IMG/VR virus record: IMGVR_UViG_3300028874_000010
Coordinates: 48,369 to 112,368 of that record
Reading direction: 5' to 3' (one strand)
Length of the DNA: 64,000 bases
Source: a virus
In this document: in pieces, positions 1-64,000 of the stretch
How the letters are laid out: each line of letters starts with the position of its first letter
Numbering within the stretch: position 1 is the first letter of the stretch
Notes under the pieces: generated by a model
What the model was told of the DNA's origin: nothing
Databases searched by the model: none
What the model saw: the letters and a program-made list of their open reading frames with translations, nothing else
Made by a program: the position numbers and the translations under genes

Positions 1-524
1 GCTTTATACTTACTCTCATCATACGATGGACTATAAAATGACCATGCTGCATATTTAAGATCATCAACTGGCATTAAATCAAGTTGAACAATTTTGTCTT
101 CTTGTTTGCCATCAGAGTTTGAAATAGGATAGGCTACACTGACGACATCAAGGCCAGGAAATGCTTTGACATCAGAGTAATCTTTTCCTATCTTGGTTAA
201 GAATTCAAAGACCTCGGCTTTGTCCTTGAGATTATTAGCTTTCATTAAAGCCTTCATTGATATCCCGAAATCAATATCCCCAGAGGATCCTTGTTCTGTT
301 CCATTTTTTTCTGGGTTTCTTTTACCAGTGGACCCGAGTAAAACAGTATCAGATTTCTTGAGGCCAAGTTTTGGAAGAAGTTCTGAATAGATAGAGGCTA
401 ATGTATCTTTAACATTAAGCTGATTAATCCTAGAAGAAGTCTTTATTGCGGCACCGCCCTCTAAAAGTTGGCGTCTGGTTGGAGTCTTTACTGACTCTTC
501 TAGGTATTGTTTAAATGTCTTCAT
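1..524 (-). CDS. Pol-beta-superfamily nucleotidyltransferase-like protein; C-terminus runs off the window
   Basis: Not in ORF track. ATG at 524 overlaps the upstream stop (TAATG). Reads MKTFKQYLEE...LLGSTGK...SSGDIDF...VQLDLM, i.e. GS + DxD + third Asp pattern. Confidence 0.6.
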   Translation of the reverse strand, partial: MKTFKQYLEESVKTPTRRQLLEGGAAIKTSSRINQLNVKDTLASIYSELLPKLGLKKSDTVLLGSTGKRNPEKNGTEQGSSGDIDFGISMKALMKANNLKDKAEVFEFLTKIGKDYSDVKAFPGLDVVSVAYPISNSDGKQEDKIVQLDLMPVDDLKYAAWSFYSPSYDESKYK

Positions 525-961
525 TAGTCAAGCGTTTTTGATAGGGTTATTTTTGGTTCGAAATCTTTATACGCATTTTGATACGATTTGAACTTAGGCC
601 CATGACCAACTTTAAGCATCTCTTCATACCCAGATCGTTCAGCAATGGCTTCATGAACCATCTCATGACCAACGGTTTGCCAGAGATCAAATTTAGAATT
701 AATGTGCTTAGAGAAGCGCAGAACTATTTTGCCACCTTCATAATCACAGAACCCGAGGATCTGTGCAGCTGGATTCTTTTCAAGATACTCGGTGTCGCTA
801 GGAAAAGCCTTGTGATTTAAGCTATCTTCGATGACAAACGTTGGCTCTTCAAGTTCGCCATCATACACGCCTTTGTTGATCGCATGCCAGATGGCTTCGA
901 TATCATGTACAGATGGTGTGTACATCTGTTGTTCTTTCATAAATCCTTTAAAGCTGAGCAT
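524..961 (-). CDS. SprT-like zinc metalloprotease
   Basis: HEMVH zincin motif followed by GHGPKF. Confidence 0.7.
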   Translation of the reverse strand: MLSFKGFMKEQQMYTPSVHDIEAIWHAINKGVYDGELEEPTFVIEDSLNHKAFPSDTEYLEKNPAAQILGFCDYEGGKIVLRFSKHINSKFDLWQTVGHEMVHEAIAERSGYEEMLKVGHGPKFKSYQNAYKDFEPKITLSKTLD

Positions 962-1024
962 AATTTGTCCGGATGCGATGATGGACGACCATTGCGTCGT
1001 CCATCTGTATTTATCATCGAGTAC

Positions 1025-1387
1025 CTAATGCTTATGTTTTGTCAGTAATATGGAAGCTTGTCCTGCTTTGAATGCTTTTTTGATCGAACTGATCGGATAC
1101 GTAGCATGTTCACATGAAGCGATCGATCCGAGATGTTTAGCTCGATATTGAGCGAACGTCATGGCCGGTTCGCCTGCGATCATGACACACGGGAGTGCTG
1201 CATCAACCAGATCAAGGTCTTCTTGACGGATAGTGACTTGGAACTCGGTATCACCAGCCATCTTTCCTGCACGCCGATGGATTTCTTCCATGATAGGGTT
1301 CCAAGCGATTGGAACAAGCATATAACCTTCAGGGATTTTTATAGTTATGTTCATTGGGTTACTTTGTGTTAGATGTATACTTTGCAA
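1025..1387 (-). CDS. hypothetical protein
   Basis: ORF in co-directional gene run. Confidence 0.5.
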   Translation of the reverse strand: MQSIHLTQSNPMNITIKIPEGYMLVPIAWNPIMEEIHRRAGKMAGDTEFQVTIRQEDLDLVDAALPCVMIAGEPAMTFAQYRAKHLGSIASCEHATYPISSIKKAFKAGQASILLTKHKH

Positions 1388-1775
1388 GACTTATGATTGC
1401 ATCGACTGTGAACCGATATGTCTTGCCATCATTAGCAGACTTAGCCAAGACTGGTGTTTTCCACGCTTTTGCATTCCAGCCAACGATCATGATATCACCA
1501 AGAGTCCGATGCTTAAGAGGCTTCTTGATATCAATATCTTTGAGATAGATTGCTGCATAATCTTCAAGAGCATCAGTGGTTCGTTGTTGACGAACCGTAC
1601 CTGTTCCGGCGATGGTAACTTCCAGCTTCAAAGTGCAGGCGGTATCCGTTGCCAATTTACCGCCGTTTATGCGGAGAGCAATTCCGTATTTCTCTCCAAT
1701 AGCTTTCAGATCTTCATTAAGCAAACTGGTCAAATTCATCGTCGAAGTACGATCGAGAGAAGTAATCTTGGTCAT
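1359..1775 (-). CDS. hypothetical phage protein
   Basis: ORF with AGGA RBS. Confidence 0.6.
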   Translation of the reverse strand: MTKITSLDRTSTMNLTSLLNEDLKAIGEKYGIALRINGGKLATDTACTLKLEVTIAGTGTVRQQRTTDALEDYAAIYLKDIDIKKPLKHRTLGDIMIVGWNAKAWKTPVLAKSANDGKTYRFTVDAIISLAKYTSNTK

Positions 1776-1824
1776 GATTTTGTTTCCTAGCTGGTTGACG
1801 TTAGAATCATTTTAACCCAATCTT

Positions 1825-2586
1825 TTAAGTTTGTACACTATTTTCTTTAAGATTGGCATTATTTATTCTTTCGACCATTTCTTGGATTCGGTCTATTGCT
1901 TCAGAGGCTGGTTTAAACATACACACATCAAATAATCTAGTATCAATATGACCGCCTCGGTCATATTCTTTATTATTTAAGATAGTGTATGATTTGTTTG
2001 GTGAATATCTATTTCCGGCAATATACTTCAATGGAACAACTTCACCTGATGTTCCAATTACTATAATGATATCATTTCTGGATTTGCCGAAAGTTGAAAA
2101 CATTTCTGCATACTTAGGCGCGGGTTCACCGAAGAATACTACACCCGGTTTCACATCTTCTAGAGAACCGCACCTCAGGCAGGGCATATTTAGTTCATAT
2201 GGCGAATACCCTACATCCCAAGTATGCTCGCAGTTTAGACAAGTCATATCTGTAAATTTACCATGGACATGAACTACGTCTTCGCATCCAGCCCGTTCTA
2301 GAAAATCGTCAATGTTCTGGGTATAAATCTTGACATTGTCTTTACCATATTTCTTTTGGATCTCAGCTATCCCTAAGTGGGCCTTATTAGGACTTAAACT
2401 AGGTAACCCTATCCGACGTTCATTATAGAAATCAAATACCAAATTCCTATTTTTCTTGAATACATGGATATTACAAACTATGTCTGGATTATATTTCGTC
2501 CAAAGCCCATCTTCATTATCACGAAATGTAGAAATACCAGATTCAGCTGAAAGTCCAGCACCAGTAAAAATAAGAATTTTATTCAT
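1825..2586 (-). CDS. cobB: Sir2/CobB-family NAD-dependent deacylase
   Basis: GAGLSAESGISTFR, TQNIDD, HVHG, CxxC..CxxC, KPGVVFFGE, IGTSG motifs. Confidence 0.9.
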   Translation of the reverse strand: MNKILIFTGAGLSAESGISTFRDNEDGLWTKYNPDIVCNIHVFKKNRNLVFDFYNERRIGLPSLSPNKAHLGIAEIQKKYGKDNVKIYTQNIDDFLERAGCEDVVHVHGKFTDMTCLNCEHTWDVGYSPYELNMPCLRCGSLEDVKPGVVFFGEPAPKYAEMFSTFGKSRNDIIIVIGTSGEVVPLKYIAGNRYSPNKSYTILNNKEYDRGGHIDTRLFDVCMFKPASEAIDRIQEMVERINNANLKENSVQT

Positions 2587-2597
2587 TATGTTTTAAG

Positions 2598-2789
2598 TTA
2601 TCCAAACAGAACCTGGGCGCCGCCTGGCGTCTTAGGGATGATTAGTGGAGGTGTATCACCCTCACTGAGTGGCATGGTCGCTGCGGAGATCCTAGCTTGT
2701 TCTGCCGACCCATATGGGCCAATTTCTTGGCCGCTTGATAACCTAACGAAGAATTGAACTGCTGCTTGATCTGAATTTGTGAGTAACAT
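2598..2789 (-). CDS. small hypothetical protein
   Basis: ORF with AGGA RBS and upstream ATAAATA. Confidence 0.5.
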   Translation of the reverse strand: MLLTNSDQAAVQFFVRLSSGQEIGPYGSAEQARISAATMPLSEGDTPPLIIPKTPGGAQVLFG

Positions 2790-2826
2790 AAATATATTCC
2801 TGTTGATTTAAATATATTTATGTTAC

Positions 2827-2860
2827 AAAAAAGGCCTCTTTAGATTAGAGGCCTTTTTTT
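2827..2860. terminator. bidirectional intrinsic terminator
   Basis: AAAAAAGGCCTCT-N7-AGAGGCCTTTTTTT. Confidence 0.8.
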
Positions 2861-2862
2861 GT

Positions 2863-3519
2863 TTATTGCGGGTTTTGGATTTCGGTTGGGGTGTAGACGA
2901 AAGTTCCAGTATCTTTATCCTTTGTGATCGGCATAACAAATCGATCTTTTGGATTTCGGAGTATCGACAAGTAAACATGAACGATACGTTCAGATAGCTC
3001 CGAATTTTCTTTACTGCAGGTTTCCATGAGTTCCTTGACGGTCCACGGTTTGTAGTTCCCATTGGCATCTTTAACACGGAAAGCTGCCGCCATCCGTTGG
3101 AGCTTCGAGTCGCGAACTTTCCGGACTTTGGGGCCTGCGACTACTGGAGGAACTTGGTCAACCGCAGGTTGGATTTCGGCAGATGCAGCAATTTCTTGCT
3201 TATCGATCTCCAGAGCGGCTTCTTCGATTTTGGCTTCTTCAATCTTGTCCAATTGAACAAGAGCTGAAAGATCGAGTGCTTCGAGAGCCGACCAAACTTT
3301 CTGCATTGATTCTGTTTTGGAGGTCTTGAACAAATTCCGGGTTTCGCCGGTGATGGCGTTATATATTGATGTCAATTCGGCGCTCGAAAAATCATAGGCG
3401 GCCAAAGTATCAAGCGAAGAAACACAAAAATCTTTTGGATATTTCTCAGCGGCGATTGTCTGATCTTGGACATACCCGATGACCTTAGTCATATCTGCAT
3501 CAATAATAAACAATGACAT
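2863..3519 (-). CDS. hypothetical protein, possible C-terminal winged-helix DNA-binding domain
   Basis: Start moved to MSLFIIDAD (AGGAG RBS); early-type promoter upstream. Confidence 0.55.
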   Translation of the reverse strand: MSLFIIDADMTKVIGYVQDQTIAAEKYPKDFCVSSLDTLAAYDFSSAELTSIYNAITGETRNLFKTSKTESMQKVWSALEALDLSALVQLDKIEEAKIEEAALEIDKQEIAASAEIQPAVDQVPPVVAGPKVRKVRDSKLQRMAAAFRVKDANGNYKPWTVKELMETCSKENSELSERIVHVYLSILRNPKDRFVMPITKDKDTGTFVYTPTEIQNPQ

Positions 3520-3668
3520 TGCAACATCTCCTGAATAGGTAATCATATTGAACTTAACTCTCACCAAAACTTGGCAGCGACTAAATCCATCCAGTATTTT
3601 GAATCATGCCAGTTTATTTAAGTAGGCATGATTCTATATTGTTCTTGACTTCACAAGACCATGAGAAC

Positions 3669-3697
3669 ATTATACCAAGATCCTGATAATAGTAAAC
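3669..3697 (-). promoter_or_regulatory. T4-early-like sigma70 promoter
   Basis: Minus strand GTTTACT-N17-TATAAT. Similar motifs near 23000, 40430, 53360, 54240, 54810 and 57360. Confidence 0.6.
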
Positions 3698-3720
3698 AGT
3701 TTTAACCAAATAGACCAAAT

Positions 3721-5244
3721 TTAGTTATTTTTGGTCCCGTTGGCAATGTATTCAGTATCCATTTCACCAATGATTGTACTGGGTGACTCGATGACTACAT
3801 CAAATTCCCAGAGATTAGCAAGATGACCGATAGTCTCTTTAACCGAGTCATCATCAAGTGGCCTATTCAAATACGGAGTATGAACGATGGTTAGAGTTCG
3901 GTCACCAAGAATATCTACATTATCAACTTGAAGATCCGGAACCCAGTTTGCTCGGTTATAACTTTCAGAAAGTGAATTCCGGACTTTGATATAACCATCA
4001 TCATTATGGATTGCAGAAATCTCGACAAAATTCTCTTCTTGAATATCCGTAATAGAAAAGAATTTAAAATCACGAATTACTTTTGGAGACAAAAACTGTG
4101 CTATGAATGAATCATCTTTATAATTCTCCATTGCATCTTTAACAACAGGAAGCCATGGTGTCCCAGCAAACTTTGGAAACCAATGACGGTCTTCTTCTGT
4201 AGGGTTTTCACAGATTCGTTTGATATCCATGAAGATAGCAAACCCGAGTGCATACGGATTAATTCCGCTGAACCAGCGCTTATCAAATTCTGGTTGATAC
4301 ACCACATTGGTATGTGATGCTAAAAATTCTATATATGACCCAGATGAAACAAGACCTTTTTCATATAGCCGTGTCATAATGAAGTAATGCGTGAATGTTG
4401 CAAATCCTTCATTTAAGACTTTGGTTGATCCTTGTGGATAAAAGTACTGAGAGACTTTACGAACAATGCGGATGATTTCACGTTTCCAAGATGGTAAATC
4501 TGGTGCATATTTTTCAATGAAGTACAAGATATTATCTTCCCGATCTGCTGGGAATTTTTCATCTTTGGCGTTTTCTAACGTGTTATTTTTCGGGACTGTT
4601 TTATCCCAGATAGGATTGAAATCAATACGGGCTTGTTCAAGCCGTTCCATCGCCCGCTTTTCTTCATCACTTGCACTGATAGATGGAGGGCGCTTATATC
4701 GATCAATCCCATAATTCATTAATGCATGGCAACTATCTAAAAAGGCTTCAACTTCAGCAACCCCATATTTTTCTTCACACTTTGCAATATAGTTCTTGGC
4801 AAACAACAAATAATCAATAATTGCTGAAGCATCAGTAAATTGTTTGAACATGAAATTGTTCTTGAACACTGCTGAATGTCCAGCCGATGCGTGAGCCATG
4901 ACCAAACATTGCATAGTCATGTTGTTTTCTTCCATGAGATATGCGATACATGGATCTGAATTAATCACGATTTCATACGCTAGACCCATTTGGCCATGTT
5001 GGTATGATTTATAATTCTTCAGGAATTCTTTTCCAAACGACCAATGCTTATACATGATTGGAAGACCAGTTGATGCATAGGCATCAATCATTTGCTCGGC
5101 TGAAATGACTTCCATTTGAGGCCGATAATAATCAAGCTGAAGTTCTTCCTTAGCGATCTTTTCGATTTCAATCCAAGTCTTTTCAAGAAGATCAAAAGAC
5201 CAATCTTGACCTGGCCCAAACAGCGGTTTATTTTTCTTAGCCAT
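3721..5244 (-). CDS. ycgB: SpoVR/YcgB family protein
   Basis: HWSFGK, GLAYEIVINSDPCIAYLMEEN, TKVLNEGFATFTHY, INPYALGF. Confidence 0.9.
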   Translation of the reverse strand: MAKKNKPLFGPGQDWSFDLLEKTWIEIEKIAKEELQLDYYRPQMEVISAEQMIDAYASTGLPIMYKHWSFGKEFLKNYKSYQHGQMGLAYEIVINSDPCIAYLMEENNMTMQCLVMAHASAGHSAVFKNNFMFKQFTDASAIIDYLLFAKNYIAKCEEKYGVAEVEAFLDSCHALMNYGIDRYKRPPSISASDEEKRAMERLEQARIDFNPIWDKTVPKNNTLENAKDEKFPADREDNILYFIEKYAPDLPSWKREIIRIVRKVSQYFYPQGSTKVLNEGFATFTHYFIMTRLYEKGLVSSGSYIEFLASHTNVVYQPEFDKRWFSGINPYALGFAIFMDIKRICENPTEEDRHWFPKFAGTPWLPVVKDAMENYKDDSFIAQFLSPKVIRDFKFFSITDIQEENFVEISAIHNDDGYIKVRNSLSESYNRANWVPDLQVDNVDILGDRTLTIVHTPYLNRPLDDDSVKETIGHLANLWEFDVVIESPSTIIGEMDTEYIANGTKNN

Positions 5245-5443
5245 TATTCTTTCCAATTAACGTGCAAATTTTATTGCACTATCTACTTCATCACCAAAGG
5301 CCACTTTATCACAATCCGGATAAAACCACGCGATACACCCAGTAGGTAGTTCGATTTTGAATTCATCTATTTTATCAGCTATGAATTCATAACGAGCTAG
5401 AATTATTTCTAACTCTTCCTGAGTATATTTTGTGCTAAGCCTG

Positions 5444-6751
5444 TCATTTAGTTTTCTTTTCAAACAATTTTTTGAACACTGGATAGATCTCAGCATCTTC
5501 ATAGACATTAGCCATTTGAAAATTCTCAAAATCTTTCTTTACATTTTCATAGGTCGTCCAAATATCACTTTGATATCCTGGTGTTGTTCCAACTTGGATG
5601 TACCCAAAATATTGGACATAAGGCATAATATCATCGCAGAGCAATTCATAGCACGTGCCATTGTCGGTGTCCCAATTATCACCGTCCGAACATTGGCAAA
5701 TATACACGTTTGTTGAATTATCAGAATAATCATCCTTGATAATCTTAGATGCCAAATCCAATGCAGACGAAACCATTGTCCCGCCACTATCTCGAGTATT
5801 AAAGAATGTATCTTCATCAACTTCAAAAGCTTCAGTGGTATGGTAAATAAACCTAAGTGAAACCTTTTCATACTTACGAACTAAAAACATATACAACAAA
5901 GCAAAGAATTTTCTAGACAATGTCTTTTCATGAGGGCCCATAGATCCAGAATTGTCCATAATGCAGATCATCACAGCATTTATTGCTGGGTGTTCAACTG
6001 CAACAGTTGAATGATACCTAAGATCCAATGGATCAAGAAATGGAACATTTTCCATCTTCACTTTATACCCAGTAATCTTCTTCTGAAGTTCTACTTTACG
6101 ATTCTGTAATTCTTGATCTTCTTCGGCAGATCTAACAACAGCTTGAATCAATATAGCTTCAATTTGATTCAATTCATCTTGCGCGGCCTTCAATCGTTTC
6201 TTATAAGGGGCACGCTGTGAGATCCTACGTGAATGTGAATTTCGGAGTGATTTACTCCGATCCAATTTTGCTGGCGTCCCATTTGTAGTGTGTCCAGCAT
6301 TATGATGTTTAATTTCAATAACTTCTTTTAGACCTTCCTTAACAAGATCTGGAAGCTCCAAATCTTCAAAGAAATATTCCAGAAATTCATCACGTGTAAT
6401 TTCTACTACAAAGTCATCTTCACCAGACCCATCAGGCGAACCCTTCTTGCCAAAGCCACCTCCAGTCTTTGGCGGCTTTCTGAATTTATCACCGGCATTA
6501 AAATCTTGGTTACCAGGTCTAACGGCTTCATATGTCCCGCCTTCACCATGCCTAAAATTTGGTTCGCTGATACTTTTTTGTGGGATATGGATTACTCCAC
6601 CATCAGAATCAATATCTTCAATTTTACGAGAATTGATAATATCCGGCAAAGATTTTTTAACAGATTCACGAATTCGTTTTAGAAACTTTTGACGGTTATC
6701 TAATGACTTTCCCTTACCGTTTGGGCGCCGATCTACAATAGAGAAGCTCAT
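5444..6751 (-). CDS. yeaH: YeaH/YhbH (DUF444) vWA-domain protein
   Basis: IVDRR..GKS..NRQKF, FFEDLELP, MDNSGSM MIDAS, SGGTMVSSAL, SDGDNW. Confidence 0.9.
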   Translation of the reverse strand: MSFSIVDRRPNGKGKSLDNRQKFLKRIRESVKKSLPDIINSRKIEDIDSDGGVIHIPQKSISEPNFRHGEGGTYEAVRPGNQDFNAGDKFRKPPKTGGGFGKKGSPDGSGEDDFVVEITRDEFLEYFFEDLELPDLVKEGLKEVIEIKHHNAGHTTNGTPAKLDRSKSLRNSHSRRISQRAPYKKRLKAAQDELNQIEAILIQAVVRSAEEDQELQNRKVELQKKITGYKVKMENVPFLDPLDLRYHSTVAVEHPAINAVMICIMDNSGSMGPHEKTLSRKFFALLYMFLVRKYEKVSLRFIYHTTEAFEVDEDTFFNTRDSGGTMVSSALDLASKIIKDDYSDNSTNVYICQCSDGDNWDTDNGTCYELLCDDIMPYVQYFGYIQVGTTPGYQSDIWTTYENVKKDFENFQMANVYEDAEIYPVFKKLFEKKTK

Positions 6752-6752
6752 A

Positions 6753-6977
6753 TTATTCTTTTCCTGAAGTAGGAGTTATTTTAATTCTACAAGCAAATAA
6801 CTGATTGGTGACGTTAGCTGATGGCCCATTATTTTCCAAGAGCACAGCTTGTTCACATGTCTGAGCATGAGCTATTGCATCATTTGCTTTGACATTGTAA
6901 CTCCAAATGAAGAAACCAAGCCCAAGAATAACACTTGCAACCGCTATCCAAAATGCGCACCAAACATTATCTCTCAT
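6753..6977 (-). CDS. small membrane protein
   Basis: N-terminal hydrophobic helix. Confidence 0.55.
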   Translation of the reverse strand: MRDNVWCAFWIAVASVILGLGFFIWSYNVKANDAIAHAQTCEQAVLLENNGPSANVTNQLFACRIKITPTSGKE

Positions 6978-7085
6978 AATACTTTCTCATTATCAAATTA
7001 TATGCGATCTCTAGAAATTAATCTAGAGGCCTCTTCTCTCTACTTATATTAAATTTTAGGAAAATCTTTATAACATATATCTAAG

Positions 7086-7115
7086 AAGGTTACTCCGTAA
7101 TATGGAGTAACCTTC
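7086..7115. terminator. hairpin / probable terminator after yeaG
   Basis: GAAGGTTACTCC...GGAGTAACCTTC inverted repeat. Confidence 0.55.
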
Positions 7116-7135
7116 CTCAAATTCTATTGCGAGAA

Positions 7136-9076
7136 TTACTGATTTTTACGGATACGTAGCCACCATTCAACAAGTAGACGGGTTTGGCGTTGCGTATAAC
7201 CCTTATCGGCCATCCGCTTGACAAATGATTCATGAGCTTCTTGATCCTTCTTTGATCCTTTAGAAGTGAAGCTGATCACTGGTAGAATTTCTTCTGTCCC
7301 AGCGAACATTTTCTTTTCAATAACTTGGCGCATCTTTTCAAAGTCGTTCCAGGCAGGCATATTGCCTTTATGGCCGGCTTTATGGCGAAGCACAAAGTTA
7401 ACAACTTCATTCCGGAAATCTTTCGGGTTCACAATACCTGCAGGCTTTTCAACTTTTTCTAGCTCAGCATTCAATGTCGAGCGATCAAATTGTTCGCCAG
7501 TATCAGCATCACGGAAATCTTCATCGCGGATCCAGAAATCTGCATATTGGACATATCGATCAAAAATGGTTTGGCCATAATCGCTGTATGAATCCATAAA
7601 GGCAATCCGGATTTCCTTTTCAACGAACTCAGCATACTTGTCGCCAAGTTGGTGCTTAATCAAATTGATCAGGTGTTCTTCACGATCTGATGGAAATTGT
7701 TCCTTGACGATTTCATTTTCCAAGACATACATCAAGTGAACCGGGTTAGCACCGATTTCTTCAGTATCAAAGTTAAATACCTTTGATAGGATCTTGAATG
7801 CAAATCGGGTCGAGATTCCGTCCATGCCTTCATTGACACCAGCAACATCCTTATATTCTTGGAGCGGCTTAGCACGTGGATCAACATCTTTGATATTTTC
7901 GCCATCATAGACGCGCATCTTGGAATATAGATTCGAATTGGCTGGTTCAACCAACCGGGACATGACTGCAAACTTGGCAAGCATTTCAAGAGTTTCTGGT
8001 GCAAATGGAGACTTGGCCAATTTACTTTTCGCCAACATCTTTTTATAGATGCCGACTTCTTCACTAGCACGTAGGCAATATGGAATCTTGACAATGTTAA
8101 CACGATCCAAGAACGCTTCATTGTTCTTGTTGTTACGGAAGGTCTTCCATTCACTTTCATTGGAGTGAGCAAGAACAATGCCATCGAAAGGAATACTGGA
8201 AATAGAATCTGTTCCGTTGTAATTCTTTTCTTGAGTTGCTGTCAAGAGTGGATGAAGCATCTTGATTGGGGCTTTGAACATTTCGACAAAGTCCAAGATC
8301 CCTTGATTAGCATTACATAGACCACCGGAGAAGCTATATGAATACGGGTTATCTGCAGCGTATTCTTCTAACATCCGGATATCAGTTTTACCAACCAGTG
8401 TCGTAATGTCTTGGTTGTTTTCATCACCAGGTTCTACTTTAGCAATCGCAATATTATTCAGAATGGAAGGATATTGCTTGATTACAGTCAATGACGAATG
8501 ATCACCTTTCAGGTCTTCAAGCTTTTGCGCCAGCCAAGGAGACATTTTGACTCGAAATGCACTTGCCGGAATATCATATTCTTCTTCAAGGGCAGCACTG
8601 TGAAGATCGACATCAAAGATGGAAAGAGGATTATCATGAATTGGAGAACCTTTGATGAAATAGATTGGTTCCTTTTCCATCAGTTCTTTCAACTTTTCGG
8701 CGATCGACGATTTACCACCACCGACGGGTCCGAGTAGATAAAGAATTTGTTTACTTTCTTCAAGGCCTTGAGCACTATGCCGGAAGTAAGAAACAATTGA
8801 TTCGATTGCATCTTCCATGCCAAAGAAATCTTTGAAGGCTGGATAGATTTTGATGATGCGATTTGAAAAAATGCGGCTGAGGCGAGCATCAGTTTTTGTA
8901 TCAACGAATTCCGGTTCGCCGATTGCCTTGAGCATACGCTCGGCTGGCGAAGCATAAACCGAAGGATCACTTTTGCAAAGATTCAAATATTCTTGAATCG
9001 ACATTTCTTCCTGGGTGTTACGCTTAGCGTAATCATTGGAAAATCTCGCCAGTACGCCCGAGTGTGCTTTGGACAT
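7136..9076 (-). CDS. yeaG: PrkA/YeaG AAA+ serine protein kinase
   Basis: LLGPVGGGKSS Walker A, EPGDENNQDI, FVEMFKAPIK, NNEAFLDR. Confidence 0.93.
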   Translation of the reverse strand: MSKAHSGVLARFSNDYAKRNTQEEMSIQEYLNLCKSDPSVYASPAERMLKAIGEPEFVDTKTDARLSRIFSNRIIKIYPAFKDFFGMEDAIESIVSYFRHSAQGLEESKQILYLLGPVGGGKSSIAEKLKELMEKEPIYFIKGSPIHDNPLSIFDVDLHSAALEEEYDIPASAFRVKMSPWLAQKLEDLKGDHSSLTVIKQYPSILNNIAIAKVEPGDENNQDITTLVGKTDIRMLEEYAADNPYSYSFSGGLCNANQGILDFVEMFKAPIKMLHPLLTATQEKNYNGTDSISSIPFDGIVLAHSNESEWKTFRNNKNNEAFLDRVNIVKIPYCLRASEEVGIYKKMLAKSKLAKSPFAPETLEMLAKFAVMSRLVEPANSNLYSKMRVYDGENIKDVDPRAKPLQEYKDVAGVNEGMDGISTRFAFKILSKVFNFDTEEIGANPVHLMYVLENEIVKEQFPSDREEHLINLIKHQLGDKYAEFVEKEIRIAFMDSYSDYGQTIFDRYVQYADFWIRDEDFRDADTGEQFDRSTLNAELEKVEKPAGIVNPKDFRNEVVNFVLRHKAGHKGNMPAWNDFEKMRQVIEKKMFAGTEEILPVISFTSKGSKKDQEAHESFVKRMADKGYTQRQTRLLVEWWLRIRKNQ

Positions 9077-9223
9077 TAACAACTCCTATTATTTTCAAAG
9101 TTTTGATTGAGAGAAACTACTGGTGAATCTACTACTATTATTTTGTGGTTCAGCATAAATACGATTTTTACACACAAGTTTTTTATTGTAAATCAAATTA
9201 GACTTGTTATTATGCTTTGCAGC

Positions 9224-9871
9224 TTATTGCATATAATCAAACTTCGATTTTTCTGTATTAAACATTTCCAAAAATCTTTCATACACTATCGAAGAATTCA
9301 ATGGCATCTCAAATTCTTGTAATTTCAATATTGAAACTTCTGGCGAATTAGACCAATTTTGTCCTCGCGAGACCATAAAATTATAAGCCTCTATTCTCTG
9401 TGCTAATACATCCGCAGCCTTAACAATTTGTTCTTCTATGTCATTAAGAGGAAGAAGTCCCAATGCTTCTAATATTGCATCTTGAATTTTCTTTTCTATT
9501 GTCTTAATGATAGGCCTGAACTCAGGAATCTTCTTTAGAGGCCCTGAAACATCCCCAGTGTACGCCTCACTGGCATCGTGAGTTAACCCTATTAGTTTCC
9601 ATCTCGCGACTTCAGGCGGCGTTAGAACGTATCCTTGAAACTGGTCTTGGTAATATTTGGCGGCTAGGTTAGCCGATTCATTGGCAACAACAATTGAATG
9701 TTGTGCTACGCTATATGGGATGGTGTTGATTGTATGGCCATTGAATCTAGCTAGGCGGGATAATGACCAAGCGATATCAATAAGGCAAATGTCGCTTGGG
9801 TTTGGATCAACCAGGTTGATAAACCGACCTGTGATGGTTTCTAGTGTTGTTTGGTTATTTGGGCTTGCCAT
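9224..9871 (-). CDS. HD-domain 5'-deoxynucleotidase (YfbR/YfdR-like)
   Basis: RFNGH..YSVAQHS...HDASEAYTGD...KAAD. Confidence 0.8.
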   Translation of the reverse strand: MASPNNQTTLETITGRFINLVDPNPSDICLIDIAWSLSRLARFNGHTINTIPYSVAQHSIVVANESANLAAKYYQDQFQGYVLTPPEVARWKLIGLTHDASEAYTGDVSGPLKKIPEFRPIIKTIEKKIQDAILEALGLLPLNDIEEQIVKAADVLAQRIEAYNFMVSRGQNWSNSPEVSILKLQEFEMPLNSSIVYERFLEMFNTEKSKFDYMQ

Positions 9872-10280
9872 TTTCTAGAGGAATTGGTGTTGTTGTGGTT
9901 TTACGTTTAACTAGGTGGCCATGAACTGTTGCACCTGGTTCGATCTTGAGAATATCATATGTGATAGTACAGCCTTCACTGAGTTCAGCATTACCAGAAA
10001 TACAAACCGATTTAGCTGAAATGTTTCCATTCACTGTCCCACTGATTATCACGTTATCAGCTTCGATGTTGCCGGTCACACCACCCGGAAATTCAATGTC
10101 GACTGTAGTCGGTGAATTTTTATCGATATCTTTACCGGTAATATCACCAATAACGGATCCAGAAATTTTCAATGAACCAGAAAAATCGATTGGGCCAAAT
10201 ACACTGGTCTTAGTTGCAATCAACGAATCGAAATGGTTGATTGTAGAAACCAATTTAACTTTCTTGTCAAAAATGCCCAT
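9855..10280 (-). CDS. bactofilin (polymer-forming cytoskeletal protein)
   Basis: Beta-helix repeats GPIDFSGSLKISGSVIGDI...GNIEADNVIISGTVNGNISA...LKIEPGATVHG; start at MGIFDKK. Confidence 0.85.
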   Translation of the reverse strand: MGIFDKKVKLVSTINHFDSLIATKTSVFGPIDFSGSLKISGSVIGDITGKDIDKNSPTTVDIEFPGGVTGNIEADNVIISGTVNGNISAKSVCISGNAELSEGCTITYDILKIEPGATVHGHLVKRKTTTTPIPLENGKPK

Positions 10281-10439
10281 GATGAAATCCTGAATGATTT
10301 GAGTGGATAAATAAACAGATTGAATCATACCAAACAAACCGATTTTTGTAAACAAACATTGTGGTATAATTTACTCCATGCGTGAAGTAGCAGAATCGCA
10401 CTCACTCAAAAATAAAAATAATAAAGAAGAGGAAATAAA

Positions 10440-11024
10440 ATGGAACGCCCATTTTCAAAAGTATTAGCACTAGATCCGGGCGGAACTCCAAAAGACTGGA
10501 TCTCATACAGACAAGCAATTCTTTATGCTGTCACTGATTCAATTTCTTGGGTACCCCCAACAGCACAAAAAGTCACGGTTTATGGTGGAACAAATTCCAA
10601 AACCGGAGAACTCTCATCAGTTGAAATCGCCTCAATGGTTGCGATCCATGGTCCTATGGCGGCCAAAATTGCTAATGGAGGGTATCGAACACCACGAGTC
10701 TCCAATAAAGCATTGTTTGCTAGAGACTTTCATAGATGTGCATATTGTGGAGAATATTTTGATATCGAATATTTAACCAAAGATCATATTCTTCCTAAGA
10801 AATTGAAAGGTAAAAACACTTGGCTAAATTTAATCACCTCGTGTAAACCATGTAACGGAAGGAAAGCTGATAGAACACCAGAAAAAGCAGGGATGAAACT
10901 AAAGTATCAACCCTATGTTCCATCAAGGATCGAATATCTTTGTTTTGCTAATAGAAAAATTTCAGATGACCAACTAGATTATATAGAAGCATTCACTACA
11001 AAAAGTGCTAAACGGAAAGCTTAA
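10440..11024 (+). CDS. HNH endonuclease (McrA/HNH_5-like)
   Basis: LFARD..RCAYCG, TKDHILP..G..TWLNLITSCKPCNGRK; own TATAAT promoter at about 10365. Confidence 0.85.
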   Translation: MERPFSKVLALDPGGTPKDWISYRQAILYAVTDSISWVPPTAQKVTVYGGTNSKTGELSSVEIASMVAIHGPMAAKIANGGYRTPRVSNKALFARDFHRCAYCGEYFDIEYLTKDHILPKKLKGKNTWLNLITSCKPCNGRKADRTPEKAGMKLKYQPYVPSRIEYLCFANRKISDDQLDYIEAFTTKSAKRKA

Positions 11025-11025
11025 T

Positions 11026-11060
11026 AAAAAAAAGGAGACTCATTGCGAGTCTCCTTTTTT
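11026..11060. terminator. bidirectional terminator between convergent HNH and cca
   Basis: A-tract GGAGACT-N7-AGTCTCC T-tract. Confidence 0.85.
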
Positions 11061-12159
11061 ATAGTGCATTAATTCTGGCATTAAAGATTAAATCTTTAAT
11101 TTTTGTTTTATCTTCTGTTGATAACGCAATCTCGGCAACATCGACATTCAAAATCTTATCAATATCACTATAAATTAATTCATGCGGCATCAGCCCAACT
11201 CCTTTAACATGTTCGCCGATATATCGACAAGCAGTTAGAACAACTTTGAATCTTTCAGGTCTCCTGAATAAATCAACTCTATTAAACAATTGGACCCGTT
11301 CTCTCTTACTTAATATTTGATATTTAGCAAGAGCCCCGCATTCGTTATTTACCAATGTAGAGACTTGTTCACAATCAACTGAGATAGTCCAACGTTTGTA
11401 ATCTTCTTTATTTTTAAATCCATTTGCTATGATAGCAAATCGAACTTCAAGCGGAGCATTATTCTGAGCTGCTTCATTTAATGAGTGTAGCCCACTGTCA
11501 CGAAGCCACTGACCTGTTGTACGAGTTCCGCCCCCAAACCATTCATTTAAATGATGATTAGCGCCAACATACGACAGTATTACAAACATCGCTGAAGGTC
11601 TTGCTTCCATCAGACCTTTCTTAAATTCCATCCAAACTCGTTCCGGGGTTAATGACTTGAATTCGCCAGAATCTACTATTTGACGCATAAGTTCTATAGT
11701 ATCTTCGTGGATAGTGAACTCGGTATATCTTGCAGCAAATCTGGCGATTCTGAGAACCCGAACCGGATCTTCAGCAAAGGCTTCTGATGTGTGTCGAAGA
11801 ATTTTATTCTTTAAATCTTCTTGGCCACCATACGGGTCAATGACGTTATTGTTTTCATCCATCGCCATCGAGTTGATTGTTAAGTCGCGCCGAAAAAGAT
11901 CTTGCGCTAATGTAACAGTCGGATCAAAGTCAACTTTAAACCCGTTGTACCCAGGAGAAACCTTACGTTCATTTCTGGCTAATGCATATTCTTCACCAGT
12001 GATTGGATGGAGGAAGACCGGAAAGTCTGCACCAACTTGCTGGAAATTAAGTTCCAACATGGCTTCAGTTGTGGCGCCAGTTACCACATAATCTCGATCT
12101 CTGGATTCTATTCCGAGCAGCCGATCCCTAACTGCGCCACCAACTAAATATGTTTTCAT
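11059..12159 (-). CDS. cca: tRNA nucleotidyltransferase (CCA-adding enzyme)
   Basis: [50 protein letters not shown]. Confidence 0.93.
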
Positions 12160-12169
12160 TATATCCCCT

Positions 12170-12352
12170 TTAATTTATTAATTCTTTAAATCCTGTAATT
12201 GGACCCCAAATACCGACCATTCGGTGATTAAAGCTAATGGCAGTTTCAAACCCTTTATCTTTTGAATATTGGATGGCTAGATCAATGGTATCGAATTCTT
12301 GATCGGCCCAATACCGCATGTTAGTATAATACACTCGGTATTTGTTAGACAT
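12170..12352 (-). CDS. small hypothetical protein
   Basis: ORF with AGGA RBS. Confidence 0.5.
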
Positions 12353-12422
12353 GATTTTATCCTAGTTCGTTGCCATTGACCCTATTATACTATAACTTTT
12401 TAGAAATATGAAATACTATATT

Positions 12423-12914
12423 TCAAGAATAATAAAGAACTTGGCCACGCACCATCTCAATTTGATCGCCATCTGGCAAGATCAAAAGCAAAGAATTTTT
12501 TCGGATGATTGGTTTGATCTGTGTTGGAATAAACTTTGATGTACAAACATGGCTATTCCATTCAACACATGGATAGAATAAAGTTTGGATTCCGCGAGGG
12601 AGAGTATGACTGTCGATGATAGTATCGATAGAAATTTCTTTAACTTGACTGGCTAAAAGCTGGAAAGCTTTTTCTGATTCTGGATCAACCAAGTTAAAGA
12701 ATTTACCTTTGTCTCGGATGAAACAAAAAGCTTGATACGCAGCAAGAATGCTGGTCTTAGTAATGCGGAAGGTGTGGGTCATGATATTAGTCAATGCTAA
12801 TTCAATTGGGCCTTCATAGAGTGTAAACCCTTGGCCAGGTTCTCCGATCTCCATATTCTTTACTTCGCAATGGAGATGTCCACCGATTTCCTTTACGCAT
12901 GACAATTCTAGCAT
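12423..12914 (-). CDS. hypothetical protein
   Basis: ORF with AAGG RBS. Confidence 0.55.
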   Translation of the reverse strand: MLELSCVKEIGGHLHCEVKNMEIGEPGQGFTLYEGPIELALTNIMTHTFRITKTSILAAYQAFCFIRDKGKFFNLVDPESEKAFQLLASQVKEISIDTIIDSHTLPRGIQTLFYPCVEWNSHVCTSKFIPTQIKPIIRKNSLLLILPDGDQIEMVRGQVLYYS

Positions 12915-12993
12915 ATGGCACCTTTCAAGTTGTTACAACGTTGAAAATCCCATCTGCACTTATCCTATCTCAAAAATGGCAATAAAGAAACAA

Positions 12994-13851
12994 TTATTTT
13001 GTGGTCTTTATTAATGAAACCAATTCAGCCATTACTTGTTTAAATTCTGGACCAACAAACTGTGGTGCTGCATTAATCTCCATAACATACCACTTACCAG
13101 TTTTGCTGTGCTGGATCAAATCAACACCAGTAATCCCAAACCCCATAGCCTTACAAGCTTTGTTAGCTAATGATTCAGCCTCTTTAGATAGGTCAATAAA
13201 TTCTTGAGATCCACCGAGCGAAACATTATTTCTAAATTCGCTCTTACTTGCAGTAATACGTTTAATTGAATAGATCAATTTATCTTTTAAGTAAAAAGTT
13301 CTGAAGTCACCATCATTAGGAATAAATTCCTGAAAGATAAAAGATTCATCTTTATTCTTGTTTAAGAAAGCAGATAAACTATCTTTGGTATCATGTTTGA
13401 CGATCCCTTTACCTTGAGACCCATTTACAATCTTTGAAACAATCGGAAGATTCAAAGCTTTAATAAGTTCGGAACAAGAAACTTTTCCTGCATGACCAAT
13501 GATTGTTTTTATTTGTGAGACCCCTTCCATTTTCATGATAACACTCTGAACTAATTTATTTTCTAGTTCATGAGGAGTTCCATATGAAAGAAATCCAATC
13601 TTGTATTTGTTAATGTATTTTATGACGCATGAATACATATCAGTATTATCATGAATTGCACCTGCCATGATAAATTTGAATTTGGATATAGGAATATTTT
13701 TAGCAAAGACTTCACCATCTTCAATAACTAACTCATTCCATGAAACAAAATATGGCCTATCAAGTTCTTTTTCTAGGAAAGCTTGTTTGCCTTCAGCTGC
13801 AAATCCTATGAATAGATATTTGAGACTGATTTCTTCTAAGAACATTGACAT
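12994..13851 (-). CDS. RimK-family ATP-grasp ligase
   Basis: PIVSK..GSQGKGI, FQEFIP..GDFR, FRNNVSLGG, GVDLI, VMEINAAP. Start moved because the track N-terminus runs into a tRNA. Confidence 0.85.
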   Translation of the reverse strand: MSMFLEEISLKYLFIGFAAEGKQAFLEKELDRPYFVSWNELVIEDGEVFAKNIPISKFKFIMAGAIHDNTDMYSCVIKYINKYKIGFLSYGTPHELENKLVQSVIMKMEGVSQIKTIIGHAGKVSCSELIKALNLPIVSKIVNGSQGKGIVKHDTKDSLSAFLNKNKDESFIFQEFIPNDGDFRTFYLKDKLIYSIKRITASKSEFRNNVSLGGSQEFIDLSKEAESLANKACKAMGFGITGVDLIQHSKTGKWYVMEINAAPQFVGPEFKQVMAELVSLIKTTK

Positions 13852-13869
13852 TGTATTTTCTTTTAGATT

Positions 13870-13964
13870 TGGAGGAAGAAACGGGATTCGAACCCGTGGA
13901 CCTAGGGTTTGCCTAGATCTATAGCTTTCCAAGCTATCGCAATCGGCCGCTCTGCCACTCTTCC
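13870..13964 (-). tRNA. tRNA-Ser(GGA)
   Basis: Cloverleaf, ATAGC-TTGGAAA-GCTAT, long variable arm, encoded CCA. Confidence 0.93.
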
Positions 13965-14143
13965 ATTTGTTATTTATTAATCTAAAAACCTTTTATAAAA
14001 TGATTCGAATAATTTATCAAGGTCGAGTTCAACTCTTTGATATTCATCAGGTTTACCTTTCAAGGATTTCCGTCTAACCCGAATTGCTTCATATTCAACT
14101 AGCATCTTTTTATAGAATGTTTCATCGAAGAAATCTCTATTCT

Positions 14144-14539
14144 TCATTCCATTCTTCCAATAGTAATATGAAAATTTTTATTAGTAGGCAAACCTAGTTC
14201 CTGCCTAATTTCTTTTAATCTTTTACTTTCTACTGGCAATACCCAAAACTTCCAATGCTGTTCAATCTCATTGTTATATTCAAAATGTATTCTTTCGTGT
14301 TGATGCTTATTCCATAAAGCCATTTGTTCTTTAGATAATGGCGTTTTACCATCGAACACCGTTATATGCGGAAGCCATGCAGTATTTTGTAGCTTTAAAT
14401 GAAGTTGTTTATCGACCCACCAACGATAATATTTCGCAATATTGGGATCAACATCTGCAACGATCAATGAACCAGGACGAATCTTGCGGAGACCAGGACG
14501 ATATGGATCGTACAGCACCTTAGCTGTAGATTTAAACAT
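14144..14539 (-). CDS. 2H phosphoesterase
   Basis: Two HxT motifs (PHITV, FHITI). Confidence 0.75.
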   Translation of the reverse strand: MFKSTAKVLYDPYRPGLRKIRPGSLIVADVDPNIAKYYRWWVDKQLHLKLQNTAWLPHITVFDGKTPLSKEQMALWNKHQHERIHFEYNNEIEQHWKFWVLPVESKRLKEIRQELGLPTNKNFHITIGRME

Positions 14540-14613
14540 AATATTTTTATTTTTTGTATACTTTACAAATATGGATACAGAGAATTCTCTATATCCATAT
14601 TATACTTTAGATA

Positions 14614-14904
14614 TTACGCGAGTTGCGTATAAGTGTTAGTAATTCCAGCAGCATTCCGACGTGCTGTTTCGTTAGCTAAAGCTGTTGCATATGTAATACC
14701 GAGTGCATCAATTGTAGGCTGAACTGAATCATCATAAGTCAATGTTCGTGTACGAGTCAATCCATCAGCTGAAACTGTTGTCACTGCCGACATGCCTGGG
14801 ATATTAGTAAATGCTGTTCCGTATGCACCCAGACCAACACCATCAACGAAATTAAGACCAACTGAAGGCAAAACTGTAACCATTTGGTATGAAACTGTAG
14901 TCAT
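14614..14904 (-). CDS. small Thr/Ala/Gly-rich protein under a late promoter
   Basis: AAGGA RBS; TATAAATA at 14930-14937. Confidence 0.65.
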   Translation of the reverse strand: MTTVSYQMVTVLPSVGLNFVDGVGLGAYGTAFTNIPGMSAVTTVSADGLTRTRTLTYDDSVQPTIDALGITYATALANETARRNAAGITNTYTQLA

Positions 14905-14932
14905 GATAAAAATCCTTTATTGTTTTGTTTAT

Positions 14933-15556
14933 TTATAATTCTGTAAATGCTTCATGTGTTTCATATTCTACACAATCTTGTAAACCTAATTTATTGAACG
15001 CCCACCATCTTTCTCTACATGCGAAACATAGACCACAGTGACTATCTATTTTTTCTGTGCATGTATGAGTTAGTTTAAGCAAATCAAATAATTGTTCTTG
15101 GTAATATAGATCAACTATATTTGTCTTTAAAGAAGTACCAAATGGCATATGCATATTTTTCCATTCAGTCTTGATATATCGATAAGGCTTTTGACCTTCC
15201 GGGATTTTATCGGCCCATTCTGGATTCATTGTTGTTCCAGTATAGAAGTAATCGACTTCATCCAAAGCTTTGGTAAATATTGGAGACAATACACCATTTG
15301 GATTCTTTGGATTATTAATTAATCTAACTTCACATATAACATTCAATTCATCCAAGATCCTATTGACATATTCATAACTGTTTCCTAAATCAACCGTATA
15401 CACTACAACTTTTTTATGATCGATTTCTTTAAGTAGATAATATGCAAGTAATGTACTATCCATTCCTCCGCTCATTGCAATTCCGATCTTGTTATATTTG
15501 ATCGGAATATGGATATGAAGAATTTTGTCTAACAGATGTAAATCAAGAGTTGTCAT
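14933..15556 (-). CDS. QueC-like PP-loop ATPase
   Basis: SGGMDS; C-terminal THTC..HCGLCFACRER Zn motif. Confidence 0.7.
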   Translation of the reverse strand: MTTLDLHLLDKILHIHIPIKYNKIGIAMSGGMDSTLLAYYLLKEIDHKKVVVYTVDLGNSYEYVNRILDELNVICEVRLINNPKNPNGVLSPIFTKALDEVDYFYTGTTMNPEWADKIPEGQKPYRYIKTEWKNMHMPFGTSLKTNIVDLYYQEQLFDLLKLTHTCTEKIDSHCGLCFACRERWWAFNKLGLQDCVEYETHEAFTEL

Positions 15557-16377
15557 TTGAATAGTAATCCTCTTTTCAATAAATCAAATGGTTGAATTCC
15601 AAAGAATTCATTTTTACTAAATTCTTCTCCAACTACATTGATCCATGGCATAACACCAAGCACTATATGAATTCTAGGTAATTGCGAAGTAGGTTTTTCT
15701 TTAGCATAAACACGATGCGGAATTCTGGTGTTCCAAACATAGCACTTACCAACTTCTAAATGCTGTTCGTGGACTAATGCATTCCCGTTTTCATCTGATC
15801 CATTAATTTCTAAGACGTACGAAGGATCGCTTTGCAGTGGAATATTAATTCGTAAATTCTGAAACGTAAATTCATCTCGATGAAAATTGAATCCATGAAT
15901 CCCATCGTTAATTGGAAATATATAAGACACCCTAGAACGAGTTAATTGGCAATTCAATTTAGATAACAGAGATGAATAATGTTCTAGTACTAATGGATGA
16001 ACTTTAGAAAATCGATATGTGTCATGATACGAATTTTTAAGAACACTAATATTGCCAAGACCTTCGGCTCTTGAGAAATTTTGAGTTAGTTTTGGGTCGC
16101 CTAGAGTAGCATATGGATCAATGCCAAGATTAGGATTATATGTAAGACTAAATCCTTTATAGATTTCACTAGCTTTATTATTTGATCTCCAGCCTTGAAG
16201 ATGTCCTAATTCTTTTTCAATTTCTAATGTACTAACCAATAATTCTTCGGCTGTCGGAAGACCAAAATCAGAAAGATTAAATTCAAAAAATTGTTTTTCT
16301 ATTTTAGTATTGTAATACTTAGAAATCTGAAAAGCATTCTCGACTTCTTCAAGCATTGTTAGATCAGGCAATGACAT
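15553..16377 (-). CDS. 2OG-Fe(II) oxygenase (Asp/Asn beta-hydroxylase-like)
   Basis: HRD...RINIPL...WNT.IPHRV...RIHIV. Confidence 0.7.
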   Translation of the reverse strand: MSLPDLTMLEEVENAFQISKYYNTKIEKQFFEFNLSDFGLPTAEELLVSTLEIEKELGHLQGWRSNNKASEIYKGFSLTYNPNLGIDPYATLGDPKLTQNFSRAEGLGNISVLKNSYHDTYRFSKVHPLVLEHYSSLLSKLNCQLTRSRVSYIFPINDGIHGFNFHRDEFTFQNLRINIPLQSDPSYVLEINGSDENGNALVHEQHLEVGKCYVWNTRIPHRVYAKEKPTSQLPRIHIVLGVMPWINVVGEEFSKNEFFGIQPFDLLKRGLLFK

Positions 16378-16822
16378 AATAATTAGTTTTGTTTTCGATT
16401 AGATCAAATATTGGTGATGATAATTCTATAAACCCAGCTCGTTTGTAAGTACTCAACGCTTCTTGTTTTGGATAACTCCAAATAACTTTACCCGGATACA
16501 AATCTCGAGTCATCTGTAATGTTAACTTTAATAAGCATTCACCAAGCTTGTGTCCTCTTTTTTCAGGGATAACATAAAGGCCTCGTGATCTAACTGTATT
16601 TTCTACCAAATGAAAACTATTAACAGCCACCATTTTCTTGGTACTATAATCATAAGTCCCAAGAAAAACAGGATCGGAATATTTGTCAGTAAAAGACATT
16701 GTCCAAGGTGGTTCTGGTAAGACCATCGCAGACATTGGCTCTATAGGAGAAACCCTATCCTTCCATAATTCTTTCCAATATGGTAAAATTTCTTCGTAAG
16801 TCAGAGCGAATGTATAAATCAT
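16364..16822 (-). CDS. GNAT acetyltransferase
   Basis: RSRGLYV.PEKRGHKLG..LL, ALSTYKRAGF. Confidence 0.8.
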   Translation of the reverse strand: MIYTFALTYEEILPYWKELWKDRVSPIEPMSAMVLPEPPWTMSFTDKYSDPVFLGTYDYSTKKMVAVNSFHLVENTVRSRGLYVIPEKRGHKLGECLLKLTLQMTRDLYPGKVIWSYPKQEALSTYKRAGFIELSSPIFDLIENKTNYYVIA

Positions 16823-17718
16823 TGTGCAGGCCCTATCATATGACATTCATCATACATGATTTTCAAATATTTATCAGATGAATAAGTGAACTCTCCGGCC
16901 TTCATATTTTCCAACATTTCATTTGCTGGAATATACATATGAACTTCACTGTGTTTATATTTGTCCCAAATCTTTTGTCGCATCCCATTATCTAAATCTT
17001 CACTACCTTCAAAACCATGATACTTAGGACGAGGTTTAACTTCAATATCAAAATATTCTTTGTATTGTTGAGGTTTTCTAGATCTACCATCAACTAAGCC
17101 ATATGTGTGAAAGTTTTTAAATTCATTAGAATTTAAAATTGATGCGATAATACCAGGTGATGATTTTAACGGCGAGACCAAAACATTACTTTTGCCAAAG
17201 GCTTGAGCTATGGCATAATCTTTTTCCCGTTCTTGAACAAATGTGGTATCACGAAAATGTTTTGGCTCTGGGTGAATAGATGGAAGAATAACTAATTTTT
17301 TAGATGTGGCTGCCCACCATCTAGCAATATATAAATGAATCGGGAGTTGAGGACTTGTACATTTGAAATTTTTAACAATCATATCAAATTCTTTACCTTC
17401 CCAGAACTCCTTTAAATTAAAATACTTATATTTTAGTTCACAGTGTCCACTAAGTTCTTCAACCCAAGCAATATCATGTTCATTGACTGTTTTATTTTCA
17501 TACCTCAAATTGTATGCTACTGCTGTTACATTCTTTCCAGCTTCAATAAGTAAACGAGCCATGACCTCACTATCTATGCCACCACTAGCCATAACAATCA
17601 AATCTTGCGGAAGTTTATCAAAAATCTTCTGAAGTTCTTCTTTGGGCGTTCCAAATGAATCAACCTTAGGATAGGAGACTGAAAAATCATGAGGGCCAAG
17701 GCTTGAATATTTAATCAT
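16819..17718 (-). CDS. PP-loop (asparagine-synthase-like) adenine nucleotide alpha-hydrolase
   Basis: SGGIDSE; RPKYHGFE motif. Confidence 0.6.
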   Translation of the reverse strand: MIKYSSLGPHDFSVSYPKVDSFGTPKEELQKIFDKLPQDLIVMASGGIDSEVMARLLIEAGKNVTAVAYNLRYENKTVNEHDIAWVEELSGHCELKYKYFNLKEFWEGKEFDMIVKNFKCTSPQLPIHLYIARWWAATSKKLVILPSIHPEPKHFRDTTFVQEREKDYAIAQAFGKSNVLVSPLKSSPGIIASILNSNEFKNFHTYGLVDGRSRKPQQYKEYFDIEVKPRPKYHGFEGSEDLDNGMRQKIWDKYKHSEVHMYIPANEMLENMKAGEFTYSSDKYLKIMYDECHMIGPAQ

Positions 17719-17987
17719 TACTGTTTAATTGGCTTTTGTAAAGCATCTTTAATAATAACAGAGCCGTCAGACATGATTTGACATGATTGTGATTGCGGTG
17801 TAAATGGATCGGATTGGTGAGAAACCCGGCCATCTGAATACATTAAAATTATAGACATATGTCCGGTCTGATCACACCCAATGCCATATCCGTAATCAGT
17901 CCCAGTCACCCCATGTTGAGCGGTGCATCCTACTATAGATAAAATTACACTACATAGTAGTCCTATAAACAATGTAGACTTAATCAT
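17718..17987 (-). CDS. putative lipoprotein
   Basis: Signal peptide with IVGC lipobox. Confidence 0.55.
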   Translation of the reverse strand: MIKSTLFIGLLCSVILSIVGCTAQHGVTGTDYGYGIGCDQTGHMSIILMYSDGRVSHQSDPFTPQSQSCQIMSDGSVIIKDALQKPIKQ

Positions 17988-18337
17988 GCTTCCCTCACAA
18001 ATTTGATAAAATATTTATTATTGGCCCTCTTAAATGTAAATCGTCCAGTGATCACACCAAACCTAAAGTATTGCATCATAGCTGGAAAATCTCTCATTGT
18101 GACATGATATGTTTTTCCAGTATCTTGATCTTTTAGTACCATCTTATCCGAATAAGGACCACGGTCAATACCAATATACACCATACTTGAATAAAATTCA
18201 TAGTTGGTCTTCCATTCGATCCCATGAGTACTATCGTAATCTTGTATCAATTGCGCCCAGTAAGGGCGCCTATATTGTTTGAGAAGATTGCCATCTTTAT
18301 CAAATGGGATCTGGATATTCTTTTGATTCTTTGACAT
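17984..18337 (-). CDS. hypothetical phage protein
   Basis: Tightly packed ORF. Confidence 0.6.
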   Translation of the reverse strand: MSKNQKNIQIPFDKDGNLLKQYRRPYWAQLIQDYDSTHGIEWKTNYEFYSSMVYIGIDRGPYSDKMVLKDQDTGKTYHVTMRDFPAMMQYFRFGVITGRFTFKRANNKYFIKFVREA

Positions 18338-18826
18338 TTATTTTTCCGTTAAAGTGTTAATCCATTTAACTAATTTTTTAGCTACGATTTCTTGTATTTG
18401 ATCTTCAGTGATTGAGTTGTCCATACCGTAAATCATATCTACCATACAAACTATGACATCAACTGCTTCACCAATCACACCATCTTTACCTTTAGGTTTG
18501 TAGTGATCACCTTCGTCAATCATCACCTCTTGGGCGAGCTCGCCCATTTCTTCCATGGCTTTAGATAATACTGCATATTTAGAACGGGGCCCACTGACCG
18601 CCCTAGATGTCGCCAGGATTTGCTTTACGACAGAACCCGGAGATGGTTCTTGGAATATTGCCCATTCATCACCAGGCATCATTCTAAACGGTTGGCTTCC
18701 GGCTGTTAAAAAATATTTACCGTCAAATGTTAGGAGTCCAATATACCCAGATGAAAATTTATATTGATAAATCCCTGGTTCAATCGGTGACTGATATTCT
18801 GGATCTCTCCATACAATTTCGGTCAT
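18338..18826 (-). CDS. MazG-like nucleotide pyrophosphohydrolase
   Basis: KAMEEMGELAQ...GEAVDVIVC; start at ATGA overlap. Confidence 0.75.
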   Translation of the reverse strand: MTEIVWRDPEYQSPIEPGIYQYKFSSGYIGLLTFDGKYFLTAGSQPFRMMPGDEWAIFQEPSPGSVVKQILATSRAVSGPRSKYAVLSKAMEEMGELAQEVMIDEGDHYKPKGKDGVIGEAVDVIVCMVDMIYGMDNSITEDQIQEIVAKKLVKWINTLTEK

Positions 18827-19902
18827 CTCCCGCAACCACCGCCACCAAAGGCTCCAGATCCACCGCAACCACCGCCGCCATAAGACACGTCTGGTTTCTT
18901 TTTAACAGTCTCTTTATAAGATGGGTCTTTGATGACTATACTTTCAGTAGGTAATAACTTGCTATTATTACTAACTGCTTCAGCCAATCCGGTTTGTTTT
19001 AACGGCGTCGTTTTTGGAACTATCTTCGGGATAGTAACCGGCATAGCTTTTGCAACATGCTGTTTAAGCGGCTGGTTTTTATATTCTTCTAAATACGTAT
19101 CATGTAAAACTTCATTAAATTCTATATTGCCTTCCCAATCAGTTGAAAGTTTGCCAGTGATATGATAGATTAATTCATACACATCAGAAATTGCCACTGA
19201 TGGTTCAGCATAACTAGCCTTAAATACAACAGGCATTCCATCAATCAAGATTGTATGATTTCGGCATACTGCGCAAGCTCCAGCTGAGATGATTGTATAA
19301 TCGGCATATAACTTTTCAAGATATGTATTACCCATCTGATTATTATTTTGATCATACCTAAAGCTCACACTTGATGCGCCAACAATTTTCGCATATTCGA
19401 TAAACTGAGAAACATAATCTTTGTTCAGAAGATCTTTATCGGTATAGACATGATTCAAATTCATATCTATACCGTTCCGATTTAATTCAGCCGCACAAAC
19501 TTTTAAAGCTTCATCTTTGATAATTTCTTTAGTCTGGAATACTGCCGTATTAGCTTCATACCCTATCGCGTGCCGACTGACATTCAGGTGATTAATCCCT
19601 CTACTAATCAAACCAAGTTTTTCTTCTAACTTGGTACCATTTGTAGTTAGAACAATCTTATCAAATCGGTTTGATAGTTTAAGCAATCCAAGAATAGCAG
19701 AAAGATCTGGTGATAATGTTGGTTCTCCACCGCTAATACTGACTTGTCTGAAATGCGATGGAAGACGATTGAATAAAACGTCTTCCAGATTTTTTAGATA
19801 ATTTGAACTAGCTTTCCGCTTGAACGGATCTGTGCAGAATGAACAAAAAGAATTACAGCCGCCCGATGTTATAATCGTGAAATTAGGATCTAAATATGTC
19901 AT
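18823..19902 (-). CDS. radical SAM protein with Gly/Cys-rich C-terminal tail
   Basis: CNSFCSFC, ISGGEPT, TTNGT, NVSRH. Confidence 0.85.
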   Translation of the reverse strand: MTYLDPNFTIITSGGCNSFCSFCTDPFKRKASSNYLKNLEDVLFNRLPSHFRQVSISGGEPTLSPDLSAILGLLKLSNRFDKIVLTTNGTKLEEKLGLISRGINHLNVSRHAIGYEANTAVFQTKEIIKDEALKVCAAELNRNGIDMNLNHVYTDKDLLNKDYVSQFIEYAKIVGASSVSFRYDQNNNQMGNTYLEKLYADYTIISAGACAVCRNHTILIDGMPVVFKASYAEPSVAISDVYELIYHITGKLSTDWEGNIEFNEVLHDTYLEEYKNQPLKQHVAKAMPVTIPKIVPKTTPLKQTGLAEAVSNNSKLLPTESIVIKDPSYKETVKKKPDVSYGGGGCGGSGAFGGGGCGR

Positions 19903-19910
19903 GTTTAACT

Positions 19911-20177
19911 TTATGGCCAGTTTGATGATGCATTATGTTGCATATTATGCATACAGTTTACAATATTTTGCATATTAGTAATATGTTTCTCGAGTGTAGC
20001 AAATTCGTCCCTGAGCAATTCATCTTCGGTAAACAAAGGGCCATTGATACCATGATGTCTAATTCGAGTCTTGTAAATACCTGATTGAATCCTAGATTGA
20101 AACAACAAAATATATGATTGGGAAATAGTCATTTGGCCCTGAAGAATGGCCAACTCAATAGACAGTTTTTCACTCAT
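19911..20177 (-). CDS. hypothetical protein
   Basis: ORF in gene run. Confidence 0.5.
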   Translation of the reverse strand: MSEKLSIELAILQGQMTISQSYILLFQSRIQSGIYKTRIRHHGINGPLFTEDELLRDEFATLEKHITNMQNIVNCMHNMQHNASSNWP

Positions 20178-20260
20178 GATGGATCACTCAAAGTTGGAAG
20201 ATTTGACGGTTACGTTAATCCGTCGTCACGAGGACCGTACATCGCGGCTAGACGATTTAT

Positions 20261-20734
20261 TCAAAATGGCATGATTAAATGTTCAACAATAGATTCGCCA
20301 GTCTCTTTATAATCAAGCTTTAAAACCAAATCAAATGTTTCGGAATTCCATGGCTTTGGATACTCACTAGACTTTGCGCCAAGTTCATGCATGAGATGTG
20401 GAATTCTTCCATGATGCCAACACACTACAACAATTTTGTTTTCATACACCGGGCTATGGCAAATAAGAGTAGCAAGTTTATCATACTCTGCATTTTCATA
20501 TCTCATATCGATTAGCTTATCAAATGCACTAGCTAGAGGCATCACTGTTTGGTACGGCCTCTGACTATTTTTATTTGGTTGAGCCGCAAAAATATAATCG
20601 GGAACACCTATATTAGTTCTAAACCAATCTACCAAAGCCTCAGCACGAGAAAAACCAGCAATAGATAAAAATGAATCTCTTTGATCTATTGGCTTTTCAG
20701 CATGCCTAAGAATGTAAATTGTTGGTGTATTCAT
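20261..20734 (-). CDS. histidine phosphatase family protein
   Basis: RHAEK, R..QT, CWHH..IP. Confidence 0.8.
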   Translation of the reverse strand: MNTPTIYILRHAEKPIDQRDSFLSIAGFSRAEALVDWFRTNIGVPDYIFAAQPNKNSQRPYQTVMPLASAFDKLIDMRYENAEYDKLATLICHSPVYENKIVVVCWHHGRIPHLMHELGAKSSEYPKPWNSETFDLVLKLDYKETGESIVEHLIMPF

Positions 20735-20758
20735 ATTATTCTATTTTTAAATATCGGG

Positions 20759-20843
20759 CGGAAACAGTAGGATTCGAACCCACGGAGCTGTTACACTCTC
20801 CAGATTTCAAGTCTGGCGCATTAGACCACTCTGCCATGCTTCC
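20759..20843 (-). tRNA. tRNA-Ser(TGA); CCA not fully encoded
   Basis: CCAGA-CTTGAAA-TCTGG, long variable arm, ends G-CC-C. Confidence 0.9.
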
Positions 20844-20853
20844 ATATTTCTAT

Positions 20854-21177
20854 TTATCCTATATACTTGCCATCAACAAAAATTCCATTTCCTCTATTGT
20901 AGAGTCGACTATTTCTTGCCAAGTTTCTTTTAAATTCGCCATCGAGATATAATGCTTTACTTTTGATTTCAATATCAGGAATTCGTTTACTTCCATACAC
21001 CAATCCAGATAATGAATAGTTTTCATTACCAATAAGTATAATAGAAGGACTCGCATTATCATTGATAGACTGTAGCTTAATTTTTTTAGCTACATTCCTA
21101 CGATTCATGATATACCAGACAACAATAAAAACACAAAGAAATCGTGAAAAACTTGGTGTTAAAAGCCAGTGTAACAT
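20854..21177 (-). CDS. hypothetical membrane-anchored protein
   Basis: N-terminal hydrophobic segment. Confidence 0.5.
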   Translation of the reverse strand: MLHWLLTPSFSRFLCVFIVVWYIMNRRNVAKKIKLQSINDNASPSIILIGNENYSLSGLVYGSKRIPDIEIKSKALYLDGEFKRNLARNSRLYNRGNGIFVDGKYIG

Positions 21178-21186
21178 TTTTATTCC

Positions 21187-21525
21187 TTATACTATGATCA
21201 TGCCTTTACTTTCAATCCATCTTGCAAGTTTAATACAATCTTGCATTACGAAGTCTTCTGGTGTAACTAAAGCAAATCCCAAATACAGATTACCTTTACA
21301 TACATGTGCAAGATTCTGGGGCAATATTGAATCAACAATAATTTTATATGGAATCATGCACCAGTTCATCATCGAAATACAGGCATTATATCCATCATGC
21401 TCTGATAGATCTTCTTCTGTTTTAAATACCCGAATCAAAAATGGATTGTTTGGATAATCCGGATCTGCAAATCCGGTTGCAGCAACAAGTTCAATAGTCT
21501 TATTTTGTTCTTTTTGTAATACCAT
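21187..21525 (-). CDS. hypothetical protein
   Basis: ORF in gene run. Confidence 0.55.
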   Translation of the reverse strand: MVLQKEQNKTIELVAATGFADPDYPNNPFLIRVFKTEEDLSEHDGYNACISMMNWCMIPYKIIVDSILPQNLAHVCKGNLYLGFALVTPEDFVMQDCIKLARWIESKGMIIV

Positions 21526-21581
21526 ATCATTCTCTATTCGAGTTTCAATTATACAATAGTTTTATTATTTTTGCTCTTGAA

Positions 21582-21830
21582 TTAAATCAATGGAGTTATT
21601 TCATAAAATGGATATTCACTCCAATTATTTTTAATAACCTCACTATCAGACCCAAACCAAATTACAGCTTTAAGACCACGTTCAAAATCAATCTGACTTG
21701 AATCATATTCTGACTTTAACTCTACGACTTTACCAATTCCACCGGGAGTTCTAACGTCCATAAACATCTTAATCCATGTTGCTACATATCGGTTGTGATG
21801 AATCTGTTTATCAAAAAGTAAAGGGATCAT
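21582..21830 (-). CDS. hypothetical protein
   Basis: ORF in gene run. Confidence 0.5.
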   Translation of the reverse strand: MIPLLFDKQIHHNRYVATWIKMFMDVRTPGGIGKVVELKSEYDSSQIDFERGLKAVIWFGSDSEVIKNNWSEYPFYEITPLI

Positions 21831-21878
21831 TAGAACACCGTATTAAAGAATTTTTCCTATAGTACCCGGAACATAATT

Positions 21879-22226
21879 TTATTGTCGTGTATTAATTTTA
21901 ACAGCAAACTCGAATCGGGCAACCCGGCCTGGATAACCTTCAGCTGGTAGATATTCGACGAGCCACCCGGCTTTACGATAGAAATGTTCGATATCAAGAT
22001 AGCAGCCATCAATAATATCTTGGCTTGTGATACGCGTTGGTGAACGTTGTTGTATTTCTAAAATTATTTCTTCTTGTGTAAAAACAGAAGAAGCACCAGT
22101 CCGATCTTCAAACTTAATCAAATTATCCGAAATCAGTTTATTGAATGCTTGAATCACAAAGCCCGGCAAATGTAAACCATTTTCTTTTGATGCTAATGCT
22201 TCCTGAGGTGTTATTGCTTTTTCCAT
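21879..22226 (-). CDS. conserved phage protein, paralog of 22236-22550
   Basis: Shared ITP.EA...P.FV..AFN...LDIE..Y..AGW.V. Confidence 0.7.
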   Translation of the reverse strand: MEKAITPQEALASKENGLHLPGFVIQAFNKLISDNLIKFEDRTGASSVFTQEEIILEIQQRSPTRITSQDIIDGCYLDIEHFYRKAGWLVEYLPAEGYPGRVARFEFAVKINTRQ

Positions 22227-22235
22227 ATATTCCTA

Positions 22236-22550
22236 TTATTGTGTTTTAAACATGAAGTAATGCGGCTGACGCTCCGGATGAGGTTGCTTGATGAACTTTA
22301 CATCCCATCCAGCTTGTTGATAGTGTGGTTCGATATCAAGCATATTCTCGTTGAAGATTTTATTGCGATCTACTAAATCCCCGCCATGCTTAAGAATCAC
22401 TGGAACGATTTCATCAAACGTAATCATAAATGAACAATGCTGGCTACCTTTCTTACCAATGACTTCATTAAAAGCTTCAAAAACGAAATCTGGAATATTG
22501 GCGCCATAAAGAGATTTTGCTTCTGCTGGAGTAATGGGCTTAACTGTCAT
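22236..22550 (-). CDS. conserved phage protein, paralog of 21879-22226
   Basis: Tandem paralog motif. Confidence 0.7.
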   Translation of the reverse strand: MTVKPITPAEAKSLYGANIPDFVFEAFNEVIGKKGSQHCSFMITFDEIVPVILKHGGDLVDRNKIFNENMLDIEPHYQQAGWDVKFIKQPHPERQPHYFMFKTQ

Positions 22551-22551
22551 A

Positions 22552-22839
22552 TTATCCTTTATTTTCAGAATTCTTTCCTATATGAAAGCCATCGCAATGA
22601 ACACATTTATAATTGCTAAAATATAAATCACGTTTCTTCATCATTGCTTTTGCGGCTTTCTCTGCGGACACCTTAGTATTATACTTCACTTTAGGTTTGC
22701 CGTTTGCATTATAATGCGACCGTTTACTAAACAATCCAACAAAATGGCCTTTGAAAAGATTGCGAATAAACCGAGTAAATGGGCCTTGATCAAGTAATAC
22801 AAACCATAAATTTCTCAGTTTTATATTATTCCATTTCAT
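22552..22839 (-). CDS. small zinc-ribbon protein
   Basis: YKCVHCDGFHIG. Confidence 0.6.
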   Translation of the reverse strand: MKWNNIKLRNLWFVLLDQGPFTRFIRNLFKGHFVGLFSKRSHYNANGKPKVKYNTKVSAEKAAKAMMKKRDLYFSNYKCVHCDGFHIGKNSENKG

Positions 22840-23025
22840 ATTTTGGTGTTGCATATTTCGGCGGCGCATTTTCAAGCTGATTCAAGAGTCGAAGGAGTTG
22901 GCTCTTTGGGGTATTTACCGCATGAACAATCTCACTTCGTTTTTCTTGACTTTTGGTCATGATCATTCTCTAGAACATATTGAACATGAAAACCATTATA
23001 TACCAAACTTAAAGTAAGTGAACAA

Positions 23026-23250
23026 TTATTGACGACGTTTCTTCCAATCATAATCAGGACCGGTTTCATCAACACCCGGATGTCCTACCGAATTTGGATT
23101 TTCTGAACATATAGTGACAAATGAAATATTACACCCTATTTGTTTTAGTTTACGAAGCTCTTCACTATATGTCAAAGCAAACTTCATTTCATCTGATCCG
23201 AATTTCTTTGATTTGGGACCTTGTTCATCAGTCCAATAAACTACATACAA
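23026..23250 (-). CDS. hypothetical protein
   Basis: C-terminal SENPNSVG.PGVD..YDWKKRR; start uncertain. Confidence 0.5.
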   Translation of the reverse strand: MYVVYWTDEQGPKSKKFGSDEMKFALTYSEELRKLKQIGCNISFVTICSENPNSVGHPGVDETGPDYDWKKRRQ

Positions 23251-23552
23251 AGTGAATTTTCCTTTTCTTCGAATGATTTTGGACGTATTGGCATAGGCTG
23301 CCAATGAGTTACGTTTCGATATGTTCCCGCTGGTCCTCCACCAACATAACAAAGATACCAATCAGGATATCCCTCGCTATCTATGGATCGCATCTTAGCT
23401 GGTTTGACCCGATAATTATCACATGGCGGATTAACCATACTGTTGATGAATTTGGTTTGCAGACTCTCTGTATCATCTTCAAACACTATGACCCATTGAT
23501 TAATTTCCGGCAATCGATCATCAACGGAAATCCATTCAGGTGAATTTGACAT
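23241..23552 (-). CDS. DUF551-like protein
   Basis: WISVDDRLPE...VTHWQPMP. Confidence 0.75.
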   Translation of the reverse strand: MSNSPEWISVDDRLPEINQWVIVFEDDTESLQTKFINSMVNPPCDNYRVKPAKMRSIDSEGYPDWYLCYVGGGPAGTYRNVTHWQPMPIRPKSFEEKENSLCM

Positions 23553-23573
23553 ATTTTATCGGTGAATTTGGGA

Positions 23574-23649
23574 TGGAGTCTCGAGACGGAATCGAACCGC
23601 CATAGATGGGTTTGCAAGCCATTGCCTAATGCCATTCGGCCATCGAGAC
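23574..23649 (-). tRNA. tRNA-Cys(GCA)
   Basis: TTGCAAA loop, U73, CCA. Confidence 0.88.
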
Positions 23650-23705
23650 ATTTTCTAAGGTAGATGATAACCCACCTTAGAATTTATTTATCTTATATTC
23701 CCGTA

Positions 23706-24236
23706 TTACCGAGAAATTTTATTAGCGGTCATGCGTTGAATTGGGCCACCTGGTGGTTTGCCACTTGCTGCTTTAATTGGTGGCGTGATGGTCTTTGCAA
23801 TACCATCATTGACTTTCTTGACTCGTTGAATAGGCAATTGCGAAACCAGTGCATTTGTTGTTTCTGGTTTCTTTGGATCGACCTTACCTATCACAAAAAA
23901 AGCAACACATCCGTTCATATATGTGATCTTTTCGATTGCGGTGCCAATCATGCCGGTCACGATATCTTCAACAGTATTACCGATAATCACATCAGTCGTT
24001 GCAGTCACTTCAGTAACACGGTCCGATTGACCTTTTCCAACAACATCTAAAACATGTTGATCGATTGCTATACAGTCTGGATAACGACCAGATTCATCAG
24101 GCACACAAGCGGGTTGAACTCCATATTGCGTATTGCCATTAAGCTGTTCGACTTTTGATGTTGCAATGCCTCGGAACCCGGTTGTCACATCAATGACTTC
24201 CATGCCAAGCCCAAGTTCCAATTTTTTACTAGCCAT
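23706..24236 (-). CDS. hypothetical protein with internal duplicated domain
   Basis: Two copies of G..V.D..TG..G.A..K....NG. Confidence 0.65.
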   Translation of the reverse strand: MASKKLELGLGMEVIDVTTGFRGIATSKVEQLNGNTQYGVQPACVPDESGRYPDCIAIDQHVLDVVGKGQSDRVTEVTATTDVIIGNTVEDIVTGMIGTAIEKITYMNGCVAFFVIGKVDPKKPETTNALVSQLPIQRVKKVNDGIAKTITPPIKAASGKPPGGPIQRMTANKISR

Positions 24237-24471
24237 GATGATATCCTTTTATATTGCGTTAACTACGGTTGAAATCTAATAAAATTATTTAACATGCCAA
24301 GGCCCATCACAACCAGTTTGTTCTTGTATACTATCAGAATGTCGCATACAAAAACTATAGATTGGATAAAGCCAATATGCAATAAAATCAAACCTACAGA
24401 AAAATTTCGAAACAAAATCGCCTATCCAGTATAAGGACCAAGATAAAACATAACCCGCCATTTTCGACATA

Positions 24472-25107
24472 TTATCCTTTTTTCTTTGTATAAACAAGTA
24501 AAACAAATTTCTTTAGGTCTGAATTATCGCTCCAGATTTCTTCTTCTGGAACATTCTCACCGTCATACAAAACCGGTTTGCCATCTTTATCTAGTATCAG
24601 ATGACCATGATCAAGAATATAGACTGCTTCGTTTGCCAAATGAGAACGAGCAATTTTCTTCCAAAGCTTGTATCCACCTTCATATTGCAAAGTATCCGAG
24701 ATGATTGTATAACCATCCTGAACCAAAGATGAATACAGAAAGGTTCCAAGGCCTTCGAATTTATTTTGTCTTGCTACTTCAACGAGATCAACTTGTAAAA
24801 TCTTATCCATCAATGGCTTAACATCAGCCCCAATCTTCAAGGTCAACTTAAATAATAGTTGACCGAAAATCATGATTCCATCAGTCCCATCATGGCGCTT
24901 TTGTCTTGTCCCAATAATTGCTGTTTCCAGATCGTTGGTCAACTGAACTTCAACATCGCCTCGCTTAGCAACAAGTTTATATCCTCGTTCTTTCAAGGCA
25001 TCATTGGAAGAAAAGAAAGGTTCCATTGGACCTTCTTCCTCAGTATCAGCAAGTTCAGCACGACTTCGGTGTGGCATTTCATTAAGATATAATTCTTCTA
25101 GTTTCAT
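24472..25107 (-). CDS. putative virion-packaged GNAT-like protein
   Basis: MKLEEL N-terminus; LQVD.VEV..GLG.FLY..ISD..QY.GG.KLWKK; paralog of 32309. Confidence 0.55.
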   Translation of the reverse strand: MKLEELYLNEMPHRSRAELADTEEEGPMEPFFSSNDALKERGYKLVAKRGDVEVQLTNDLETAIIGTRQKRHDGTDGIMIFGQLLFKLTLKIGADVKPLMDKILQVDLVEVARQNKFEGLGTFLYSSLVQDGYTIISDTLQYEGGYKLWKKIARSHLANEAVYILDHGHLILDKDGKPVLYDGENVPEEEIWSDNSDLKKFVLLVYTKKKG

Positions 25108-25187
25108 GGCAAATTCTCCTAAGATTCTTCTGAGGCTATTTATCTCTCTCTCATAGTACTCCAGGAGTGAAGGCTAGTACATTATTA

Positions 25188-25673
25188 TTACTTTATACTT
25201 CTATGATATGCAGCCGATAAAAAATCTGGATCTTTTGCAGTCTTTGTACATAGGAATTGCGGGTCTGGGATAATTCCAACTCGCCCAAGATCTAATCTAT
25301 CAGCATCCCAACATGTTCTAATTGTTAGGCTTGATTGTGTTAACCCATCACTATGATAAGACATTGCGTAACATAGTTCATCAAACCCAGCATCATCAAT
25401 TCTAAAATATCCACCATGGCGTCTAAGCCATATTGCATTTTCTTTAGCTAATAAGCCATGTTCAAAATCTTCACCTTCATGAGTTCGTTTATGATCATGA
25501 AGAAAAGAAAATAGCCAAACTACATCTTCGCGGGCACCTTCAGATCTAGCAATTAAGAGGCCATTCTTTAACACTCTTGACCAATGCCCCGCACCATGAA
25601 TACCTTTCCAATCGAGTTCAAAATTATCTCTAAGGTAATTGAATATTGCTCGTTTGTTGATTTGTGTTTCCAT
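25188..25673 (-). CDS. HD-domain phosphohydrolase
   Basis: HG..HW.RV, LHDHKR, HG, H..G, DADRLD. Confidence 0.8.
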   Translation of the reverse strand: METQINKRAIFNYLRDNFELDWKGIHGAGHWSRVLKNGLLIARSEGAREDVVWLFSFLHDHKRTHEGEDFEHGLLAKENAIWLRRHGGYFRIDDAGFDELCYAMSYHSDGLTQSSLTIRTCWDADRLDLGRVGIIPDPQFLCTKTAKDPDFLSAAYHRSIK

Positions 25674-25677
25674 TGAC

Positions 25678-26121
25678 CTATTTTACTTCCTTTGCGTCAG
25701 AACCAGCCTGGAATTTGTACAACAAAGTCGTGGTGCGATGGCCATAAAACCCGTTATCGATAATTTCAGTGATTGCATCGTCGAACAATACTTCAAACGC
25801 ATCAAATGCATCAACGTAAAATTCTGGGATTTGTGCCAATACTTCAGCAATCGTAGGCTTGAAAAATCCATGATACGCACACGTATGAAATGTCGGGATG
25901 CACCCAATCAATTTCAAACTGTTCATATCTACTTTTTCAGTGAATTTAGGACCCCAGTGAAATGAATCAGTGAACAGATTCGGAAGCTCAATCTTCCACA
26001 AAAGTCCATCCGTACCCCGAACTAACGGAGTGTATTTCCGGATCCTCTCATTAGCAGCTTCTTCAGATATTTCAAGAAGCTCATTTATTTCTTCTTTAGA
26101 TTTAAGACGGAACCAGGTCAT
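25678..26121 (-). CDS. hypothetical phage protein
   Basis: FHTCAYHGFFKPTIAEVLAQIP motif; AAGGA RBS. Confidence 0.6.
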   Translation of the reverse strand: MTWFRLKSKEEINELLEISEEAANERIRKYTPLVRGTDGLLWKIELPNLFTDSFHWGPKFTEKVDMNSLKLIGCIPTFHTCAYHGFFKPTIAEVLAQIPEFYVDAFDAFEVLFDDAITEIIDNGFYGHRTTTLLYKFQAGSDAKEVK

Positions 26122-26337
26122 TATCTTTCCTTTTACGTTCATCCGCAAGTTTATCAAAAAACCCTTTATTCGTAGCGTCAGACCAGGTATCAAGACGTTG
26201 CTCTACAGTCAGAGAACCTCCAGTATTAATCCGCCAGCCTCATAATCAATTAGGTAATTAAAGAATATTATATTCCAATTACCTAATCATGTACAATCAA
26301 TTATGCAGCTTTTTTGATGGTGTGACCTTTAGAATCA

Positions 26338-27633
26338 TCAAACCATGTAGATTAATGTAGCTTTCTTACCACGCTTTGCCTTTTCGATTTCTTGGATAGC
26401 TTCAGAAATAGAATCAACTTCTTTTACAAATACGCCATCTTTCTTTCGAAGCAAACGAATTTTACCAGGAATAGTAATAGGACTGAGTACTTGTGCAATT
26501 GCTGGGCTATGTGCTTGAACAACTGGGGCTACTGCAGCCGCTTGAGCAGCAACTACAGCTTTTGGTTGATATGAAGGACCTTCAGTAAAGGCCTTACCAA
26601 CATGTGGCCAATACATCACACAGGAACCCGTCACGAGCTTCCGATTGACCGAGGTTGATTGGATATAAATCTCCCAATTGCCATGGGCGCCTGGAACGAC
26701 TCGCGCATTCCCAACAGTAGGAAGACCAATCATCTGGCGAGCAGCAGGGCCATAATAAACGGTTCCATCTTTTGAATCACGAATGATAATCAGTTTGTTT
26801 TCTTGGACCTTACTTTCCGTTTTATTCAACAGATAGAAAGCCGAACCTTTAAGCATAGGCTTGTTCAAACGCTTTTCAACGAATGGACGAATTTCTGCGC
26901 CATTTTCATTGTGAAGAACCGGCCACATTGTGATTTCAGCCGAAATATCTTTTAGCTGAGCTTTTGCTTCGGCCACAGTAACATTAGCCGCGCTTGCATA
27001 GAAGGTCGAAGTGCTTTTTACGCCGCGCGACCGTTCTGTGTAATAATCATTGAACGCTGCTGTTGTGGCTTGTGTAGAGACTGTTACACCATGAGCGGTT
27101 TGGTCCCATTCTTGAATATTACCAGACGGGATTCCGAAACGTGTTAGGTTTCGTGTTTCGCCACGAGGAACTCGAAATACGAAAGTCCAACGATCGGTAT
27201 TTTGAAGTTCACGAATTTTGTTGCTGAGAGAAACACCAGTCCATTTCTTAGACGAATTTTCGCCGCCATCTGTTGTTACAATGATTAAGAAAGAAACATC
27301 TGGATCATTCGCATCCGGAACCGATTGAAGCAAATCGATTAGTTCACCAACAGAGTCGAATAGAGGAGTTGAACCGCCAGTTGTTGCATATTCATTTACA
27401 GCAATTGGCTTGATGATATGGATATTCGAATTAACGATTTGGCGCTTGACACCAGTCGATCCACTAGGAAGACGAAGACCGCATTGAATAACACTGACGA
27501 TAGTGTCGAGATTATTCATTCTTGCTGCTTGTTGAATTGCTGAGATATTTGTGTTGAAGTCTTTAGCCGCGTAACGACCGATACCACTCATTGAACCAGA
27601 ATGGTCATTGGAAAAGCCGATATAATTTTTCAT
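26338..27633 (-). CDS. von Willebrand factor A domain protein
   Basis: DHSGSM MIDAS, TPLFDS, TTDGGENSS. Confidence 0.8.
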   Translation of the reverse strand: MKNYIGFSNDHSGSMSGIGRYAAKDFNTNISAIQQAARMNNLDTIVSVIQCGLRLPSGSTGVKRQIVNSNIHIIKPIAVNEYATTGGSTPLFDSVGELIDLLQSVPDANDPDVSFLIIVTTDGGENSSKKWTGVSLSNKIRELQNTDRWTFVFRVPRGETRNLTRFGIPSGNIQEWDQTAHGVTVSTQATTAAFNDYYTERSRGVKSTSTFYASAANVTVAEAKAQLKDISAEITMWPVLHNENGAEIRPFVEKRLNKPMLKGSAFYLLNKTESKVQENKLIIIRDSKDGTVYYGPAARQMIGLPTVGNARVVPGAHGNWEIYIQSTSVNRKLVTGSCVMYWPHVGKAFTEGPSYQPKAVVAAQAAAVAPVVQAHSPAIAQVLSPITIPGKIRLLRKKDGVFVKEVDSISEAIQEIEKAKRGKKATLIYMV

Positions 27634-28218
27634 AAAATTGATGCTCCAAAATATTATTTTTTTAAAGGTACTACAAATTATTTTCAAAGTCGTCGCTTCG
27701 TAATCGCGACATACTTATTTATAGTACAAAAAAGTCACCGCGATTGCAGTGCCTATCATAATGCAAATGACAAATTTTTAAACTGGATTATTTCCGACCT
27801 AACGCTTGATTAATCATTTGTTGGCTACGTGATATTTCTGGCTGCCGAAAATAATCCAACATTGCGGTCATGATTTCCTGAGGACGAACCATATAATGGA
27901 ACGCACGAATCTCATCGCCTTTCTCGTCGACCAATGAAAGGAATTCTTTATTCCGTCCATTGTGATGCACATAGACCTTGAGCATCTAGCCGCCTGTGAC
28001 ATCACTGACATCGCGTGAAATACCTGTGAATCTGTATCTACATCAGTGTCCCACTCGCCGAATGGCGTGACTTCATTGTTGGGGATCTTGATAGGGCTAG
28101 TGCCTAGAAATAACTGTGCTTGATCGAACTTGAGCTTTGGCATATTGAGTCTCAAAAATTACGATGGATGCGTTTGACCGCAATATCAATCTATCACGCC
28201 CATCCATCATGGTACACC

Positions 28219-29424
28219 TTAATAAGCTAAAAGTTTGAAAGCATTATCCCGATTCATTTTAAGAACCTTGCCATAGGTTAATCCAAGTGCACTGCACGAT
28301 TGAACATAGTTATTAGGACTTTGGCCATCCATTCCTAAAAGATCAAACGTATTAATGATTGTGTTTAATGCTGCCAAACCAGTCGGCGATTCGTAAAATA
28401 CTTTACTGGCATAATACATCCGAGCACGATTAGGCATAATGCCTGTTTCGTTAAGTTGCTTAATCAGGAAATCTAGATCCTGATCACCAGTATCGCTAAT
28501 TTTTACTTTATCCCAGGTAACCTTGCCATCAGGATTTCTGTGAGCCATCATGTTATCGAATGCAGAACTATGCATTAAAGCTTTAGCCCATTTGACAGGT
28601 TCATCCTCGAGAGTGAGGCCAGTCCGACGAGCACGGATGATTGATATCTCCCGGAATGCTTGCTGGCGTAGTATAGCGGCGAGAGGGCTTCCCGAGTTGC
28701 TGCCATCATCAGAACCATCACCGAACGATGTCTCGATATCGTAGAACGTATTACACGGATCTAGGACGCCGTTATGCAACGCAGTGGACATACGAGTTTG
28801 ACCATCGTGCCGATCTCTGGTAAGATGGTAATCATAGATCTTGCTTTTCATGTAATGATTGACGAGGCCAGTATCCACGAGACTCGGAACATTAACCAAT
28901 GGATAAAGATCGCCGCCCATATAGGCATGCATTTTGAAAGGCTTGATGGTTTTAGAAAAGCGATTAAAGATGACATTGCGATTGTCGAGGTGCGCGGTGT
29001 ACCTGGACTTTGCTGTCATTTTAGTATTGGCTGGATCAATAAGATCCGAATCAACGAATTCGACGCGTGTTTGAATGTCGTTAACATTGATGCCATGCCA
29101 CATAGAAAATAGTGGTTGGTCAATAACAACTTTATCGAATTTGAATTGGCGAATCAGCATGTTGATATGCTCAATGACTTTAAAGCCACGATAGATGTAA
29201 AGCTTTACGCCGAGTTTGTTTTTGAGCATGGCATCGAATGAGTTGATGCTGCTATAGAAGGCGTTGAGGTTGTCTTGAGAACAAGCGCGATAGATTTCGA
29301 GTTCGCGTTGTCCAGCAAAATAGAATGGAGAGTAATAGACGAATGCACATTCGTCATTGAGGCTGGAGGTTAATCTTGAATCTTCACGGAACGAATGCGT
29401 CATCCATACAAGAGTGCGCGACAT
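28219..29424 (-). CDS. divergent photolyase/cryptochrome-family protein
   Basis: LVWM..SFREDSRL N-terminus, T.MSTALHNG, QLNETG.MPNRARMY.AS. Confidence 0.65.
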   Translation of the reverse strand: MSRTLVWMTHSFREDSRLTSSLNDECAFVYYSPFYFAGQRELEIYRACSQDNLNAFYSSINSFDAMLKNKLGVKLYIYRGFKVIEHINMLIRQFKFDKVVIDQPLFSMWHGINVNDIQTRVEFVDSDLIDPANTKMTAKSRYTAHLDNRNVIFNRFSKTIKPFKMHAYMGGDLYPLVNVPSLVDTGLVNHYMKSKIYDYHLTRDRHDGQTRMSTALHNGVLDPCNTFYDIETSFGDGSDDGSNSGSPLAAILRQQAFREISIIRARRTGLTLEDEPVKWAKALMHSSAFDNMMAHRNPDGKVTWDKVKISDTGDQDLDFLIKQLNETGIMPNRARMYYASKVFYESPTGLAALNTIINTFDLLGMDGQSPNNYVQSCSALGLTYGKVLKMNRDNAFKLLAY

Positions 29425-29477
29425 GATATGCCTCCAAGAATTGGTGTAATTGATTATACACCAATTCTATAAAGACA

Positions 29478-30068
29478 TTACTTAAAGATTACAACGATCA
29501 TACGTTGGAACCAATTTGCGTTGCCCCAAGTAGATGGAATTTGTTTCTTAAACTCGGCATTTGATTTAACATCAATAAATGTTTTGTCATTGGTATTAAT
29601 GACGCGAACAGTTAATTTTTTGTCAAGTGCTTCTTTCACGACAAATGACCAAAAATTCTTACCTTTTTCAGTTTGTTGACTGTCGCTAGCCAAACATTTA
29701 TATTTTGGCCAAAGAATATCCCAAAATACTTTGTTAGCTACTTTTGTTGAAGCATGGTTATCTTTATTACGCCATACTAAAACCTGTCTAATAGCTTTCG
29801 ACGGGGATAGTGATTGGTCAAACTCGACTACATGGTACTTCACAAAATATACAACCCGAGATTTAACTGGTTCTGAAATATCATATACAAAATAATATCC
29901 AGTCCCGCCATCCTCTAATTGGTACAAACTTGCATCATCATCTAGTTTTTCTATTTCTTTTGCAGAGTTAATGTTCTGCAAACAATAATTAGATGCTTTT
30001 TGTACCTCATTTCTATCCAGTGAAGGAATGCTTTGAGGTTCTTCTTCAAGTACTTCAGCAAGTTTCAT
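29478..30068 (-). CDS. putative virion-packaged protein (GNAT-like tail)
   Basis: MKLAEVLEE; ASDSQQT.KGK.FW. Confidence 0.5.
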   Translation of the reverse strand: MKLAEVLEEEPQSIPSLDRNEVQKASNYCLQNINSAKEIEKLDDDASLYQLEDGGTGYYFVYDISEPVKSRVVYFVKYHVVEFDQSLSPSKAIRQVLVWRNKDNHASTKVANKVFWDILWPKYKCLASDSQQTEKGKNFWSFVVKEALDKKLTVRVINTNDKTFIDVKSNAEFKKQIPSTWGNANWFQRMIVVIFK

Positions 30069-30112
30069 GATATGCTCCTTTTTACTATAGTATCACAGGA
30101 TGTGATAGAGCA

Positions 30113-30376
30113 TTAATTCTTTGGCTTCTGTCCCTTGACAACGATACAGCAATCAAGTTCCTTTGGATCCCATTCCTTGACCTTACCGTTTTGACCAATC
30201 AATCCAATGAGTGAGCCATCATCAGAGACCTTGATAAACTCTCCGGCAAAATTGCCGTCTTCATCAGTCAAAACGACACCACGTTCGATTGGTTCTTTTT
30301 CCCAACCATTACCGTATGGGTCTTGAGCGTACACGTCGTAGCTTTGCTTGTTTGGTGCGAATTCTTGAAGTTTCAT
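30113..30376 (-). CDS. small late protein
   Basis: MKLQEF start; ATAAATA upstream. Confidence 0.55.
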   Translation of the reverse strand: MKLQEFAPNKQSYDVYAQDPYGNGWEKEPIERGVVLTDEDGNFAGEFIKVSDDGSLIGLIGQNGKVKEWDPKELDCCIVVKGQKPKN

Positions 30377-30415
30377 GTTAAATCCTTAGATTGTTTCTCT
30401 ATTTATGCCGAACAC

Positions 30416-30690
30416 TTATTTCTTTTTCAACATTAACAAAACATACCGAGTTGCTTCTTTTGCATTTTTCGCTGGCGCCTTCCAAATCTTTTCATCGGCT
30501 AGATTTTTGCCATTGTATTTCAATGGCTTATCTCCATCCATCACTACATTGCCGTTATCGATCACATACACATCAAAGTGAGATGCTTCAGATAATTTAG
30601 CAAGCTTTTCCCACAATTTCTTTCCGCCAATGTATTGCGTGTGATAGGAAATTAAAACATATCCAAATTCAATCAAACTCAAATATAGAT
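30416..30690 (-). pseudogene. 5'-truncated duplicate of the C-terminal part of 32309-32950
   Basis: HTQYIGG.KLWEKLA...FDVYVIDNGNV...PLKY.GKN..DEKIWK.PAK.AK..TRYVLL nearly identical. Confidence 0.7.
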
Positions 30691-30726
30691 TACTCCTTTA
30701 ATTCTTATTTTTATTATACCACAATT

Positions 30727-31488
30727 TTAGCACCAAATTCCTTGGCCCAAGAATAACTTTTCAAGTATGCTAGGATTCTTTTCGTATTTAGACCAGGCAT
30801 TTTCTAGTTGAGCCAATCTATCAGTAACTATTTTTAATGCTGAAATATTCAAGACCATGCCCAAATGACTTGAAAAAATTTCAATGTTTTCAGATTGACT
30901 TGATTCTTTTTCTTGACTCGATACCCAAGGAACAACACCATCAGTTTTGCTATACACCGAAGTCGTAGGAACCGGAGGAGTATTGTGTGGATAATATTGT
31001 TCGTGACGCCCAGATTCTTTTGACACTAAATTAAATAAAGCGGTTGCTTTAGTACATTCGGTAATGTCAGAGAAAGGAGTTCCTAAAGTAATAACTAAAC
31101 GAGTTTCGTCTGGACATAACTTAGATAATTCCCTAGCAAATACTCCGCCAAGAGAATGACCAACCAATGAAACTTTGCGACCGGTTTGTTGATATGTTGT
31201 GTTGATTAGTTGGATGCATTTTTCTACGACACCTGGCTCTGGTCCTTTATTAATACCAAGACCCCAAGGAATAACCTGATACCCGAGACTCTTTAAAAGA
31301 GAACGAAGATAGATAGTAGAAAAATCGCCGTATCCATATCCAGGAAATACTATAACTGGATGACCATCGCCTATTTGATAATCTGTATAAGGACGTAGAA
31401 TTAAAGATGTGATGAATTCAAACATCAATCTTGATTCTAGTAGAATAGGAATAATCCCTGGTGTGGAAACTTCTTTTGTATCATTCAT
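30727..31488 (-). CDS. alpha/beta hydrolase (lipase/esterase-like)
   Basis: GHSLGG nucleophile elbow, DGVVPW, SSHLG. Confidence 0.85.
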   Translation of the reverse strand: MNDTKEVSTPGIIPILLESRLMFEFITSLILRPYTDYQIGDGHPVIVFPGYGYGDFSTIYLRSLLKSLGYQVIPWGLGINKGPEPGVVEKCIQLINTTYQQTGRKVSLVGHSLGGVFARELSKLCPDETRLVITLGTPFSDITECTKATALFNLVSKESGRHEQYYPHNTPPVPTTSVYSKTDGVVPWVSSQEKESSQSENIEIFSSHLGMVLNISALKIVTDRLAQLENAWSKYEKNPSILEKLFLGQGIWC

Positions 31489-31665
31489 ATAATCCCGAAG
31501 GTAATAAACCGTGTTAGATATTTATTACTTTAACCCCGTTCATACTTGATCAAATAATCAATCCGATTTTAGCTTCATTCAATGCAGAAACTATAGCTGA
31601 AAATGTTATTATTCTCTAATATGGTGTTAGAGAATAATAACATAGGGTGTTTATATAGAGTAAGA

Positions 31666-31986
31666 TTAGCTTCGGAAGTAATCGAGAATTTTTTGTTTGA
31701 TTTCTTGAGTTGTTGCAGTGTAATGAAATGTAGCGAGTTCATCACCCTTGTCATCGAGAATCGTCATGAATTGCTTTGAACGGCCTTGATGATGGACGTA
31801 AAACTTAATTCGCTTACCCATACATCGCATATACACCACAGATCGACCAACCTCGATAGTGGACATTCGTTTCAAATCTTGATCTTCAAACAAAGCTTTT
31901 GCATGTTCAAAGAATAAAGAAGAAGACCAACCACCAGCTTGAAGATACTCATCGATTGATTTTGTGAGTTGCATGAGAATTTTCAC
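31666..31986 (-). CDS. hypothetical protein
   Basis: Paralogous to the 27788-27985 fragment. Confidence 0.6.
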   Translation of the reverse strand: MKILMQLTKSIDEYLQAGGWSSSLFFEHAKALFEDQDLKRMSTIEVGRSVVYMRCMGKRIKFYVHHQGRSKQFMTILDDKGDELATFHYTATTQEIKQKILDYFRS

Positions 31987-32046
31987 CTCTAGTACAATAA
32001 GTTAAGTTAATTGTACCACATTCTGTGAAAAGTGTAAAACTATAAT

Positions 32047-32124
32047 TGGTACCCAATCTCGGATTCGAACCGAGAACATTAAGCTTTTGAAGCTTACGCG
32101 TCTACCAGATTGCGCCAATTGGGC
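32047..32124 (-). tRNA. tRNA-Leu(CAA), short variable loop
   Basis: TAAGC-TTCAAAA-GCTTA, Leu-type D arm, A73, CCA. Confidence 0.88.
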
Positions 32125-32215
32125 AGTGTAATACGAAAAATTATTTCAATTCTTTAGAAGTCCCAACCAATAGAATTGGCTTATGTAATTATTCATGAAA
32201 TTAATTTGGCAGCGG

Positions 32216-32304
32216 AGGAAGATATGGGATTCGAACCCATGGGCCACCATAAGGCGACCTCCTGTTTAGCAAACAGGTATAATTAACCGCTCTACCAATC
32301 TTCC
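32216..32304 (-). tRNA. tRNA-Ser(GCT); CCA not fully encoded
   Basis: CCTGT-TTGCTAA-ACAGG, long variable arm. Confidence 0.9.
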
Positions 32305-32308
32305 TTTG

Positions 32309-32950
32309 TTACTTCTTTTTCATAGCTAGTAATACATATCTGGTTGAATCTTTAGCTGACTTTGCTGGAGTCTTCCAAATCTTTTCATCTGTAATATTCT
32401 TGCCATCATATTTCAATGGACTTCCGGAATCATCAAGGATTACATTTCCGTTGTCAATCACGTATACATCAAATTTATCACCAGAGAACCTCGCTAACTT
32501 TTCCCACAACTTCCTACCACCAATATATTGAGTGTGATCAGAAATCAAAACAAAACCATATTCGACTAAACTTAAATACAAATTGTAGCCGAAGCCATTG
32601 GCTTTTTCTTTACTGTATACTTCAACTACATCTACTTGAAGTACATTCTTAGAAGTTAAAATTTCTTCATCATAAGACAAATCCAGCTTACTTTTAAATT
32701 CTAATTTTCCAATTAGGTTAAGGCCGATTTTTTTATCTTCCTTACGAACAGATAATATGCCAATTACAGCAAAGCTTTTATCTTTTTTCAGGATAGACCA
32801 TACTTCTTCATCATTGACTTTGACCTTCCCGATACTATCAAAATCTCGTTTGATAGTATCTTCAGAATAAAATCGCATAGTACCAGACATTACAACAGGC
32901 ATTTCTTTGTCGATAAATTCTGGCATTTCAAATAGCTCTTCTATTTTCAT
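32309..32950 (-). CDS. putative virion-packaged GNAT-like protein
   Basis: MKIEELFEMP; paralog of 24472. Confidence 0.55.
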   Translation of the reverse strand: MKIEELFEMPEFIDKEMPVVMSGTMRFYSEDTIKRDFDSIGKVKVNDEEVWSILKKDKSFAVIGILSVRKEDKKIGLNLIGKLEFKSKLDLSYDEEILTSKNVLQVDVVEVYSKEKANGFGYNLYLSLVEYGFVLISDHTQYIGGRKLWEKLARFSGDKFDVYVIDNGNVILDDSGSPLKYDGKNITDEKIWKTPAKSAKDSTRYVLLAMKKK

Positions 32951-32954
32951 AATC

Positions 32955-33395
32955 TTATAGTTTCTTGGTTTCAGACAATAGAAGTTTATCAATATAAATC
33001 ACAACTTCTTGTTCATCACCATAACCTTCTTCTAATTCTTGATCGGCTAATTTATGTAATTCTTCAGGAGTGAATTCATTTACACCTTTAACAAATTCCA
33101 ACCAATCTTCTTTATCCATCCCAGTCACATGGACTAATAATGAATTTTTTTCAAGCCAATCAAGATTGTATTCGACCTTCACAATCTTAGCGTGTCGTTT
33201 CAATAATTTTTTGACATTAAGCTCTAATAAAATATTGCCGAAATCTTCTGTCTGATTTGCTTCTTTATCTGGAGTCGCACACAATGTACCGCGTTTAAAA
33301 GTCAATTCTCCTGTACTAGTTAATGTATGATATTGAGCATCACCCATGCGATGGTACAATTTAGTATACGGCGAAGCAAGTTCATATAATTTCAT
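32955..33395 (-). CDS. hypothetical protein
   Basis: MKLYEL start; LYH..EQEVVI is weakly reminiscent of ADP-ribosyltransferase folds (unverified). Confidence 0.55.
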   Translation of the reverse strand: MKLYELASPYTKLYHRMGDAQYHTLTSTGELTFKRGTLCATPDKEANQTEDFGNILLELNVKKLLKRHAKIVKVEYNLDWLEKNSLLVHVTGMDKEDWLEFVKGVNEFTPEELHKLADQELEEGYGDEQEVVIYIDKLLLSETKKL

Positions 33396-33429
33396 TTTAT
33401 ACATCTGATTTCATTTTATTGATATGAAC

Positions 33430-33524
33430 TGGCGGAGGACCGGGGTCTCGAACCCCGACGTCTTATTAGGGACACACTACGTTCGAAGTAGTTTCCGCTA
33501 GGCCAAAACTCGGATAAGTCCTCC
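33430..33524 (-). tRNA. tRNA-Ser(CGA), atypical D arm
   Basis: ACTAC-TTCGAAC-GTAGT, variable arm, G73-CCA. Confidence 0.82.
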
Positions 33525-33529
33525 AATCT

Positions 33530-33787
33530 TTAATCTTCAATGAAAATCGTAAGGTCATCACTGCTCCAATCGAAATTCAAAAGCTCGACTTTATACTTCT
33601 TAGCCAATGTCCTTGCATCGGCTTCAAATGCATCCATATCATGTTCAGCAGCTTGGTTAGTGAGATATAGCTTAATTTCATCGTCACTGGTTTCAGCTGT
33701 ATCGGCTGGGATATGATGCTTCTTTGCTAACTCTTCAAGAGCCACAACAAAACTCTTTTTACCTTCAAAAATCTCTGCTATTTTCAT
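33530..33787 (-). CDS. small acidic late protein
   Basis: MKIAEIFEG; AAGGA RBS; ATAAATA upstream. Confidence 0.6.
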   Translation of the reverse strand: MKIAEIFEGKKSFVVALEELAKKHHIPADTAETSDDEIKLYLTNQAAEHDMDAFEADARTLAKKYKVELLNFDWSSDDLTIFIED

Positions 33788-33847
33788 TACTATCCTTGAA
33801 ATAAATGGTTACTTTATTTATCTCCATTCTATCATAAAAACAAGGTA

Positions 33848-33924
33848 TGGTCCCCATCCTCAGCTTCGAACTGAGAACATTATCCTTTTAAGGGATACGC
33901 GTCTTCCAATTGCGCCAGATGGGG
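33848..33924 (-). tRNA. tRNA-Leu(TAA), short variable loop
   Basis: TATCC-CTTAAAA-GGATA, A73, CCA. Confidence 0.88.
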
Positions 33925-33925
33925 A

Positions 33926-34017
33926 TGGAGGAAAAGATGGGATTCGAACCCATGGACCCACTTTCGCGAGCCGTTAGTTTTCAAGACTAATGCAATAACC
34001 CGCTCTGCCACTCTTCC
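33926..34017 (-). tRNA. tRNA-Ser(TGA)
   Basis: TTAGT-CTTGAAA-ACTAA, long variable arm, CCA. Confidence 0.92.
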
Positions 34018-34142
34018 ATTTGTTATAATAAATACCGTCTATGACGGCACCTCACTTCTATTCACTGCAGCTATCACTTATGAAGGCCTTGGTGAAATGT
34101 ATAAAGAGTTTTTGAAGTAATATCAATACTTCATAAAACATT

Positions 34143-34228
34143 TGGTGCACGTTATAGGATTCGAACCTATTCAGGCACAAGGCCCACGCGTTTACAGCGC
34201 GCTTATCTCTCCAGAGGATTGAACGTAC
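34143..34228 (-). tRNA. tRNA-Tyr(GTA), atypical D arm
   Basis: GCGCG-CTGTAAA-CGCGT, variable arm, ACCA. Confidence 0.82.
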
Positions 34229-34238
34229 ATTATAAAAC

Positions 34239-34265
34239 TGGTGGACCACCTAGGTAACGATCCTT
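34239..34265 (-). pseudogene. tRNA 3' fragment (T arm + acceptor strand + CCA only)
   Basis: AGGATCGTTACCTAGGTGGTCCACCA with no 5' half. Confidence 0.55.
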
Positions 34266-34276
34266 CCATTTATTAC

Positions 34277-34366
34277 TGGTGAATGTCGATAGGAATTGAA
34301 CCTTCTTTGGCCTATTAAGGCATCAGCTTATCGGCTGACCGCGCTACCATTACGCACTACACATTC
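34277..34366 (-). tRNA. atypical tRNA (GAT in a 6-nt loop, long variable arm); possibly a pseudogene
   Basis: TCAGC-CGATAA-GCTGA; GCCT-TAAT-AGGC extra arm; ACCA. Confidence 0.55.
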
Positions 34367-34395
34367 ATTACTTCTTATCTACAACTTAGCAATTT

Positions 34396-34470
34396 TGGAG
34401 ACGCTACGGAGAATTGAACTCGCGATTTATTCCTTGAAAGGGAATTTTCCTACCTTTAGAAGATAGCGTC
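34396..34470 (-). tRNA. tRNA-Glu(TTC)
   Basis: ATTCC-CTTTCAA-GGAAT, CCA. Confidence 0.85.
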
Positions 34471-34482
34471 ATAATAAAACTT

Positions 34483-34556
34483 TGGCAGGCTTGCGGGGAA
34501 TCAAACCCCAGTCAGCGGTTTTGGAGACCGTTATGTTATCACTACACTACAAACCT
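34483..34556 (-). tRNA. tRNA-Trp(CCA)
   Basis: CTCCAAA loop, AGG 5' end, G73-CCA; D and T loops slightly degenerate. Confidence 0.82.
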
Positions 34557-34568
34557 ATTAAAACATTT

Positions 34569-34659
34569 TGGTGGGTTGGAAAGGAATTGAACCTATACAG
34601 ACTTATTGACATCGCGTCGCGTTTACAGCGCGGGGAGCTCACCAGTGCTCAGCCAACCC
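34569..34659 (-). tRNA. tRNA-Tyr(GTA)
   Basis: CGCG-CTGTAAA-CGCG, long variable region, ACCA. Confidence 0.82.
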
Positions 34660-34722
34660 ATTTACTAAGTGCATTCAGATAAAAACTCTGGCATGTATTC
34701 CTATTCCATCACATGTGCATTC

Positions 34723-34920
34723 GTAATTAATTTAAAGTTGAAGTCTACAAAATTTGTATGAGGATTCGAACCCATGTCTCCGACTTTCAAGATCGGCGCC
34801 TTACCACTTGGCCAACAAATTCAGAAATTTCAAATCTTGGCGCGTCAACACCAAGATCACTTATTCAGGTAGACTCAACTGTCGAAACAGTTGACGCTAT
34901 TTCAACTTTAAATTAACTAC
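34723..34920 (-). ncRNA. about 200-nt structured RNA containing an embedded tRNA-like domain (TGA anticodon)
   Basis: 20-bp terminal stem 34723-34742/34901-34920, internal stems, cloverleaf at 34750-34822 without CCA. Confidence 0.65.
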
Positions 34921-34923
34921 TCG

Positions 34924-35000
34924 TGGTGGCCATCCTCGGACTCGAACCGAGAACATTTACGCTCTAAACGTAACGCGTCTTCCAATTGCGCCAGACGGCC
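34924..35000 (-). tRNA. tRNA-Leu(TAG), short variable loop
   Basis: TTACG-TTTAGAG-CGTAA, A73, CCA. Confidence 0.88.
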
Positions 35001-35025
35001 AAAATATTACATTTACCGGATTCAG

Positions 35026-35060
35026 AAAACAAAAAAGGCGAATCGTTTAGGATTCGCCTT
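35026..35060 (-). terminator. intrinsic terminator (attenuator) upstream of the tRNA array
   Basis: AAGGCGAATC-CTAAAC-GATTCGCCTT-TTTTGTTTT. Confidence 0.85.
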
Positions 35061-35086
35061 GATGTTAGGATCTGAAGAGTATGTAT

Positions 35087-35185
35087 TTACATACTGTGTC
35101 CAGCTCTTACATTCAAGGCGTGTGCCCACTCATACGATAAACTCTCGTATGAATAAGACAACAGGCTGAGTGATGAACTGAACAT
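35087..35185 (-). CDS. putative attenuator leader peptide MFSSSLSLLSYSYESLSYEWAHALNVRAGHSM
   Basis: AAGGA RBS; 18 consecutive Ser/Leu/Tyr/Glu/Trp codons; its 3' part pairs with the terminator 5' arm. Confidence 0.75.
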   Translation of the reverse strand: MFSSSLSLLSYSYESLSYEWAHALNVRAGHSM

Positions 35186-35220
35186 TTTAAATCCTTAATT
35201 AGTGTTTTGTGCTACAAAAG

Positions 35221-35228
35221 TATTTATA
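35221..35228 (-). promoter_or_regulatory. T4-type late promoter TATAAATA upstream of the leader
   Basis: Exact consensus; also at 14930, 27716, 47395, 51903, 53197, 54391, 55271. Confidence 0.65.
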
Positions 35229-35310
35229 GCAGGTTTTGAATCAATATGAAGATTATATGCTGTTTTTTGATATTTTAATACTACCAAATTGTAACAACAT
35301 ATTACGAGGC

Positions 35311-35991
35311 TTATTCTAGGTATAACCAGTTTGCTACTTCGATGCTGAGTTCCATCTCTTTGACTGCAGCCGGAATATTCTTAGCTACATTGATAAGTTT
35401 TTGTAGGCTGTCTTGTTTAGTTCCAACAAATTCTGACGAAGTGAACCAATATTCTTCGGAAGCAAAGTCATCATTGGCAATCAATGCGATTGCTTCTTCA
35501 CGATTTTTAGCTTTTGGTTTCTTCATAAAGCCAAAGAACCCTTTTTGTGGTGTCATATAATAAGCGATAAGCCTATCTTGACACGTTTTTTTAGAAACTT
35601 CAATTTGTTCTAGGGCCAAAATAGATTTACTAATAACAAGTTCTTTTGGAATTAATACAAAGCCTAGTTTAGTGGAGGACATATATTTTTCTACGTTATT
35701 TTTAGGTGGGTAATCATCGAAATGATCTATATTTAATGTGAAGATGTCGGGGCACGATGGATCATATGCGGTGACCCAAACACCAAATAACTTAATATCT
35801 TCTACAACATATTCTAACAACTTTGGGCTTGGCAAAGGTAAGAGTGAGCCCATCCATTCTTCAAGGTCCTTAATTCGACTAATGAAAAATTCTCTAGTCG
35901 CAAGATCATCTTCGCAATCTATAATGATAGGATTATTAATCCCATGAGGCGCCCCTCTTGTTTTGCTAGGCCTAACTACAAATTTTGTCAT
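35311..35991 (-). CDS. hypothetical protein
   Basis: ORF, 226 aa. Confidence 0.55.
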   Translation of the reverse strand: MTKFVVRPSKTRGAPHGINNPIIIDCEDDLATREFFISRIKDLEEWMGSLLPLPSPKLLEYVVEDIKLFGVWVTAYDPSCPDIFTLNIDHFDDYPPKNNVEKYMSSTKLGFVLIPKELVISKSILALEQIEVSKKTCQDRLIAYYMTPQKGFFGFMKKPKAKNREEAIALIANDDFASEEYWFTSSEFVGTKQDSLQKLINVAKNIPAAVKEMELSIEVANWLYLE

Positions 35992-36123
35992 TGTTTTATA
36001 TTGTGCTGTACGCCGCCAGGACGTTTAGTGGTGTTTAGTGGTCTTGGATATATCCAGCTAATATCTTGATCACACTCGCGGCGTCCTGGTTATTATAGCG
36101 AGGACTATACGATTCTTTCTATG

Positions 36124-36402
36124 TTATTGCCTGGTTGCTCTTTTCAGGTACACATAAAATGGAGCTAAGAGATGGGTTGACTTTAATTTTTCAATCCACT
36201 CTGGAGTCCAGATAAAATCTGGATTTGTGTTTATGCATTTTCGCCACCCAAGCCTAACTAATTCGGCTTCCATTTCATATGACATGTGGGTGCCAAAAAT
36301 TAGTTTAAGCAAATCGCCTTGATCGAGACGTTCATATATTTCGACTTGGGCGTCAGATAAATCTGTTGCAATGGACTGAAACTCATGAGCTTGGGTATTC
36401 AT
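36124..36402 (-). CDS. hypothetical protein
   Basis: ORF in gene run. Confidence 0.5.
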   Translation of the reverse strand: MNTQAHEFQSIATDLSDAQVEIYERLDQGDLLKLIFGTHMSYEMEAELVRLGWRKCINTNPDFIWTPEWIEKLKSTHLLAPFYVYLKRATRQ

Positions 36403-36405
36403 GGT

Positions 36406-36687
36406 TTATTCTCCCGGTACATTTAAAACAGGGAGGACTGCATAGGCCTCCCAATTAGCCCACCATTGATATCGACACTGGACTTGATTTCTACCATGGC
36501 CTGAAACATAATCACCAAATTTAGTTGAATCAATTCGCCAATGATCAACATCAATTTTTGACATAGTCCCAATCATCTCACCATCAAGATAGATTTCAAA
36601 CATTTCGAGAATTGAGCAATTCCGACTAACTGGAATAGAAACAAACTTGATGTTAGTTGGAAAATCTATGTCAGGTGTCGCCATCAT
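36406..36687 (-). CDS. hypothetical protein
   Basis: ORF with AGGA RBS. Confidence 0.5.
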   Translation of the reverse strand: MMATPDIDFPTNIKFVSIPVSRNCSILEMFEIYLDGEMIGTMSKIDVDHWRIDSTKFGDYVSGHGRNQVQCRYQWWANWEAYAVLPVLNVPGE

Positions 36688-36751
36688 GGTGTCCTGAATG
36701 AAGACGTAGTTAATCTGATTATACTACCAACTCATTAAACCAATACTTGAA

Positions 36752-37267
36752 TTAGCGTCGTTTACTAAACCCACCGTAACTGGCTGTTGGCCGTGGCGCC
36801 GAAAAACTTGTAGGACGTGGTGCTACATAACTTGGCTTTGGAGGGATATACATCGAGGTCGATGGCCGCACTGGTACTGCAATAATAGGAGCCGGATGAT
36901 TGTGAACATTGATGATTGTCCGATTATCATGGTAACTTCCAGAACCACCATAATATCCATTATTCATTGGATGTGCGAGCATTCCAATTGCAACACCGGT
37001 TGCAAGAGCTGCGCCAGAATTATCAACCACTACTGGTTGTTGAACAATAACTGGAGATGATTGATACACTTGTTGAGGTTGTTGATATTGCGGTTGTTGA
37101 ACTTGTTGAGCGATTTGGCTTTGCGGGACCATAACGCAATTAGCGTTTCCATTTTGGTCTTGGCCACATTGCTGAACCATCGGTTGTTGATACGCTTGTT
37201 GCTGATGATTATTACACGCGGCCAAAGCAAAAGTTGCAACAATAGCTAATGCAAATTTGTAATTCAT
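36752..37267 (-). CDS. Gln/Pro-rich lipoprotein
   Basis: LAAC lipobox; low-complexity body. Confidence 0.7.
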   Translation of the reverse strand: MNYKFALAIVATFALAACNNHQQQAYQQPMVQQCGQDQNGNANCVMVPQSQIAQQVQQPQYQQPQQVYQSSPVIVQQPVVVDNSGAALATGVAIGMLAHPMNNGYYGGSGSYHDNRTIINVHNHPAPIIAVPVRPSTSMYIPPKPSYVAPRPTSFSAPRPTASYGGFSKRR

Positions 37268-37341
37268 TATGTTTCCTTTTATTTGTGTAGAAGCATTTTA
37301 TAATAAATCCTATCGAGATATCCTGGATATTACCAAATCGA

Positions 37342-37749
37342 TTATTGGAATAGCTTAGATCCTTCTGGAGTATTATGTTCATCACATAATACACGAATCC
37401 AGCCAGTCGGTGCGCTAGATATACCCGGAACTCCACAAACCTCGCAGGCCACACCAGATTTGATTTCTGCTATACTAACAAATTCACTTATTTGATCTGA
37501 ACAATTTTGGTCTGATCCTTCATATTGATAATATACACGAAGACACCCAAATTTTTCTTTGATCTGATGCCATGTAAAATTGCTATCATTGGTCTTACTT
37601 TTATTTAAAGCCCCTTGGATAGACTCACATAATTCTTCAAATAATCCAAGCCAACCAGGCCCAATACCTAAATAGGCTCTAGAAGTAAATTGGTTAGGAT
37701 ATTTTTGTTTTATTTCAAGTTCTTTATTTCTAAATTCTTCATTAATCAT
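37342..37749 (-). CDS. conserved phage protein
   Basis: GW..L...QIKEKFG.LRVY...CEVCG.PG..GWIRVLC..H. Confidence 0.7.
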   Translation of the reverse strand: MINEEFRNKELEIKQKYPNQFTSRAYLGIGPGWLGLFEELCESIQGALNKSKTNDSNFTWHQIKEKFGCLRVYYQYEGSDQNCSDQISEFVSIAEIKSGVACEVCGVPGISSAPTGWIRVLCDEHNTPEGSKLFQ

Positions 37750-37750
37750 T

Positions 37751-38119
37751 TTATTTTTTACTTCTAAAATATGATGTCAAGTACCCATTAATATTTAAGG
37801 CGCCAGCGGGATTACTTGAATGAACACTCCAAGTAAAATTATTTGGCAGTTCATGAAGGCCATCCAATTCACCATCAACTAGCCACTTAGCGAAATCATA
37901 TCCGGATTTCGCTTCTTGACCGAGATCTGTGATCAAACCTTCGGGACCCGGTTGAAGCATATCCCACCCCAAATCATGATCGAATGCAACATGCAATGGC
38001 GGGCCGTAATTTTTACAGAACATAACGGCTTCATCAAAACTTCTAGCGACTAGATATTTCCGGCCATCATTAACATATTCCGGATTTCGTATGTCGTCAA
38101 TAAATAAATTCCAGTTCAA
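37751..38119 (-). CDS. cyclic-phosphate-processing receiver-domain protein
   Basis: LFIDDIRNP, FDHDLG, SGYDFAKWL, VHSSNPAG; probable TTG start. Confidence 0.7.
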   Translation of the reverse strand: MNWNLFIDDIRNPEYVNDGRKYLVARSFDEAVMFCKNYGPPLHVAFDHDLGWDMLQPGPEGLITDLGQEAKSGYDFAKWLVDGELDGLHELPNNFTWSVHSSNPAGALNINGYLTSYFRSKK

Positions 38120-38120
38120 A

Positions 38121-38360
38121 TTAGCCGCCCAATACCAAAAATGTTTTGTTGTAATGCAGTTGACCTGGCTTAATGAATCTGGAGCCACGAAGATCAGTAA
38201 ATTCGACATTGCTATCATCGCCATCAAGAATCAAATCTACAGTAGAAACAGAAGTATGCCAGTCACCGCGGTGTTCTTTGAGAACTTCCAAGATCACATC
38301 TTCCGGAAGTGTTTGAAGATATGCGATCAATTCATCACGAGTTGCTCTTTTATTTTTCAT
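38121..38360 (-). CDS. hypothetical protein
   Basis: ORF, ATGA overlap. Confidence 0.5.
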   Translation of the reverse strand: MKNKRATRDELIAYLQTLPEDVILEVLKEHRGDWHTSVSTVDLILDGDDSNVEFTDLRGSRFIKPGQLHYNKTFLVLGG

Positions 38361-38644
38361 GATTTTCCGACCCATGTCCCAGGAAGATGTAGATAAGCCA
38401 TGACGCGCTCAAAAAGAGATTCTTTAAGATCGCTGCATTCATTTTGTGTATGGAATAAAACTTCATCCATGTCCGTAGTTCTGATTGTGATCGAGAACCA
38501 CTCTCCAGTCCTATTGTCATAATTTGGATGAACATACTTAACGGCTTTAAGCTGGGACCTTGGAAAAACTTTAAGCGGGTTGTGGTACTTCTGGATATGC
38601 TCCATTAGCTTGTTAAGCTCTTCCTGTGACATTGGTCGACTCAT
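38357..38644 (-). CDS. hypothetical protein
   Basis: ORF with AAGGA RBS. Confidence 0.55.
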   Translation of the reverse strand: MSRPMSQEELNKLMEHIQKYHNPLKVFPRSQLKAVKYVHPNYDNRTGEWFSITIRTTDMDEVLFHTQNECSDLKESLFERVMAYLHLPGTWVGKS

Positions 38645-38656
38645 TTTATTTTCCTT

Positions 38657-38830
38657 TTACCGACGACGAAACCCGCCACTAATAATCACAGATGGGGCTA
38701 CGTAATACGGCGTTGCATAATATGGAGCTGCATAATATGGTGTTGCATAGACATTACCATATGGAACAGGTGCGACAACGCAACCACTCATGGTTGCTAG
38801 TAAAGCTAATGTGATTAAAATACGTTTCAA
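38657..38830 (-). CDS. small Tyr/Pro-repeat lipoprotein (57 aa)
   Basis: Not in track. MKRILITLALLATMSGCVVAPVPYGNVYATPYYAAPYYATPYYVAPSVIISGGFRRR; TTG start with AAGGA RBS. Confidence 0.65.
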   Translation of the reverse strand: MKRILITLALLATMSGCVVAPVPYGNVYATPYYAAPYYATPYYVAPSVIISGGFRRR

Positions 38831-38888
38831 AATTTAATTCCTTTGTAAGTTAATGGATCAGGCTATAATTAGCCTGATCCATTTGTCA

Positions 38889-39551
38889 TCACCAGACTCC
38901 ACCTTGGCGAATTATGGTCGGTTGATAATATGATACACGGCGAGGTGCATATGTTCTGGTATAATCTTGGGTGTATCCGCGAGGTGCACCATATGATCCC
39001 GGTTGAACATAACCTTGCGGCAATGGAGGCTGAACCGGAGTCGGAACATAAACTGGTGGCGGTGGCGCATATTGTGGTGGCTGCACATACACTTGTGGCT
39101 GAACAATATGCGGTTGCACATACACATTTGTACTGGGTGGCGGATCATCAGAAGAGTCTTCTGATGAATCCGAATCATGTTTGGCGGCCAATTCAGCATC
39201 GATTCTGGCATTCAACTTGTTCATCGCCGCATCCATTTTGTCAAACAACTCTTGTGCACTCGGGCCAGGAGGCGGTTCATATCGTTGTGGCTGATATCCA
39301 CCAATGACATTGTTAATGATCACTGGTGTCGGTGGCGCAGGCATATTGTTATTGATGACGACTACGGGTTGTTGTGCAGGCTGTTGAACTTGCACATATT
39401 GTGGCTGTTGAATCGGTTGAGCCGAAACGTATTGCTGTTGTGCCTGTGTGGTCTCTTGATCCGGATGTATTCTGGTGTAAGCTTGTTGTGGTTGAACTGC
39501 ACACCCTGACAAAATTGCGATGAATCCAAACACGGCAAATATCTTTTTCAT
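38889..39551 (-). CDS. Pro/Gln-rich lipoprotein
   Basis: LSGC lipobox; GAGGAG RBS. Confidence 0.7.
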   Translation of the reverse strand: MKKIFAVFGFIAILSGCAVQPQQAYTRIHPDQETTQAQQQYVSAQPIQQPQYVQVQQPAQQPVVVINNNMPAPPTPVIINNVIGGYQPQRYEPPPGPSAQELFDKMDAAMNKLNARIDAELAAKHDSDSSEDSSDDPPPSTNVYVQPHIVQPQVYVQPPQYAPPPPVYVPTPVQPPLPQGYVQPGSYGAPRGYTQDYTRTYAPRRVSYYQPTIIRQGGVW

Positions 39552-39648
39552 GTTTTTCTCCTCGATCGGTATGTGATCACTTTTAGTTATAATGCATAAA
39601 AGTGGACAGTTTTACTATAACACAGAAAGCTCCAACAGTAAATAACTA

Positions 39649-39996
39649 TTATACGGATTTATTGTTAAGGCGGTGCATCAACTCAAAACCGACAAAGGTA
39701 TGCCGAGTGTCAGCATGAAAATATTGCTGCAATTGGTCATCCCACGGAACTCGATAAAAATCAAAATATCCCGGATATGCTTTTTCAATCTCTTCTTCAA
39801 ATTGAACTTGAAGCTCAGTGCGGTCTTTTAAAGCTATAACACGACTAATAAATGCATCCTCTTGGCCATGAATGACTTTATTAATCAATGGATCTTTTTC
39901 ATCTTGGCCCAATTCGGTCCATTGATTATAACTATCGGCCTCGGCATTCCAGGCTGCACTTGCAATAACTTCTGCTTCTTCTCTAGAAATAGACAT
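39649..39996 (-). CDS. hypothetical protein
   Basis: GGAG RBS. Confidence 0.55.
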   Translation of the reverse strand: MSISREEAEVIASAAWNAEADSYNQWTELGQDEKDPLINKVIHGQEDAFISRVIALKDRTELQVQFEEEIEKAYPGYFDFYRVPWDDQLQQYFHADTRHTFVGFELMHRLNNKSV

Positions 39997-40053
39997 GATA
40001 TCTCTCCACAGTTATAGTACAGTTAAAAGCGCCATTTCCAGTGTTTCATTTCC

Positions 40054-40395
40054 TCAATCGTTGATGATAAGCACATGAGTACCTTTGCATTCCGGAACCC
40101 GGCGGATCGAATCACGAGTCGGGACGAGGCGCCAACCTAGAATTTCATTTTCGCCATCACGATCTTCATTTTCGCCATCACGATCTTCACTATCGACGAC
40201 GTAGTACACTGCTTTGCCAGTCGCCTTCGAAATCATCTTGAAGCCTTCATCACAAGCATCGTCATACACTTGGGAGAAGACTTGGCGTTTGCCACCTTTA
40301 TCTAACATCGACATTTCCTGAGAAAACATTTTGTTTTCAGCCGAGTAATCAAAGTCTTTACTGGAGAAGGTTGTGTTTGCGATATCCATTTTCAT
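40054..40395 (-). CDS. hypothetical phage protein
   Basis: YDDACDEGF motif; early promoter upstream. Confidence 0.6.
   Translation of the reverse strand: MKMDIANTTFSSKDFDYSAENKMFSQEMSMLDKGGKRQVFSQVYDDACDEGFKMISKATGKAVYYVVDSEDRDGENEDRDGENEILGWRLVPTRDSIRRVPECKGTHVLIIND
40144..40185. repeat. 21-bp perfect tandem duplication (in frame)
   Basis: TTCATTTTCGCCATCACGATC x2, giving EDRDGEN x2. Confidence 0.9.
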
Positions 40396-40468
40396 TACTC
40401 TGCATGTTTGTTGACGTTAGAGTAATTATATCAAGTTCCTAGGAAATGTACATCTTTCTTAAAGAAAT

Positions 40469-40750
40469 TTATCCATTTCGTCTAGCAATATACCCAACTG
40501 GTTCATCATCACCGGATTGCAATTTATTCACTTCAGCTATAGCTAGTTCTTTATCTTGAAAACAAAATCTCTTTTCCCAGCCGTGTCTATTTAAGTCTAT
40601 GTACACGGCCGTGGTGTACAAGAGCTTTGAAGTTCCTACGATTGTTCCATCATCAAGCATCCGGAGATTCTCATACCCATCATCACTGAGGACTTCAATC
40701 AAACTGCCGGAATGTTCGTCTATTTTATAAGTCATATCTTTAATATTCAT
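40469..40750 (-). CDS. hypothetical protein
   Basis: ORF in gene run. Confidence 0.55.
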   Translation of the reverse strand: MNIKDMTYKIDEHSGSLIEVLSDDGYENLRMLDDGTIVGTSKLLYTTAVYIDLNRHGWEKRFCFQDKELAIAEVNKLQSGDDEPVGYIARRNG

Positions 40751-40780
40751 CGATCTACGGTAGAATGAAAATAAATTATA

Positions 40781-41221
40781 TCACTTTTGGTGAAGTGTAT
40801 CCCAAAACTTTTCCATGATTTTCATTGAGGCTTCATCTGGGTGAACCCACTCTGGTACCGCTGGATGATTTACTTCCCACAATCGATATGTGTTTCTAAT
40901 CGTTCTTCCAACAGTCGAATGCAATTTAATCAAATCTTCTTTTTTAATACTAGTCCAAGCCTCTATACCTTTATCATCCATATTATTTTTTAAATCGGCC
41001 ACAATTTCGTCGACCGTCATAAAGGCTTTCTCTTCAATAACTTCTTCGTATGGTTCTAAATCTTCATCACTAAGCTTCTTATCAGCCACATCATAAATAT
41101 CACTGACAAATTGTGAAATTTCAATATAGTCACCACTCCAGCCATATCTCTTAGCTACTTCAAGAAGTGTTGTTAAGAATTCCGGAGTTGCTAAAGTTTT
41201 AATTATTGCTGTATTATTCAT
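40781..41221 (-). CDS. hypothetical protein
   Basis: ORF, ATGA overlap. Confidence 0.55.
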   Translation of the reverse strand: MNNTAIIKTLATPEFLTTLLEVAKRYGWSGDYIEISQFVSDIYDVADKKLSDEDLEPYEEVIEEKAFMTVDEIVADLKNNMDDKGIEAWTSIKKEDLIKLHSTVGRTIRNTYRLWEVNHPAVPEWVHPDEASMKIMEKFWDTLHQK

Positions 41222-41898
41222 CCTTCCCTCAATGTGTTTTTGTCAGTTTTAAAAAACCAATGGCCATCTTCAGTCTTAACATGATTTGCTCTAACACATT
41301 TCGCCGCATTCTTTTTCATATCATTGTAATGAAAAGATTGAGCATTAGAGATAACATACCCTTCATCTTTTTCTGGATCTAATCCAAACCCAAGATGCTT
41401 GACTGGAACTATACTCAAAGCAAGATGCATCAAGTTCAAATCTTTGAATGATCCTCTTTTTAAAACAGGGACCATACTCAAATCAAGACATTCACAAAAT
41501 TCTTGCATATCATCTAGTGACAATCTAGTATTTGTTTCATCCCAGATGGCAAACACATAAAAGAAAGACTCTAGATCATGATAAGGAATTGAGTGAAGAG
41601 CTAACATATTCTCGCCGCAGATTCTCCAACCATCGGGAATATCTCTATAAAGTAATGCAGCTAGTTGTTTGATATGATGGCGTGACCAATGATCTTTTGA
41701 ATCTAATGATCTTGCGTGGGAATATCCTCTGCCAATAGTGGTATTCTCACCATCCATTTTTAAGGATGCATAACAGTCTTCCATCGGAATGAAATATTCT
41801 ATCAATTCTTGATTAGTCAGAATTTTGTCATCTGATGTAGAAGATTGAGTCCATGGCAAATGGAAAGTCGTTGGGAATTTATATTCTGGTGTATTCAT
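41218..41898 (-). CDS. ATP-dependent RNA ligase family protein
   Basis: K.P.T.HLPW, motif I KMDGEN, ICGEN, FYVF, EGYV, K.VR. Confidence 0.8.
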   Translation of the reverse strand: MNTPEYKFPTTFHLPWTQSSTSDDKILTNQELIEYFIPMEDCYASLKMDGENTTIGRGYSHARSLDSKDHWSRHHIKQLAALLYRDIPDGWRICGENMLALHSIPYHDLESFFYVFAIWDETNTRLSLDDMQEFCECLDLSMVPVLKRGSFKDLNLMHLALSIVPVKHLGFGLDPEKDEGYVISNAQSFHYNDMKKNAAKCVRANHVKTEDGHWFFKTDKNTLREG

Positions 41899-42383
41899 GC
41901 TTGTATGTTGATCATCTCAATAAAATCATTGCGGTCATATTTTCTAATTTCGCAATTAAGTGCATTACCTTTTTTATAATCTAAATTACCCATAAACATC
42001 CCGTGTGTAAAACATACCAAATTAAATGGGTACGTGTACAACACTGATCTCATTCGTTCCAGAGCCGATAAAACTGGTTCAATTGGACCTGTCAAATCAT
42101 GAACAATTTCATTGATCCGTCTATCTTCAATAACCTGATGGGCCATTTCAGCCATAACAATCTGAGCTGTTAATTTTGCTCGTTGATATACCGATGAAAG
42201 TATTGTTGTATGAGTATTATGAAAATCCTCTGACATCATTTCCCTAAGAGGTTCAATGATGTCTATACATTGATCAACGCCTTTTTTAGAAAGAATATTT
42301 GCTGCATCCGGCAAACCGTAATACGCTGGATCTGTATTTCCTAAACTTTCACCGTGTCTAATTAATATAATGCTATTTTTCAT
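41895..42383 (-). CDS. histidine phosphatase (PGM-like)
   Basis: RHGESLGN, S.Y.RA..T, THG. Confidence 0.8.
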   Translation of the reverse strand: MKNSIILIRHGESLGNTDPAYYGLPDAANILSKKGVDQCIDIIEPLREMMSEDFHNTHTTILSSVYQRAKLTAQIVMAEMAHQVIEDRRINEIVHDLTGPIEPVLSALERMRSVLYTYPFNLVCFTHGMFMGNLDYKKGNALNCEIRKYDRNDFIEMINIQA

Positions 42384-42393
42384 TTTTCTTATT

Positions 42394-42798
42394 TTATTTT
42401 TGTGTTGATGCTAGCGCAGCTAACCCTTTTTCTGTGATATTCCACATCCCATCGATTGCTATAATCAATCCGCGTTTTTCCAAGAAAAATTCACATCCAG
42501 TGTAAGTCATAACTCCACTAGGCATAGTTCCGGTCTCGGAGAATATTGCAACTGCTCCCAATGCGGCAATTTCATCTTTCCTGTGGGTACCTTGTTCTTT
42601 AACAATACCAAACTCATCTAAAGGCGTTTGGCGTCTGTATGCAAGGCTCATAAAGAAATGTCCAGATCTGTTACTATTGATCTGGCACATCTCATAACCC
42701 TGTTGTTCCATTTCATACTGGAATTCTCTAGCTGCCAAATCACTATAGAAAGATCCAACTTCATATTCAAATGGAGATAGCAAAATTTCAGTAGTCAT
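42394..42798 (-). CDS. hypothetical protein
   Basis: ORF in gene run. Confidence 0.55.
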   Translation of the reverse strand: MTTEILLSPFEYEVGSFYSDLAAREFQYEMEQQGYEMCQINSNRSGHFFMSLAYRRQTPLDEFGIVKEQGTHRKDEIAALGAVAIFSETGTMPSGVMTYTGCEFFLEKRGLIIAIDGMWNITEKGLAALASTQK

Positions 42799-43529
42799 TT
42801 ATGTTTACTCTTTGGTTTACGAAATGAGAATTTGTCGAAGCCATGTTGTGGAATTCTGTACTTATCTTCGATTTCTATAGGCATCTGTGTACTTGTCGGC
42901 AAGACACCAGAAATAAACATATCAAGTTCTTGATATGCCATTTGATGATCAAACATTTTATAAAACTGAAAATCTTTTAAATTCGAACCATTCAAAATAA
43001 TCTGGTATTCAAAATATCCTTCATGACTAGAAGTTGAAACAATCCAACGATTCTCAATACAGAAATCCATCAACTCTGAAGTTCCTTGTTTTTCAAGAAA
43101 ATCATGAATTTTTAAACTCTTAAGACATTCAACAATCTTTAAAGTCTTTGGCTTCCAATATCGATCGCTAAGAACTTCTTCATGCCCATATGACACCAAA
43201 AAATCTACAAGCTCATCAAAATTATAGAATGTTTTAAATTCATGTCTAACGCCATAAAACTGAGAAGAATCCTGGACTGTTATTTTAGCTCTAATCCCAT
43301 GATACAAATTGCCACAAAAAAGAATATTGACACCATCAATTTTGATTTCAATATCATTTTTCTTAAATGTTTTTGTACACTTATTACCTGTTGTAAGTAT
43401 ATTAGCAACGAAACCTGGTAATTGGGCTGCATACAATTGTTCACCAAGGCGCATGAAAGTCACAGACATGTCTTGTCCGTGTTGCATCATGCAATCATAA
43501 TAATCTCGAACTTTCGCGATGATATGCAC
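42795..43529 (-). CDS. conserved phage protein
   Basis: DYYD N-terminus; FYK..D...AYQE..MF...HGFDK.SFR C-terminus. Confidence 0.65.
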   Translation of the reverse strand: MHIIAKVRDYYDCMMQHGQDMSVTFMRLGEQLYAAQLPGFVANILTTGNKCTKTFKKNDIEIKIDGVNILFCGNLYHGIRAKITVQDSSQFYGVRHEFKTFYNFDELVDFLVSYGHEEVLSDRYWKPKTLKIVECLKSLKIHDFLEKQGTSELMDFCIENRWIVSTSSHEGYFEYQIILNGSNLKDFQFYKMFDHQMAYQELDMFISGVLPTSTQMPIEIEDKYRIPQHGFDKFSFRKPKSKHK

Positions 43530-43532
43530 AAT

Positions 43533-44888
43533 TCACCTCTTAAATTTATACTCATGTCCATTATACCCAACTTTTAGGAATGCAGGCCTGGCAATATTTG
43601 ATATGCTATATAATGTTCTAACCATCTCGTAATCTTGGGCACGACTCCATGAATAGCGTGAAGAATCTGATCCGTATTTTGGATTTTTCTCTAATCTGAT
43701 CCGCTCACCACACTTGAGTCTAGTAACGGCAGTTTCATCTTGAATAATCTTTACAATCGAAAGTGGTGGAACAGGACCTTTTCCATCAAGCCATTCTGGA
43801 TATGGAAAAGAGTCAGGCCAATCTTTAGCATTATACCCGTACTTATTAAATTGCGCACGATTTCCATACCAATGATTTGTATTGGTATTAGCATCAGGAA
43901 AAGCTTTTAACTTTGATAATGACCCATCAGTGTGAATCAATACAATCGGCCCAAAGTAATATTCTAAATCACCACCATGACTATAATCAGTATTTTTCTT
44001 TTTAGTTAATAGATCATCTCGAAGTTCATCAAAAGTAAAACTATCAATAATAAATTCCATTTTGACTTCTGTAGGTTCTTTACAAGTGAAGAACAAAAGA
44101 TCATTAGGATTATCTGAATTGCCAGCCACAGTAATACTACAATTTTTTCTAGCTTTACTATTTAAGAATTCTTCTGCTTCTTCAGAAGTATAAATCTTTT
44201 TGCCATCTGATGCATTGATAATCTTAGGCCCAGCAACAAAATACAATTGGCCAGAATCGGTGAAAATGATATATGAAGAATCAAACTTGATTTCCGCATA
44301 TGTTTCAGGTTCTAAACTGGTATATGCATAATAAAATTTACCGAAGAAAGTTCCTTTTATACCATTCTTAAGATCAACATGATCACCAAGTTTCAAATCT
44401 TTAAGAGATAAAGACTTCGCATAATGCCGTTCTGTTGTCTTTTGAGATGCTGTATAAATTTCCGAATTGACCGGAAGTAAAACAATTTTAGATCCATTTC
44501 CTTTATCCCAACCAAAGACACATTCGCCTTGAATTTCGCCTTTTAGAATATCAGTATACTGAAATAATTTTGCTACATTACCAGACGAGATTTCGATTTC
44601 AAACCCACGAGGATCAACAACACGCCACCAAGTCGTTGTATCATTCCACCCACCGCCATGTGTAACGTTCTTAGACATCCGGTATCCAGAACGAGACTCA
44701 TTGTCAAAAATATCGGACGGCTTCTTGGTCTTATGATTTGACCATCCATCTATTGTAGATTGGCGTTTGCGAAAAGCCGCATTGTCTTCCTTGTATGTTG
44801 CAAAACCAAGATACTTGGCTTCCGTATTAGGAAGAATTGAGTAGCCGACATAAAGCTCGGCTGGTACAACAATATTTTCTTTGCCCAT
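43533..44888 (-). CDS. conserved phage protein
   Basis: LGFAT, DPRGFEIEISSGN motif. Confidence 0.65.
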   Translation of the reverse strand: MGKENIVVPAELYVGYSILPNTEAKYLGFATYKEDNAAFRKRQSTIDGWSNHKTKKPSDIFDNESRSGYRMSKNVTHGGGWNDTTTWWRVVDPRGFEIEISSGNVAKLFQYTDILKGEIQGECVFGWDKGNGSKIVLLPVNSEIYTASQKTTERHYAKSLSLKDLKLGDHVDLKNGIKGTFFGKFYYAYTSLEPETYAEIKFDSSYIIFTDSGQLYFVAGPKIINASDGKKIYTSEEAEEFLNSKARKNCSITVAGNSDNPNDLLFFTCKEPTEVKMEFIIDSFTFDELRDDLLTKKKNTDYSHGGDLEYYFGPIVLIHTDGSLSKLKAFPDANTNTNHWYGNRAQFNKYGYNAKDWPDSFPYPEWLDGKGPVPPLSIVKIIQDETAVTRLKCGERIRLEKNPKYGSDSSRYSWSRAQDYEMVRTLYSISNIARPAFLKVGYNGHEYKFKR

Positions 44889-44898
44889 TTTATAATGA

Positions 44899-45279
44899 TC
44901 AATATGTCTCTAACAATTTTTTAATCCGAATAGCTTCTTTAGCTTCTTTAATTCGGATGCCTTCGTCTTTTACTTCTAGACGTTTTTTCTCTTCTGCTAT
45001 TTTTTCTTGGAGTAATACTTCAAAATCGTCAGCCCATTTACCTAAATGGAGCCAACCGTATTCTTCAGACCACCCTGGTTGACCACTGATAACGCCATAT
45101 ACTTCGATAGCATCAGTGTTCAGCGGAGGATTGTTTGGGCCATTAAAGATCGCATCCTCACCTTTAGGCAAGATGAAAATCCTGAACGTCTTGCCTCGAG
45201 CATGAAACCCGGAAACAATACATAGTCTTCCATATTGTCCAGTCTTAAAAAGACCAGCATATTCACATGCACCTTTCAT
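44899..45279 (-). CDS. hypothetical phage protein
   Basis: ORF with AAGGA RBS. Confidence 0.6.
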   Translation of the reverse strand: MKGACEYAGLFKTGQYGRLCIVSGFHARGKTFRIFILPKGEDAIFNGPNNPPLNTDAIEVYGVISGQPGWSEEYGWLHLGKWADDFEVLLQEKIAEEKKRLEVKDEGIRIKEAKEAIRIKKLLETY

Positions 45280-45280
45280 A

Positions 45281-45838
45281 TTATCCTTTTATTAAATTCA
45301 AAAGTTGTCGACCACGTTTATCAATATGCTTAAATTTGATCTTAAAGGATGTCGATTCTATCCCGCCAAACATAGCAGCGTTGGAATGAATCTCACACAA
45401 TCCAGTGATCATCAACGAGATAGCTTCAGGACGTCGCGAGAACTCTTCCAGGGCCTCTGCCTTGAGAAGATGAATATCCATATCCATTCTAATCAGGCGC
45501 CCTATAGCGGCGTTCCTGGGGTTCTGGACGGTATGTAAAGTCCATTGATCGTATGAGGCTTCTGCATGATTTGGAAAGCGTTGTTTTCCATCAGCATCTA
45601 TCGTAACACAAATCGGTTTCCCTGAATCGTGAAAGGTGTGGTAGTCACGCATAATATCCAATTCAAATAAATTAGCTTTGATGAATTCTTTGTTAGCGAT
45701 TAACCAATCTGGTAATCTCCATTCATACGATAATGGTTGATCATCAAAAAGATAGTTATGAAGATCAAGATAATAATTATGAACTGATTGACCATGTTCC
45801 AAGATCGATTGACCTTTAGATTGGAAACATGTCTTCAT
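45281..45838 (-). CDS. HD-domain protein
   Basis: EHG, HDSGKP, F.NHA, NAAMFGG..STSFK. Confidence 0.65.
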   Translation of the reverse strand: MKTCFQSKGQSILEHGQSVHNYYLDLHNYLFDDQPLSYEWRLPDWLIANKEFIKANLFELDIMRDYHTFHDSGKPICVTIDADGKQRFPNHAEASYDQWTLHTVQNPRNAAIGRLIRMDMDIHLLKAEALEEFSRRPEAISLMITGLCEIHSNAAMFGGIESTSFKIKFKHIDKRGRQLLNLIKG

Positions 45839-45865
45839 TGGTTCTTCAAGCAGGGCGTAATTAAC

Positions 45866-46264
45866 TCATGACATGATACTCTCCAATTCGATTTTAAGTT
45901 TAGCAATAGCCTCTTCTTTATATGTCACGTTCTTCTTTGCATCTTCAAGTTCAAATTCATACTTCGTAATTTGTTTCTCCACACCCCATATTTTTACAGC
46001 TTTGATAGGGTCTTCAGATCTGATAAGCTTCATTGGGATTCTGTATGAACTAGAATTAGAACAGCCTCTGGCTGACCAACTAGTTTCAATGTGTAATATG
46101 TCATGATCTATTTCTAGAGATTCTATCTGGTCATTCATGAGACCACCATAGCCTGCAGCTTCCACAAGTTCAGAAAGTTTGCGTTGGCACTCGTTGATAT
46201 CGGGGTTTTTGTATTTGCTGATATCAAATGATGCTTGTTCTATAAGTTCGATGATGGTAGTCAT
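45866..46264 (-). CDS. hypothetical protein
   Basis: GAGG RBS. Confidence 0.55.
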   Translation of the reverse strand: MTTIIELIEQASFDISKYKNPDINECQRKLSELVEAAGYGGLMNDQIESLEIDHDILHIETSWSARGCSNSSSYRIPMKLIRSEDPIKAVKIWGVEKQITKYEFELEDAKKNVTYKEEAIAKLKIELESIMS

Positions 46265-46273
46265 TTATTCACC

Positions 46274-46570
46274 TCAGTAGGATAAAAGTTTATTGGTGTA
46301 TTTCTTGGTAAGCTTAATTAAAACATCGCCATGGCAACGGGATGGTGAGCACCAACACCCAAGAGTTTTGCCTAGCAATTCCGGCAAACTACTTAAAAGT
46401 TCTGGCATCATTTCAATATATTCTTCATACATCGAAATGACTTCTTCTCTGGTACCATCTATTCCAATAACGAATGGATTAGCCTACTTAGAGGCAGGAA
46501 GATTGTGATGGTCATTCTTCCTACCTATGTAGACATCATATGGATGTTTAAGGCAATGAACTACTTTCAT
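46274..46570 (-). pseudogene. DUF4326-family gene with in-frame TAG
   Basis: MKVVHC..YDVYIGR...SK*ANPF...LGCWCSP..CHGDVL; TAG at 46484-46486 where Trp is expected. Confidence 0.75.
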
Positions 46571-46892
46571 AGGTTGGTTTATAAAGGTTATACTTAGTCA
46601 TGATTCTTCGTGTCTTCATATCTTTGATAGGCATTGTCGCAATTGCAGAATGTCCCATATCAAAATCCGGTTCTTTGAACATTGTATACTTGATGTCATA
46701 CCGTTCAAGCCGTTGTGCAATCTCATGGAGTTCAGCTTTGTTTTTAGCTGGCAACATAATGATGCTAGAGATCGGATCATCAGAACCATGAAGAGTTTTT
46801 CCGGCTTCTAGCGCGGCATGAGAAAGCTGAACCATTTGCTGAGCGAGAGAAAGATCGGTTCGGATGAACACATAAGTGTATGGGTGATCCAT
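46548..46892 (-). CDS. PTH2-like peptidyl-tRNA hydrolase
   Basis: YVFIRTDL..AQQMVQ..HAA, F.EPD, SAIAT.P. Confidence 0.7.
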   Translation of the reverse strand: MDHPYTYVFIRTDLSLAQQMVQLSHAALEAGKTLHGSDDPISSIIMLPAKNKAELHEIAQRLERYDIKYTMFKEPDFDMGHSAIATMPIKDMKTRRIMTKYNLYKPTYESSSLP

Positions 46893-46894
46893 GA

Positions 46895-47245
46895 TTATGC
46901 ACCTCCAAGCTTGGTCAGATCATGATGGAGACTATCAAGGATCAATAGGAATCGGGTCCATTGCTCTGGTGTCAATTCAAGCCCATATGTCCAAGTATTG
47001 GATTTCTGTTTAGTCCAATAGATCAGACCTCGGAGTGCAGCATCATACGCGTTAAACGGAGGAGTTTTGTGCTTGCAAGGAGAGAATGCTTTGGTAGCTT
47101 TAGCCTTAATATCAGGCACAGCCGAAGCAAAGATTGCGTGAGTGAGATAATCAGCAGAGTCAAATGTATGTTTGTCTGCGTGCGATTTTTTCCAGGCAGC
47201 GATGAAAGATTCGTGCTGGGTCTTGCTAAGAATAAAGTCGAACAT
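46895..47245 (-). CDS. hypothetical protein, first gene of the PTH2 operon
   Basis: AAAGGA RBS before MFDFIL. Confidence 0.6.
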   Translation of the reverse strand: MFDFILSKTQHESFIAAWKKSHADKHTFDSADYLTHAIFASAVPDIKAKATKAFSPCKHKTPPFNAYDAALRGLIYWTKQKSNTWTYGLELTPEQWTRFLLILDSLHHDLTKLGGA

Positions 47246-47251
47246 GATATT

Positions 47252-47357
47252 TCCTTTGAATGTATTTTGTGGGTACTGTGAATAATTGCTATTCTGGATG
47301 TAGCCACACATTCAAGGAGATTGGGATTTAACTCATAACATGATAGTATTTCCTTTT
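47252..47357 (-). promoter_or_regulatory. minigene ATG-TTA-TGA plus RBS-sequestering hairpin
   Basis: SD AAAAGGA; minigene 47333-47341; 47304-47318 pairs with 47252-47272. Confidence 0.55.
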
Positions 47358-47627
47358 AAAATAATTACTGGTGAAATGGCACCAGTACCAAAAGTATTTA
47401 TAAGCGTTTTAGATCATTAATACAAATCCCAAACGCTGTACCTATGAACCAATTGTATAACACTTCATCATCGCCATACAACTTTTTTTTCTTGAAATTT
47501 ATCACAAGTTCTTCTTTCAAGTTTGGATCCGATTTAAGATTCATAACTATTGGTTTATCCCAAGACAACATTTGGATTGTCTTGGACCATAGCGAATCAA
47601 TCAAATCTTGATAAGTACCAACACACA

Positions 47628-48305
47628 TTATTGAACTACCAAATTGATACCGTATTTTTGTTTTGCATCAAGTTGAATAGCTCGGAGTTCAGCTTGTGAA
47701 GCGCGATTTGTTGTAGCCACAGTTAGTATAGGCTGAACCACAACTGGTTCAATTGGTGTCACAAGAATATTAAGCTTGGCTGGTTGATTAGTGATGATAT
47801 CAATAACCGGTCGACCTGCAGCAATCCATTCTTTTTCAGTCATTGGACATCCAACCATATAATATGAACCTTTAGTTGGTCCCGGAATTTGAATGCCACC
47901 AGCCATACTGATTGCATATCGATAATGATCATTAGTACAAACCATCACAACAGCAGCGCGATATTGACCCATGTTCCAAAGTTGACTGGAGTCTTTGACC
48001 AACTTACAATCCTCATCAGACCAAGTTGTTCCCATTGAGAAACTAAACATTGAACTGCCACCGCCTACACTTGAGGATCCCATACATGGCGCGGAAGCAG
48101 TTAAAGCTGGTGCGATTGCAGTTGATGCCGGATATTTAACAGTGCTATTTGTCACTGGGTCATATTCAAGAGCACCACCTAGAGCCTGTGATGTCGAACC
48201 AACTGTTTGTGTTTGGGCTGTATTTGTTGCCGCGGATTGAGCAATTACACTTCCGGAAAACAACAAAGTAATGCATACCAATGATGCAGAAATAAACTTT
48301 TTCAT
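47628..48305 (-). CDS. secreted Cys-containing protein
   Basis: Signal peptide; AIAPAL...CMGS.S.G...G.T..D.DC. Confidence 0.65.
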   Translation of the reverse strand: MKKFISASLVCITLLFSGSVIAQSAATNTAQTQTVGSTSQALGGALEYDPVTNSTVKYPASTAIAPALTASAPCMGSSSVGGGSSMFSFSMGTTWSDEDCKLVKDSSQLWNMGQYRAAVVMVCTNDHYRYAISMAGGIQIPGPTKGSYYMVGCPMTEKEWIAAGRPVIDIITNQPAKLNILVTPIEPVVVQPILTVATTNRASQAELRAIQLDAKQKYGINLVVQ

Positions 48306-48330
48306 TATTATCTTTTAGAGAAATTCTAGG

Positions 48331-48363
48331 AGTCAAGTAAAACAGAAACTGTTTTACTTGACT
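48331..48363. terminator. long perfect hairpin
   Basis: AGTCAAGTAAAACAG-AAA-CTGTTTTACTTGACT. Confidence 0.6.
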
Positions 48364-48381
48364 TAATTACTTCAATATCGA

Positions 48382-49194
48382 TTACTGAGCAATCGACGCA
48401 ACAGCGGGATCGTTGAACGCGCCATCAACATTAACAGAGTTATTAGCAGAAGCATTACCGCTAACATTGTTGGTGTTTGTTTGGAACGGTGTTACACCTG
48501 CACCCATGCCAACGGATAGGGTATTGGTCACATCAACATTCGACACCGAAGTCTTGGTGTCATTGATTTGGCCAACAACATTAACACCGGTCGTTGTACC
48601 ATCATTTGTCGTATCAGCACCAATGGAACCATTGACATTGAATGCATCAGCAGTATTGGCTGTTACAGCACCACCGCCATTTGTTGTAGCGTTTACACCA
48701 ATACTTGTACCTTGGCTACCGGTTCCCTTGCCACCATCAAGACTTGTTCCGATTGAACCATTTAGGGTCAATGTTTGTTCAGTTTGATAACCATTGCCGA
48801 TGTTGGCTCCAGCATTATTATATGAACCCGCTACATCAAGTCCAGCTGCAGCCGAACCATTTGTGCTTGCCGAACCAACGCCATTACCAGTAGAAACGTT
48901 GAACGCATTACCGGAATTAGCTGTTGCGGTTTGACCAGAAAGATTGATCGAAGCACCAACACCGCCAGCACCTGGAGCAACTTGGTTGAATGAAGCTTGG
49001 CCATTCGACATTGTACTTGCAATGCCGGTTGCCGAACTGTATGAACTACCAGCTTGACCAAGATTGGTTTGTGCCGATGTTGAGATTGTATTGTTGATCG
49101 AACCAACGTTTGTCAAATTGACTGTTGGGGCACCAGCAAAAGCTGATGTCGAAAAAATGAGTGCAGCCGATACAGCGAAAAGAGTCTTATTCAT
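48382..49194 (-). CDS. secreted Gly/Asn/Ser/Thr-rich beta-rich protein
   Basis: Signal peptide ending AFA; low-complexity body nearly free of charged residues. Confidence 0.7.
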   Translation of the reverse strand: MNKTLFAVSAALIFSTSAFAGAPTVNLTNVGSINNTISTSAQTNLGQAGSSYSSATGIASTMSNGQASFNQVAPGAGGVGASINLSGQTATANSGNAFNVSTGNGVGSASTNGSAAAGLDVAGSYNNAGANIGNGYQTEQTLTLNGSIGTSLDGGKGTGSQGTSIGVNATTNGGGAVTANTADAFNVNGSIGADTTNDGTTTGVNVVGQINDTKTSVSNVDVTNTLSVGMGAGVTPFQTNTNNVSGNASANNSVNVDGAFNDPAVASIAQ

Positions 49195-49558
49195 ATGGTC
49201 TTATTAATAGTTTGAAAAGTGTAAACGGAATGTTTACATGAGTTAGAACTTAATCAGTTGGACGTAAAACGTCTCTTGACTTAAGAGATGATATTCTACT
49301 TCATTGATAGGAAATGTACATTGATATTTTGCAAAATCATCAATATTGAGTTAAATATTCTCTAGATAAAAATCAGTGAGTACTGATTACACAAACCTGC
49401 TGGACATGCGTAGTAATGATAATTTTATGGTTTGGGAATCTATCTTTAAATTGATGTTCAATTTTACCGATACTAAAGTCGCTTAGATCTGGATCCACTT
49501 TAACCCAGATAACATCGTTTGGAAGAAGTGGCCCAATTACATTTTGATTGTCATATAG

Positions 49559-49774
49559 TTATAAGATGGTAGCAATTAAAGTAATTTGTCTTGGTTGATC
49601 ACCATCTTCTGTTGTTTTGGTGTAGCGAATATCAAATTTAACTTTACTGGTATCAGTAGGATCTAAATCTTCAATAGCATAACTAGTAACTTGGTTGTTG
49701 CTTTGATCTACCAGAATAGCAAGAAGAGCATCAAGAGTTTCTTGACCTAAAGTGAATTGGTATTTAGTTGTCAT
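49559..49774 (-). CDS. small hypothetical protein
   Basis: ORF. Confidence 0.45.
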   Translation of the reverse strand: MTTKYQFTLGQETLDALLAILVDQSNNQVTSYAIEDLDPTDTSKVKFDIRYTKTTEDGDQPRQITLIATIL

Positions 49775-49799
49775 TTTATGAAGTTGTTGTTCTATTACT

Positions 49800-49916
49800 T
49801 GGTGGGTGGTTAGGAAATCGAATCCATTTGCAGTTTATGTAGTATCAGGAAGAACCGACGCCTGTTTGATAGCTTCCCTGCATCACCTATACTATGGCCA
49901 CCTTCGGCAACCACCC
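49800..49916 (-). ncRNA. tRNA-like RNA with acceptor stem, T arm and ACCA but no canonical anticodon arm
   Basis: GGGTGGTT/AACCACCC-ACCA; GGA-TTCGATT-TCC; expanded centre. Confidence 0.6.
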
Positions 49917-49927
49917 AGTGTTTTAAA

Positions 49928-50215
49928 TTACCAACCAGCAATAGCTGTTACATCTTTATAATGTCGTTTTCTAAGGCGTGTTGGTTTTGCTGGACCGACC
50001 ATGATTGGATACACAAAACAATTGAAAAATGTTTTATGGACCTTCCAGCCTACGACCCAAACACCAGGTTTAAGTTGATATGGGAGTTTTTCGTTGTTCC
50101 ATGCATCCTCTACATACTTCTTAACTACCTCTTTGGTCTGTGTATCGGGATCACCAAATGCAAACCTAACACTATTTAGAGCAGACAGTAGGCCGCCCGA
50201 TAATTCAGCAATCAT
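49928..50215 (-). CDS. hypothetical protein
   Basis: ATGA overlap. Confidence 0.5.
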   Translation of the reverse strand: MIAELSGGLLSALNSVRFAFGDPDTQTKEVVKKYVEDAWNNEKLPYQLKPGVWVVGWKVHKTFFNCFVYPIMVGPAKPTRLRKRHYKDVTAIAGW

Positions 50216-50736
50216 GCAACTAACCCGAGTGCGGCTCGACCAAGTTCATGATTGCCATAAGTCTTTGACAATGCATCCGATGTTGTCATACTCCGAAATG
50301 CACGTTCATGAAATTGTTCATCTACTAAAATTTTAGTAAACACTTCGCGAATATCCCGAGGAGCTGTTTGATCTTCACTAATAACTTGAATGCGTTCTAG
50401 ACGCATTGCTTCAGCATGAGTAGTGACAGCAGTACCGGTTTCGAAACTATCAATTCCTGGTAGTGTAGAAGCCCAATAGCGGTTCTCTGCATTCTCGGTT
50501 GAAGGTGTTATACCACGAGATGTTAAAAGCCCTAGGACCCATGAAGCATGAGTTTCTTCTTGTTGCGCAATAACAGAAAGAGTTTTAAGGTCATGACCGT
50601 TAACGTTAAACTGAAGTGCTAATTTGCGAATTCTAGAGGCAGCGGTAAGTTCACCCCGGTATTGTTTGACTAGCCATTCCTTCAGCAATGAAGGAGAAGC
50701 TTTAACTTCATTCCACCAAGTTTGAGATGTTTTCAT
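50212..50736 (-). CDS. ferritin-like di-iron protein
   Basis: E..(EETH)..E..(DEQFH) four-helix ligand pattern. Confidence 0.7.
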   Translation of the reverse strand: MKTSQTWWNEVKASPSLLKEWLVKQYRGELTAASRIRKLALQFNVNGHDLKTLSVIAQQEETHASWVLGLLTSRGITPSTENAENRYWASTLPGIDSFETGTAVTTHAEAMRLERIQVISEDQTAPRDIREVFTKILVDEQFHERAFRSMTTSDALSKTYGNHELGRAALGLVA

Positions 50737-51044
50737 ATTCTATATTTGTTATTGTTTAAAATGGCACATCGTATTTAAAAATAGATAGGGGTTCACCGAA
50801 TTCATTAAGCAGCTACACTTCTAGGTTGGCTCGATAATATTCATAGAAACGTAGCCGGCCTAAAGAGACTAAATCTTTAATTAACCTATGAATATCGCCA
50901 ACGTCTGCCCCACTTACCAGTTGTACATCTTAGGCATCTTGCTGATCTATTTTATTTCTGGTAAAGTTTTATCGAGAGCTTATCCTGAGAAGGATTTACG
51001 GTTAACCAGCTCTCATCATGATATTAAGTAGGTTATCACACTTT

Positions 51045-51323
51045 TTATTTTAATGCTAAGATTGTTAATGCTTGAATTAGTTTTTCACGAGCGAGTTCGA
51101 TTGATCTATCGGTATCTGTAGTCCATCTAGCATCGTTATAGCTTAGTGCTGCACTAAGCTCCCGATTTGCTTGTTCTAAACAGCCACAGAGTTTCTTAAT
51201 AACAGAATCATGATCTGGTTTTGATTCAGCATTCTTACCTAACAACAAACCAAGTTTAGCTTCGCCGATCCCAGACTCAGCTAATCGCTCAAGCACTTGC
51301 TTATAAATCTGTTCTGCCGTCAT
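51045..51323 (-). CDS. hypothetical protein
   Basis: ORF. Confidence 0.5.
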   Translation of the reverse strand: MTAEQIYKQVLERLAESGIGEAKLGLLLGKNAESKPDHDSVIKKLCGCLEQANRELSAALSYNDARWTTDTDRSIELAREKLIQALTILALK

Positions 51324-51416
51324 AAATTAGAACTCACAAAATGTAATAAAAATTATTCTTTCGAAGAACCAATTGTAAACTCAATTTTGCCCATTGAATA
51401 CATATCATTTTCGGAA

Positions 51417-51776
51417 TTAGAACTTTGCCGCAAGAGCTTCCATGATGTCAAGTTCTTCGTTTCTCAAATCACGGACTTGTCCTTCGCGAACTGCTTGACA
51501 GAAGGCCATCATATTGACAACAGCCCGAACAGTCGATGCATCAAACTTCTCAACCTTGTGAGCGGTTGACCCATTATTGAACCAACCATCTGCGCCATCT
51601 GGTCCCTTGATTTCTTCATCATCATCATTCGGACCATAGATAATTTCAAGATTGTCATCTGTCAAACCCTTGAGAGCTTGAACGATTTGGATAACCTGGT
51701 CCTTCTTGATCGATTCTGTAATCGTGGGTTTGGCTAGCTTAACACCAGCCAGTTGGGCAATACGCTTGATGTCCAT
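51417..51776 (-). CDS. hypothetical late protein
   Basis: Start MDIKRIAQLAG; the track N-terminus is tRNA sequence. Confidence 0.6.
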   Translation of the reverse strand: MDIKRIAQLAGVKLAKPTITESIKKDQVIQIVQALKGLTDDNLEIIYGPNDDDEEIKGPDGADGWFNNGSTAHKVEKFDASTVRAVVNMMAFCQAVREGQVRDLRNEELDIMEALAAKF

Positions 51777-51796
51777 TATATTTCCTATGCATTGGG

Positions 51797-51871
51797 TGGC
51801 GCGGGGATGGGAATTCGAATCCCATACTCCTGGGTGGAAGCCAGACATGTAACCGTCAACACTTTCCCCGC
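51797..51871 (-). tRNA. tRNA-Gly(TCC), G73
   Basis: GCGGGGA acceptor, CTGG-CTTCCAC-CCAG, CCA. Confidence 0.82.
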
Positions 51872-51946
51872 AATAATTTGATACTGTAAAATATTACATT
51901 TCTATTTATATCACTTTACAGTATCATGTATAGCTTTTTGCCAAAC

Positions 51947-52318
51947 TTATCTCGTAGGCCTATCTTTATATTCAGCCTTCAAATCTTTAGTAAGTTTTTT
52001 TGCTTCTTTATCAGTTAATTCGCGAGTTAGAAAAATATCATATCCAACACCAAATTCAATTCCTTTTTTCCAATCATAACCTTTCTGAACTTCTACTTTC
52101 TTAATGATTGGTTGGCCGGCTTTCTTTACCACTGATCCAAGAACCAAATGTTCCGGGAATTCGAATGTTACTTCAAATATTACCGTATCACGATTGACTT
52201 CAATAAGGTTAAAAGCAGAATGCCTAACGTTAGTAATCTCTCTAATCGCAGTCTTGATTAACTCAATTACGTCTATTTAGTCAGAAGCGGCCGCTTCAAA
52301 TAATTCTTTGATTTTCAT
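51947..52318 (-). pseudogene. MKIKELFE-type gene with in-frame TAA at codon 14
   Basis: Frame is open on both sides of TAA 52277-52279; TAATG coupling to the upstream gene. Confidence 0.65.
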
Positions 52319-52716
52319 TACATTGGTCCCATTGCACATGTAGCCAATGATTGAAGAGTTTTTGCCAAAGTTTCAGTAATGCTAGGATTTTTTGCTAATA
52401 TCGTAGCAGGTTTAGCAACTCGTTTTAATACTCCGCCATCACCTTCATGTTCAAATATAGAACCCATGTAAAGCAAAGCAAGTTTCATATTTGCTGGAGT
52501 ATTTAAAAATTCTTTCAACTCCGATTTGGCTTTACCTCGAATCAAGTCTGCGGAACTTTTTGCTTGTTCAAGATTTTCCTTTCTTACTTCTTCATCTTTT
52601 TTATCTCTGGTATCAGAGGCCAAATAATATTGGAACATCATATCAACAATTTTATTACTAGATGTCATTGTCGCTACACCTTCATTCAACTGTAGCAATT
52701 CTTGAATTAGACTCAT
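52318..52716 (-). CDS. hypothetical late protein
   Basis: MSLIQELLQLNEG; ATAAATA upstream. Confidence 0.6.
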   Translation of the reverse strand: MSLIQELLQLNEGVATMTSSNKIVDMMFQYYLASDTRDKKDEEVRKENLEQAKSSADLIRGKAKSELKEFLNTPANMKLALLYMGSIFEHEGDGGVLKRVAKPATILAKNPSITETLAKTLQSLATCAMGPM

Positions 52717-52754
52717 AAATAACCTTTAAGTGGATGGTATCTTATTTATCTTAT

Positions 52755-53171
52755 TTATCTAACAATGATCCACTTACGATCATTATGACGTGCTTTCATT
52801 TTATCCCAGAAGGTCGAACTCAAGCTTGCCTTTCCATCACTAACTTTAGTATGATCTTTAACTTTGATGGTTAAGTGTTCTGGAAGACTAGCAACAATGC
52901 ATTCTACAAAAGATGTGCCAAGGCCTTTATCTTTAAGACTTTCATCTAGATAAAAATTATCCAGATAGACATATGTTTCGTGTAGCCATAGATCGAATTC
53001 AATCTGGTCATTGGTATGATGACGTGTAAAGATATGGTCTATCTTGCCAGAGATATCGACAGGCTTTTCAAAAGATTTATGACAGAAATCCTTAATGTTC
53101 TTCACTACTTGCTTGCGCAGAGCATTAAGTTGATCTGGAGATAATTCTTGTTTAATTTCTTTGAGAAGCAT
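52755..53171 (-). CDS. GNAT-like late protein
   Basis: LDNFYL...KGLGT.FV...FWDKM. Confidence 0.55.
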   Translation of the reverse strand: MLLKEIKQELSPDQLNALRKQVVKNIKDFCHKSFEKPVDISGKIDHIFTRHHTNDQIEFDLWLHETYVYLDNFYLDESLKDKGLGTSFVECIVASLPEHLTIKVKDHTKVSDGKASLSSTFWDKMKARHNDRKWIIVR

Positions 53172-53270
53172 TTCGTTACAGTCCTTGTGTTTTTAGTATT
53201 TATAAGCACGAGAACTGTAACGGTATAAAAAGGGAGGCAGCAAAGGGGTTGCGCCAGTCCCATAAACTTG

Positions 53271-53348
53271 TGGTAGTCTGTATCGGATTCGAACCGATGA
53301 CCTACTGTTTTGAAGACAGATGCTCTAACCAGACTAAGCTAACAGACC
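53271..53348 (-). tRNA. tRNA with TCA anticodon (opal/UGA suppressor)
   Basis: CTGT-CTTCAAA-ACAG; standard 7/5 class I body, A73, CCA. Confidence 0.82.
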
Positions 53349-53389
53349 ATAGAAGCATTATACACAAACAAAACAACATTGTACATCTT

Positions 53390-53710
53390 TTAATAATTAA
53401 TCGTTTCACCAAGATGTTCGAGCATACACGCCAAAGTAAAAAACAGAGTGCTCAACTTTGCTGTTGCCTTTCCGTGGCCAATTGCATGAATAGCCAGAGA
53501 ATCCGACATGTTTATAAAAAACTGGCCTTCATTTTCAATTTTATTGCAATTATCATACATATTACCAATAGGTATAAGGTATGATAATTGTTGGGATTTT
53601 GCTTCATCAATAGCGGTTAATAAAGTTTTGAGTTCATACGAAGATCCGTATTTTTTGTGTGCCAAATTATAAAGATCTGAAGCAGTAGTTATTCCAGTAT
53701 TGGATAACAT
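53390..53710 (-). CDS. hypothetical protein
   Basis: GGAG RBS. Confidence 0.5.
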   Translation of the reverse strand: MLSNTGITTASDLYNLAHKKYGSSYELKTLLTAIDEAKSQQLSYLIPIGNMYDNCNKIENEGQFFINMSDSLAIHAIGHGKATAKLSTLFFTLACMLEHLGETINY

Positions 53711-53722
53711 GTCAAAACTCCA

Positions 53723-53956
53723 TTAATAAGCCATTGCGTAAGCATGGAATCCGGTATCTTTATATCCAGATGTTCCCCAGCACACTCGACGATTGCAACA
53801 ATCGCAACGATGGCTCCATCCATCCCAGCCTCGGCAATTCGCCTCAGGATTTACCTCATCGCAATTATGTCCTTCAAACTCAATAAATTCGCCAGGACCA
53901 ACACTAAGTGACGAGTGGGTTATTGCTGCTTCTGGTGTTGAAAAATGAGGTGTCAT
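53723..53956 (-). CDS. small Cys-rich protein
   Basis: C...C.GWDG...RC.C.NRRV.W. Confidence 0.6.
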   Translation of the reverse strand: MTPHFSTPEAAITHSSLSVGPGEFIEFEGHNCDEVNPEANCRGWDGWSHRCDCCNRRVCWGTSGYKDTGFHAYAMAY

Positions 53957-54277
53957 TTTACTATCTCGGAATTAGGTCCTGCCAAAAGTACTATGTATAT
54001 ATGGCAGGACTATATACATAGGATCCAAAACGACGATCATGGATCACTAGCCGATTTTATTACGTCGATTACAACTTCAAGGTCCCGGCTTTTGGTGCTG
54101 GTTTTAAGTAGCTATATCGGGAGAAAGCCAGCAAAAGTCCGATACACGTATCCAAGTCAATAGATATTTCGATGGATCATCCGGTGATGTAAATCATACC
54201 TAAAGAGATTTCTCTCCTCACCGCAAAACCATTGTATTCCAACATAACGAGTTTGTAAACAACAATTTTCACATACG

Positions 54278-54306
54278 AAAAAGCCTCTCAAAAAGAGAGG
54301 CTTTTT
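54278..54306. terminator. bidirectional terminator after tRNA-Met
   Basis: AAAAAGCCTCTC-AAAAA-GAGAGGCTTTTT. Confidence 0.8.
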
Positions 54307-54313
54307 ATTGTAA

Positions 54314-54386
54314 TGGATGCGACCGAAGGTAACGATCCTTCTCCCATCATGGATTATGAGCCCAGAGTCTGCCATCAGAAGTCGCA
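54314..54386 (-). tRNA. tRNA-Met(CAT)-like with minimal D arm
   Basis: TGGG-CTCATAA-TCCA; D arm TCTG-ATGG-CAGA; CCA. Confidence 0.7.
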
Positions 54387-54833
54387 ACTGTATTTATAGC
54401 AGGAAAAAAGTTTCGTATAGGAATTGGTCTTCACCAATGACATTTTTTATAGGCTGTCTGACCTTAAATTGCAACATACTCCGACCTATACCTCAGATGA
54501 CATTTCAGGAAGTCATCTCCTTGCCTCTTTATTCATGATGTTTAGACCTACCGTTTATCCAGTTTATGGTGACGATAACCCGTACGCATCACAACGCTTC
54601 ATTGAAGGATCCTCAGTTATGAGAATCCTTCTCCACTTCTAAAGAATCCCACGGCTCTATTTTCATCCATTGAACAATTGGGAACTACCATTCAACTTCA
54701 GTGTAGCACTTATAAAGGATCAATATCAAAAATTTAATGAACCTTCACTAATGGTCTACAAGCATTACGTTAGAGGTTTGTACCACAACCAACGTGAGAT
54801 GAATTATATATCAATTCTAGGAAAAGTGTAAAA

Positions 54834-55247
54834 TTATTTAATCAATGCCCAATTACGAATATATGAACGAGCACCAGTACAATCACATAAGTACTTGGAG
54901 TTTGTAAATTCCACAACAAACATACCTTCCTTAGGAAGATCCGCATCACCTAGAGGGCCTTCTGGTCTCTTATCAGACCCAAATATTTCTTTGCCTTTAT
55001 ATACTTTAAGTTCATAACCAGATTTCTTTAGTTCACTCTCAACTTTTTTAAAAGTTGCTGCACTAATAGGCTTATATTTTGTATCTGGTTCTGGAGTATC
55101 TATTTCTTCCCAATAGCTCGGTTTCTCAATCAAACTAACTCCGGCATCTTTTAATATATTAAGTTGTGCCGATCCAAATGCTTGCGTTCCGGTAATAGGT
55201 TTAGCACTGGTGGTAAGGTGCTCTTTAAAAATATCTTTTACTTTCAT
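54834..55247 (-). CDS. hypothetical late protein
   Basis: MKVKDIFKE; TATAAATA at 55271. Confidence 0.6.
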   Translation of the reverse strand: MKVKDIFKEHLTTSAKPITGTQAFGSAQLNILKDAGVSLIEKPSYWEEIDTPEPDTKYKPISAATFKKVESELKKSGYELKVYKGKEIFGSDKRPEGPLGDADLPKEGMFVVEFTNSKYLCDCTGARSYIRNWALIK

Positions 55248-55273
55248 AATAATCCTTTATATGTGCTTTATAT

Positions 55274-56608
55274 TTATACCAATTCTAATAATGCTTTGTA
55301 TTCATCAAAATATACCGATTTCTTATGTGTTCCAGCCATGATTGATTCCCAAGAATTATCTCTGAGATAAGCCATTTCATTCCAAATCCCGCCAGATAAA
55401 GAATTGCCATTCATTTCTTTATTTAGCTCTGTTGCTTTTTTGGTAACATCATCAAAGGTAAATAAATCTTTGTATTTCCAAGAGGCATCCAGATTTAATT
55501 CATATCCATATTTGTCTGCATTATTCGCAAACTCGGATCCATATTCTTTATTTGGATTTAGAAATAATGGATAGAACATTGCAAAACTTAATGTATCATT
55601 TGACTTGATCCATTCCACTGTAGCATGATGTTCATCAAGAGTAGAATGAGGAAGCCCAACAATAAAAATCGACATAAGTCTGGTTAAAGGCCATTCTTTC
55701 TGTAACTTAAATAATAATTCTTTAACTTTATCTGGATGCATTCCTTTTCCAATCGCTTTTCCGGATTGATGGTTGAATGTTTCAAGTCCAAATTGAGCAC
55801 CTCGCAGCCCCATATCCCTGAGAATAGGAATTTGCTCAGGAAAAGCATGGAGTAAATCATGCCTGAGATAGCAAACAAAAGAAATTTTTAGATTTCTTTT
55901 AGAAAGCATATTGGCGATCCCTTCTATTTTAGAAGTAGTATCATTAAAGGTATCACATGTAATGTAATAATTGGTCGATCCAAATTTATCTCTATTATAT
56001 TCTATCTGGTCTCCAATCAGTTTAGGATCCCTGTTATAATCAAATTTGTCTCGGCCTCTTAAACTGAAAGAACAGAATTTACAGTTAAAGATACATCCAC
56101 GAGAAATTTCTAATGGGAGTGTTTCTCTAGGTAAAATGAAATCATCATTGGTGTACCTATGTTCCAGTGTTTGGATATCACTTCTGTATTTAGGAACCAA
56201 GATATCAAATGCTTTAAAAATATCTTCTTCATTTTTACCGTTTACATATCTTGCATTTCCGAGTGGGAGCTCTATTGCATTCCCTCCAACTACCACTTTA
56301 CCTGGATTGACTTGTTTTATAAAATGATGAAGCTTAGCAATCTTAGGAGTATTGTAATCAACATCAGAAACATTCAATCTATTAGAGATAGCTTTGAACA
56401 TCCAAGCTGCAGAAATTCCTAAGTAATCAATGTTCTTATATCTTGATGCTAATTGATCAAGTTCGTCATAACTGAAATGTCCAAACCGATCTAGTGTGTA
56501 CGCCCGAAATCCATTCTTTCTTAATAAGAAAGCAATATACGAAGCCGCATAAGTTTTATAATGAATATCTGGTGTATACGTATCCTGGAGGATTAAAGCA
56601 GTCTTCAT
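55274..56608 (-). CDS. B12-binding (class B-like) radical SAM protein
   Basis: N-terminal cobalamin-binding-like domain (LGIS, VVVGG); EISRGCIFNCKFC; DTFND; FGLET; FIVGLP. Confidence 0.8.
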   Translation of the reverse strand: MKTALILQDTYTPDIHYKTYAASYIAFLLRKNGFRAYTLDRFGHFSYDELDQLASRYKNIDYLGISAAWMFKAISNRLNVSDVDYNTPKIAKLHHFIKQVNPGKVVVGGNAIELPLGNARYVNGKNEEDIFKAFDILVPKYRSDIQTLEHRYTNDDFILPRETLPLEISRGCIFNCKFCSFSLRGRDKFDYNRDPKLIGDQIEYNRDKFGSTNYYITCDTFNDTTSKIEGIANMLSKRNLKISFVCYLRHDLLHAFPEQIPILRDMGLRGAQFGLETFNHQSGKAIGKGMHPDKVKELLFKLQKEWPLTRLMSIFIVGLPHSTLDEHHATVEWIKSNDTLSFAMFYPLFLNPNKEYGSEFANNADKYGYELNLDASWKYKDLFTFDDVTKKATELNKEMNGNSLSGGIWNEMAYLRDNSWESIMAGTHKKSVYFDEYKALLELV

Positions 56609-56681
56609 ATATGGTTGTATTAGGTAGGTTATACTAAACGTCCTGGCGGCGAACAAGGGCGGCCAGCGTACTTCTAAATGC

Positions 56682-56714
56682 AAAATGGGCTCACTAATAT
56701 AGTGAGCCCATTTT
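56682..56714. terminator. bidirectional hairpin terminator
   Basis: AAAATGGGCTCACTA-ATA-TAGTGAGCCCATTTT. Confidence 0.75.
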
Positions 56715-56927
56715 AATCAAGAAAGATTTATTCTTTTGGGATATATCTTGTATTCATGGTTTCAAATTCACCAGTTACAACATCATAAGATATAACTTTG
56801 GTTGTTATGACTGGTAAATAATTACAAACATAACGGCTTGGGTGATCTATAGGACAGATCACCGCTCGTTCCCCAACTTTGATGAATACATTTTTCAACG
56901 GATCATATTGGACGAGCAGTTTCATAA

Positions 56928-57326
56928 TTATACTTCGGTTTTGCAAAGTGGAGTAAAGCCAAAATTATCTACAACATACACCTGATAACCATCACGGTCG
57001 GTTTCAAAAATATCACCAACCGACATTGATGTATGTGACAACCCAAGTCTTTGAATCAGATCGTGGGCTTCACCGCGAGGAGACCAAACTTCTCCTTGAA
57101 GGGAAGAATACATTTCTTCCATCGTAAAGCTCGAAGAAATCTCACCTAGCAAAATATGAGTCTTACTGAGATCATTTGGATTTATAAAATATCCATTTGA
57201 TGCAGCATCTTTCAAACCAAAACCAAAGTGGCGGAAATATTCAGGCTTGACATACCAAACCTTGACATTACCTTTAGCTAAACCTGGAAGAACCTCGTAG
57301 TTCGCATCATTCAGAGAAGTGTACAT
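56928..57326 (-). CDS. YodL-like protein
   Basis: HTSMSVGDI...VVDNFGF. Confidence 0.55.
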   Translation of the reverse strand: MYTSLNDANYEVLPGLAKGNVKVWYVKPEYFRHFGFGLKDAASNGYFINPNDLSKTHILLGEISSSFTMEEMYSSLQGEVWSPRGEAHDLIQRLGLSHTSMSVGDIFETDRDGYQVYVVDNFGFTPLCKTEV

Positions 57327-57526
57327 TTTGAAAACTCCATTAAGTTAGACCATGGAATCATTATATCAAAACTTTCAAGATATGTAAAATTTTTATTTTA
57401 TATTGTTCCTAACTCTATCAATAAGTTTTACACCAGTAAATACCTCATATTTTTTGAGCTGGTTTATTGCTTTTTGCTATAATACTCTCAGAATCATGAG
57501 AGTATTTATAGCAAAAATGGTGCGGG

Positions 57527-57600
57527 TGGGCCATACTGGGTTCGAACCAGTAACCTTAGAATTATGAGTTCTCTGCTCTAACCAATTGAGCTAATGGCCC
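57527..57600 (-). tRNA. tRNA(CAT), probably Ile2 (lysidine type)
   Basis: AGAA-CTCATAA-TTCT; C4-G69 and C5-G68 TilS-type pairs; CCA not fully encoded. Confidence 0.85.
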
Positions 57601-57892
57601 TATTCATTACTTGACTGATTTTAAATGATTCTTTTTGATTGGAATCGGTGCAACAACTTCTACTACTATTTGTTTTTCTGGTGATAAGAACTCGGGTCTT
57701 TTACCACCTAAAGGATTGTCCATATCATTAATTGGAAGAATTCCCATCCATGCAGGATTAATCATTTCAAAAAACGGTGGTGTAATTCTCACAGAATAAC
57801 TTAGAATTTTCATCAATACGTCCTATTTATATTCCAGAGGTTCTTTAACTAAAGAACCTCTGGAGGTCTACCACGAATCGTATTAAAGCTTA

Positions 57893-58153
57893 TTAGACAC
57901 CTTTATAGGTTGCGGCCTGAGCAGGTGTCAACTTCTGAATCGAAGGCGTTGTAACCTTCTTAATTGCATGGTGCTTTGCATGCTTCTTAGCATGATGCTT
58001 ACTATGGAAAAAGTGATGATGCTTCTTCACAACCTTCTTGACGACTGGTGCCGAAGAAGCTGCAACTGGTGCTGATGCAACGACCGGAGCTTGAGCGAAT
58101 GCTGTAGCAGACATGAACATAGCTGCGAAAATTGCTAATAGGGTTTTCTTCAT
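57893..58153 (-). CDS. small secreted His/Lys-rich protein
   Basis: Signal peptide; KKHHH..KHHAKKHAKHH. Confidence 0.65.
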   Translation of the reverse strand: MKKTLLAIFAAMFMSATAFAQAPVVASAPVAASSAPVVKKVVKKHHHFFHSKHHAKKHAKHHAIKKVTTPSIQKLTPAQAATYKGV

Positions 58154-58240
58154 GGTATTCCTTATGATTATGTTTTATGAGTTCCGTGATTCATTCACAG
58201 AGAAATATTATACTATATGTTTACAACAAGTGTACTGATT

Positions 58241-59176
58241 TTACTTATTTATTGCTACAGGAACATTGACATTTACCTTACCATCGCTGGATACAACAAA
58301 CAAAGGCATAATCCCGTGTCCGTCCCATTTTTGAGCCATGATCATAGTAATTTCAACTTCTTTCATTTGGATTTCAAGTTGCTGTTTGATCTTAACTGCA
58401 TCAGATGCTTCAGAAATCTTCTTCGCGGCTTGAAGTTGTGCATCAGCAATACTAACTTGTTGATCAGCTTCAAACTTTGCATTGATCGCATCTTGGATCT
58501 TCTTGTCATGAGGAGTCATGCCTTCGGTATACCCAAGTGTATCAATAGTGATCCCCATGGGAGCATAAGCGGCACGAGTTTCTGCTAAAGCAATAGCAAA
58601 GACATCATTCTTTTCTGCTCGACACTGATCATATGTACGTTTACCAAATTCCCGAGCGAGAATTCCGCCGATCGTAGTCTTGATATTAGTATCCATTATT
58701 TCATCAAGCTGCTTACCGGAATACCAATACAAGAATTTAGCAGTGTCTGCTTCAGCAACATGAGCAGTAATCATTCCGCCGATATCAAAATCGATAGACT
58801 CAATAGATTCAACTGAGAAAGCTTGATTTTGTGCAGAGGTTCCGGTTGTGGTAGAAGAAGTCCATTCACGAGAGACCGGTGACCGAGAAATTTTATACAA
58901 TGTCAGAGTCGCAACATCTTGTTGATGGTTATATCCACTACAATCAGGACAGAGATCAATAATCTTGTGCGGAATCAAAACTCTCTTTGCACTGATTTTA
59001 TCAGCTTCAAGAAAATCAACAGAGCCAAGTTTATCTTGATTCTTTTTTGTGTTGCCATCCAGAGCAACAAGAAATGCAGTTTCACTAGGGCCGATATATT
59101 GGACTTCATCAACTGCATGAGCCCCGCAACCGGCAAGTGTAATAGCCAACAACGAGGCCGCAATAATTTTATACAT
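58241..59176 (-). CDS. SPFH/band-7-like lipoprotein
   Basis: LAGC lipobox; GITIDTLG; I.DAINAKF; KWDG coiled-coil end. Confidence 0.65.
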   Translation of the reverse strand: MYKIIAASLLAITLAGCGAHAVDEVQYIGPSETAFLVALDGNTKKNQDKLGSVDFLEADKISAKRVLIPHKIIDLCPDCSGYNHQQDVATLTLYKISRSPVSREWTSSTTTGTSAQNQAFSVESIESIDFDIGGMITAHVAEADTAKFLYWYSGKQLDEIMDTNIKTTIGGILAREFGKRTYDQCRAEKNDVFAIALAETRAAYAPMGITIDTLGYTEGMTPHDKKIQDAINAKFEADQQVSIADAQLQAAKKISEASDAVKIKQQLEIQMKEVEITMIMAQKWDGHGIMPLFVVSSDGKVNVNVPVAINK

Positions 59177-59417
59177 CTTTTACATCCTTTTCGGGTTTCC
59201 ACATCAAATACAATGCGGTTAATACAATTAAAGAAATACAAAGGTCCACCCAGAAAATACCTATTGCTGGCATTTGAACATTTGCAGCTGCAATATTCCC
59301 ACCGCTTAACTGAGCTATGGATATTGAGTTTGCTGCGATAGCTACATACGTGTGTAAATACGAATGGAGTTTTAATCCGCATGCTACAATCAAAACACTA
59401 ATGATAAATTTCTTCAT
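59169..59417 (-). CDS. small membrane protein
   Basis: Two hydrophobic segments; GGAG RBS. Confidence 0.55.
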   Translation of the reverse strand: MKKFIISVLIVACGLKLHSYLHTYVAIAANSISIAQLSGGNIAAANVQMPAIGIFWVDLCISLIVLTALYLMWKPEKDVKDV

Positions 59418-59429
59418 GTTTTACTCCAT

Positions 59430-60125
59430 TTAATATTGCAGTGGAATGAGATTATCTTCATTCGATTCAGACAAGATAGATTTTTGTTCGTCAAACTCTT
59501 TTTCCTGCATAGCACCAATAAAAAGCATGATTAATTCATGTTGACTCTTAAGCATGTTTTCAATGTTGTAATATGCGTCCATCTGTTTAGGAAAGTTCTT
59601 TCTGGCTTTCTTGAGCATAGGAAGAAAATAAACTACGACTTCGTCGGCATACTTGATCTGTTTCGAGATAGTAAACTTGCCACGATTCATAGACTGGAAA
59701 TTGTTGATCCTATCCACGCCCTTAACAAGTGACGCTAGCATATTACCAGCTAGTGAACTAAAATACTGATCGTAATTATCATGGCGATGTTTATTCAACA
59801 TATGGATGGCAAGCATCCTGGGTTCGCCAAAGGCCATCAACACACCAATAGATAGTAGATGCGGGTAATCTTCATCTGTATCATGTAAAAGTGCACAGAT
59901 TATAGAACCTTCTAAATCCTGAACATCTTTCAACGTCATGATGTATAAAGCTATTTCAAGTTGATGCTGGAATTCTGGAGTCTTTCCATCTTTACGAAAC
60001 CCATCATGAATGTCTTTTGCGAGTTCAAGAGCTCGCAAAGCATCATAAAATTCCATTCCTTTAAGACGAAATTTTAATGCAATATACAGCTTATCAAAAT
60101 TAGATGTCATTTTGCAAGCGTACAT
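59430..60125 (-). CDS. RelA/SpoT-type HD hydrolase (Mesh1/SAH-like)
   Basis: H.G.RKDG.TP...H, ALLHDT.ED, VK..DRI.N. Confidence 0.75.
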   Translation of the reverse strand: MYACKMTSNFDKLYIALKFRLKGMEFYDALRALELAKDIHDGFRKDGKTPEFQHQLEIALYIMTLKDVQDLEGSIICALLHDTDEDYPHLLSIGVLMAFGEPRMLAIHMLNKHRHDNYDQYFSSLAGNMLASLVKGVDRINNFQSMNRGKFTISKQIKYADEVVVYFLPMLKKARKNFPKQMDAYYNIENMLKSQHELIMLFIGAMQEKEFDEQKSILSESNEDNLIPLQY

Positions 60126-60592
60126 TTGTTTAGTTTACGAACCAAATCTTCTTCCCACAAAGTCAATGTTGGTCTTGTTGGTTGTAGAAAACTTTCTACA
60201 GAATTACGAGGCAGTCGATCATATTCTGCAGTCTCATAGATATAAGCCGGTAAAACAATCGCAACAGATGTGGCTGCCCCATTCAGTGACTTATGGTCTT
60301 CATGGAAGATTGCATACGGAAACTTACCATGACCTTGTTCAATGAAATGATGAAGATCAACCAAGTCTTGATGATTGCCGCCATTGAGTAAAATCACAGT
60401 TTTATGATTTTTTCGCCAATCATCTAATGCATCCCAAGCTTGATACAATGGCGATGTTGTTTCAATCTGACCTTGTTCCGCTAATTCCCTATATCGCGAA
60501 TAGTGAATTTCCAATTCATCGCCGGAATGCTTGGCTTGTAAACCTTGCTGGAGTGATGAAAGATAATAATTTCCAAAAGCGTAAAAACGCAT
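60107..60592 (-). CDS. PTH2-like phage protein
   Basis: N.YLSS.QQG.QA.H, HKTVILLNGG, F.ED..SL.GA.TSV. Confidence 0.55.
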   Translation of the reverse strand: MRFYAFGNYYLSSLQQGLQAKHSGDELEIHYSRYRELAEQGQIETTSPLYQAWDALDDWRKNHKTVILLNGGNHQDLVDLHHFIEQGHGKFPYAIFHEDHKSLNGAATSVAIVLPAYIYETAEYDRLPRNSVESFLQPTRPTLTLWEEDLVRKLNKCTLAK

Positions 60593-60600
60593 GATTTTCC

Positions 60601-60783
60601 TTATTTGACTTTAACTGTATTGCAGCTAACAACACCAATTCCATAGTGCTGGGTATCTGCATCGATTTCGATTGTTTTACCAGATTCTGTTAGAATAGTA
60701 ACAATATTAATAGCGGTAGCATCTATCTTTTTTATTGTTTCGCCAATCAAGGAATCAAATCCACGGTCTGGTTTATTTTTCAT
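60601..60783 (-). CDS. small hypothetical protein
   Basis: ATGA overlap. Confidence 0.5.
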   Translation of the reverse strand: MKNKPDRGFDSLIGETIKKIDATAINIVTILTESGKTIEIDADTQHYGIGVVSCNTVKVK

Positions 60784-61133
60784 TTGACTCTCATTGCGGA
60801 AGTGATATTCGGGTAATGCGAGAGAAACGGAATGCGGAACCCATAATACGAAATATCAAATGTTCCGCCTTGCATCAGTTGGCCCTGAATATCTGATGAA
60901 TTAAATTTCAGATACGCAAAGGTATCGGTGTTTTCAAATACTCCAGAATTAGTGAAGACTAAATATTTTGATTGGCCTTCGGAGCCGTATTGTTTAACTA
61001 CTGTTCCTGTCACTGTAACAGTTTCTGTTGAGTGAGTCCAGTATGGTAAACTGATCTCAGCAACGGACAACAAAGCCGTTACTACAAAAATCAAAGTAGC
61101 TAAAGATTTAATTGATAAAGATTTCAACATCAT
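60780..61133 (-). CDS. membrane-anchored phage protein (DUF1523-like)
   Basis: TM helix; KYLVFT..GVFENTD...KFNSSD...YG.RIPFLS.YPNI. Confidence 0.65.
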   Translation of the reverse strand: MMLKSLSIKSLATLIFVVTALLSVAEISLPYWTHSTETVTVTGTVVKQYGSEGQSKYLVFTNSGVFENTDTFAYLKFNSSDIQGQLMQGGTFDISYYGFRIPFLSHYPNITSAMRVK

Positions 61134-61602
61134 TGATTGTTCCGTTAAGATGGGTTCTAAGTAACATAAGAAGCTGCCCAAGATGATTTTCACCTACGCC
61201 ATTACATACACCCCAGAAAGTATCACTCCAAGTATTTCCTTCTTCGAGGTATCTATTTCCTGTTGCTAATAGTAAAGCTTTGAGATATGCATTTTGGGAA
61301 AACTTAGCATGCAATATTTCATACATTATTCCGATTTTGACATCTTCCCAATCATCTCGGAGAGCAATATTCCTACCAAGACGTTTAACTTGTCCTGGAG
61401 TTATAGCTGCTTTTATTTGATCTCTAAGATTTTGATCTAATGTCTTTTGTGCTACATATGCGTGTTCGGAGCTATTGTATACCACTCCGTCATATTCAAC
61501 ACTAGAAATCCAAAAATTTGACAGGAAGTCATAGTCATTTTTGAAAAATAATATCGGTTCCTTTAATGAACACCCAAACGCCATTGCTAAATCGATTCTC
61601 AT
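61108..61602 (-). CDS. NADAR (YbiA-like) family protein
   Basis: FLSNFW, SSEH.Y.AQK, KRLGR, KFSQN, LL.TG...L.E.N.W.D.FWG, G.N.LG.LLM. Confidence 0.88.
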   Translation of the reverse strand: MRIDLAMAFGCSLKEPILFFKNDYDFLSNFWISSVEYDGVVYNSSEHAYVAQKTLDQNLRDQIKAAITPGQVKRLGRNIALRDDWEDVKIGIMYEILHAKFSQNAYLKALLLATGNRYLEEGNTWSDTFWGVCNGVGENHLGQLLMLLRTHLNGTINDVEIFIN

Positions 61603-62183
61603 GCTAACTCTAATAGTTCTCTTGTTATGTTTGCTCTTGCGGCTTGTTCATAAATCTGATACATCTCCGGAGTTTGAAATATTCTCGGCTGAGCTAGAAA
61701 ATGATTTAACGCTTTAGTTCTACCGAGCTGCCATTGTCGATCACTATATACCGAATATTCTTTTCTAGTATTTGAAACATAAGAGTCATAAACATCTTGT
61801 GACCGACCTAAGATCATTAAATCCAAATCAACAATACGTAAGGCATCCGGGTTATTGATAATGGCACCACCCAAATGTTTGGTTGATAGAACAAGAACTT
61901 TAGCTTTATCAACCGTCTCTCTTTTCAGAGTTTTGAAATACTTGGGATAATCTTGTTCAATTAAAGCCGCACTATTTTCTTCGTTCAAATCGCTAAAAGT
62001 GTCATGTATTGCATCATGATACAAAATCGCAATATATTCTTCAATAGAAATATCCCCAAAATGGGTTTCATATCCAGAGAGCATAGCATCAATATGATCC
62101 ATTGTATGATAGAACCTATTTTGATCTATGTAATATGGTTTAACCAAAGTCCATAAAGCAATTTTGAACGAAGAAAAATTCAT
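61599..62183 (-). CDS. predicted HD metal-dependent phosphohydrolase
   Basis: RFYHT..H, YHDAI, NEENSA, D.DL.ILG, R.EYS. Confidence 0.8.
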   Translation of the reverse strand: MNFSSFKIALWTLVKPYYIDQNRFYHTMDHIDAMLSGYETHFGDISIEEYIAILYHDAIHDTFSDLNEENSAALIEQDYPKYFKTLKRETVDKAKVLVLSTKHLGGAIINNPDALRIVDLDLMILGRSQDVYDSYVSNTRKEYSVYSDRQWQLGRTKALNHFLAQPRIFQTPEMYQIYEQAARANITRELLELA

Positions 62184-62184
62184 A

Positions 62185-62637
62185 TTATTTACTTTGGAGT
62201 GATTCAAATAATGCGGTTTGGCGTGATTCAAATAATGCGGTTTGAAATACTTGGGCGCGCAGCACTTCATTTTTAGGTTCAACTTGACAATCATGAATAG
62301 GCAATGCACCTTCCAAACCAAGCGGATTTATGAATTCAAAAATTCCGGCAATAATGTCGTCGGATTTATTTGCAAATTCGATCTGTTCATCTTCTGCAAC
62401 CATTTCTTCATGTAATGCAAGACAATATGCCTTACCAATATCGTCTTCACCAGCAAGCCAATTATCATAAATGTGTCTAGTGATATGTGGATTCATATTC
62501 ATGAGCTTCATTACATAAACCGAATCGTACAACGGAACTTCGGTTTCGCCAATCATAACTTTATCATCTTTAATGATAGCTGTAGTATCAATACATTGCT
62601 GAAGTAAATGCTGCCAAATTGTTAAATCATTGTGCAT
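62185..62637 (-). CDS. hypothetical protein
   Basis: AAGGA RBS. Confidence 0.55.
   Translation of the reverse strand: MHNDLTIWQHLLQQCIDTTAIIKDDKVMIGETEVPLYDSVYVMKLMNMNPHITRHIYDNWLAGEDDIGKAYCLALHEEMVAEDEQIEFANKSDDIIAGIFEFINPLGLEGALPIHDCQVEPKNEVLRAQVFQTALFESRQTALFESLQSK
62199..62244. repeat. 24-bp-period tandem duplication
   Basis: GTGATTCAAATAATGCGGTTTG x2. Confidence 0.85.
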
Positions 62638-62648
62638 AATAAATCCTT

Positions 62649-62858
62649 TTATTTTAAACTGTTAATAAATGCATCGAGTATTGCTACCCGGCCATTTATG
62701 CTTTGGAGAACACCATGACATCGTGTGGAGTCAAGAGTTTTATATGGATAAGCAAAGTCATAATCTTTTTTAACGCCAATAATAAACGCATTGATAAATT
62801 TTATAGTATCAAGAGTCATTCCGGTATTAACACCAGGGAATAGTTGAGGGTCAGACAT
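62649..62858 (-). CDS. small hypothetical protein
   Basis: ORF in gene run. Confidence 0.45.
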   Translation of the reverse strand: MSDPQLFPGVNTGMTLDTIKFINAFIIGVKKDYDFAYPYKTLDSTRCHGVLQSINGRVAILDAFINSLK

Positions 62859-63075
62859 TATCTTTGGTCTCGTAAAGTTCTTCAATCTTTTCAATAATGA
62901 GGTCAACAAGCTTTACCTTATTAGTAACAATGAATTTTTGGTTAATAAACTTTGGTTCTATCTGAACACCAAAGTTTCCAAGTTCGATAGTTGAATCAAC
63001 CGGAAGTGTCACAATAATACCACCATGACAGAGTTCAAGATTGATATTTAACTGCAATGAATGTTTTAATTTCAT
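62851..63075 (-). CDS. small hypothetical protein
   Basis: ATGA overlap. Confidence 0.5.
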   Translation of the reverse strand: MKLKHSLQLNINLELCHGGIIVTLPVDSTIELGNFGVQIEPKFINQKFIVTNKVKLVDLIIEKIEELYETKDNV

Positions 63076-63563
63076 AAGCCATATGCCTTAAGCTGTCCGA
63101 TCGTTTCTACTGTACTGCGATGCAAAATAGCAAGGCCGCCAGCATCACGAAAACCAGACACCATATCAGTCCGGTCATCAATCAAGAGTTTGCCTGGGCC
63201 AGCGTGCAAACGCTTTTCCTTCGAAGGCAACACAATTACTTCAACTGTATCACTGAGATGCTTAGCAACAGAACGCCGCTTTTGATTTGCACCATCATTG
63301 ATTGTAGGCAAGCCAGTCAACACACTAGTCTTGATTTGGCCAGACTTAACAAGCTCATGGCCATGAACAAAGTTCCAGAGTTCCAATGCGTCAGGGAGCA
63401 AATCAAGATCTTCAAAAAAAGATCCTGATTTTGAAATGGCTTTCCACATTTCCTTCTTACCTATCTCTTTTGGAAACCCACCGGTCAATTTCTTGACTCC
63501 GCCCTCGAAGTCAAATAAGACTCCATCCAAGTCGAATTTTATTTCAATTATTTTTGTTTTCAT
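63072..63563 (-). CDS. HAD-family 5'(3')-deoxyribonucleotidase
   Basis: FDLDGVLFDF, LTG, K, LIDDR, GG.AILH. Confidence 0.85.
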   Translation of the reverse strand: MKTKIIEIKFDLDGVLFDFEGGVKKLTGGFPKEIGKKEMWKAISKSGSFFEDLDLLPDALELWNFVHGHELVKSGQIKTSVLTGLPTINDGANQKRRSVAKHLSDTVEVIVLPSKEKRLHAGPGKLLIDDRTDMVSGFRDAGGLAILHRSTVETIGQLKAYGL

Positions 63564-63566
63564 TTT

Positions 63567-63935
63567 TTAGTATAGTAATGCTGGTACCGTTTCAATTTCA
63601 AACGGTTCACAAGCTTTGTATTTTTTAGTGCTCAACACTTTATTAGAATCAACAGGACTCCGCCCTTTGGATCGATCCAATGACAGAGTAATATGATACA
63701 GCTTTCCGTCGGGACGGACACTCTCGCCGTTTACGTGTACGACAAGCGCTTCTAATGATTCATCTTCGATGTGTCCAACAACAGTCACAATAGAAGGTAA
63801 TGGTTTTGGGGATGTCCTAGGAAGACCAAATTCAATAGTGACGTGATGTGCAATCACATCCGGAAATTTAGCCGGAAATTTGCTAAGCACAATAGCTCTA
63901 GCTTTATCAGTAAGTACATGAGCAGAAAAGGTCAT
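63567..63935 (-). CDS. 2H phosphodiesterase, T4 gp57B/Acb1-like
   Basis: HHVTIEFG and YHITLSLD, RPDG, PVDSN. Confidence 0.75.
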   Translation of the reverse strand: MTFSAHVLTDKARAIVLSKFPAKFPDVIAHHVTIEFGLPRTSPKPLPSIVTVVGHIEDESLEALVVHVNGESVRPDGKLYHITLSLDRSKGRSPVDSNKVLSTKKYKACEPFEIETVPALLY

Positions 63936-64000
63936 TTTGTTTTTATTTTTATTTTTGTTTTTGTTTTCCATATGAACATAGATCATATGGAGGAATACAA

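Follow-up and report, generated by a model that had tools for sequence, protein, structure and literature searches.

A candidate leader-peptide attenuator ahead of a tRNA gene block in an uncultured peat phage

Why should a block of phage tRNA genes be preceded by a short open reading frame (ORF) built almost entirely from the amino acids that those tRNAs serve, and what controls expression of the block? Here, we address this question for a locus in an uncultured peat phage, found within the window (the whole stretch of DNA analysed, 64,000 nucleotides of a 112,368-bp contig); the features of the locus lie on the minus strand. We consider it likely, in the absence of RNA data, that the element is a ribosome-mediated leader-peptide transcription attenuator gating the tRNA block. 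Its parts, their geometry, the statistics and the co-variation in relatives are apparent at the level of sequence only; that the ORF is translated, that ribosomes stall on it and that read-through is regulated are inferences, the mechanism being drawn from sequence and predicted folds on the premise that the phage couples transcription to translation and is not nucleus-forming. Since the leader is nearly exclusive to five amino acids and is followed by a switchable terminator, the phage probably makes these tRNAs only when ribosomes slow at the leader codons.

The leader and the downstream tRNA genes

The leader region begins with the motif TATAAATA (35228-35221), which we take to be identical to the T4 late-promoter consensus. 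The coding strand of the contig carries 14 copies of this motif and the opposite strand a single one, a bias from which we conclude that it is a real promoter motif in this phage; the copies listed precede gene starts or tRNAs (for example, 31 nt upstream of tRNA-Gly at 51871). A Shine–Dalgarno sequence, AAGGA (35196-35192), is followed 6 nt further on by ATG, and ordinary genes of this phage are also preceded by AAAGGA or AAGGA. The ORF, called from the sequence, comprises 32 codons and a TAA stop (35185-35087) and matches no leader family in Rfam. Codons 3-20 (35179-35126; SSSLSLLSYSYESLSYEW) form the putative regulatory run, in which 13 different triplets specify Ser (8), Leu (4), Tyr (3), Glu (2) and Trp (1) and nothing else. 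Promoter motif, ribosome-binding site, ORF and codon composition are all as described in an initial annotation of the locus. An 18-residue run drawn from these five amino acids is unique in the six frames of the contig, the runner-up being 8, and has a chance probability of about 1e-9 (the five account for 27–30% of codons).

The tRNA genes that follow directly serve exactly the five amino acids of the run. The proximal block (35000-33848) alone covers all five, and contains tRNA-Leu(TAG) (34924-35000), the first tRNA, 26 nt past the terminator, tRNA-Tyr (34569-34659), tRNA-Trp (34483-34556), tRNA-Glu(TTC) (34396-34470), a second tRNA-Tyr (34143-34228), tRNA-Ser(TGA) (33926-34017) and tRNA-Leu(TAA) (33848-33924), together with two tRNA-like elements (34749-34822 and 34277-34366). 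The distal part (33787-32047) carries tRNA-Ser(CGA) (33430-33524), tRNA-Ser(GCT) (32214-32304), tRNA-Leu(CAA) (32047-32124) and three ORFs for which no informative family was found (33787-33530, 33404-32955 and 32950-32309, the last from its ATG). This confirms the ten tRNAs listed previously, with corrections: the two tRNA-like elements were absent from that list, and two genes are awkward to detect, tRNA-Glu(TTC) being missed by the default ARAGORN run (Rfam score 47.9 bits) and tRNA-Ser(CGA), which aligns end to end with the tRNA-Ser(CGA) of a relative, being missed or mis-parsed by tRNA finders. The initial annotation had further proposed that nearly every leader codon, CTC excepted, has its isoacceptor downstream. 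By count this is true, but the codon–isoacceptor match does not exceed chance (P 0.11–0.18), and although CTC indeed has no strict Watson–Crick or standard-wobble reader in the block, neither has TCT.

No promoter-like motif was found in the 26 nt between the terminator and the first tRNA, or inside the proximal block. The suspicion that distal tRNAs might have promoters of their own proved apt, as a possible internal promoter, GATAAATA, lies at 33822-33815 ahead of the ORF at 33787-33530. The stand-alone tRNA-Ser (20844) and tRNA-Cys (23649) each have this variant immediately ahead of them, and through the copy at 33822-33815 the distal tRNAs may be free of leader control.

Alternative folds of the leader

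The leader region has a minimum free energy (MFE) of -62.8 kcal/mol, far more stable than shuffled sequences (z = -6.75), and folds as a predicted four-segment attenuator: an anti-antiterminator (1:2, -35.2 kcal/mol), an antiterminator (2:3, -26.2 kcal/mol) and a terminator (3:4, -14.7 kcal/mol). Segment 1 (35184-35156) is the 5′ strand of 1:2, and its partner in the full-leader MFE structure is segment 2 (35127-35097). Segment 2 contains the 5′ arm of the antiterminator (35120-35109), which begins 5 nt beyond the end of the matched run; in segment 3 (35065-35051) the 3′ arm of the antiterminator (35065-35055) overlaps the 5′ arm of the terminator (35060-35051). Segment 4 (35044-35026) consists of the terminator 3′ arm (35044-35035) and the T-run (35034-35026). 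The terminator (35060-35035) has a 10-bp stem with five GC pairs and a 6-nt loop, and is followed by TTTTTTGTTTT. In the full-length fold, segment 2 pairs with segment 1; once the terminator 3′ arm is omitted, it pairs with segment 3. The strong terminator and the alternative pairing of its 5′ arm, both put forward from the sequence beforehand, are recovered by folding, as are the two alternative states. A hairpin first read as a pause signal exists (35154-35128; 10-bp stem, -16.0 kcal/mol including its extension) but is better seen as the tip of the long 1:2 structure. A small hairpin holding the TAA stop in its loop (35095-35078, -5.8 kcal/mol) lies at the tip of the antiterminator, and the Shine–Dalgarno bases are paired with 35073-35067 in the full-length fold.

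In the full leader fold the terminator forms with a probability of 0.97. When ribosome masks were applied to a transcript ending just before segment 4, the antiterminator formed with the A site at codons 1-18 and was lost at codons 19-29, and the sensing window therefore coincides with the matched run. A ribosome with its A site at codon 19 or beyond covers the antiterminator arm, as had been cautioned for late codons, and the sole Trp codon, like the final Glu codon, is too close to segment 2 for a stall there to induce read-through. In the complete transcript at equilibrium the terminator is favoured even for stalls at codons 10-20; the switch can therefore work only kinetically and co-transcriptionally, as in trp. 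If no ribosome is present, 2:3 is the thermodynamically preferred pairing in a transcript that ends before segment 4 (P 0.84), so that the basal state hinges on the earlier formation of 1:2. A ribosome on the stop codon (30-nt footprint) covers neither antiterminator arm, so blocking at this point rests on sterics, which were not modelled.

On the proposed mechanism, transcription would begin at TATAAATA, and a ribosome would load at AAGGA and read the leader. If codons for Ser, Leu, Tyr, Glu and Trp are read fast, the ribosome would move on into the antiterminator-encoding stretch of the ORF and arrive at the stop codon within the antiterminator loop; 3:4 would then pair and RNA polymerase would halt at 35035-35026, 26 nt short of the first tRNA. 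With charged tRNA lacking, a ribosome stalled within codons 3 to about 18 would cover segment 1, leaving segment 2 free to pair with segment 3 before segment 4 is synthesized; no terminator would form and transcription would proceed into the tRNA genes. The net effect would be negative feedback, in which a tRNA set is made when that same set is limiting. All the defining sequence features of a trp-type attenuator whose codons are read by downstream tRNAs are present, and the initial annotation is supported in this respect.

Related phages and competing explanations

Relatives were retrieved from IMG/VR by PrkA and tRNA searches, and six leaders were compared. All six share the TATAAATA promoter, the ORF and a terminator 25–45 nt ahead of the first tRNA, and in all six the matched run ends 5–10 nt ahead of the antiterminator 5′ arm. 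In all but one of the six the stop codon falls within the loop of the antiterminator; the exception is G002, where it is on the antiterminator 5′ arm. Complementarity is kept across three different arm sequences, one shared by this phage and its nearest relative (G001, PrkA 81% identical) and one each in G002 and G004, two members of a third lineage whose terminators differ in sequence and retain the alternative pairing.

These features bear on whether a translated leader that senses decoding speed could have an output other than intrinsic termination, such as Rho-dependent polarity, an effect on how the tRNA precursor is processed or how stable it is, or a constitutive partial termination that merely sets the tRNA level. 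The complete transcript's thermodynamic preference for the terminator leaves room for such an output, as does the limited masking by a ribosome at the stop codon, and the three protein genes embedded in the block would be affected as well; but mutually exclusive 2:3 and 3:4 pairings, conserved with three sequences, are the signature of an antitermination switch, and the position of the run with respect to segment 2 suits the antitermination model. We regard another output as unlikely.

Improbable, in our judgement, is a non-coding structured small RNA extending from TATAAATA to the terminator, with the ORF incidental to it. The T4 tRNA region encodes stable RNAs (C and D), and the very stable fold and the paired Shine–Dalgarno bases would be at home in such an RNA. 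An incidental frame, however, would not yield the matching 18-codon run or co-variation, no Rfam family matches, and conservation follows the switch instead: in G001 the arms of both terminator and antiterminator are conserved, the 20 nt TTCGCCTTTTTTGTTTTCTG at segment 4 being identical, whereas column-by-column conservation is lacking for the Shine–Dalgarno pairing and for the hairpins at the 1:2 tip and the stop codon, a different hairpin standing in G001 in place of the one at 35154-35128.

The comparison of leader and array content that the initial annotation had suggested shows that the two shift together. The homologous block of G001 adds tRNA-Cys, tRNA-Ser(GGA) and tRNA-Leu(GAG) and is without tRNA-Leu(TAA); in its leader (L085:1395-1496), 19 consecutive residues are drawn from Ser, Leu, Tyr, Glu, Trp and Cys, with TGC and TCC each used twice and TTA absent. 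A second block in G001 serves 13 other amino acids, and the first 39 residues of its leader (L082:1599-1751) comprise exactly these 13, with no Ser, Leu, Tyr, Glu, Trp, Cys or Gly. G002 and G004 supply two further leader/array pairs, with runs of 15 and 22. When every leader is set against every array, the run is longest on the diagonal in five pairs (18, 19, 38, 15 and 22) and is 2–11 elsewhere, except that the leader of this phage also scores 18 against the G001 array, whose set includes its own. For the sixth leader (L112), whose own array is truncated, the score against that array is 6. No such leader was found at the tRNA groups of the more distant relatives G003 and G005 or of the cultured phage XacN1.

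Could the ORF instead encode a small functional peptide rich in Ser, Leu and Tyr, with the terminator ending its own or an upstream transcript and the tRNAs expressed independently? Promoter and ribosome-binding site of the ORF are both good, the terminated RNA would make a stable unit of about 190 nt, and elsewhere in the phage TATAAATA or GATAAATA motifs drive tRNA genes directly. This account nevertheless leaves unexplained the identity of leader set and downstream tRNA set in five separate pairs, the second partner of the terminator 5′ arm, always within the ORF, and the lack of a promoter-like motif in the 26 nt ahead of the first tRNA. Nor does it explain how homologous leaders differ. 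All five run substitutions between this phage and G001 remain within the amino-acid set of the array, although they are chemically radical (Ser/Tyr, Tyr/Glu and Ser/Leu); between the two 13-amino-acid leaders, 20 of 23 substitutions (tails included) stay within the set and residue order is scrambled. Such changes would fit selection for codon content rather than for the peptide, and we give a functional peptide very little credence. Chance placement of a low-complexity ORF before a tRNA block is rejected by the statistics: six-codon Ser and Leu are common in random frames and the palindrome TCATACGA/TCGTATGA shapes part of the run, but the next-longest run in the contig is far shorter, about 130 chance matches to a 16-nt leader piece in public contigs have runs of no more than 6, and four more leader/array pairs match independently.

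As to what the attenuator would be for, the initial annotation had seen a counter-defence against anticodon nucleases; no supporting evidence or link was found. Between them, the two G001 leaders account for 19 amino acids, a breadth more suggestive of a general regulation of tRNA supply.

Comparison with known systems

Our literature search found no published account of trp-operon-style leader control of tRNA genes. The T4 tRNA cluster resembles this locus in that its tRNAs are interleaved with small ORFs and stable RNAs and its genome uses TATAAATA promoters. The T4 tRNAs are processed from longer transcripts, and we know of no leader peptide or attenuator described for that cluster. The cryptic long tRNA array of Anabaena PCC 7120 (the trn operon) is likewise an accessory tRNA block that is kept low and comes on when translation is impaired, being induced under translational stress (PMC8421152, the text of which contains none of 'leader', 'attenuat-' or 'terminator'). 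It differs in its location on a cellular megaplasmid and in its reported control by a transcriptional repressor, the protein TrcR (PMC10272220).

Among RNA-based switches, drug-sensing leaders (ermCL, ermBL and the vmlR leader) also rely on a stall in a short upstream ORF that remodels downstream RNA structure. Their stall comes from an antibiotic and the nascent-peptide sequence, whereas in the phage leader, whose peptide is not conserved in sequence, ribosomes would stall at many different codons when the charged tRNAs that these require are lacking. T-box riboswitches, similarly, sense tRNA status and choose between terminator and antiterminator upstream of translation-related genes; they differ in being untranslated and in recognizing uncharged tRNA by direct binding, for which they use a specifier codon together with the T-box sequence. 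The phage leader has an ORF with a ribosome-binding site, and an Rfam search for a T-box at the locus gave no match.

The pheM leader of Escherichia coli pheST places an aminoacyl-tRNA synthetase under attenuation control. Like the phage element, it applies leader-peptide attenuation to a component of the translation apparatus in response to charged tRNA supply; unlike it, pheM acts on a synthetase, senses one amino acid and belongs to a cellular gene. Also close to the phage element are the enterobacterial leader attenuators (trpL, hisL, leuL and pheL, with thrL for Thr and Ile and ilvL for Leu, Val and Ile). On the reading proposed here, the phage element has in common with them a short ORF that is translated and contains a run of regulatory codons, segments pairing as 1:2, 2:3 and 3:4, an intrinsic terminator just ahead of the regulated genes and an antiterminator freed by a stalled ribosome; as in the multivalent thrL and ilvL, several amino acids would be sensed together. 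It departs from them in its phage setting with a T4-late-like promoter, in matching no Rfam leader, and in a run that mixes five amino acids (6 or 13 in relatives) where theirs repeat one to three. Their targets are biosynthetic enzymes, whereas here tRNA genes would be regulated; with such a target, the class of molecule that trp-type attenuation senses would also be its product.

The leader and the tRNA block it precedes

The window forms the final 64 kb of one viral contig. The contig is 112,368 bp long with 37% G+C, nearly all of its genes lie on the minus strand, and the read sets that contain the window's DNA are peat metagenomes, available as DNA only. No close DNA relative of the window was found among 50,697 phage records, where similarity was confined to the level of tRNAs. 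A PrkA/YeaG-type serine kinase is encoded at 7136-9082 on the minus strand (phrog_22605, 723 bits) and is 58-60% identical to its counterparts in uncultured phages of 600 kb and in Ralstonia phage RsoM2USA; from this similarity, the contig is probably a fragment of a large phage genome. The kinase is common to 79 IMG/VR contigs at 55-81% identity, many of them >200 kb, and is a handy marker for relatives of this phage. Other genes in the neighbourhood are less informative. For the protein upstream of the leader (35311-35991), a search of 5.8 billion proteins returned near-identical copies only, and no relative was found among phage records or in IMG/VR; a 227-aa protein embedded in the tRNA block has no relative either. 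Pfam and PHROGs gave nothing informative for the genes inside and around the block.

The leader begins with a promoter motif, TATAAATA, at 35228-35221 on the minus strand. This motif occurs 14 times on the coding strand of the contig and once on the opposite strand, with copies located ahead of gene starts and of a tRNA-Gly, and the combination of strand bias and position marks it as a genuine promoter motif of this phage. Two further copies, at C1:44989 (3.4 kb before the window) and at 47395-47402, share the first transcribed bases of the leader (CTTTTGTAGCA / CTTTTGGTAC). The promoter is followed by a ribosome-binding site, AAGGA (35196-35192), placed 6 nt ahead of the ATG at 35185, and by an ORF of 32 codons that ends with TAA at 35089-35087. 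Codons 3-20 of this ORF read SSSLSLLSYSYESLSYEW, comprising 13 different triplets, all of which encode Ser, Leu, Tyr, Glu or Trp. An intrinsic terminator lies at 35060-35026 on the same strand, consisting of a 10-bp GC-rich stem (35060-35035) and the tract TTTTTTGTTTT; the T-run is separated from the first tRNA gene, a tRNA-Leu, by 26 nt.

The block downstream encodes tRNA-Leu(TAG), Tyr, Trp, Glu(TTC), Tyr, Ser(TGA), Leu(TAA), Ser(CGA), Ser(GCT) and Leu(CAA), as established by combining ARAGORN, Rfam and alignment with a relative. These sources agree with the tRNA list of the initial annotation, including tRNA-Ser(CGA) at 33524-33430, which is real though missed or mis-parsed by tRNA finders. 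The proximal tRNAs by themselves serve all five leader amino acids. It had also been cautioned that the distal tRNAs might be transcribed independently, and a candidate exists: the variant GATAAATA at 33822-33815, which recurs ahead of stand-alone tRNAs elsewhere in the window, may give them a promoter of their own.

The block also contains three small protein genes and two aberrant tRNA-like elements. The first of these, a cloverleaf of 74 nt between tRNA-Leu(TAG) and tRNA-Tyr (34749-34822, minus strand), has a TGA (Ser-type) anticodon, class-I size and no encoded CCA, and scores 47.9 bits with the Rfam tRNA model. The second (34277-34366, minus strand; 90 nt) has a long variable arm, CCA and an aberrant anticodon loop; ARAGORN reports it as 'Ile|Tyr', and Rfam only as tRNA-Sec at 22.7 bits. 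It may be a decayed or unusual Tyr-type tRNA; the homologous block of the nearest relative carries three Tyr genes and that of the window two. All three tRNA-Leu genes (34924-35000, 33848-33924 and 32047-32124, minus strand) are 77-78 nt long and are without the long variable arm usual in bacterial tRNA-Leu; in the nearest relative, short Leu genes (77-79 nt) occur together with ones of normal length (84-85 nt).

Correspondence between leaders and arrays

Of all codons in the phage's genes, 27% encode Ser, Leu, Tyr, Glu or Trp, and in six-frame translation the share is 30%. The leader holds an uninterrupted run of 18 such codons, the next longest in six frames of the whole contig being 8, and the probability that an ORF of this length would hold such a run is about 1e-9. 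The amino-acid set was fixed by the downstream tRNA genes and was not chosen post hoc.

Because the neighbouring proteins are without relatives, related phages were reached through PrkA; tRNA genes were located with the Rfam tRNA model and the blocks were then fetched. In the nearest relative, the IMG/VR contig G001 (PrkA 81% identical), the homologous block encodes Leu(TAG), Leu(GAG), Trp, Glu, Glu, Tyr, Tyr, Tyr, Glu, Ser(GGA), Ser(TGA), Cys, Ser(CGA), Ser(GCT) and Leu(CAA). Upstream of it are TATAAATA, a 33-codon ORF (L085:1395-1496, in a stretch fetched from G001) and a terminator nearly the same as that of the window. This leader has a run of 19 residues drawn from Ser, Leu, Tyr, Glu and Trp plus Cys. 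A second block in G001 serves Gln, Met, Ala, Arg, Phe, His, Asn, Val, Pro, Ile, Lys, Thr and Asp, and the first 39 residues of its own 50-codon leader (L082:1599-1751) use exactly these 13 amino acids. A homologue of the second leader, with the order of residues scrambled, lies at L112:2459-2599 on another contig, ahead of a block that resembles the second one. The contig is truncated, with no tRNAs for Ala, Phe and Asn seen on it, so that this leader has no complete array to be scored against. In G002/G004, more distant relatives (PrkA 65% identical), an 18-codon leader has a 15-residue run of Gly, Cys, Tyr, Lys, Leu and Ser ahead of a block with just those tRNAs, and a 35-codon leader has a 22-residue run of Thr, Phe, Ala, Pro, Glu, His and Trp ahead of a matching block.

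When leaders and arrays are compared as a matrix of five pairs, the longest runs against the leader's own array are 18, 19, 38, 15 and 22, and those against other arrays are 2-11. The one exception is the window leader, which also scores 18 against the larger set of G001, a set that includes its own. Leader content therefore follows the leader's own array in five leader/array pairs from three lineages. The proposal in the initial annotation that leader codons mirror the array is supported by co-variation among related phages, which reaches a few individual codons. The G001 leader has two TGC codons and its block a tRNA-Cys, two TCC codons and a Ser(GGA), and neither a TTA codon nor a Leu(TAA); the window leader has no Cys codon, no TCC and one TTA, and its block has Leu(TAA). 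The stronger form of the proposal, that almost every codon has its cognate isoacceptor, holds by count, but synonymous codon choice in the window leader is indistinguishable from the usual usage of the phage (P 0.18 for coverage of 9/9 anticodons and P 0.11 for 13 distinct codons). The match is accordingly one of amino acids, and of a few specific codons across genomes.

Homologous leaders differ within the run by substitutions that are radical yet confined to the amino-acid set of the array, as expected from selection on codon content and not from selection on the peptide. Judged by sequence, giant phages thus have unannotated 'intergenic' ORFs of 18-50 codons in which selection appears to act on codon content and not on the encoded peptide.

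Two routes to further relatives were less productive. The pattern GAGTGGGCNCANGCCTTG was searched in viral and metagenome contigs, and G001 was the only true relative among the matches listed; the other matches, at least ~130, are attributable to chance and were used as a negative control. A 20-mer from the D-arm of tRNA-Leu matched two contigs, both unrelated, and was abandoned. The tRNA arrays of G003/G005 (PrkA 64% identical) have no leaders, and no leader ORF was found before the tRNAs of the cultured phages RsoM2USA and XacN1 in the stretches examined. On present sequences, then, the arrangement is not universal.

Some tRNAs appear to be promoted directly. In the window, the stand-alone tRNAs Gly(TCC), Ser(TGA), Cys and Ser(GGA) have no leader and carry TATAAATA or a one-mismatch variant 6-35 nt upstream (51903-51910, 20851-20858, 23685-23692 and 13971-13978, respectively, minus strand). 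The Gly(TCC) of G001 has the same leaderless arrangement, and Gly is the sole amino acid absent from both G001 leaders. In XacN1 (L122), the tRNA groups at 14500-14620, 23060-23108 and 26380-26416 lack a leader ORF and have a CACTAAATA-like motif 20-35 nt upstream, which looks like a different, direct means of driving phage tRNAs. A 78-nt tRNA of the opal-suppressor type, with anticodon TCA, lies at 53271-53348 on the minus strand, and G001 has two (L082 8036-8111 and 9316-9392); long ORFs are open under code 11, so that wholesale recoding seems unlikely.

Predicted alternative pairings of the leader transcript

The leader region is far more stable than its dinucleotide shuffles (z = -6.75). 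In the MFE fold of the full leader, the terminator forms together with a long irregular hairpin. The strands of this hairpin are 35184-35156 (start codon to codon 10) and 35127-35097, and a further hairpin at 35154-35128 caps it. If the 3' arm of the terminator is omitted from the fold, 35120-35109 pairs with 35065-35055, overlapping the 5' arm of the terminator, and a small hairpin with the TAA stop codon in its loop caps this antiterminator. Four segments can thus be named: 1 (35156..35184), 2 (35097..35127), 3 (35051..35065) and 4 (35026..35044). In isolation, the anti-antiterminator 1:2, antiterminator 2:3 and terminator 3:4 have energies of -35.2, -26.2 and -14.7 kcal/mol. The antiterminator and the terminator are mutually exclusive, as 35060-35055 is common to both, and 1:2 competes with 2:3 for segment 2; as modelled, the four segments are those of a trp-type attenuator.

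The effect of a ribosome was modelled by masking a 30-nt footprint at each codon and folding the transcript as present just before segment 4. The antiterminator forms with the A site at codons 1-18 and is lost at codons 19-29; from codon 30 to the stop, both of its arms lie outside the footprint, and only steric effects, which the folds do not include, would block pairing. Run codons 3-20 therefore coincide closely with the positions at which a stall would be expected to cause read-through, and the tail of the ORF, which lies outside the match, supplies segment 2 and the loop of the antiterminator. The two states inferred in the initial annotation, a terminator and an antiterminator that competes for its 5' arm, are both recovered, as is its reservation about stalls at the end of the run: with the antiterminator lost from A-site codon 19, the run's one Trp codon and its final Glu codon are too near segment 2 for inducing read-through. 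Without a ribosome, the transcript cut before segment 4 prefers 2:3. When the full-length transcript is folded to equilibrium with the ribosome masked in, no switch emerges, as the terminator wins for stalls at codons 10-20; a switch is seen only in the transcript cut before segment 4, and the decision must therefore be kinetic.

All six leaders have the same layout, with 2:3 complementarity kept by three different arm sequences: the arms are conserved in G001 and re-created from other sequences in G002 and G004. The stop codon lies within the antiterminator loop in five of the six and on the antiterminator 5' arm in G002. Column-by-column conservation between the window and G001 covers the terminator and the antiterminator arms but not the hairpins at the tip and at the stop codon, nor an SD/anti-SD pairing; this last pairing had been considered as a translational switch and is rejected on this ground. 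In four peat DNA runs, the sole variant over 2.2 kb falls at 35061 (+ strand G>T, hence C to A in the leader), where it would cost the antiterminator its G35114-C35061 pair and lengthen the terminator stem by an A-U pair. As a single observation in low-depth contigs, it is given no weight on its own.

Proposed block-wise control of tRNA supply, and known attenuators

The best-supported explanation is that the leader is a ribosome-mediated attenuator of the tRNA block. We consider this probable, with both translation and regulated read-through inferred in the absence of RNA data. A ribosome stalled within the run, at predicted codons 3-18, would free segment 2, allowing 2:3 to form and transcription to read through into the tRNA genes; a ribosome that runs past the run would prevent 2:3, and the terminator would stop transcription before the block. 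It had been suggested that such a leader senses depletion of tRNAs by anticodon nucleases. The two G001 leaders jointly cover 19 amino acids (13 in one and 6 in the other, with Gly left to a directly promoted tRNA), which points to general, block-by-block feedback on tRNA supply, responsive to a shortfall of any cause, and a counter-defence purpose is without evidence here.

Why phages carry tRNA genes, and how these are controlled, is a long-standing question. The usual answers are that they compensate for codon usage or make up for tRNAs that host shut-off or defence nucleases have removed, and both assume that the genes are simply expressed. A leader spelled by its array would mean that the phage gauges decoding speed for a set of tRNAs and produces that set on demand. 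It is possible, and we suggest it only tentatively, that a lineage of large environmental phages splits nearly the whole genetic code among a few 'roster' leaders, each gating its own block, as a self-correcting tRNA supply that answers any shortfall block by block. If so, the supply would respond whether a mismatch in codon usage, shut-off of the host or tRNA-cleaving defences had caused the shortfall, and tRNA genes would be a new target class of ribosome-mediated attenuation and a built-in counter to tRNA depletion. The leader is a testable cassette of about 200 nt, and its features provide a search signature: a promoter, a short ORF whose composition equals that of the tRNA set encoded downstream, and a terminator that can also pair with a site within this ORF.

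Searches for known regulators gave no match. In 35000-35230, none of the Rfam leader families (Trp_leader, His_leader, Leu_leader, Thr_leader and others) matched at E up to 1, nor did the T-box covariance model, with its specifier loop and T-box sequence, and the leader is on this basis not a T-box riboswitch. In full-text searches of about 8.4 million papers and preprints, no description of tRNA genes under the control of a leader peptide was found. The closest published case found is a stress-induced tRNA operon of Anabaena, for which the abstract of a later paper (PMC10272220) ascribes control to a repressor protein. In its inferred mechanism, the window leader is the same as the trp, his, leu, thr and ilv leaders. 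It has the sequence features by which leader-peptide attenuators are recognized, namely a promoter, ribosome-binding site and short ORF, a run of relevant codons, an intrinsic terminator, competing 1:2, 2:3 and 3:4 pairings, and conservation in relatives. The logic of classic trp/his attenuation would thereby be extended from amino-acid synthesis to tRNA supply, and three features are new relative to known leader attenuators: tRNA genes as the target, a leader of mixed 'roster' composition, and a phage as the setting.

What the first reader, a model, noticed from the sequence alone, without database searches (positions are those of the whole stretch)
34723..34920. About 200-nt structured RNA with a complete tRNA cloverleaf locked inside it
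Seen: it begins 3 nt after the CCA of tRNA-Leu(TAG). A 20-bp terminal helix (34901-34920 with 34723-34742; one G-U on the minus strand) closes hairpin TCAACTG-TTTCGA-CAGTTGA and stem GTCTAC/GTAGAC. That stem encloses hairpin TCTTGGTG/CGCCAAGA and a short-arm cloverleaf (34750-34822) with a Ser-type TGA anticodon and no CCA. With both ends buried it could not be charged unless processed. Inference: a decoy for anticodon nucleases, a Y-RNA-like tRNA mimic, or a new ncRNA class. It is among the first products released by the attenuator.
Basis: partly seen in the sequence, partly recalled or inferred. Interest (0 to 1): 0.78.

Follow-up and report, generated by a model that had tools for sequence, protein, structure and literature searches.

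The report
Irregular phage tRNA inside long stem
In the tRNA gene array of a large uncultured peat phage, one odd tRNA-shaped gene (serine anticodon, wrong body, no CCA end) is wrapped in a 20-base-pair stem with two extra hairpins; the fold is real and unusual, but it occurs only in this phage, so its purpose is open.

Summary
On the minus strand, 34723-34920 folds into a 20-bp closing helix (P1), an 8-bp UUCG hairpin (P2), a 6-bp helix (P3), a 9-11-bp hairpin (P4) and a complete cloverleaf. The fold scores z = -5.45. P1 beats all 100 shuffled windows, and none of about 330 tRNAs in related phage loci has such a bracket.

The "Ser" label rests on the anticodon alone. The body has a short variable arm, an almost all-A/U acceptor stem, U73, one extra U in the T arm and no CCA. 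All eight neighbouring tRNAs that ARAGORN drew in full encode CCA.

It is not a YrlA-type Y RNA:
- there is no Rfam hit;
- the cloverleaf is not permuted;
- no Ro60 (TROVE) gene lies in the 112-kb contig or in the 185-kb relative.

It is a singleton. The nearest relative keeps the terminator and tRNA-Leu(UAG) but lacks the element, peat samples carry the identical sequence, and pattern scans found no copy. Covariation could therefore not be tested.

My best reading (0.38) is an rRNA-style double-stranded processing stem around an irregular tRNA that RNase P, a 3' cut and the phage's own CCA-adding enzyme could mature. A stable tRNA mimic or decoy (0.30) and a decaying relic (0.20) remain open. 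This scan noted tRNA-in-handle RNAs beside Ro60-like genes on other phage DNA.

The parts
34901..34920 (-). P1, 5' strand of the 20-bp closing helix; starts 3 nt after the CCA of tRNA-Leu(UAG)
   Evidence: pair probability 0.95-1.0 except the innermost pair (0.69)
34875..34894 (-). P2 hairpin, 8 bp with a UUCG tetraloop
   Evidence: pair probability 0.8-0.98
34869..34874 (-). P3, 5' strand (GUCUAC)
   Evidence: pair probability 0.65
34833..34858 (-). P4 hairpin, 9-11 bp including G.U pairs that are A.C mismatches on the plus strand
   Evidence: pair probability 0.96-1.0
34822..34832 (-). single-stranded 11-nt leader before the acceptor stem (access for RNase P; inference)
34750..34821 (-). irregular class-I tRNA-like cloverleaf: anticodon UGA, A/U acceptor stem, U73, one extra U in the 3' strand of the T arm, no CCA
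34743..34748 (-). P3, 3' strand (GUAGAC), 1 nt after the discriminator
34723..34742 (-). P1, 3' strand of the closing helix
34924..35000 (-). context: tRNA-Leu(UAG), short variable arm, encoded CCA, directly upstream
35035..35060 (-). context: terminator-like hairpin with a T run before the array; conserved in the relative G001
11059..12159 (-). context: phage CCA-adding enzyme (PolyA_pol head and RNA-binding domains)
41218..41898 (-). context: phage RNA ligase (PF09414); used to find relatives

Best explanation
The element is a processing module of the polycistronic phage tRNA transcript. Its two ends pair into 20 + 6 bp of almost perfect, A/U-rich double-stranded RNA (P1 stacked on P3). This resembles the long-range stems that flank 16S and 23S rRNA, and it is the kind of substrate that host RNase III cuts.

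Proposed steps (all inferred):
1. A cut in P1 frees the 3' side of tRNA-Leu(UAG), which has only 3 single-stranded bases after its CCA.
2. The same cut separates the module from the downstream tRNAs.
3. The enclosed irregular tRNA(UGA) is cut at its 5' end by RNase P through the 11-nt single-stranded leader.
4. It then needs an endonucleolytic or trimmed 3' end, followed by CCA addition, for which the phage carries its own enzyme.

Whether the released tRNA decodes UCA/UCG codons is doubtful. It lacks serine identity elements and has a bulged T stem.

Shown: the fold, its strand, its statistical excess, its place in the array, the lack of CCA and the presence of a CCA-adding enzyme. Inferred: co-transcription, every cleavage step and any decoding role.
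For: - The fold is real, strand-specific and far beyond chance.
- All G.U pairs of P1 and P4 lie on the strand that encodes the tRNAs, so any selection acts on the RNA, not on a DNA palindrome.
- The element sits 3 nt after one tRNA and 61 nt before the next. No promoter-like or terminator-like site lies between them.
- The nearest late-promoter-like TATAAATA is at 35221-35228, and all ten such motifs of the window are on this strand.
- P1 is uninterrupted over 20 bp and abuts P3 with no unpaired base on its 3' strand.
- The cloverleaf keeps U8, A14, G18G19, A21, U33, G53, UUCGA and C61, and scores 47.9 bits. tRNA-recognising enzymes should therefore see it.
- The phage encodes a CCA-adding enzyme.
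- From memory, not checked here: phage T4 also mixes CCA-encoding and CCA-less tRNA genes in one cluster, and its cluster transcript has an RNase III-dependent step.
Against: - No other tRNA among about 330 in related or comparable phage loci has such a bracket, so this is not a general processing design.
- The nearest relative, with the same terminator and tRNA-Leu(UAG), does without the element.
- Two extra stable hairpins (P2, P4) are not needed for a plain RNase III site.
- A closing helix of the two ends is also typical of stable non-coding RNAs.
- P3 begins 1 nt after the discriminator, which should hinder 3' end processing (inference).
- All eight neighbouring tRNAs that ARAGORN drew in full encode CCA, which sets this one apart.
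- No RNase III or RNase Z-like gene lies in the 112-kb contig, so host enzymes would have to do the work. The host is unknown.
Confidence: 0.38

Rival explanations
1. It is a stable tRNA-mimic RNA that is never aminoacylated. The 20-bp helix protects both ends and P2 and P4 stiffen the scaffold. The exposed tRNA elbow and the Ser(UGA)-type anticodon loop then bind a protein. That protein could be a host tRNA-targeting defence nuclease or toxin (decoy or sponge), or a phage tRNA-binding protein in the way Y RNAs bind Ro60.
For: - The ends are buried and no CCA is encoded, whereas the eight neighbouring tRNAs drawn in full encode it.
- The body cannot be a serine acceptor, yet its 7-nt anticodon loop CUUGAAA is identical to that of both regular phage tRNA-Ser(UGA) genes.
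- The bulged T stem and the A/U acceptor stem argue against work on the ribosome (inference).
- The phage invests in tRNA repair, with an RNA ligase and a CCA-adding enzyme. Phage tRNAs are known counter-measures to tRNA-cutting defences (PMC10264068, PMC11555353; titles and abstracts seen).
- Irregular, probably non-translating tRNAs are on record from forest and peat soil metatranscriptomes (PMC5389517).
- Notes of this scan report whole tRNAs on handles in other phages (unchecked leads).
Against: - No partner protein was found. TROVE/Ro60 is absent from the 112-kb contig and from the 185-kb relative.
- No Rfam YrlA hit appears even at E <= 10.
- A perfect 20-bp helix without bulges is unlike Ro60 handles and should attract RNase III (established knowledge).
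- The single-stranded leader leaves the RNA open to RNase P, which would split it.
- There is no conservation anywhere.
Confidence: 0.3
2. It is a relic with no function of its own: a decaying extra tRNA gene that arrived together with a young inverted duplication or an insertion. The structure is too recent to have eroded.
For: - It is a singleton. It is absent at the syntenic site of the nearest relative and has no other copy in the contig or in IMG/VR.
- The T arm differs from the ATGGG/CCCAT arm of the phage's own Ser tRNAs, and of the closest tRNA body (L073:4080-4157), by one inserted T. This looks like damage.
- Two regular tRNA-Ser(UGA) genes already cover the same codons.
- The peat population is clonal, so nothing shows purifying selection.
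Against: - Four separate helices are all intact.
- Their four G.U pairs all fall on the transcribed strand (about 1 in 16 if random), which fits RNA-level selection.
- All conserved tertiary positions of the tRNA are kept.
- P2 and P4 are not explained by a simple inverted duplication.
Confidence: 0.2
3. It is a miniature inverted-repeat transposable element (MITE-like) that carries a tRNA.
For: It has 20-bp terminal inverted repeats, a length of 198 bp and A/T-rich ends. A 2-bp GA on both flanks could be a target duplication.
Against: - There is no second copy within 4 mismatches in 112 kb.
- The exact arm is absent from 2.9 million IMG/VR contigs.
- A 2-bp flank match is expected once in 16.
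- The one arm mismatch is a G.U on the RNA strand.
Confidence: 0.05

Closest known systems
Long-range RNase III processing stems flanking bacterial 16S and 23S rRNA (and the RNase III-dependent step in the phage T4 tRNA cluster transcript; both from memory)
   Same: The sequences 5' and 3' of a stable RNA pair over about two helical turns of nearly perfect duplex inside a polycistronic transcript of stable RNAs.
   Different: The cargo here is a 72-nt tRNA-like unit plus two extra hairpins. No cleavage has been shown and the stem is not conserved in the nearest relative. I know of no tRNA gene described with its own rRNA-style stem, and four literature searches found none.
YrlA-type Y RNAs of bacteria and phages (Rfam RF02553; Chen et al. 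2014, PMC4201824)
   Same: It is a small RNA whose two ends form a closing stem and which carries a tRNA-like domain. Some members (M. smegmatis YrlA) are cut by RNase P and receive CCA.
   Different: In YrlA the tRNA-like domain is permuted (T arm, closed acceptor hairpin, D arm) and has no anticodon arm, and the gene lies beside a Ro60/Rsr gene. Here the cloverleaf is complete and in normal order, there is no Rfam hit, no Ro60 gene was found, and the site is inside a tRNA array.
CCA-less tRNA genes that need 3' endonuclease or trimming plus the CCA-adding enzyme (B. subtilis RNase Z substrates; T4 tRNA-Pro and tRNA-Ser; from memory)
   Same: A tRNA gene without encoded CCA sits among CCA-encoding neighbours, and a CCA-adding enzyme is available (here phage-encoded).
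   Different: Those tRNAs have regular bodies, known identities and single-stranded trailers. This one has a paired trailer, a bulged T stem and no recognisable identity set.
Irregular tRNAs and allo-tRNAs of soil bacteria and phages (Mukai et al. 2017, PMC5389517)
   Same: They are non-canonical tRNA bodies with anticodons that do not fit their identity. Some are judged non-translating, some have a bulged T stem, and some were found in forest and peat soil data. ARAGORN can draw this one with an 8-bp acceptor stem.
   Different: Allo-tRNAs have a long variable arm, serine identity and 8/4 or 9/3 branches. This one has a 4-nt variable region and 7(8)/5 plus a bulge on the other strand. None of those is described inside a closing helix.
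tRNA-like punctuation and 3'-end modules (MALAT1 mascRNA, mitochondrial tRNA punctuation; from memory)
   Same: A tRNA-shaped unit may serve mainly as a landing site for RNase P and RNase Z that cuts a longer transcript.
   Different: Those are eukaryotic or organellar systems, and none has a clamp helix around the tRNA-like unit.

Membership tests
tRNA (Rfam RF00005) | Cloverleaf with conserved tertiary positions, scoring above the curated cut-off | tested here: met
   47.9 bits against 29. ARAGORN also calls it. One inserted U lies in the 3' strand of the T stem.
Bacterial tRNA-Ser | Long variable arm (class II body), the main SerRS identity element (established knowledge); usually G73 | tested here: not met
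   The variable region has 4 nt and the discriminator is U. The two regular Ser(UGA) genes of the window are 89 and 92 nt with long arms.
YrlA / Y RNA | Match to the Rfam YrlA model | tested here: not met
   No YrlA hit in 34100-35100 at E <= 10.
YrlA / Y RNA | Permuted tRNA-like domain (T arm, acceptor hairpin, D arm) with the closing stem in place of the anticodon arm | tested here: not met
   The cloverleaf is complete and non-permuted with an anticodon arm, and the closing stem extends from the acceptor end. The YrlA architecture was read in PMC4201824.
YrlA / Y RNA | Gene for Ro60/Rsr (TROVE domain) next to the RNA | tested here: not met
   No TROVE match in six frames of the 112-kb contig or of the 185-kb relative G001. 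No TROVE or Ro60-like hit in the 17 ORFs of 359 aa or more that were scanned with Pfam. The 449-aa protein at 26338-27687 has an N-terminal vWA domain only. Caveat: the contig is about 32% of the genome.
RNase III processing stem | About 20 bp or more of uninterrupted double-stranded RNA formed by the flanks of a stable RNA | tested here: met
   20 pairs (19 Watson-Crick plus 1 G.U), abutting 6 more.
RNase III processing stem | Cleavage by RNase III in vivo or in vitro | not testable with these tools
   No run on record as RNA among the listed holders.
MITE-like mobile element | Several copies with the same terminal inverted repeats at different sites | tested here: not met
   No other copy in 112 kb within 4 mismatches, and none in IMG/VR by the exact arm.
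MITE-like mobile element | Target-site duplication | tested here: inconclusive
   Only GA is shared by the two flanks; this is expected by chance once in 16.
allo-tRNA / tRNA-Sec-like (8/4, 9/3, 8/5 branch) | 8-9-bp acceptor stem together with a long variable arm | tested here: not met
   An eighth pair (G.U) is possible, but the variable arm is short. Definitions taken from PMC5389517.

The most novel reading that the evidence does not exclude
It is a new kind of phage small RNA: a caged, never-charged tRNA mimic that shows a Ser(UGA)-type anticodon loop on a nuclease-resistant multi-helix scaffold. It would be made early from the stress-gated tRNA operon as a decoy or sponge for a host tRNA-targeting defence, or as a Ro60-independent cousin of the tRNA-on-a-handle RNAs that this scan noted in other phages.
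Probability: 0.2. Interest if true: 0.75.

Novelty: new variant of a known kind. Interest (0 to 1): 0.45.

Why it matters
If the stem is a processing device, it would be, as far as I know, the first tRNA gene with its own rRNA-style excision stem. It would also show how a jumbo phage orders the maturation of a stress-gated tRNA operon.

If it is a stable mimic, it would add a non-permuted, apparently Ro60-free design to the short list of bacterial and phage tRNA mimics (tmRNA, YrlA). It would also give a concrete candidate for an RNA decoy against tRNA-cutting defences.

Either way it warns annotators that the third 'tRNA-Ser(UGA)' of this phage is not a serine tRNA. The weak point is that it is a single sequence with no relatives and no RNA data.

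Tried and rejected
- **Exact and degenerate pattern scans of IMG/VR:** the tRNA 3' half, a Gln-like D arm plus CUUGAAA loop and the P1 arm all gave 0 hits.
- **Looser class-I/CUUGAAA pattern:** 3 unrelated hits in IMG/VR and 3 in bacterial MAGs. None has the scaffold.
- **BLASTN of 401 nt against GenBank phages:** no match.
- **Relatives through the upstream 226-aa ORF:** none in IMG/VR or JGI metagenomes. Its protein cluster holds only near-identical copies.
- **Relatives through the RNA ligase and a conserved 158-aa protein:** the nearest is G001 / L088 at 56-63% identity. It lacks the element.
- **Inverted repeats around tRNA-Glu in G001 (L084:2864-3267):** they run into a coding region and were dropped.
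- **RNAduplex on tRNA flanks:** useless because neighbouring tRNAs pair with each other. It was replaced by a contiguous-helix count.
- **Sequencing runs:** 23 peat DNA runs hold the stretch or part of it, and no RNA holder is listed. Contigs of four of these runs were laid; the two that reach the element (one over its whole length, one over its upstream 132 nt) show no differences there, so there are no variants to test covariation.
- **aaRS genes:** no class IIa core and no Glu/Gln-type gene in the contig.
- **'Short Ser(tga)' in L039:** it re-reads as tRNA-Gln(UUG).
- **ESM Atlas for two unknown proteins of about 450 aa:** one is a vWA protein and the other gave no usable hit.
- **Not attempted:** a covariance model of the element. 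With one sequence it would only find tRNAs.

Full report
**Where the window comes from.** The window is the right-hand 64 kb of a 112,368-bp IMG/VR virus contig. CheckV rates it about 32% complete, which implies a jumbo phage of roughly 350 kb. Of the 24 sequencing runs listed, 23 hold the stretch or part of it; all are peat metagenomes, and none is on record as RNA.

- Genes run almost entirely on the minus strand.
- All ten TATAAATA motifs of the window lie on that strand.
- The phage carries a CCA-adding enzyme (11059-12159), an RNA ligase (41218-41898), a PrkA / DUF444 / SpoVR trio and radical-SAM enzymes.
- It has at least 16 tRNA-type genes.
- Outside the window it has a permuted tmRNA of the betaproteobacterial type.

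**The observation.** Read on the minus strand, tRNA-Leu(UAG) ends with CCA at 34924. Three bases later the element begins.

| Part | Coordinates | Description |
|---|---|---|
| P1 | 34901-34920 with 34723-34742 | 20 pairs, one G.U |
| P2 | 34875-34894 | 8 bp closed by a UUCG tetraloop |
| P3 | 34869-34874 with 34743-34748 | 6 bp |
| P4 | 34833-34858 | 9-11 bp with up to three G.U |
| leader | 34822-34832 | 11 nt, single-stranded |
| cloverleaf | 34750-34821 | complete tRNA-like fold |

On the 3' strand, one base separates the discriminator from P3, and none separates P3 from P1. T arm, acceptor stem, P3 and P1 can therefore stack into one long rod, with P2 and P4 as side arms.

The evidence that this is more than chance:
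- MFE is -63.4 kcal/mol, z = -5.45, and no shuffle of 200 folds as well.
- The opposite strand reaches only -49.9 kcal/mol, because every G.U becomes an A.C mismatch there.
- The full hand-drawn model, cloverleaf included, costs -58.0 kcal/mol. Nearly all pairs of P1, P2 and P4 have probabilities near 1.
- P1 is the best inverted repeat of the 64-kb window. None of 100 Markov shuffles of the window reaches its 19 Watson-Crick matches.

**What the enclosed tRNA is.** Rfam's tRNA model gives 47.9 bits, which is mid-range for this phage's tRNAs (37.9-69.1). U8, A14, G18G19, A21, U33, G53, the UUCGA T loop and C61 are all present.

The anticodon loop is CU-UGA-AA. It is identical to the loops of the two regular, long-armed tRNA-Ser(UGA) genes at 33926-34017 and 20756-20844.

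The body, however, is not a serine tRNA:
- The variable region has four bases.
- The acceptor stem has six A-U pairs and one G-C pair.
- The discriminator is U.
- The 3' strand of the T stem carries one extra U (CCuCAU). Rfam reads this as a bulge and ARAGORN as an 8-nt T loop.
- The phage's own Ser tRNAs have the clean ATGGG/CCCAT arm, as does the most similar tRNA body I found, L073:4080-4157 in another jumbo phage.

No CCA follows. The eight other tRNAs of this stretch of the array that ARAGORN drew in full all encode CCA; Ser(GCU) ends in TCC at ARAGORN's boundary.

By established knowledge, bacterial SerRS needs the long variable arm, so the 'Ser' label reflects the anticodon only. I could not assign another identity. 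No aaRS gene of the Ser/Thr/Pro/Gly/His core type or the Glu/Gln type lies in the contig.

**Is the design common?** I ran ARAGORN on 85 sources (80 IMG/VR loci found through the RNA ligase, extra loci and the window itself; 1.4 Mb). I then ran it on 83 further loci (0.5 Mb). For each tRNA I asked for the longest ungapped helix, with G.U allowed and one mismatch, between its 120-nt flanks.
- This tRNA scores 21 pairs.
- The best of the other 237 + 94 scores 16, and most score 10-12.

So this is not a usual way to build phage tRNA arrays.

**Is it conserved?** The closest relative I could reach is G001 (IMG/VR, 185 kb; also seen as a 349-kb metagenome contig, L088). It shares 56-63% identity in the RNA ligase and in proteins on both sides of the array, in the same order.
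- G001 has the same terminator-like hairpin followed by tRNA-Leu(UAG). There, 18 bases later, a tRNA-Leu(GAG) follows, and no element is present.
- No part of the element recurs in the 112-kb contig.
- Three IMG/VR pattern scans found no copy, and BLASTN against GenBank phages found nothing.
- The upstream 226-aa ORF has only near-identical copies in public data.
- Of the four peat runs laid, the two that reach the element carry the same sequence over what they cover, without a single difference: one over its whole length, one over its upstream 132 nt.

Absence from a 60%-identity relative is weak evidence either way, because the arrays have been reshuffled.

**Y RNA reading.** YrlA RNAs have a permuted tRNA-like domain without an anticodon arm, carry a conserved motif, and sit beside Ro60/Rsr (PMC4201824). 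Here:
- Rfam gives no YrlA hit at E <= 10.
- The cloverleaf is complete and in normal order.
- A six-frame TROVE search is blank in the contig and in G001, while the control genomes respond.
- The 17 ORFs of 359 aa or more that I scanned with Pfam show no TROVE domain. Three of them had no Pfam hit at all, or none near its cut-off, and one of those three (L172:18346-19488) was not looked at further.
- The 449-aa protein at 26338-27687 looks like a vWA protein with the domain at its N terminus, which is not the Ro60 layout.

Notes of this scan report complete tRNAs mounted on short conserved handles next to diverged Ro60-like genes in other phages. I treated these as leads only. A sequence look-up found no look-alike of my element among them, and the Ro60 test failed here. 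With two thirds of the genome missing, this is not final.

**Mobile-element reading.** The size and the 20-bp terminal repeats fit a MITE. Against it: there is one copy only, no copy in IMG/VR, just a 2-bp flank match, and the arm mismatch is a G.U on the RNA strand.

**Mechanism.** The element lies between two tRNAs with no promoter-like or terminator-like site inside it. The nearest TATAAATA and the terminator-type hairpin lie upstream. I confirmed that the small ORF 35185-35087 encodes a peptide rich in Ser, Leu and Tyr, with three UCA codons and one UCG codon. Co-transcription with the array is therefore the natural assumption.

As the RNA is made, P2, P4 and the cloverleaf can fold first, and P3 and P1 close last. 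A 20-bp uninterrupted A/U-rich duplex stacked on six more pairs is what RNase III recognises (established knowledge). A cut there would free the 3' side of tRNA-Leu(UAG), which otherwise has only three unpaired bases before a very stable helix. It would also detach the module from the downstream tRNAs.

The 11-nt single-stranded leader leaves the tRNA open to RNase P. The 3' end would need an endonuclease or trimming and then CCA addition, for which the phage brings its own enzyme. None of these steps has been shown.

The design also has features that fit a stable, uncharged RNA better:
- the ends are buried;
- two extra hairpins are present;
- the trailer is paired one base after the discriminator;
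- no CCA is encoded among neighbours that encode it;
- a Ser(UGA) loop sits on a body that SerRS should ignore;
- the T-stem bulge lies where EF-Tu binds (inference).

I therefore give the processing reading 0.38, the mimic or decoy reading 0.30, a functionless relic 0.20 and a MITE 0.05. The rest is left open.

**Novelty and verdict.** The fold is real and, in my sample, unique. It matches no Rfam family beyond the tRNA inside it. Four literature searches found no described tRNA gene with its own long closing helix and accessory hairpins.

It combines known parts: a tRNA, a long-range duplex like rRNA processing stems, and the closed-end design of Y RNAs. I class it as a new variant of a known kind. 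With a single sequence, no relatives and no RNA data, the interest is moderate.

Noticed in passing
G000:C1:3808-4242 (outside the window; locus L168:435-870, minus strand): The phage encodes a permuted (two-piece) tmRNA. Rfam tmRNA_permuted scores 108 bits and beta_tmRNA 97 bits, both above their cut-offs. ARAGORN gives the tag ...ANDAYFGETRLAA. This hints at a betaproteobacterial-type host.
   Followed up: partly
window 34281-34366 (-): A class-II tRNA-like gene with a long variable arm whose anticodon loop has 6 or 8 bases (CCGAUAAG). ARAGORN misses it, and Rfam gives only a weak tRNA-Sec hit (22.7 bits).
   Followed up: no
window 34924-35000, 33848-33924, 32047-32124 (-): Three tRNAs with leucine anticodons (UAG, UAA, CAA) have short variable arms, A73 and encoded CCA, unlike normal bacterial tRNA-Leu. 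The relative G001 has short-armed Leu tRNAs too (L084:2079-2252).
   Followed up: partly
window 49800-49916 (-): A tRNA-like RNA with an 8-bp acceptor helix and ACCA end but no regular anticodon arm. Rfam gives no hit at E <= 1.
   Followed up: partly
window 35087-35185 (-), with 35035-35060 and 35221-35228: A 32-codon ORF (MFSSSLSLLSYSYESLSYEW...) rich in Ser, Leu and Tyr lies between a TATAAATA motif and a strong terminator-like hairpin, just before the tRNA array. The hairpin is conserved in G001. It is the subject of another report of this scan.
   Followed up: partly
window 53271-53348 (-): A class-I tRNA with anticodon UCA (reads UGA). ARAGORN labels it SeC, and it scores 68.4 bits on the general tRNA model.
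   Followed up: no
window 3721-9082 (-): A full PrkA / DUF444 (YeaH) / SpoVR gene trio is carried by the phage.
   Followed up: no
window 26338-27687 (-): A 449-aa protein without a Pfam hit. ESM Atlas features (0.93-0.95) and structure rows place a vWA domain at residues 19-237. The family (phrog_26613) is viral.
   Followed up: partly
L169:3598-3672, L170:4992-5065, L171:4750-4894: Three gammaproteobacterial MAG contigs (Rhodanobacteraceae, Luteimonas, Steroidobacteraceae) carry tandem class-I tRNA-like genes with a CUUGAAA (UGA anticodon) loop and no CCA. One lies at the end of a 21-tRNA array.
   Followed up: no
L073:4080-4157: Another jumbo phage has a tRNA with the body most similar to the enclosed one. 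Its anticodon loop is CCUUCAA, that is, C instead of the universal U at position 33.
   Followed up: no

What the first reader, a model, noticed from the sequence alone, without database searches (positions are those of the whole stretch)
47245..47402. ATG-TTA-TGA minigene with an in-frame second UGA gating the RBS of a peptidyl-tRNA-hydrolase operon
Seen: TATAAATA (47395-47402), SD AAAAGGA, then ATG TTA TGA GTT AAA TCC CAA TCT CCT TGA ATG..., which continues in frame into the gene starting at 47245. The second UGA lies in the 5' arm (47318-47304) of a stem whose 3' arm (47272-47252) contains that gene's AAAGGA SD. The next gene is PTH2-like. Established: two-codon minigenes such as lambda bar cause peptidyl-tRNA drop-off that needs Pth, and prfB uses an internal UGA as an RF2 sensor. 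Inference: stalling at, or read-through of, the first UGA opens the hairpin, so the Pth operon is translated when termination or recycling fails, or when the phage's own UCA tRNA (53271) is present.
Basis: partly seen in the sequence, partly recalled or inferred. Interest (0 to 1): 0.8.

Follow-up and report, generated by a model that had tools for sequence, protein, structure and literature searches.

The report
Suppressor-tRNA gate on phage hydrolase operon
A tiny start-Leu-UGA reading frame and an RNA hairpin sit in front of a two-gene operon for a Pth2-like peptidyl-tRNA hydrolase in a jumbo phage. Together with more than 40 related phages that put an early stop codon matching their own suppressor tRNA in front of the same enzyme, this suggests that these orphan phage suppressor tRNAs switch this gene on.

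Summary
These are the TATAAATA motif, the ribosome-binding site (SD), ATG-TTA-TGA, a second in-frame TGA inside the 5' arm of a hairpin that pairs with the next gene's SD, a Pth2-fold gene downstream, and a phage tRNA(UCA).

The leader is not chance. The one relative with DNA on hand (L005, about 46% protein identity in the gated gene) keeps the promoter motif, a 5' hairpin, SD, ATG-TTG-TGA, a second stop in the 5' arm, and the SD-masking stem with a compensated base-pair loss. It also carries two tRNA(UCA) genes.

The wider result: 41 of 82 distinct phage Pth2-like genes begin "ATG, 0-6 further codons, TAG" and then run on with no start codon of their own. They include GAP32, CBB, RsoM2USA, XacN1 and ME3. 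All 9 such genomes checked carry tRNA(CUA). All four TGA cases (window, L005, L105, Atu_ph07) go with tRNA(UCA). No gate uses TAA.

Best reading (0.6): decoding of the leader UGA by the phage suppressor tRNA opens the hairpin and turns on the operon. A lambda-bar-like or RF2-sensor reading is untested and less supported. I found no description of this in the papers searched.

The parts
47395..47402 (-). TATAAATA, a T4-late-type promoter-like motif that overlaps the stop codon of the upstream gene
   Evidence: all 10 copies in the window are on the coding (minus) strand. The motif is conserved as CTTATAAATA at the same place in L005. Promoter activity is inferred.
47366..47387 (-). 8-bp hairpin followed by a T-rich run. 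It is either the terminator of the upstream gene, the 5' stem-loop of the leader transcript, or both.
   Evidence: L005 has a hairpin at the same place with a G:C to U:A change on both sides.
47351..47356 (-). SD (AAAGGA) of the leader minigene, 9 nt before its ATG
   Evidence: L005 has AGGAG at the same place.
47333..47341 (-). Minigene ATG TTA TGA, the gate codon
   Evidence: L005 has ATG TTG TGA. In both, the base after the stop is G.
47312..47341 (-). Leader ORF as read if the first UGA is decoded (M L x V K S Q S P stop). Its second stop, TGA 47314-47312, lies in the 5' arm of the hairpin.
   Evidence: In L005 the second stop is TAA, at the same place in the stem.
47304..47318 (-). 5' arm of the SD-masking hairpin. 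It starts 17 nt after the first base of the gate UGA.
47252..47272 (-). 3' arm of the hairpin, holding the SD AAAGGA (47257-47252) of the 116-aa gene
   Evidence: pairing probability 0.85, hairpin dG -18.6 kcal/mol.
47309..47311 (-). ATG abutting the second stop (TGA-ATG), in frame with the main gene. It is a possible re-initiation start that would give a 138-aa form.
   Evidence: In L005 the second stop overlaps an in-frame ATG (TAATG), 21 codons before the main ATG. Homologues P0002 and P0021 were called from this ATG.
46895..47245 (-). First gene of the operon, 116 aa. It is an all-helical protein of unknown function.
   Evidence: no family match. Five further homologues start at the equivalent of ATG 47245. 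AlphaFold pLDDT is 86.8, and no PDB relative was found.
46548..46892 (-). Pth2-like (peptidyl-tRNA hydrolase 2 fold) gene with its own ATG, which lies 3 nt (ATC) after the TAA stop of the 116-aa gene
   Evidence: Its SD is also mostly paired (0.86), which is compatible with translational coupling.
53271..53348 (-). Phage tRNA with anticodon UCA (opal suppressor), the proposed trans-acting inducer
   Evidence: It is the only suppressor tRNA in the 112-kb contig.

Best explanation
The leader is a translational gate that answers to the phage's own opal-suppressor tRNA. Ribosomes start at the SD-preceded ATG 47341 and meet UGA at codon 3. If RF2 terminates there, the ribosome stops about 17 nt short of the hairpin. 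The SD of the 116-aa gene then stays paired, and the operon (116-aa gene plus the downstream Pth2-like gene) is poorly translated. If tRNA(UCA) decodes the UGA, the ribosome runs on to the second stop, which lies inside the 5' arm, and melts the stem. Translation can then start at the freed SD-ATG 47245, or re-start at the abutting ATG 47311. Shown here: the anatomy, its conservation in one relative, and the match between early stop codon and suppressor anticodon across phages. Inferred: that the tRNA decodes this UGA, that the hairpin limits translation, and why a Pth2-like enzyme should be coupled to suppression. One guess for the last point is that the enzyme cleans up peptidyl-tRNA or stalled ribosomes produced by read-through.
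For: 1. L005 keeps the same parts in the same order. These are CTTATAAATA, a 5' hairpin, SD, ATG TTG TGA G, a second stop in the 5' arm, and a perfect 10-bp stem over the SD with 5 more pairs over the AUG. The gate-to-stem spacing is 16 nt against 17 nt in the window. One G:C pair is lost on both sides of the stem.
2. L005's contig has two tRNA(UCA) genes, and the window's contig has one.
3. Protein homologues P0002 and P0021 keep 'MC' and 'NTFKG.IM', which are the two stem arms, while the residues encoded by the loop diverge.
4. Among 82 distinct Pth2-like genes, 41 carry an early in-frame TAG and have no usable start of their own, 1 has a TGA gate and 2 have TGA leaders. None uses TAA. The base after the gate stop is a purine in 41 of 41.
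5. tRNA(CUA) was found in 9 of 9 TAG-gate genomes that were checked over their tRNA regions, including ME3 and pT24, which have only 3-4 tRNAs. It lies within 3 kb of the gene in many further loci.
6. The other TGA cases also go with UCA. L105 has tRNA(UCA) directly upstream. Atu_ph07's PF01981 gene starts ATG + 5 codons + TGA, and its paper reports a UCA suppressor (PMC6102473).
7. As a control, 18 loci with a plain ATG start have no SD + ATG-NNN-stop within 700 nt upstream.
Against: There is no expression, ribosome or protein data. Only one relative gives DNA for the leader type, so the covariation rests on two sequences. The window leader's fold is only moderately better than shuffles (z = -1.9), and the SD's pairing ranks 6th of 44, so it is not extreme. 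The amino-acid identity of the tRNA and its efficiency against RF2 are unknown. Basal UGA leakiness could also open the gate. 37 of 82 Pth2-like genes have plain starts, so gating is not obligatory. The association counts include related phages and are not independent events; the tree needs at least 5 changes of state. The tRNA checks covered the tRNA-bearing regions of each record, not every base.
Confidence: 0.6

Rival explanations
1. The leader is a termination or recycling stress sensor that works without the phage tRNA. Slow RF2 action, ribosome stalling or peptidyl-tRNA drop-off at the two-codon minigene (lambda-bar-like or prfB-like) lets ribosomes proceed or unfolds the hairpin, so the Pth2-like enzyme is made when termination or Pth activity is limiting.
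For: The minigene has the bar-like form of SD + ATG + one codon + stop. The product is a Pth2-fold protein. The contig also encodes a tmRNA, which fits a ribosome-rescue theme.
Against: A ribosome held at codon 3 ends about 17 nt before the stem, so stalling alone should not open it. Across phages the gate codon follows the phage's suppressor anticodon and is never TAA, which a general drop-off sensor would not require. The codon before the stop is not conserved, and the number of codons before the stop ranges from 2 to 7, counting the ATG.
Confidence: 0.15
2. The leader is a constitutive damper. The minigene and hairpin only set a low, fixed translation level or stabilise the mRNA, with no conditional switch, and the link to the suppressor tRNA is an indirect effect of shared genomic neighbourhoods.
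For: SD-masking stems and small upstream ORFs are common. The window's fold z-score is modest. Pth2-like genes often sit in tRNA clusters, so proximity to some tRNA is expected.
Against: The stop-anticodon match (TAG with CUA, TGA with UCA) and the absence of TAA gates are not explained by neighbourhood. Direct TAG gates leave the ORF with no start codon, so without read-through there would be no product at all.
Confidence: 0.12
3. This is plain recoding. Both UGAs are read as sense, and the real product is a 148-aa protein that starts at ATG 47341.
For: In the window the minigene, the second TGA and the main ORF share one frame.
Against: In L005 the minigene is out of frame with the main gene and its second stop is TAA. 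Five homologues start at the equivalent of ATG 47245. The extension is not conserved as protein between the window and L005. No general TGA recoding is seen in the contig.
Confidence: 0.05

Closest known systems
Leader-ORF translational attenuation with an SD-masking hairpin (ermC / cat type)
   Same: A short SD-preceded leader ORF sits upstream. A stem hides the SD of the regulated gene. The position reached by the leader ribosome decides whether the stem is open.
   Different: The signal here would be decoding of a stop codon by a phage tRNA, not antibiotic-induced stalling. The leader has only 2 sense codons before the decision point.
Stop-codon gating by phage suppressor tRNAs in recoded phages (Borges et al., bioRxiv 10.1101/2021.08.26.457843)
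   Same: A phage-encoded suppressor tRNA is proposed to license translation of genes that carry in-frame stops.
   Different: Those phages carry many in-frame stops in late and lysis genes, amounting to a change of code. Here the genome uses the standard code. A single early stop, or a leader, in front of one gene family is the only target found. That paper does not mention hydrolases.
Lambda bar two-codon minigenes
   Same: The form is SD + AUG + one sense codon + stop, and there is a functional link to peptidyl-tRNA hydrolase.
   Different: bar minigenes are toxic elements that sequester tRNA in pth-defective hosts. They are not known to gate a downstream gene. The codon identity differs, and no toxicity or drop-off was tested here. 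This comparison rests on my own knowledge, not on a tool result.
prfB (RF2) autoregulation through an in-frame UGA
   Same: An early in-frame UGA is used as a sensor of decoding versus termination.
   Different: prfB needs a +1 frameshift at a slippery CUU U site with an internal SD, and it regulates RF2 itself. None of these features is present here.
Read-through extension proteins (Q-beta A1 type)
   Same: Locus L105 has a Pth2-like ORF with no start codon, in frame after the UGA stop of a 99-codon ORF.
   Different: The window and most gates place the stop at codons 3-8 or in a separate leader, so no functional short product exists.

Membership tests
PTH2 (Pfam PF01981) for the gene at 46548-46892 | HMM score at or above the gathering cut-off (23 bits) | tested here: inconclusive
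   22.9 bits, E = 1.1e-4, covering profile positions 4-115 of 115. Close homologues P0010 and P0016 carry a precomputed PF01981 hit.
PTH2 (Pfam PF01981) for the gene at 46548-46892 | Pth2 alpha/beta fold | tested here: met
   AlphaFold pLDDT 83. The top 13 Foldseek hits are Pth2 entries, Bit1 and close structural relatives deposited without a function, with E down to 2.4e-5 and TM 0.6-0.73.
PTH2 (Pfam PF01981) for the gene at 46548-46892 | Peptidyl-tRNA hydrolase activity and catalytic residues | not tested
   No residue-level comparison or assay was done.
Lambda bar-type minigene | SD + AUG + one sense codon + stop | tested here: met
   AAAGGA, 9 nt, then ATG TTA TGA.
Lambda bar-type minigene | Peptidyl-tRNA drop-off and toxicity in Pth-limited cells | not testable with these tools
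   Needs genetics or biochemistry.
prfB-type RF2 sensor | Slippery site and internal SD that drive a +1 frameshift at the UGA | tested here: not met
   No frame change is needed and no CUU-U site is present. The downstream sequence is in frame or is a separate ORF.
Leader-ORF / SD-masking hairpin attenuator | Leader ORF with its own SD upstream of the regulated gene | tested here: met
Leader-ORF / SD-masking hairpin attenuator | Stem that pairs the regulated gene's SD and overlaps the leader's coding region | tested here: met
   The stem is conserved, with a compensated loss of one pair, in L005.
Leader-ORF / SD-masking hairpin attenuator | Expression changes with ribosome position in the leader | not testable with these tools
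   Needs reporters or toeprinting.
Suppressor-tRNA-dependent stop-codon gating | Phage-encoded suppressor tRNA whose anticodon matches the gating stop | tested here: met
   The window and L005 pair TGA with UCA. L105 and Atu_ph07 do the same. 9 of 9 TAG-gate genomes have CUA.
Suppressor-tRNA-dependent stop-codon gating | Many in-frame stops across late genes (a change of code) | tested here: not met
   Coding is dense under code 11, and no split genes were found at TGA.

The most novel reading that the evidence does not exclude
The orphan nonsense-suppressor tRNAs of standard-code jumbo phages are dedicated trans-acting inducers of a Pth2-like hydrolase. This would be a conserved two-part switch, made of a tRNA plus a stop codon in the first few codons, present in dozens of lineages (GAP32, CBB, RsoM2USA, XacN1, ME3, pT24, Atu_ph07 and many uncultured phages). 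The window would carry a derived opal version in which the stop has moved into a leader ORF that works through an SD-masking hairpin and controls two genes.
Probability: 0.5. Interest if true: 0.9.

Novelty: new variant of a known kind. Interest (0 to 1): 0.8.

Why it matters
Many large phages with a standard genetic code carry amber or opal suppressor tRNAs whose purpose is unknown. The XacN1 authors searched for targets and found none (PMC5852040). The pattern found here offers a concrete and testable target. It is a Pth2-like gene whose first few codons hold the matching stop, or in this window a leader ORF with the matching stop. If true, it shows a tRNA acting as a gene-specific inducer. 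It links suppression to peptidyl-tRNA or ribosome-rescue housekeeping. It explains why this gene is missing or truncated in many GenBank phage annotations. It would also provide a natural, compact suppressor-responsive switch for synthetic biology.

Tried and rejected
**Tools and searches that gave nothing usable**
The DNA around homologues P0002 and P0021-P0025 could therefore not be fetched, and leader covariation rests on the window and L005 only.
- Scans for relatives of the 116-aa gene found only L005's contig: IMG/VR and JGI metagenomes. Alignment A5 was too divergent to scan with.
- A DNA pattern scan for the leader in IMG/VR gave L005's contig plus two hits with no related genes nearby, which I judge to be chance.
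- Sequencing runs: no RNA holder is listed. The four DNA runs laid did not cover 47197-47360, so they gave no variant information on the leader.
- megablast and tblastn of the region against named phages gave no near relative.
- No Rfam family matches the leader.

**Ideas tested and dropped**
- General TGA recoding of the contig is rejected. Coding is dense under code 11. Same-frame ORF pairs separated by TGA show no continuity of a family across the stop.
- The ATG TCA TGA at 45874 is only the end of an ordinary gene.
- Assigning an amino acid to the suppressor tRNAs by similarity was inconclusive.
- The fold of the 116-aa protein has no PDB match.
- Scanning about 430 kb of gate-type phages for other SD + short ORF + stop + long startless ORF arrangements recovered the Pth2-like gates and only noise-like others.

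Full report
**Source.** The window is the last 64 kb of a 112-kb IMG/VR viral contig. CheckV rates it 32% complete, which implies a phage of roughly 350 kb. GC content is 37%. Sequencing runs that hold the stretch are mostly peat metagenomes. Almost all coding is on the minus strand, and it is dense under the standard code. The nearest named relative is Ralstonia phage RsoM2USA. ARAGORN finds 15 tRNAs in the window. One has anticodon UCA, at 53271-53348. Rfam scores it as an ordinary tRNA at 68.4 bits, not as tRNA-Sec.

**The observation.**
- TATAAATA (47402-47395) overlaps the upstream gene's TAA.
- An 8-bp hairpin with a T-rich tail lies at 47387-47366.
- The SD AAAGGA lies at 47356-47351.
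- ATG TTA TGA lies at 47341-47333. Six more codons follow, then a second TGA (47314-47312) that directly abuts ATG 47311.
- The main gene starts at ATG 47245, preceded by the SD AAAGGA at 47257-47252.

The hairpin alone is worth -18.6 kcal/mol. The SD is paired with probability 0.85, against a median of 0.45 for 44 SD-bearing genes of the contig, which puts it at rank 6. The leader as a whole is only moderately more stable than shuffles (z = -1.9).

The downstream gene (46548-46892) is just under Pfam's PTH2 cut-off, at 22.9 against 23 bits. Its model (pLDDT 83) matches Pth2 and Bit1 structures and their structural relatives at the top of the list.

**Is the leader more than chance?** The 116-aa gene has few relatives. 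The only one with DNA available is L005, an IMG/VR contig of 185 kb. There the gated protein is about 46% identical and the Pth2-like protein 67% identical to the window's.

Its upstream region has the same parts in the same order:
- CTTATAAATA, then a hairpin with a G:C to U:A change on both sides.
- The SD AGGAG, then ATG TTG TGA followed by G.
- A second in-frame stop (TAA) inside the 5' arm.
- A perfect 10-bp stem, CCUUAAUGUU with AACAUUAAGG, over the SD, plus five more pairs over the AUG.

Compared with the window's stem (CCUUGAAUGU with ACAUUCAAAGG), one G:C pair has been lost on both sides. The distance from the gate UGA to the stem is 16 nt in L005 and 17 nt in the window. That is about the reach of a ribosome, so a ribosome terminating at codon 3 would leave the stem closed, while one reaching the second stop would melt it. 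L005's leader folds with z = -3.0, and none of 200 shuffles does as well.

Two features are shared and one is not. In both phages the second stop touches an ATG that is in frame with the main gene: TGA-ATG in the window and TAATG in L005, 22 and 21 codons upstream of the main start. However, the minigene itself is out of frame with the main gene in L005 (95 nt against 96 nt).

Two further homologues are known only as proteins, P0002 and P0021. Both were called from that upstream ATG. They keep 'MC' and 'NTFKG.IM', which are the two stem arms, while the residues encoded by the loop differ completely. This is the pattern expected of an RNA stem, not of a conserved peptide. Five other homologues start at the equivalent of ATG 47245.

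As a control, 18 Pth2-like loci with ordinary starts show no SD + ATG-NNN-stop within 700 nt upstream.

**The wider pattern.** While looking for relatives of the Pth2-like gene, I found that RsoM2USA and Serratia phage BF have it unannotated. The reason is that the ORF has no start codon. It is preceded, in frame, by SD + ATG TTG TAG in RsoM2USA and by ATG ACG CAC TAG in BF.

I surveyed 91 loci from IMG/VR, JGI metagenomes and GenBank phages, which hold 82 distinct protein sequences.
- 41 have an early in-frame TAG. It is most often the third codon (ATG NNN TAG) and at most the eighth.
- 1 has TGA in that role, and 2 (the window and L005) have the TGA leader.
- 37 have a plain ATG.
- None has a TAA gate, although TAA is the commonest stop in these AT-rich phages.
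- The base after the gate stop is a purine in all 41. From my own knowledge of the Bossi and Miller work, a purine is the context that favours suppression.
- 29 of 41 have a clear SD core.

Named phages with the gate are GAP32, CBB, XbC2, fHe-Yen9-04, BF, RsoM2USA, ME3, Arash, pT24, and XacN1 and RAS14. In the last two the gate opens a 283-aa fusion protein. Three huge uncultured phages also have it. In GenBank the gene is either absent or truncated to an internal start.

On a tree of the protein, gated and ungated forms are interleaved, and at least five changes of state are needed. The window and L005 are sisters (support 100/95).

**Match with suppressor tRNAs.** Nine TAG-gate genomes were searched across their tRNA regions, and every one has a tRNA(CUA). 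They are RsoM2USA, BF, ME3, GAP32, RAS14, pT24, LR756511 and two IMG/VR contigs. ME3 has four tRNAs in all and pT24 three or four, yet each has one with CUA, lying 0.4 kb and 2.9 kb from the gene.

In many more loci a tRNA(CUA) lies within 3 kb of the gene. In several plain-ATG loci it begins about 40 nt after the gene's stop.

All TGA cases go with UCA.
- The window's contig has one tRNA(UCA).
- L005's contig has two.
- L105 has a tRNA(UCA) directly upstream. There the Pth2-like ORF continues in frame after the UGA stop of a 99-codon ORF.
- Agrobacterium phage Atu_ph07 is reported to carry a UCA suppressor (PMC6102473). One of its PF01981 genes begins SD + ATG + 5 codons + TGA and then runs on with no start codon. 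The GenBank CDS there is truncated.

No phage checked carries the non-matching suppressor anticodon (UCA in a TAG-gate phage, or CUA in a TGA-type phage). These counts include related phages, so they are not independent trials, but the match holds across several deep clades.

**Mechanism.** The best-supported reading is that the leader UGA is a checkpoint for the phage's opal suppressor. Without decoding, the ribosome ends at codon 3 and the SD stays masked. With decoding, the ribosome reaches the second stop, opens the stem, and the operon is translated. The Pth2-like gene starts 3 nt after the stop of the 116-aa gene, and its SD is also mostly paired (0.86), which fits translational coupling.

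The direct TAG gates in other phages achieve the same result more simply, and placing the stop at the very start wastes only a di- or tripeptide. The window's leader looks like a derived form that extends control to an extra gene.

Why a Pth2-like enzyme should be tied to suppression is inference. One possibility is clean-up of peptidyl-tRNA or stalled ribosomes created by read-through of normal stops. This contig also encodes a permuted tmRNA. Another possibility is feedback control on the suppressor itself.

**Rivals.** The alternatives are a sensor of RF2 or Pth stress that is independent of the tRNA, a constitutive damper, and plain recoding to a 148-aa protein. They are weighed in their own section of this report. 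None explains the codon-anticodon match and the absence of TAA gates as well.

**Literature.** Searches of the paper library found no description of an early stop codon in phage Pth2 genes, and none of a link between suppressor tRNAs and peptidyl-tRNA hydrolase. The library is incomplete.
- The XacN1 paper states that targets of its two CUA suppressors could not be identified.
- The stop-codon recoding preprint of Borges et al. proposes suppressor-licensed translation of late genes in recoded phages, but it does not mention hydrolases or standard-code jumbo phages of this kind.

**Limits.**
- There is no expression or protein evidence.
- The amino acid carried by the suppressor is unknown.
- The function of the 116-aa helical protein is unknown.

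**Verdict.** The window shows a new variant of leader-and-hairpin translational control. It points to a widespread pairing of suppressor tRNAs with gated Pth2-like genes that I did not find described.

Noticed in passing
L003:1986-2330 (RsoM2USA), L004:1986-2324 (Serratia BF), L050/L056/L057/L058 about 2477-2815 (GAP32, CBB, XbC2, Yen9-04), L132 (Atu_ph07 record 198552-198990): The Pth2-like genes of many GenBank jumbo phages are unannotated or truncated to an internal start. The true ORF begins ATG + 1-6 codons + TAG (TGA in Atu_ph07).
   Followed up: yes
L007-L009, L011, L012, L018, L019, L021 about 2850-3050; L034 3454-3527; L028 and L029 3021-3096: In most plain-ATG Pth2-like loci of IMG/VR listed here, a tRNA(CUA) begins about 40 nt after the gene's stop, so the two look co-transcribed even where no gate codon is present. 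In L009, L028/L029 and L034 the gap is larger, roughly 0.2-0.7 kb.
   Followed up: partly
L051:1952-2815 (XacN1 ORF364), L053:1946-2809 (RAS14): Here the Pth2-like domain is the C-terminus of a 283-aa protein whose ORF opens with ATG AAG TAG. The N-terminal domain was not identified. XacN1's paper reports no known target for its two CUA suppressors.
   Followed up: partly
contig G000:C1:3808-4242 (minus strand), outside the window: ARAGORN calls a permuted (two-piece) tmRNA with tag ...ANDAYFGETRLAA. It is a second phage-encoded ribosome-rescue element in the same genome.
   Followed up: partly
window 14930, 27716, 35221, 47395, 51903, 53197, 54391, 55271, 57503, 57824: All 10 copies of TATAAATA are on the coding strand. 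The total count is not above chance (6.3 expected), but the strand bias and their placement suggest a T4-late-type promoter.
   Followed up: partly
L018:2849-2995; L113 (RAS14) 17429-17503: In L018 an ochre-type tRNA(UUA) directly follows the tRNA(CUA). RAS14 also carries one. No TAA gates were seen, so their role is open.
   Followed up: no
L059:2486-2590 (LR756501, 735-kb uncultured phage): The Pth2-like ORF has a second in-frame TAG 33 codons after the gate, and two tRNA(CUA) genes lie nearby. This phage may use TAG as a sense codon more widely.
   Followed up: no
L105:75-760: The order is tRNA(UCA), then a 99-codon ORF ending in TGA, then a Pth2-like ORF in frame with no start codon. This is a read-through-extension form of the same idea.
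   Followed up: partly
window 46274-46432: A 52-aa ORF just downstream of the Pth2-like gene hits the C-terminal part of phrog_464 and an NrdA-like PHROG. It may be a gene fragment or a small domain protein.
   Followed up: no
window 46892 (start of the Pth2-like gene): The Pth2-like gene's SD (GGAGG) is paired with probability 0.86, rank 5 of 44 genes. This fits translational coupling to the 116-aa gene.
   Followed up: no
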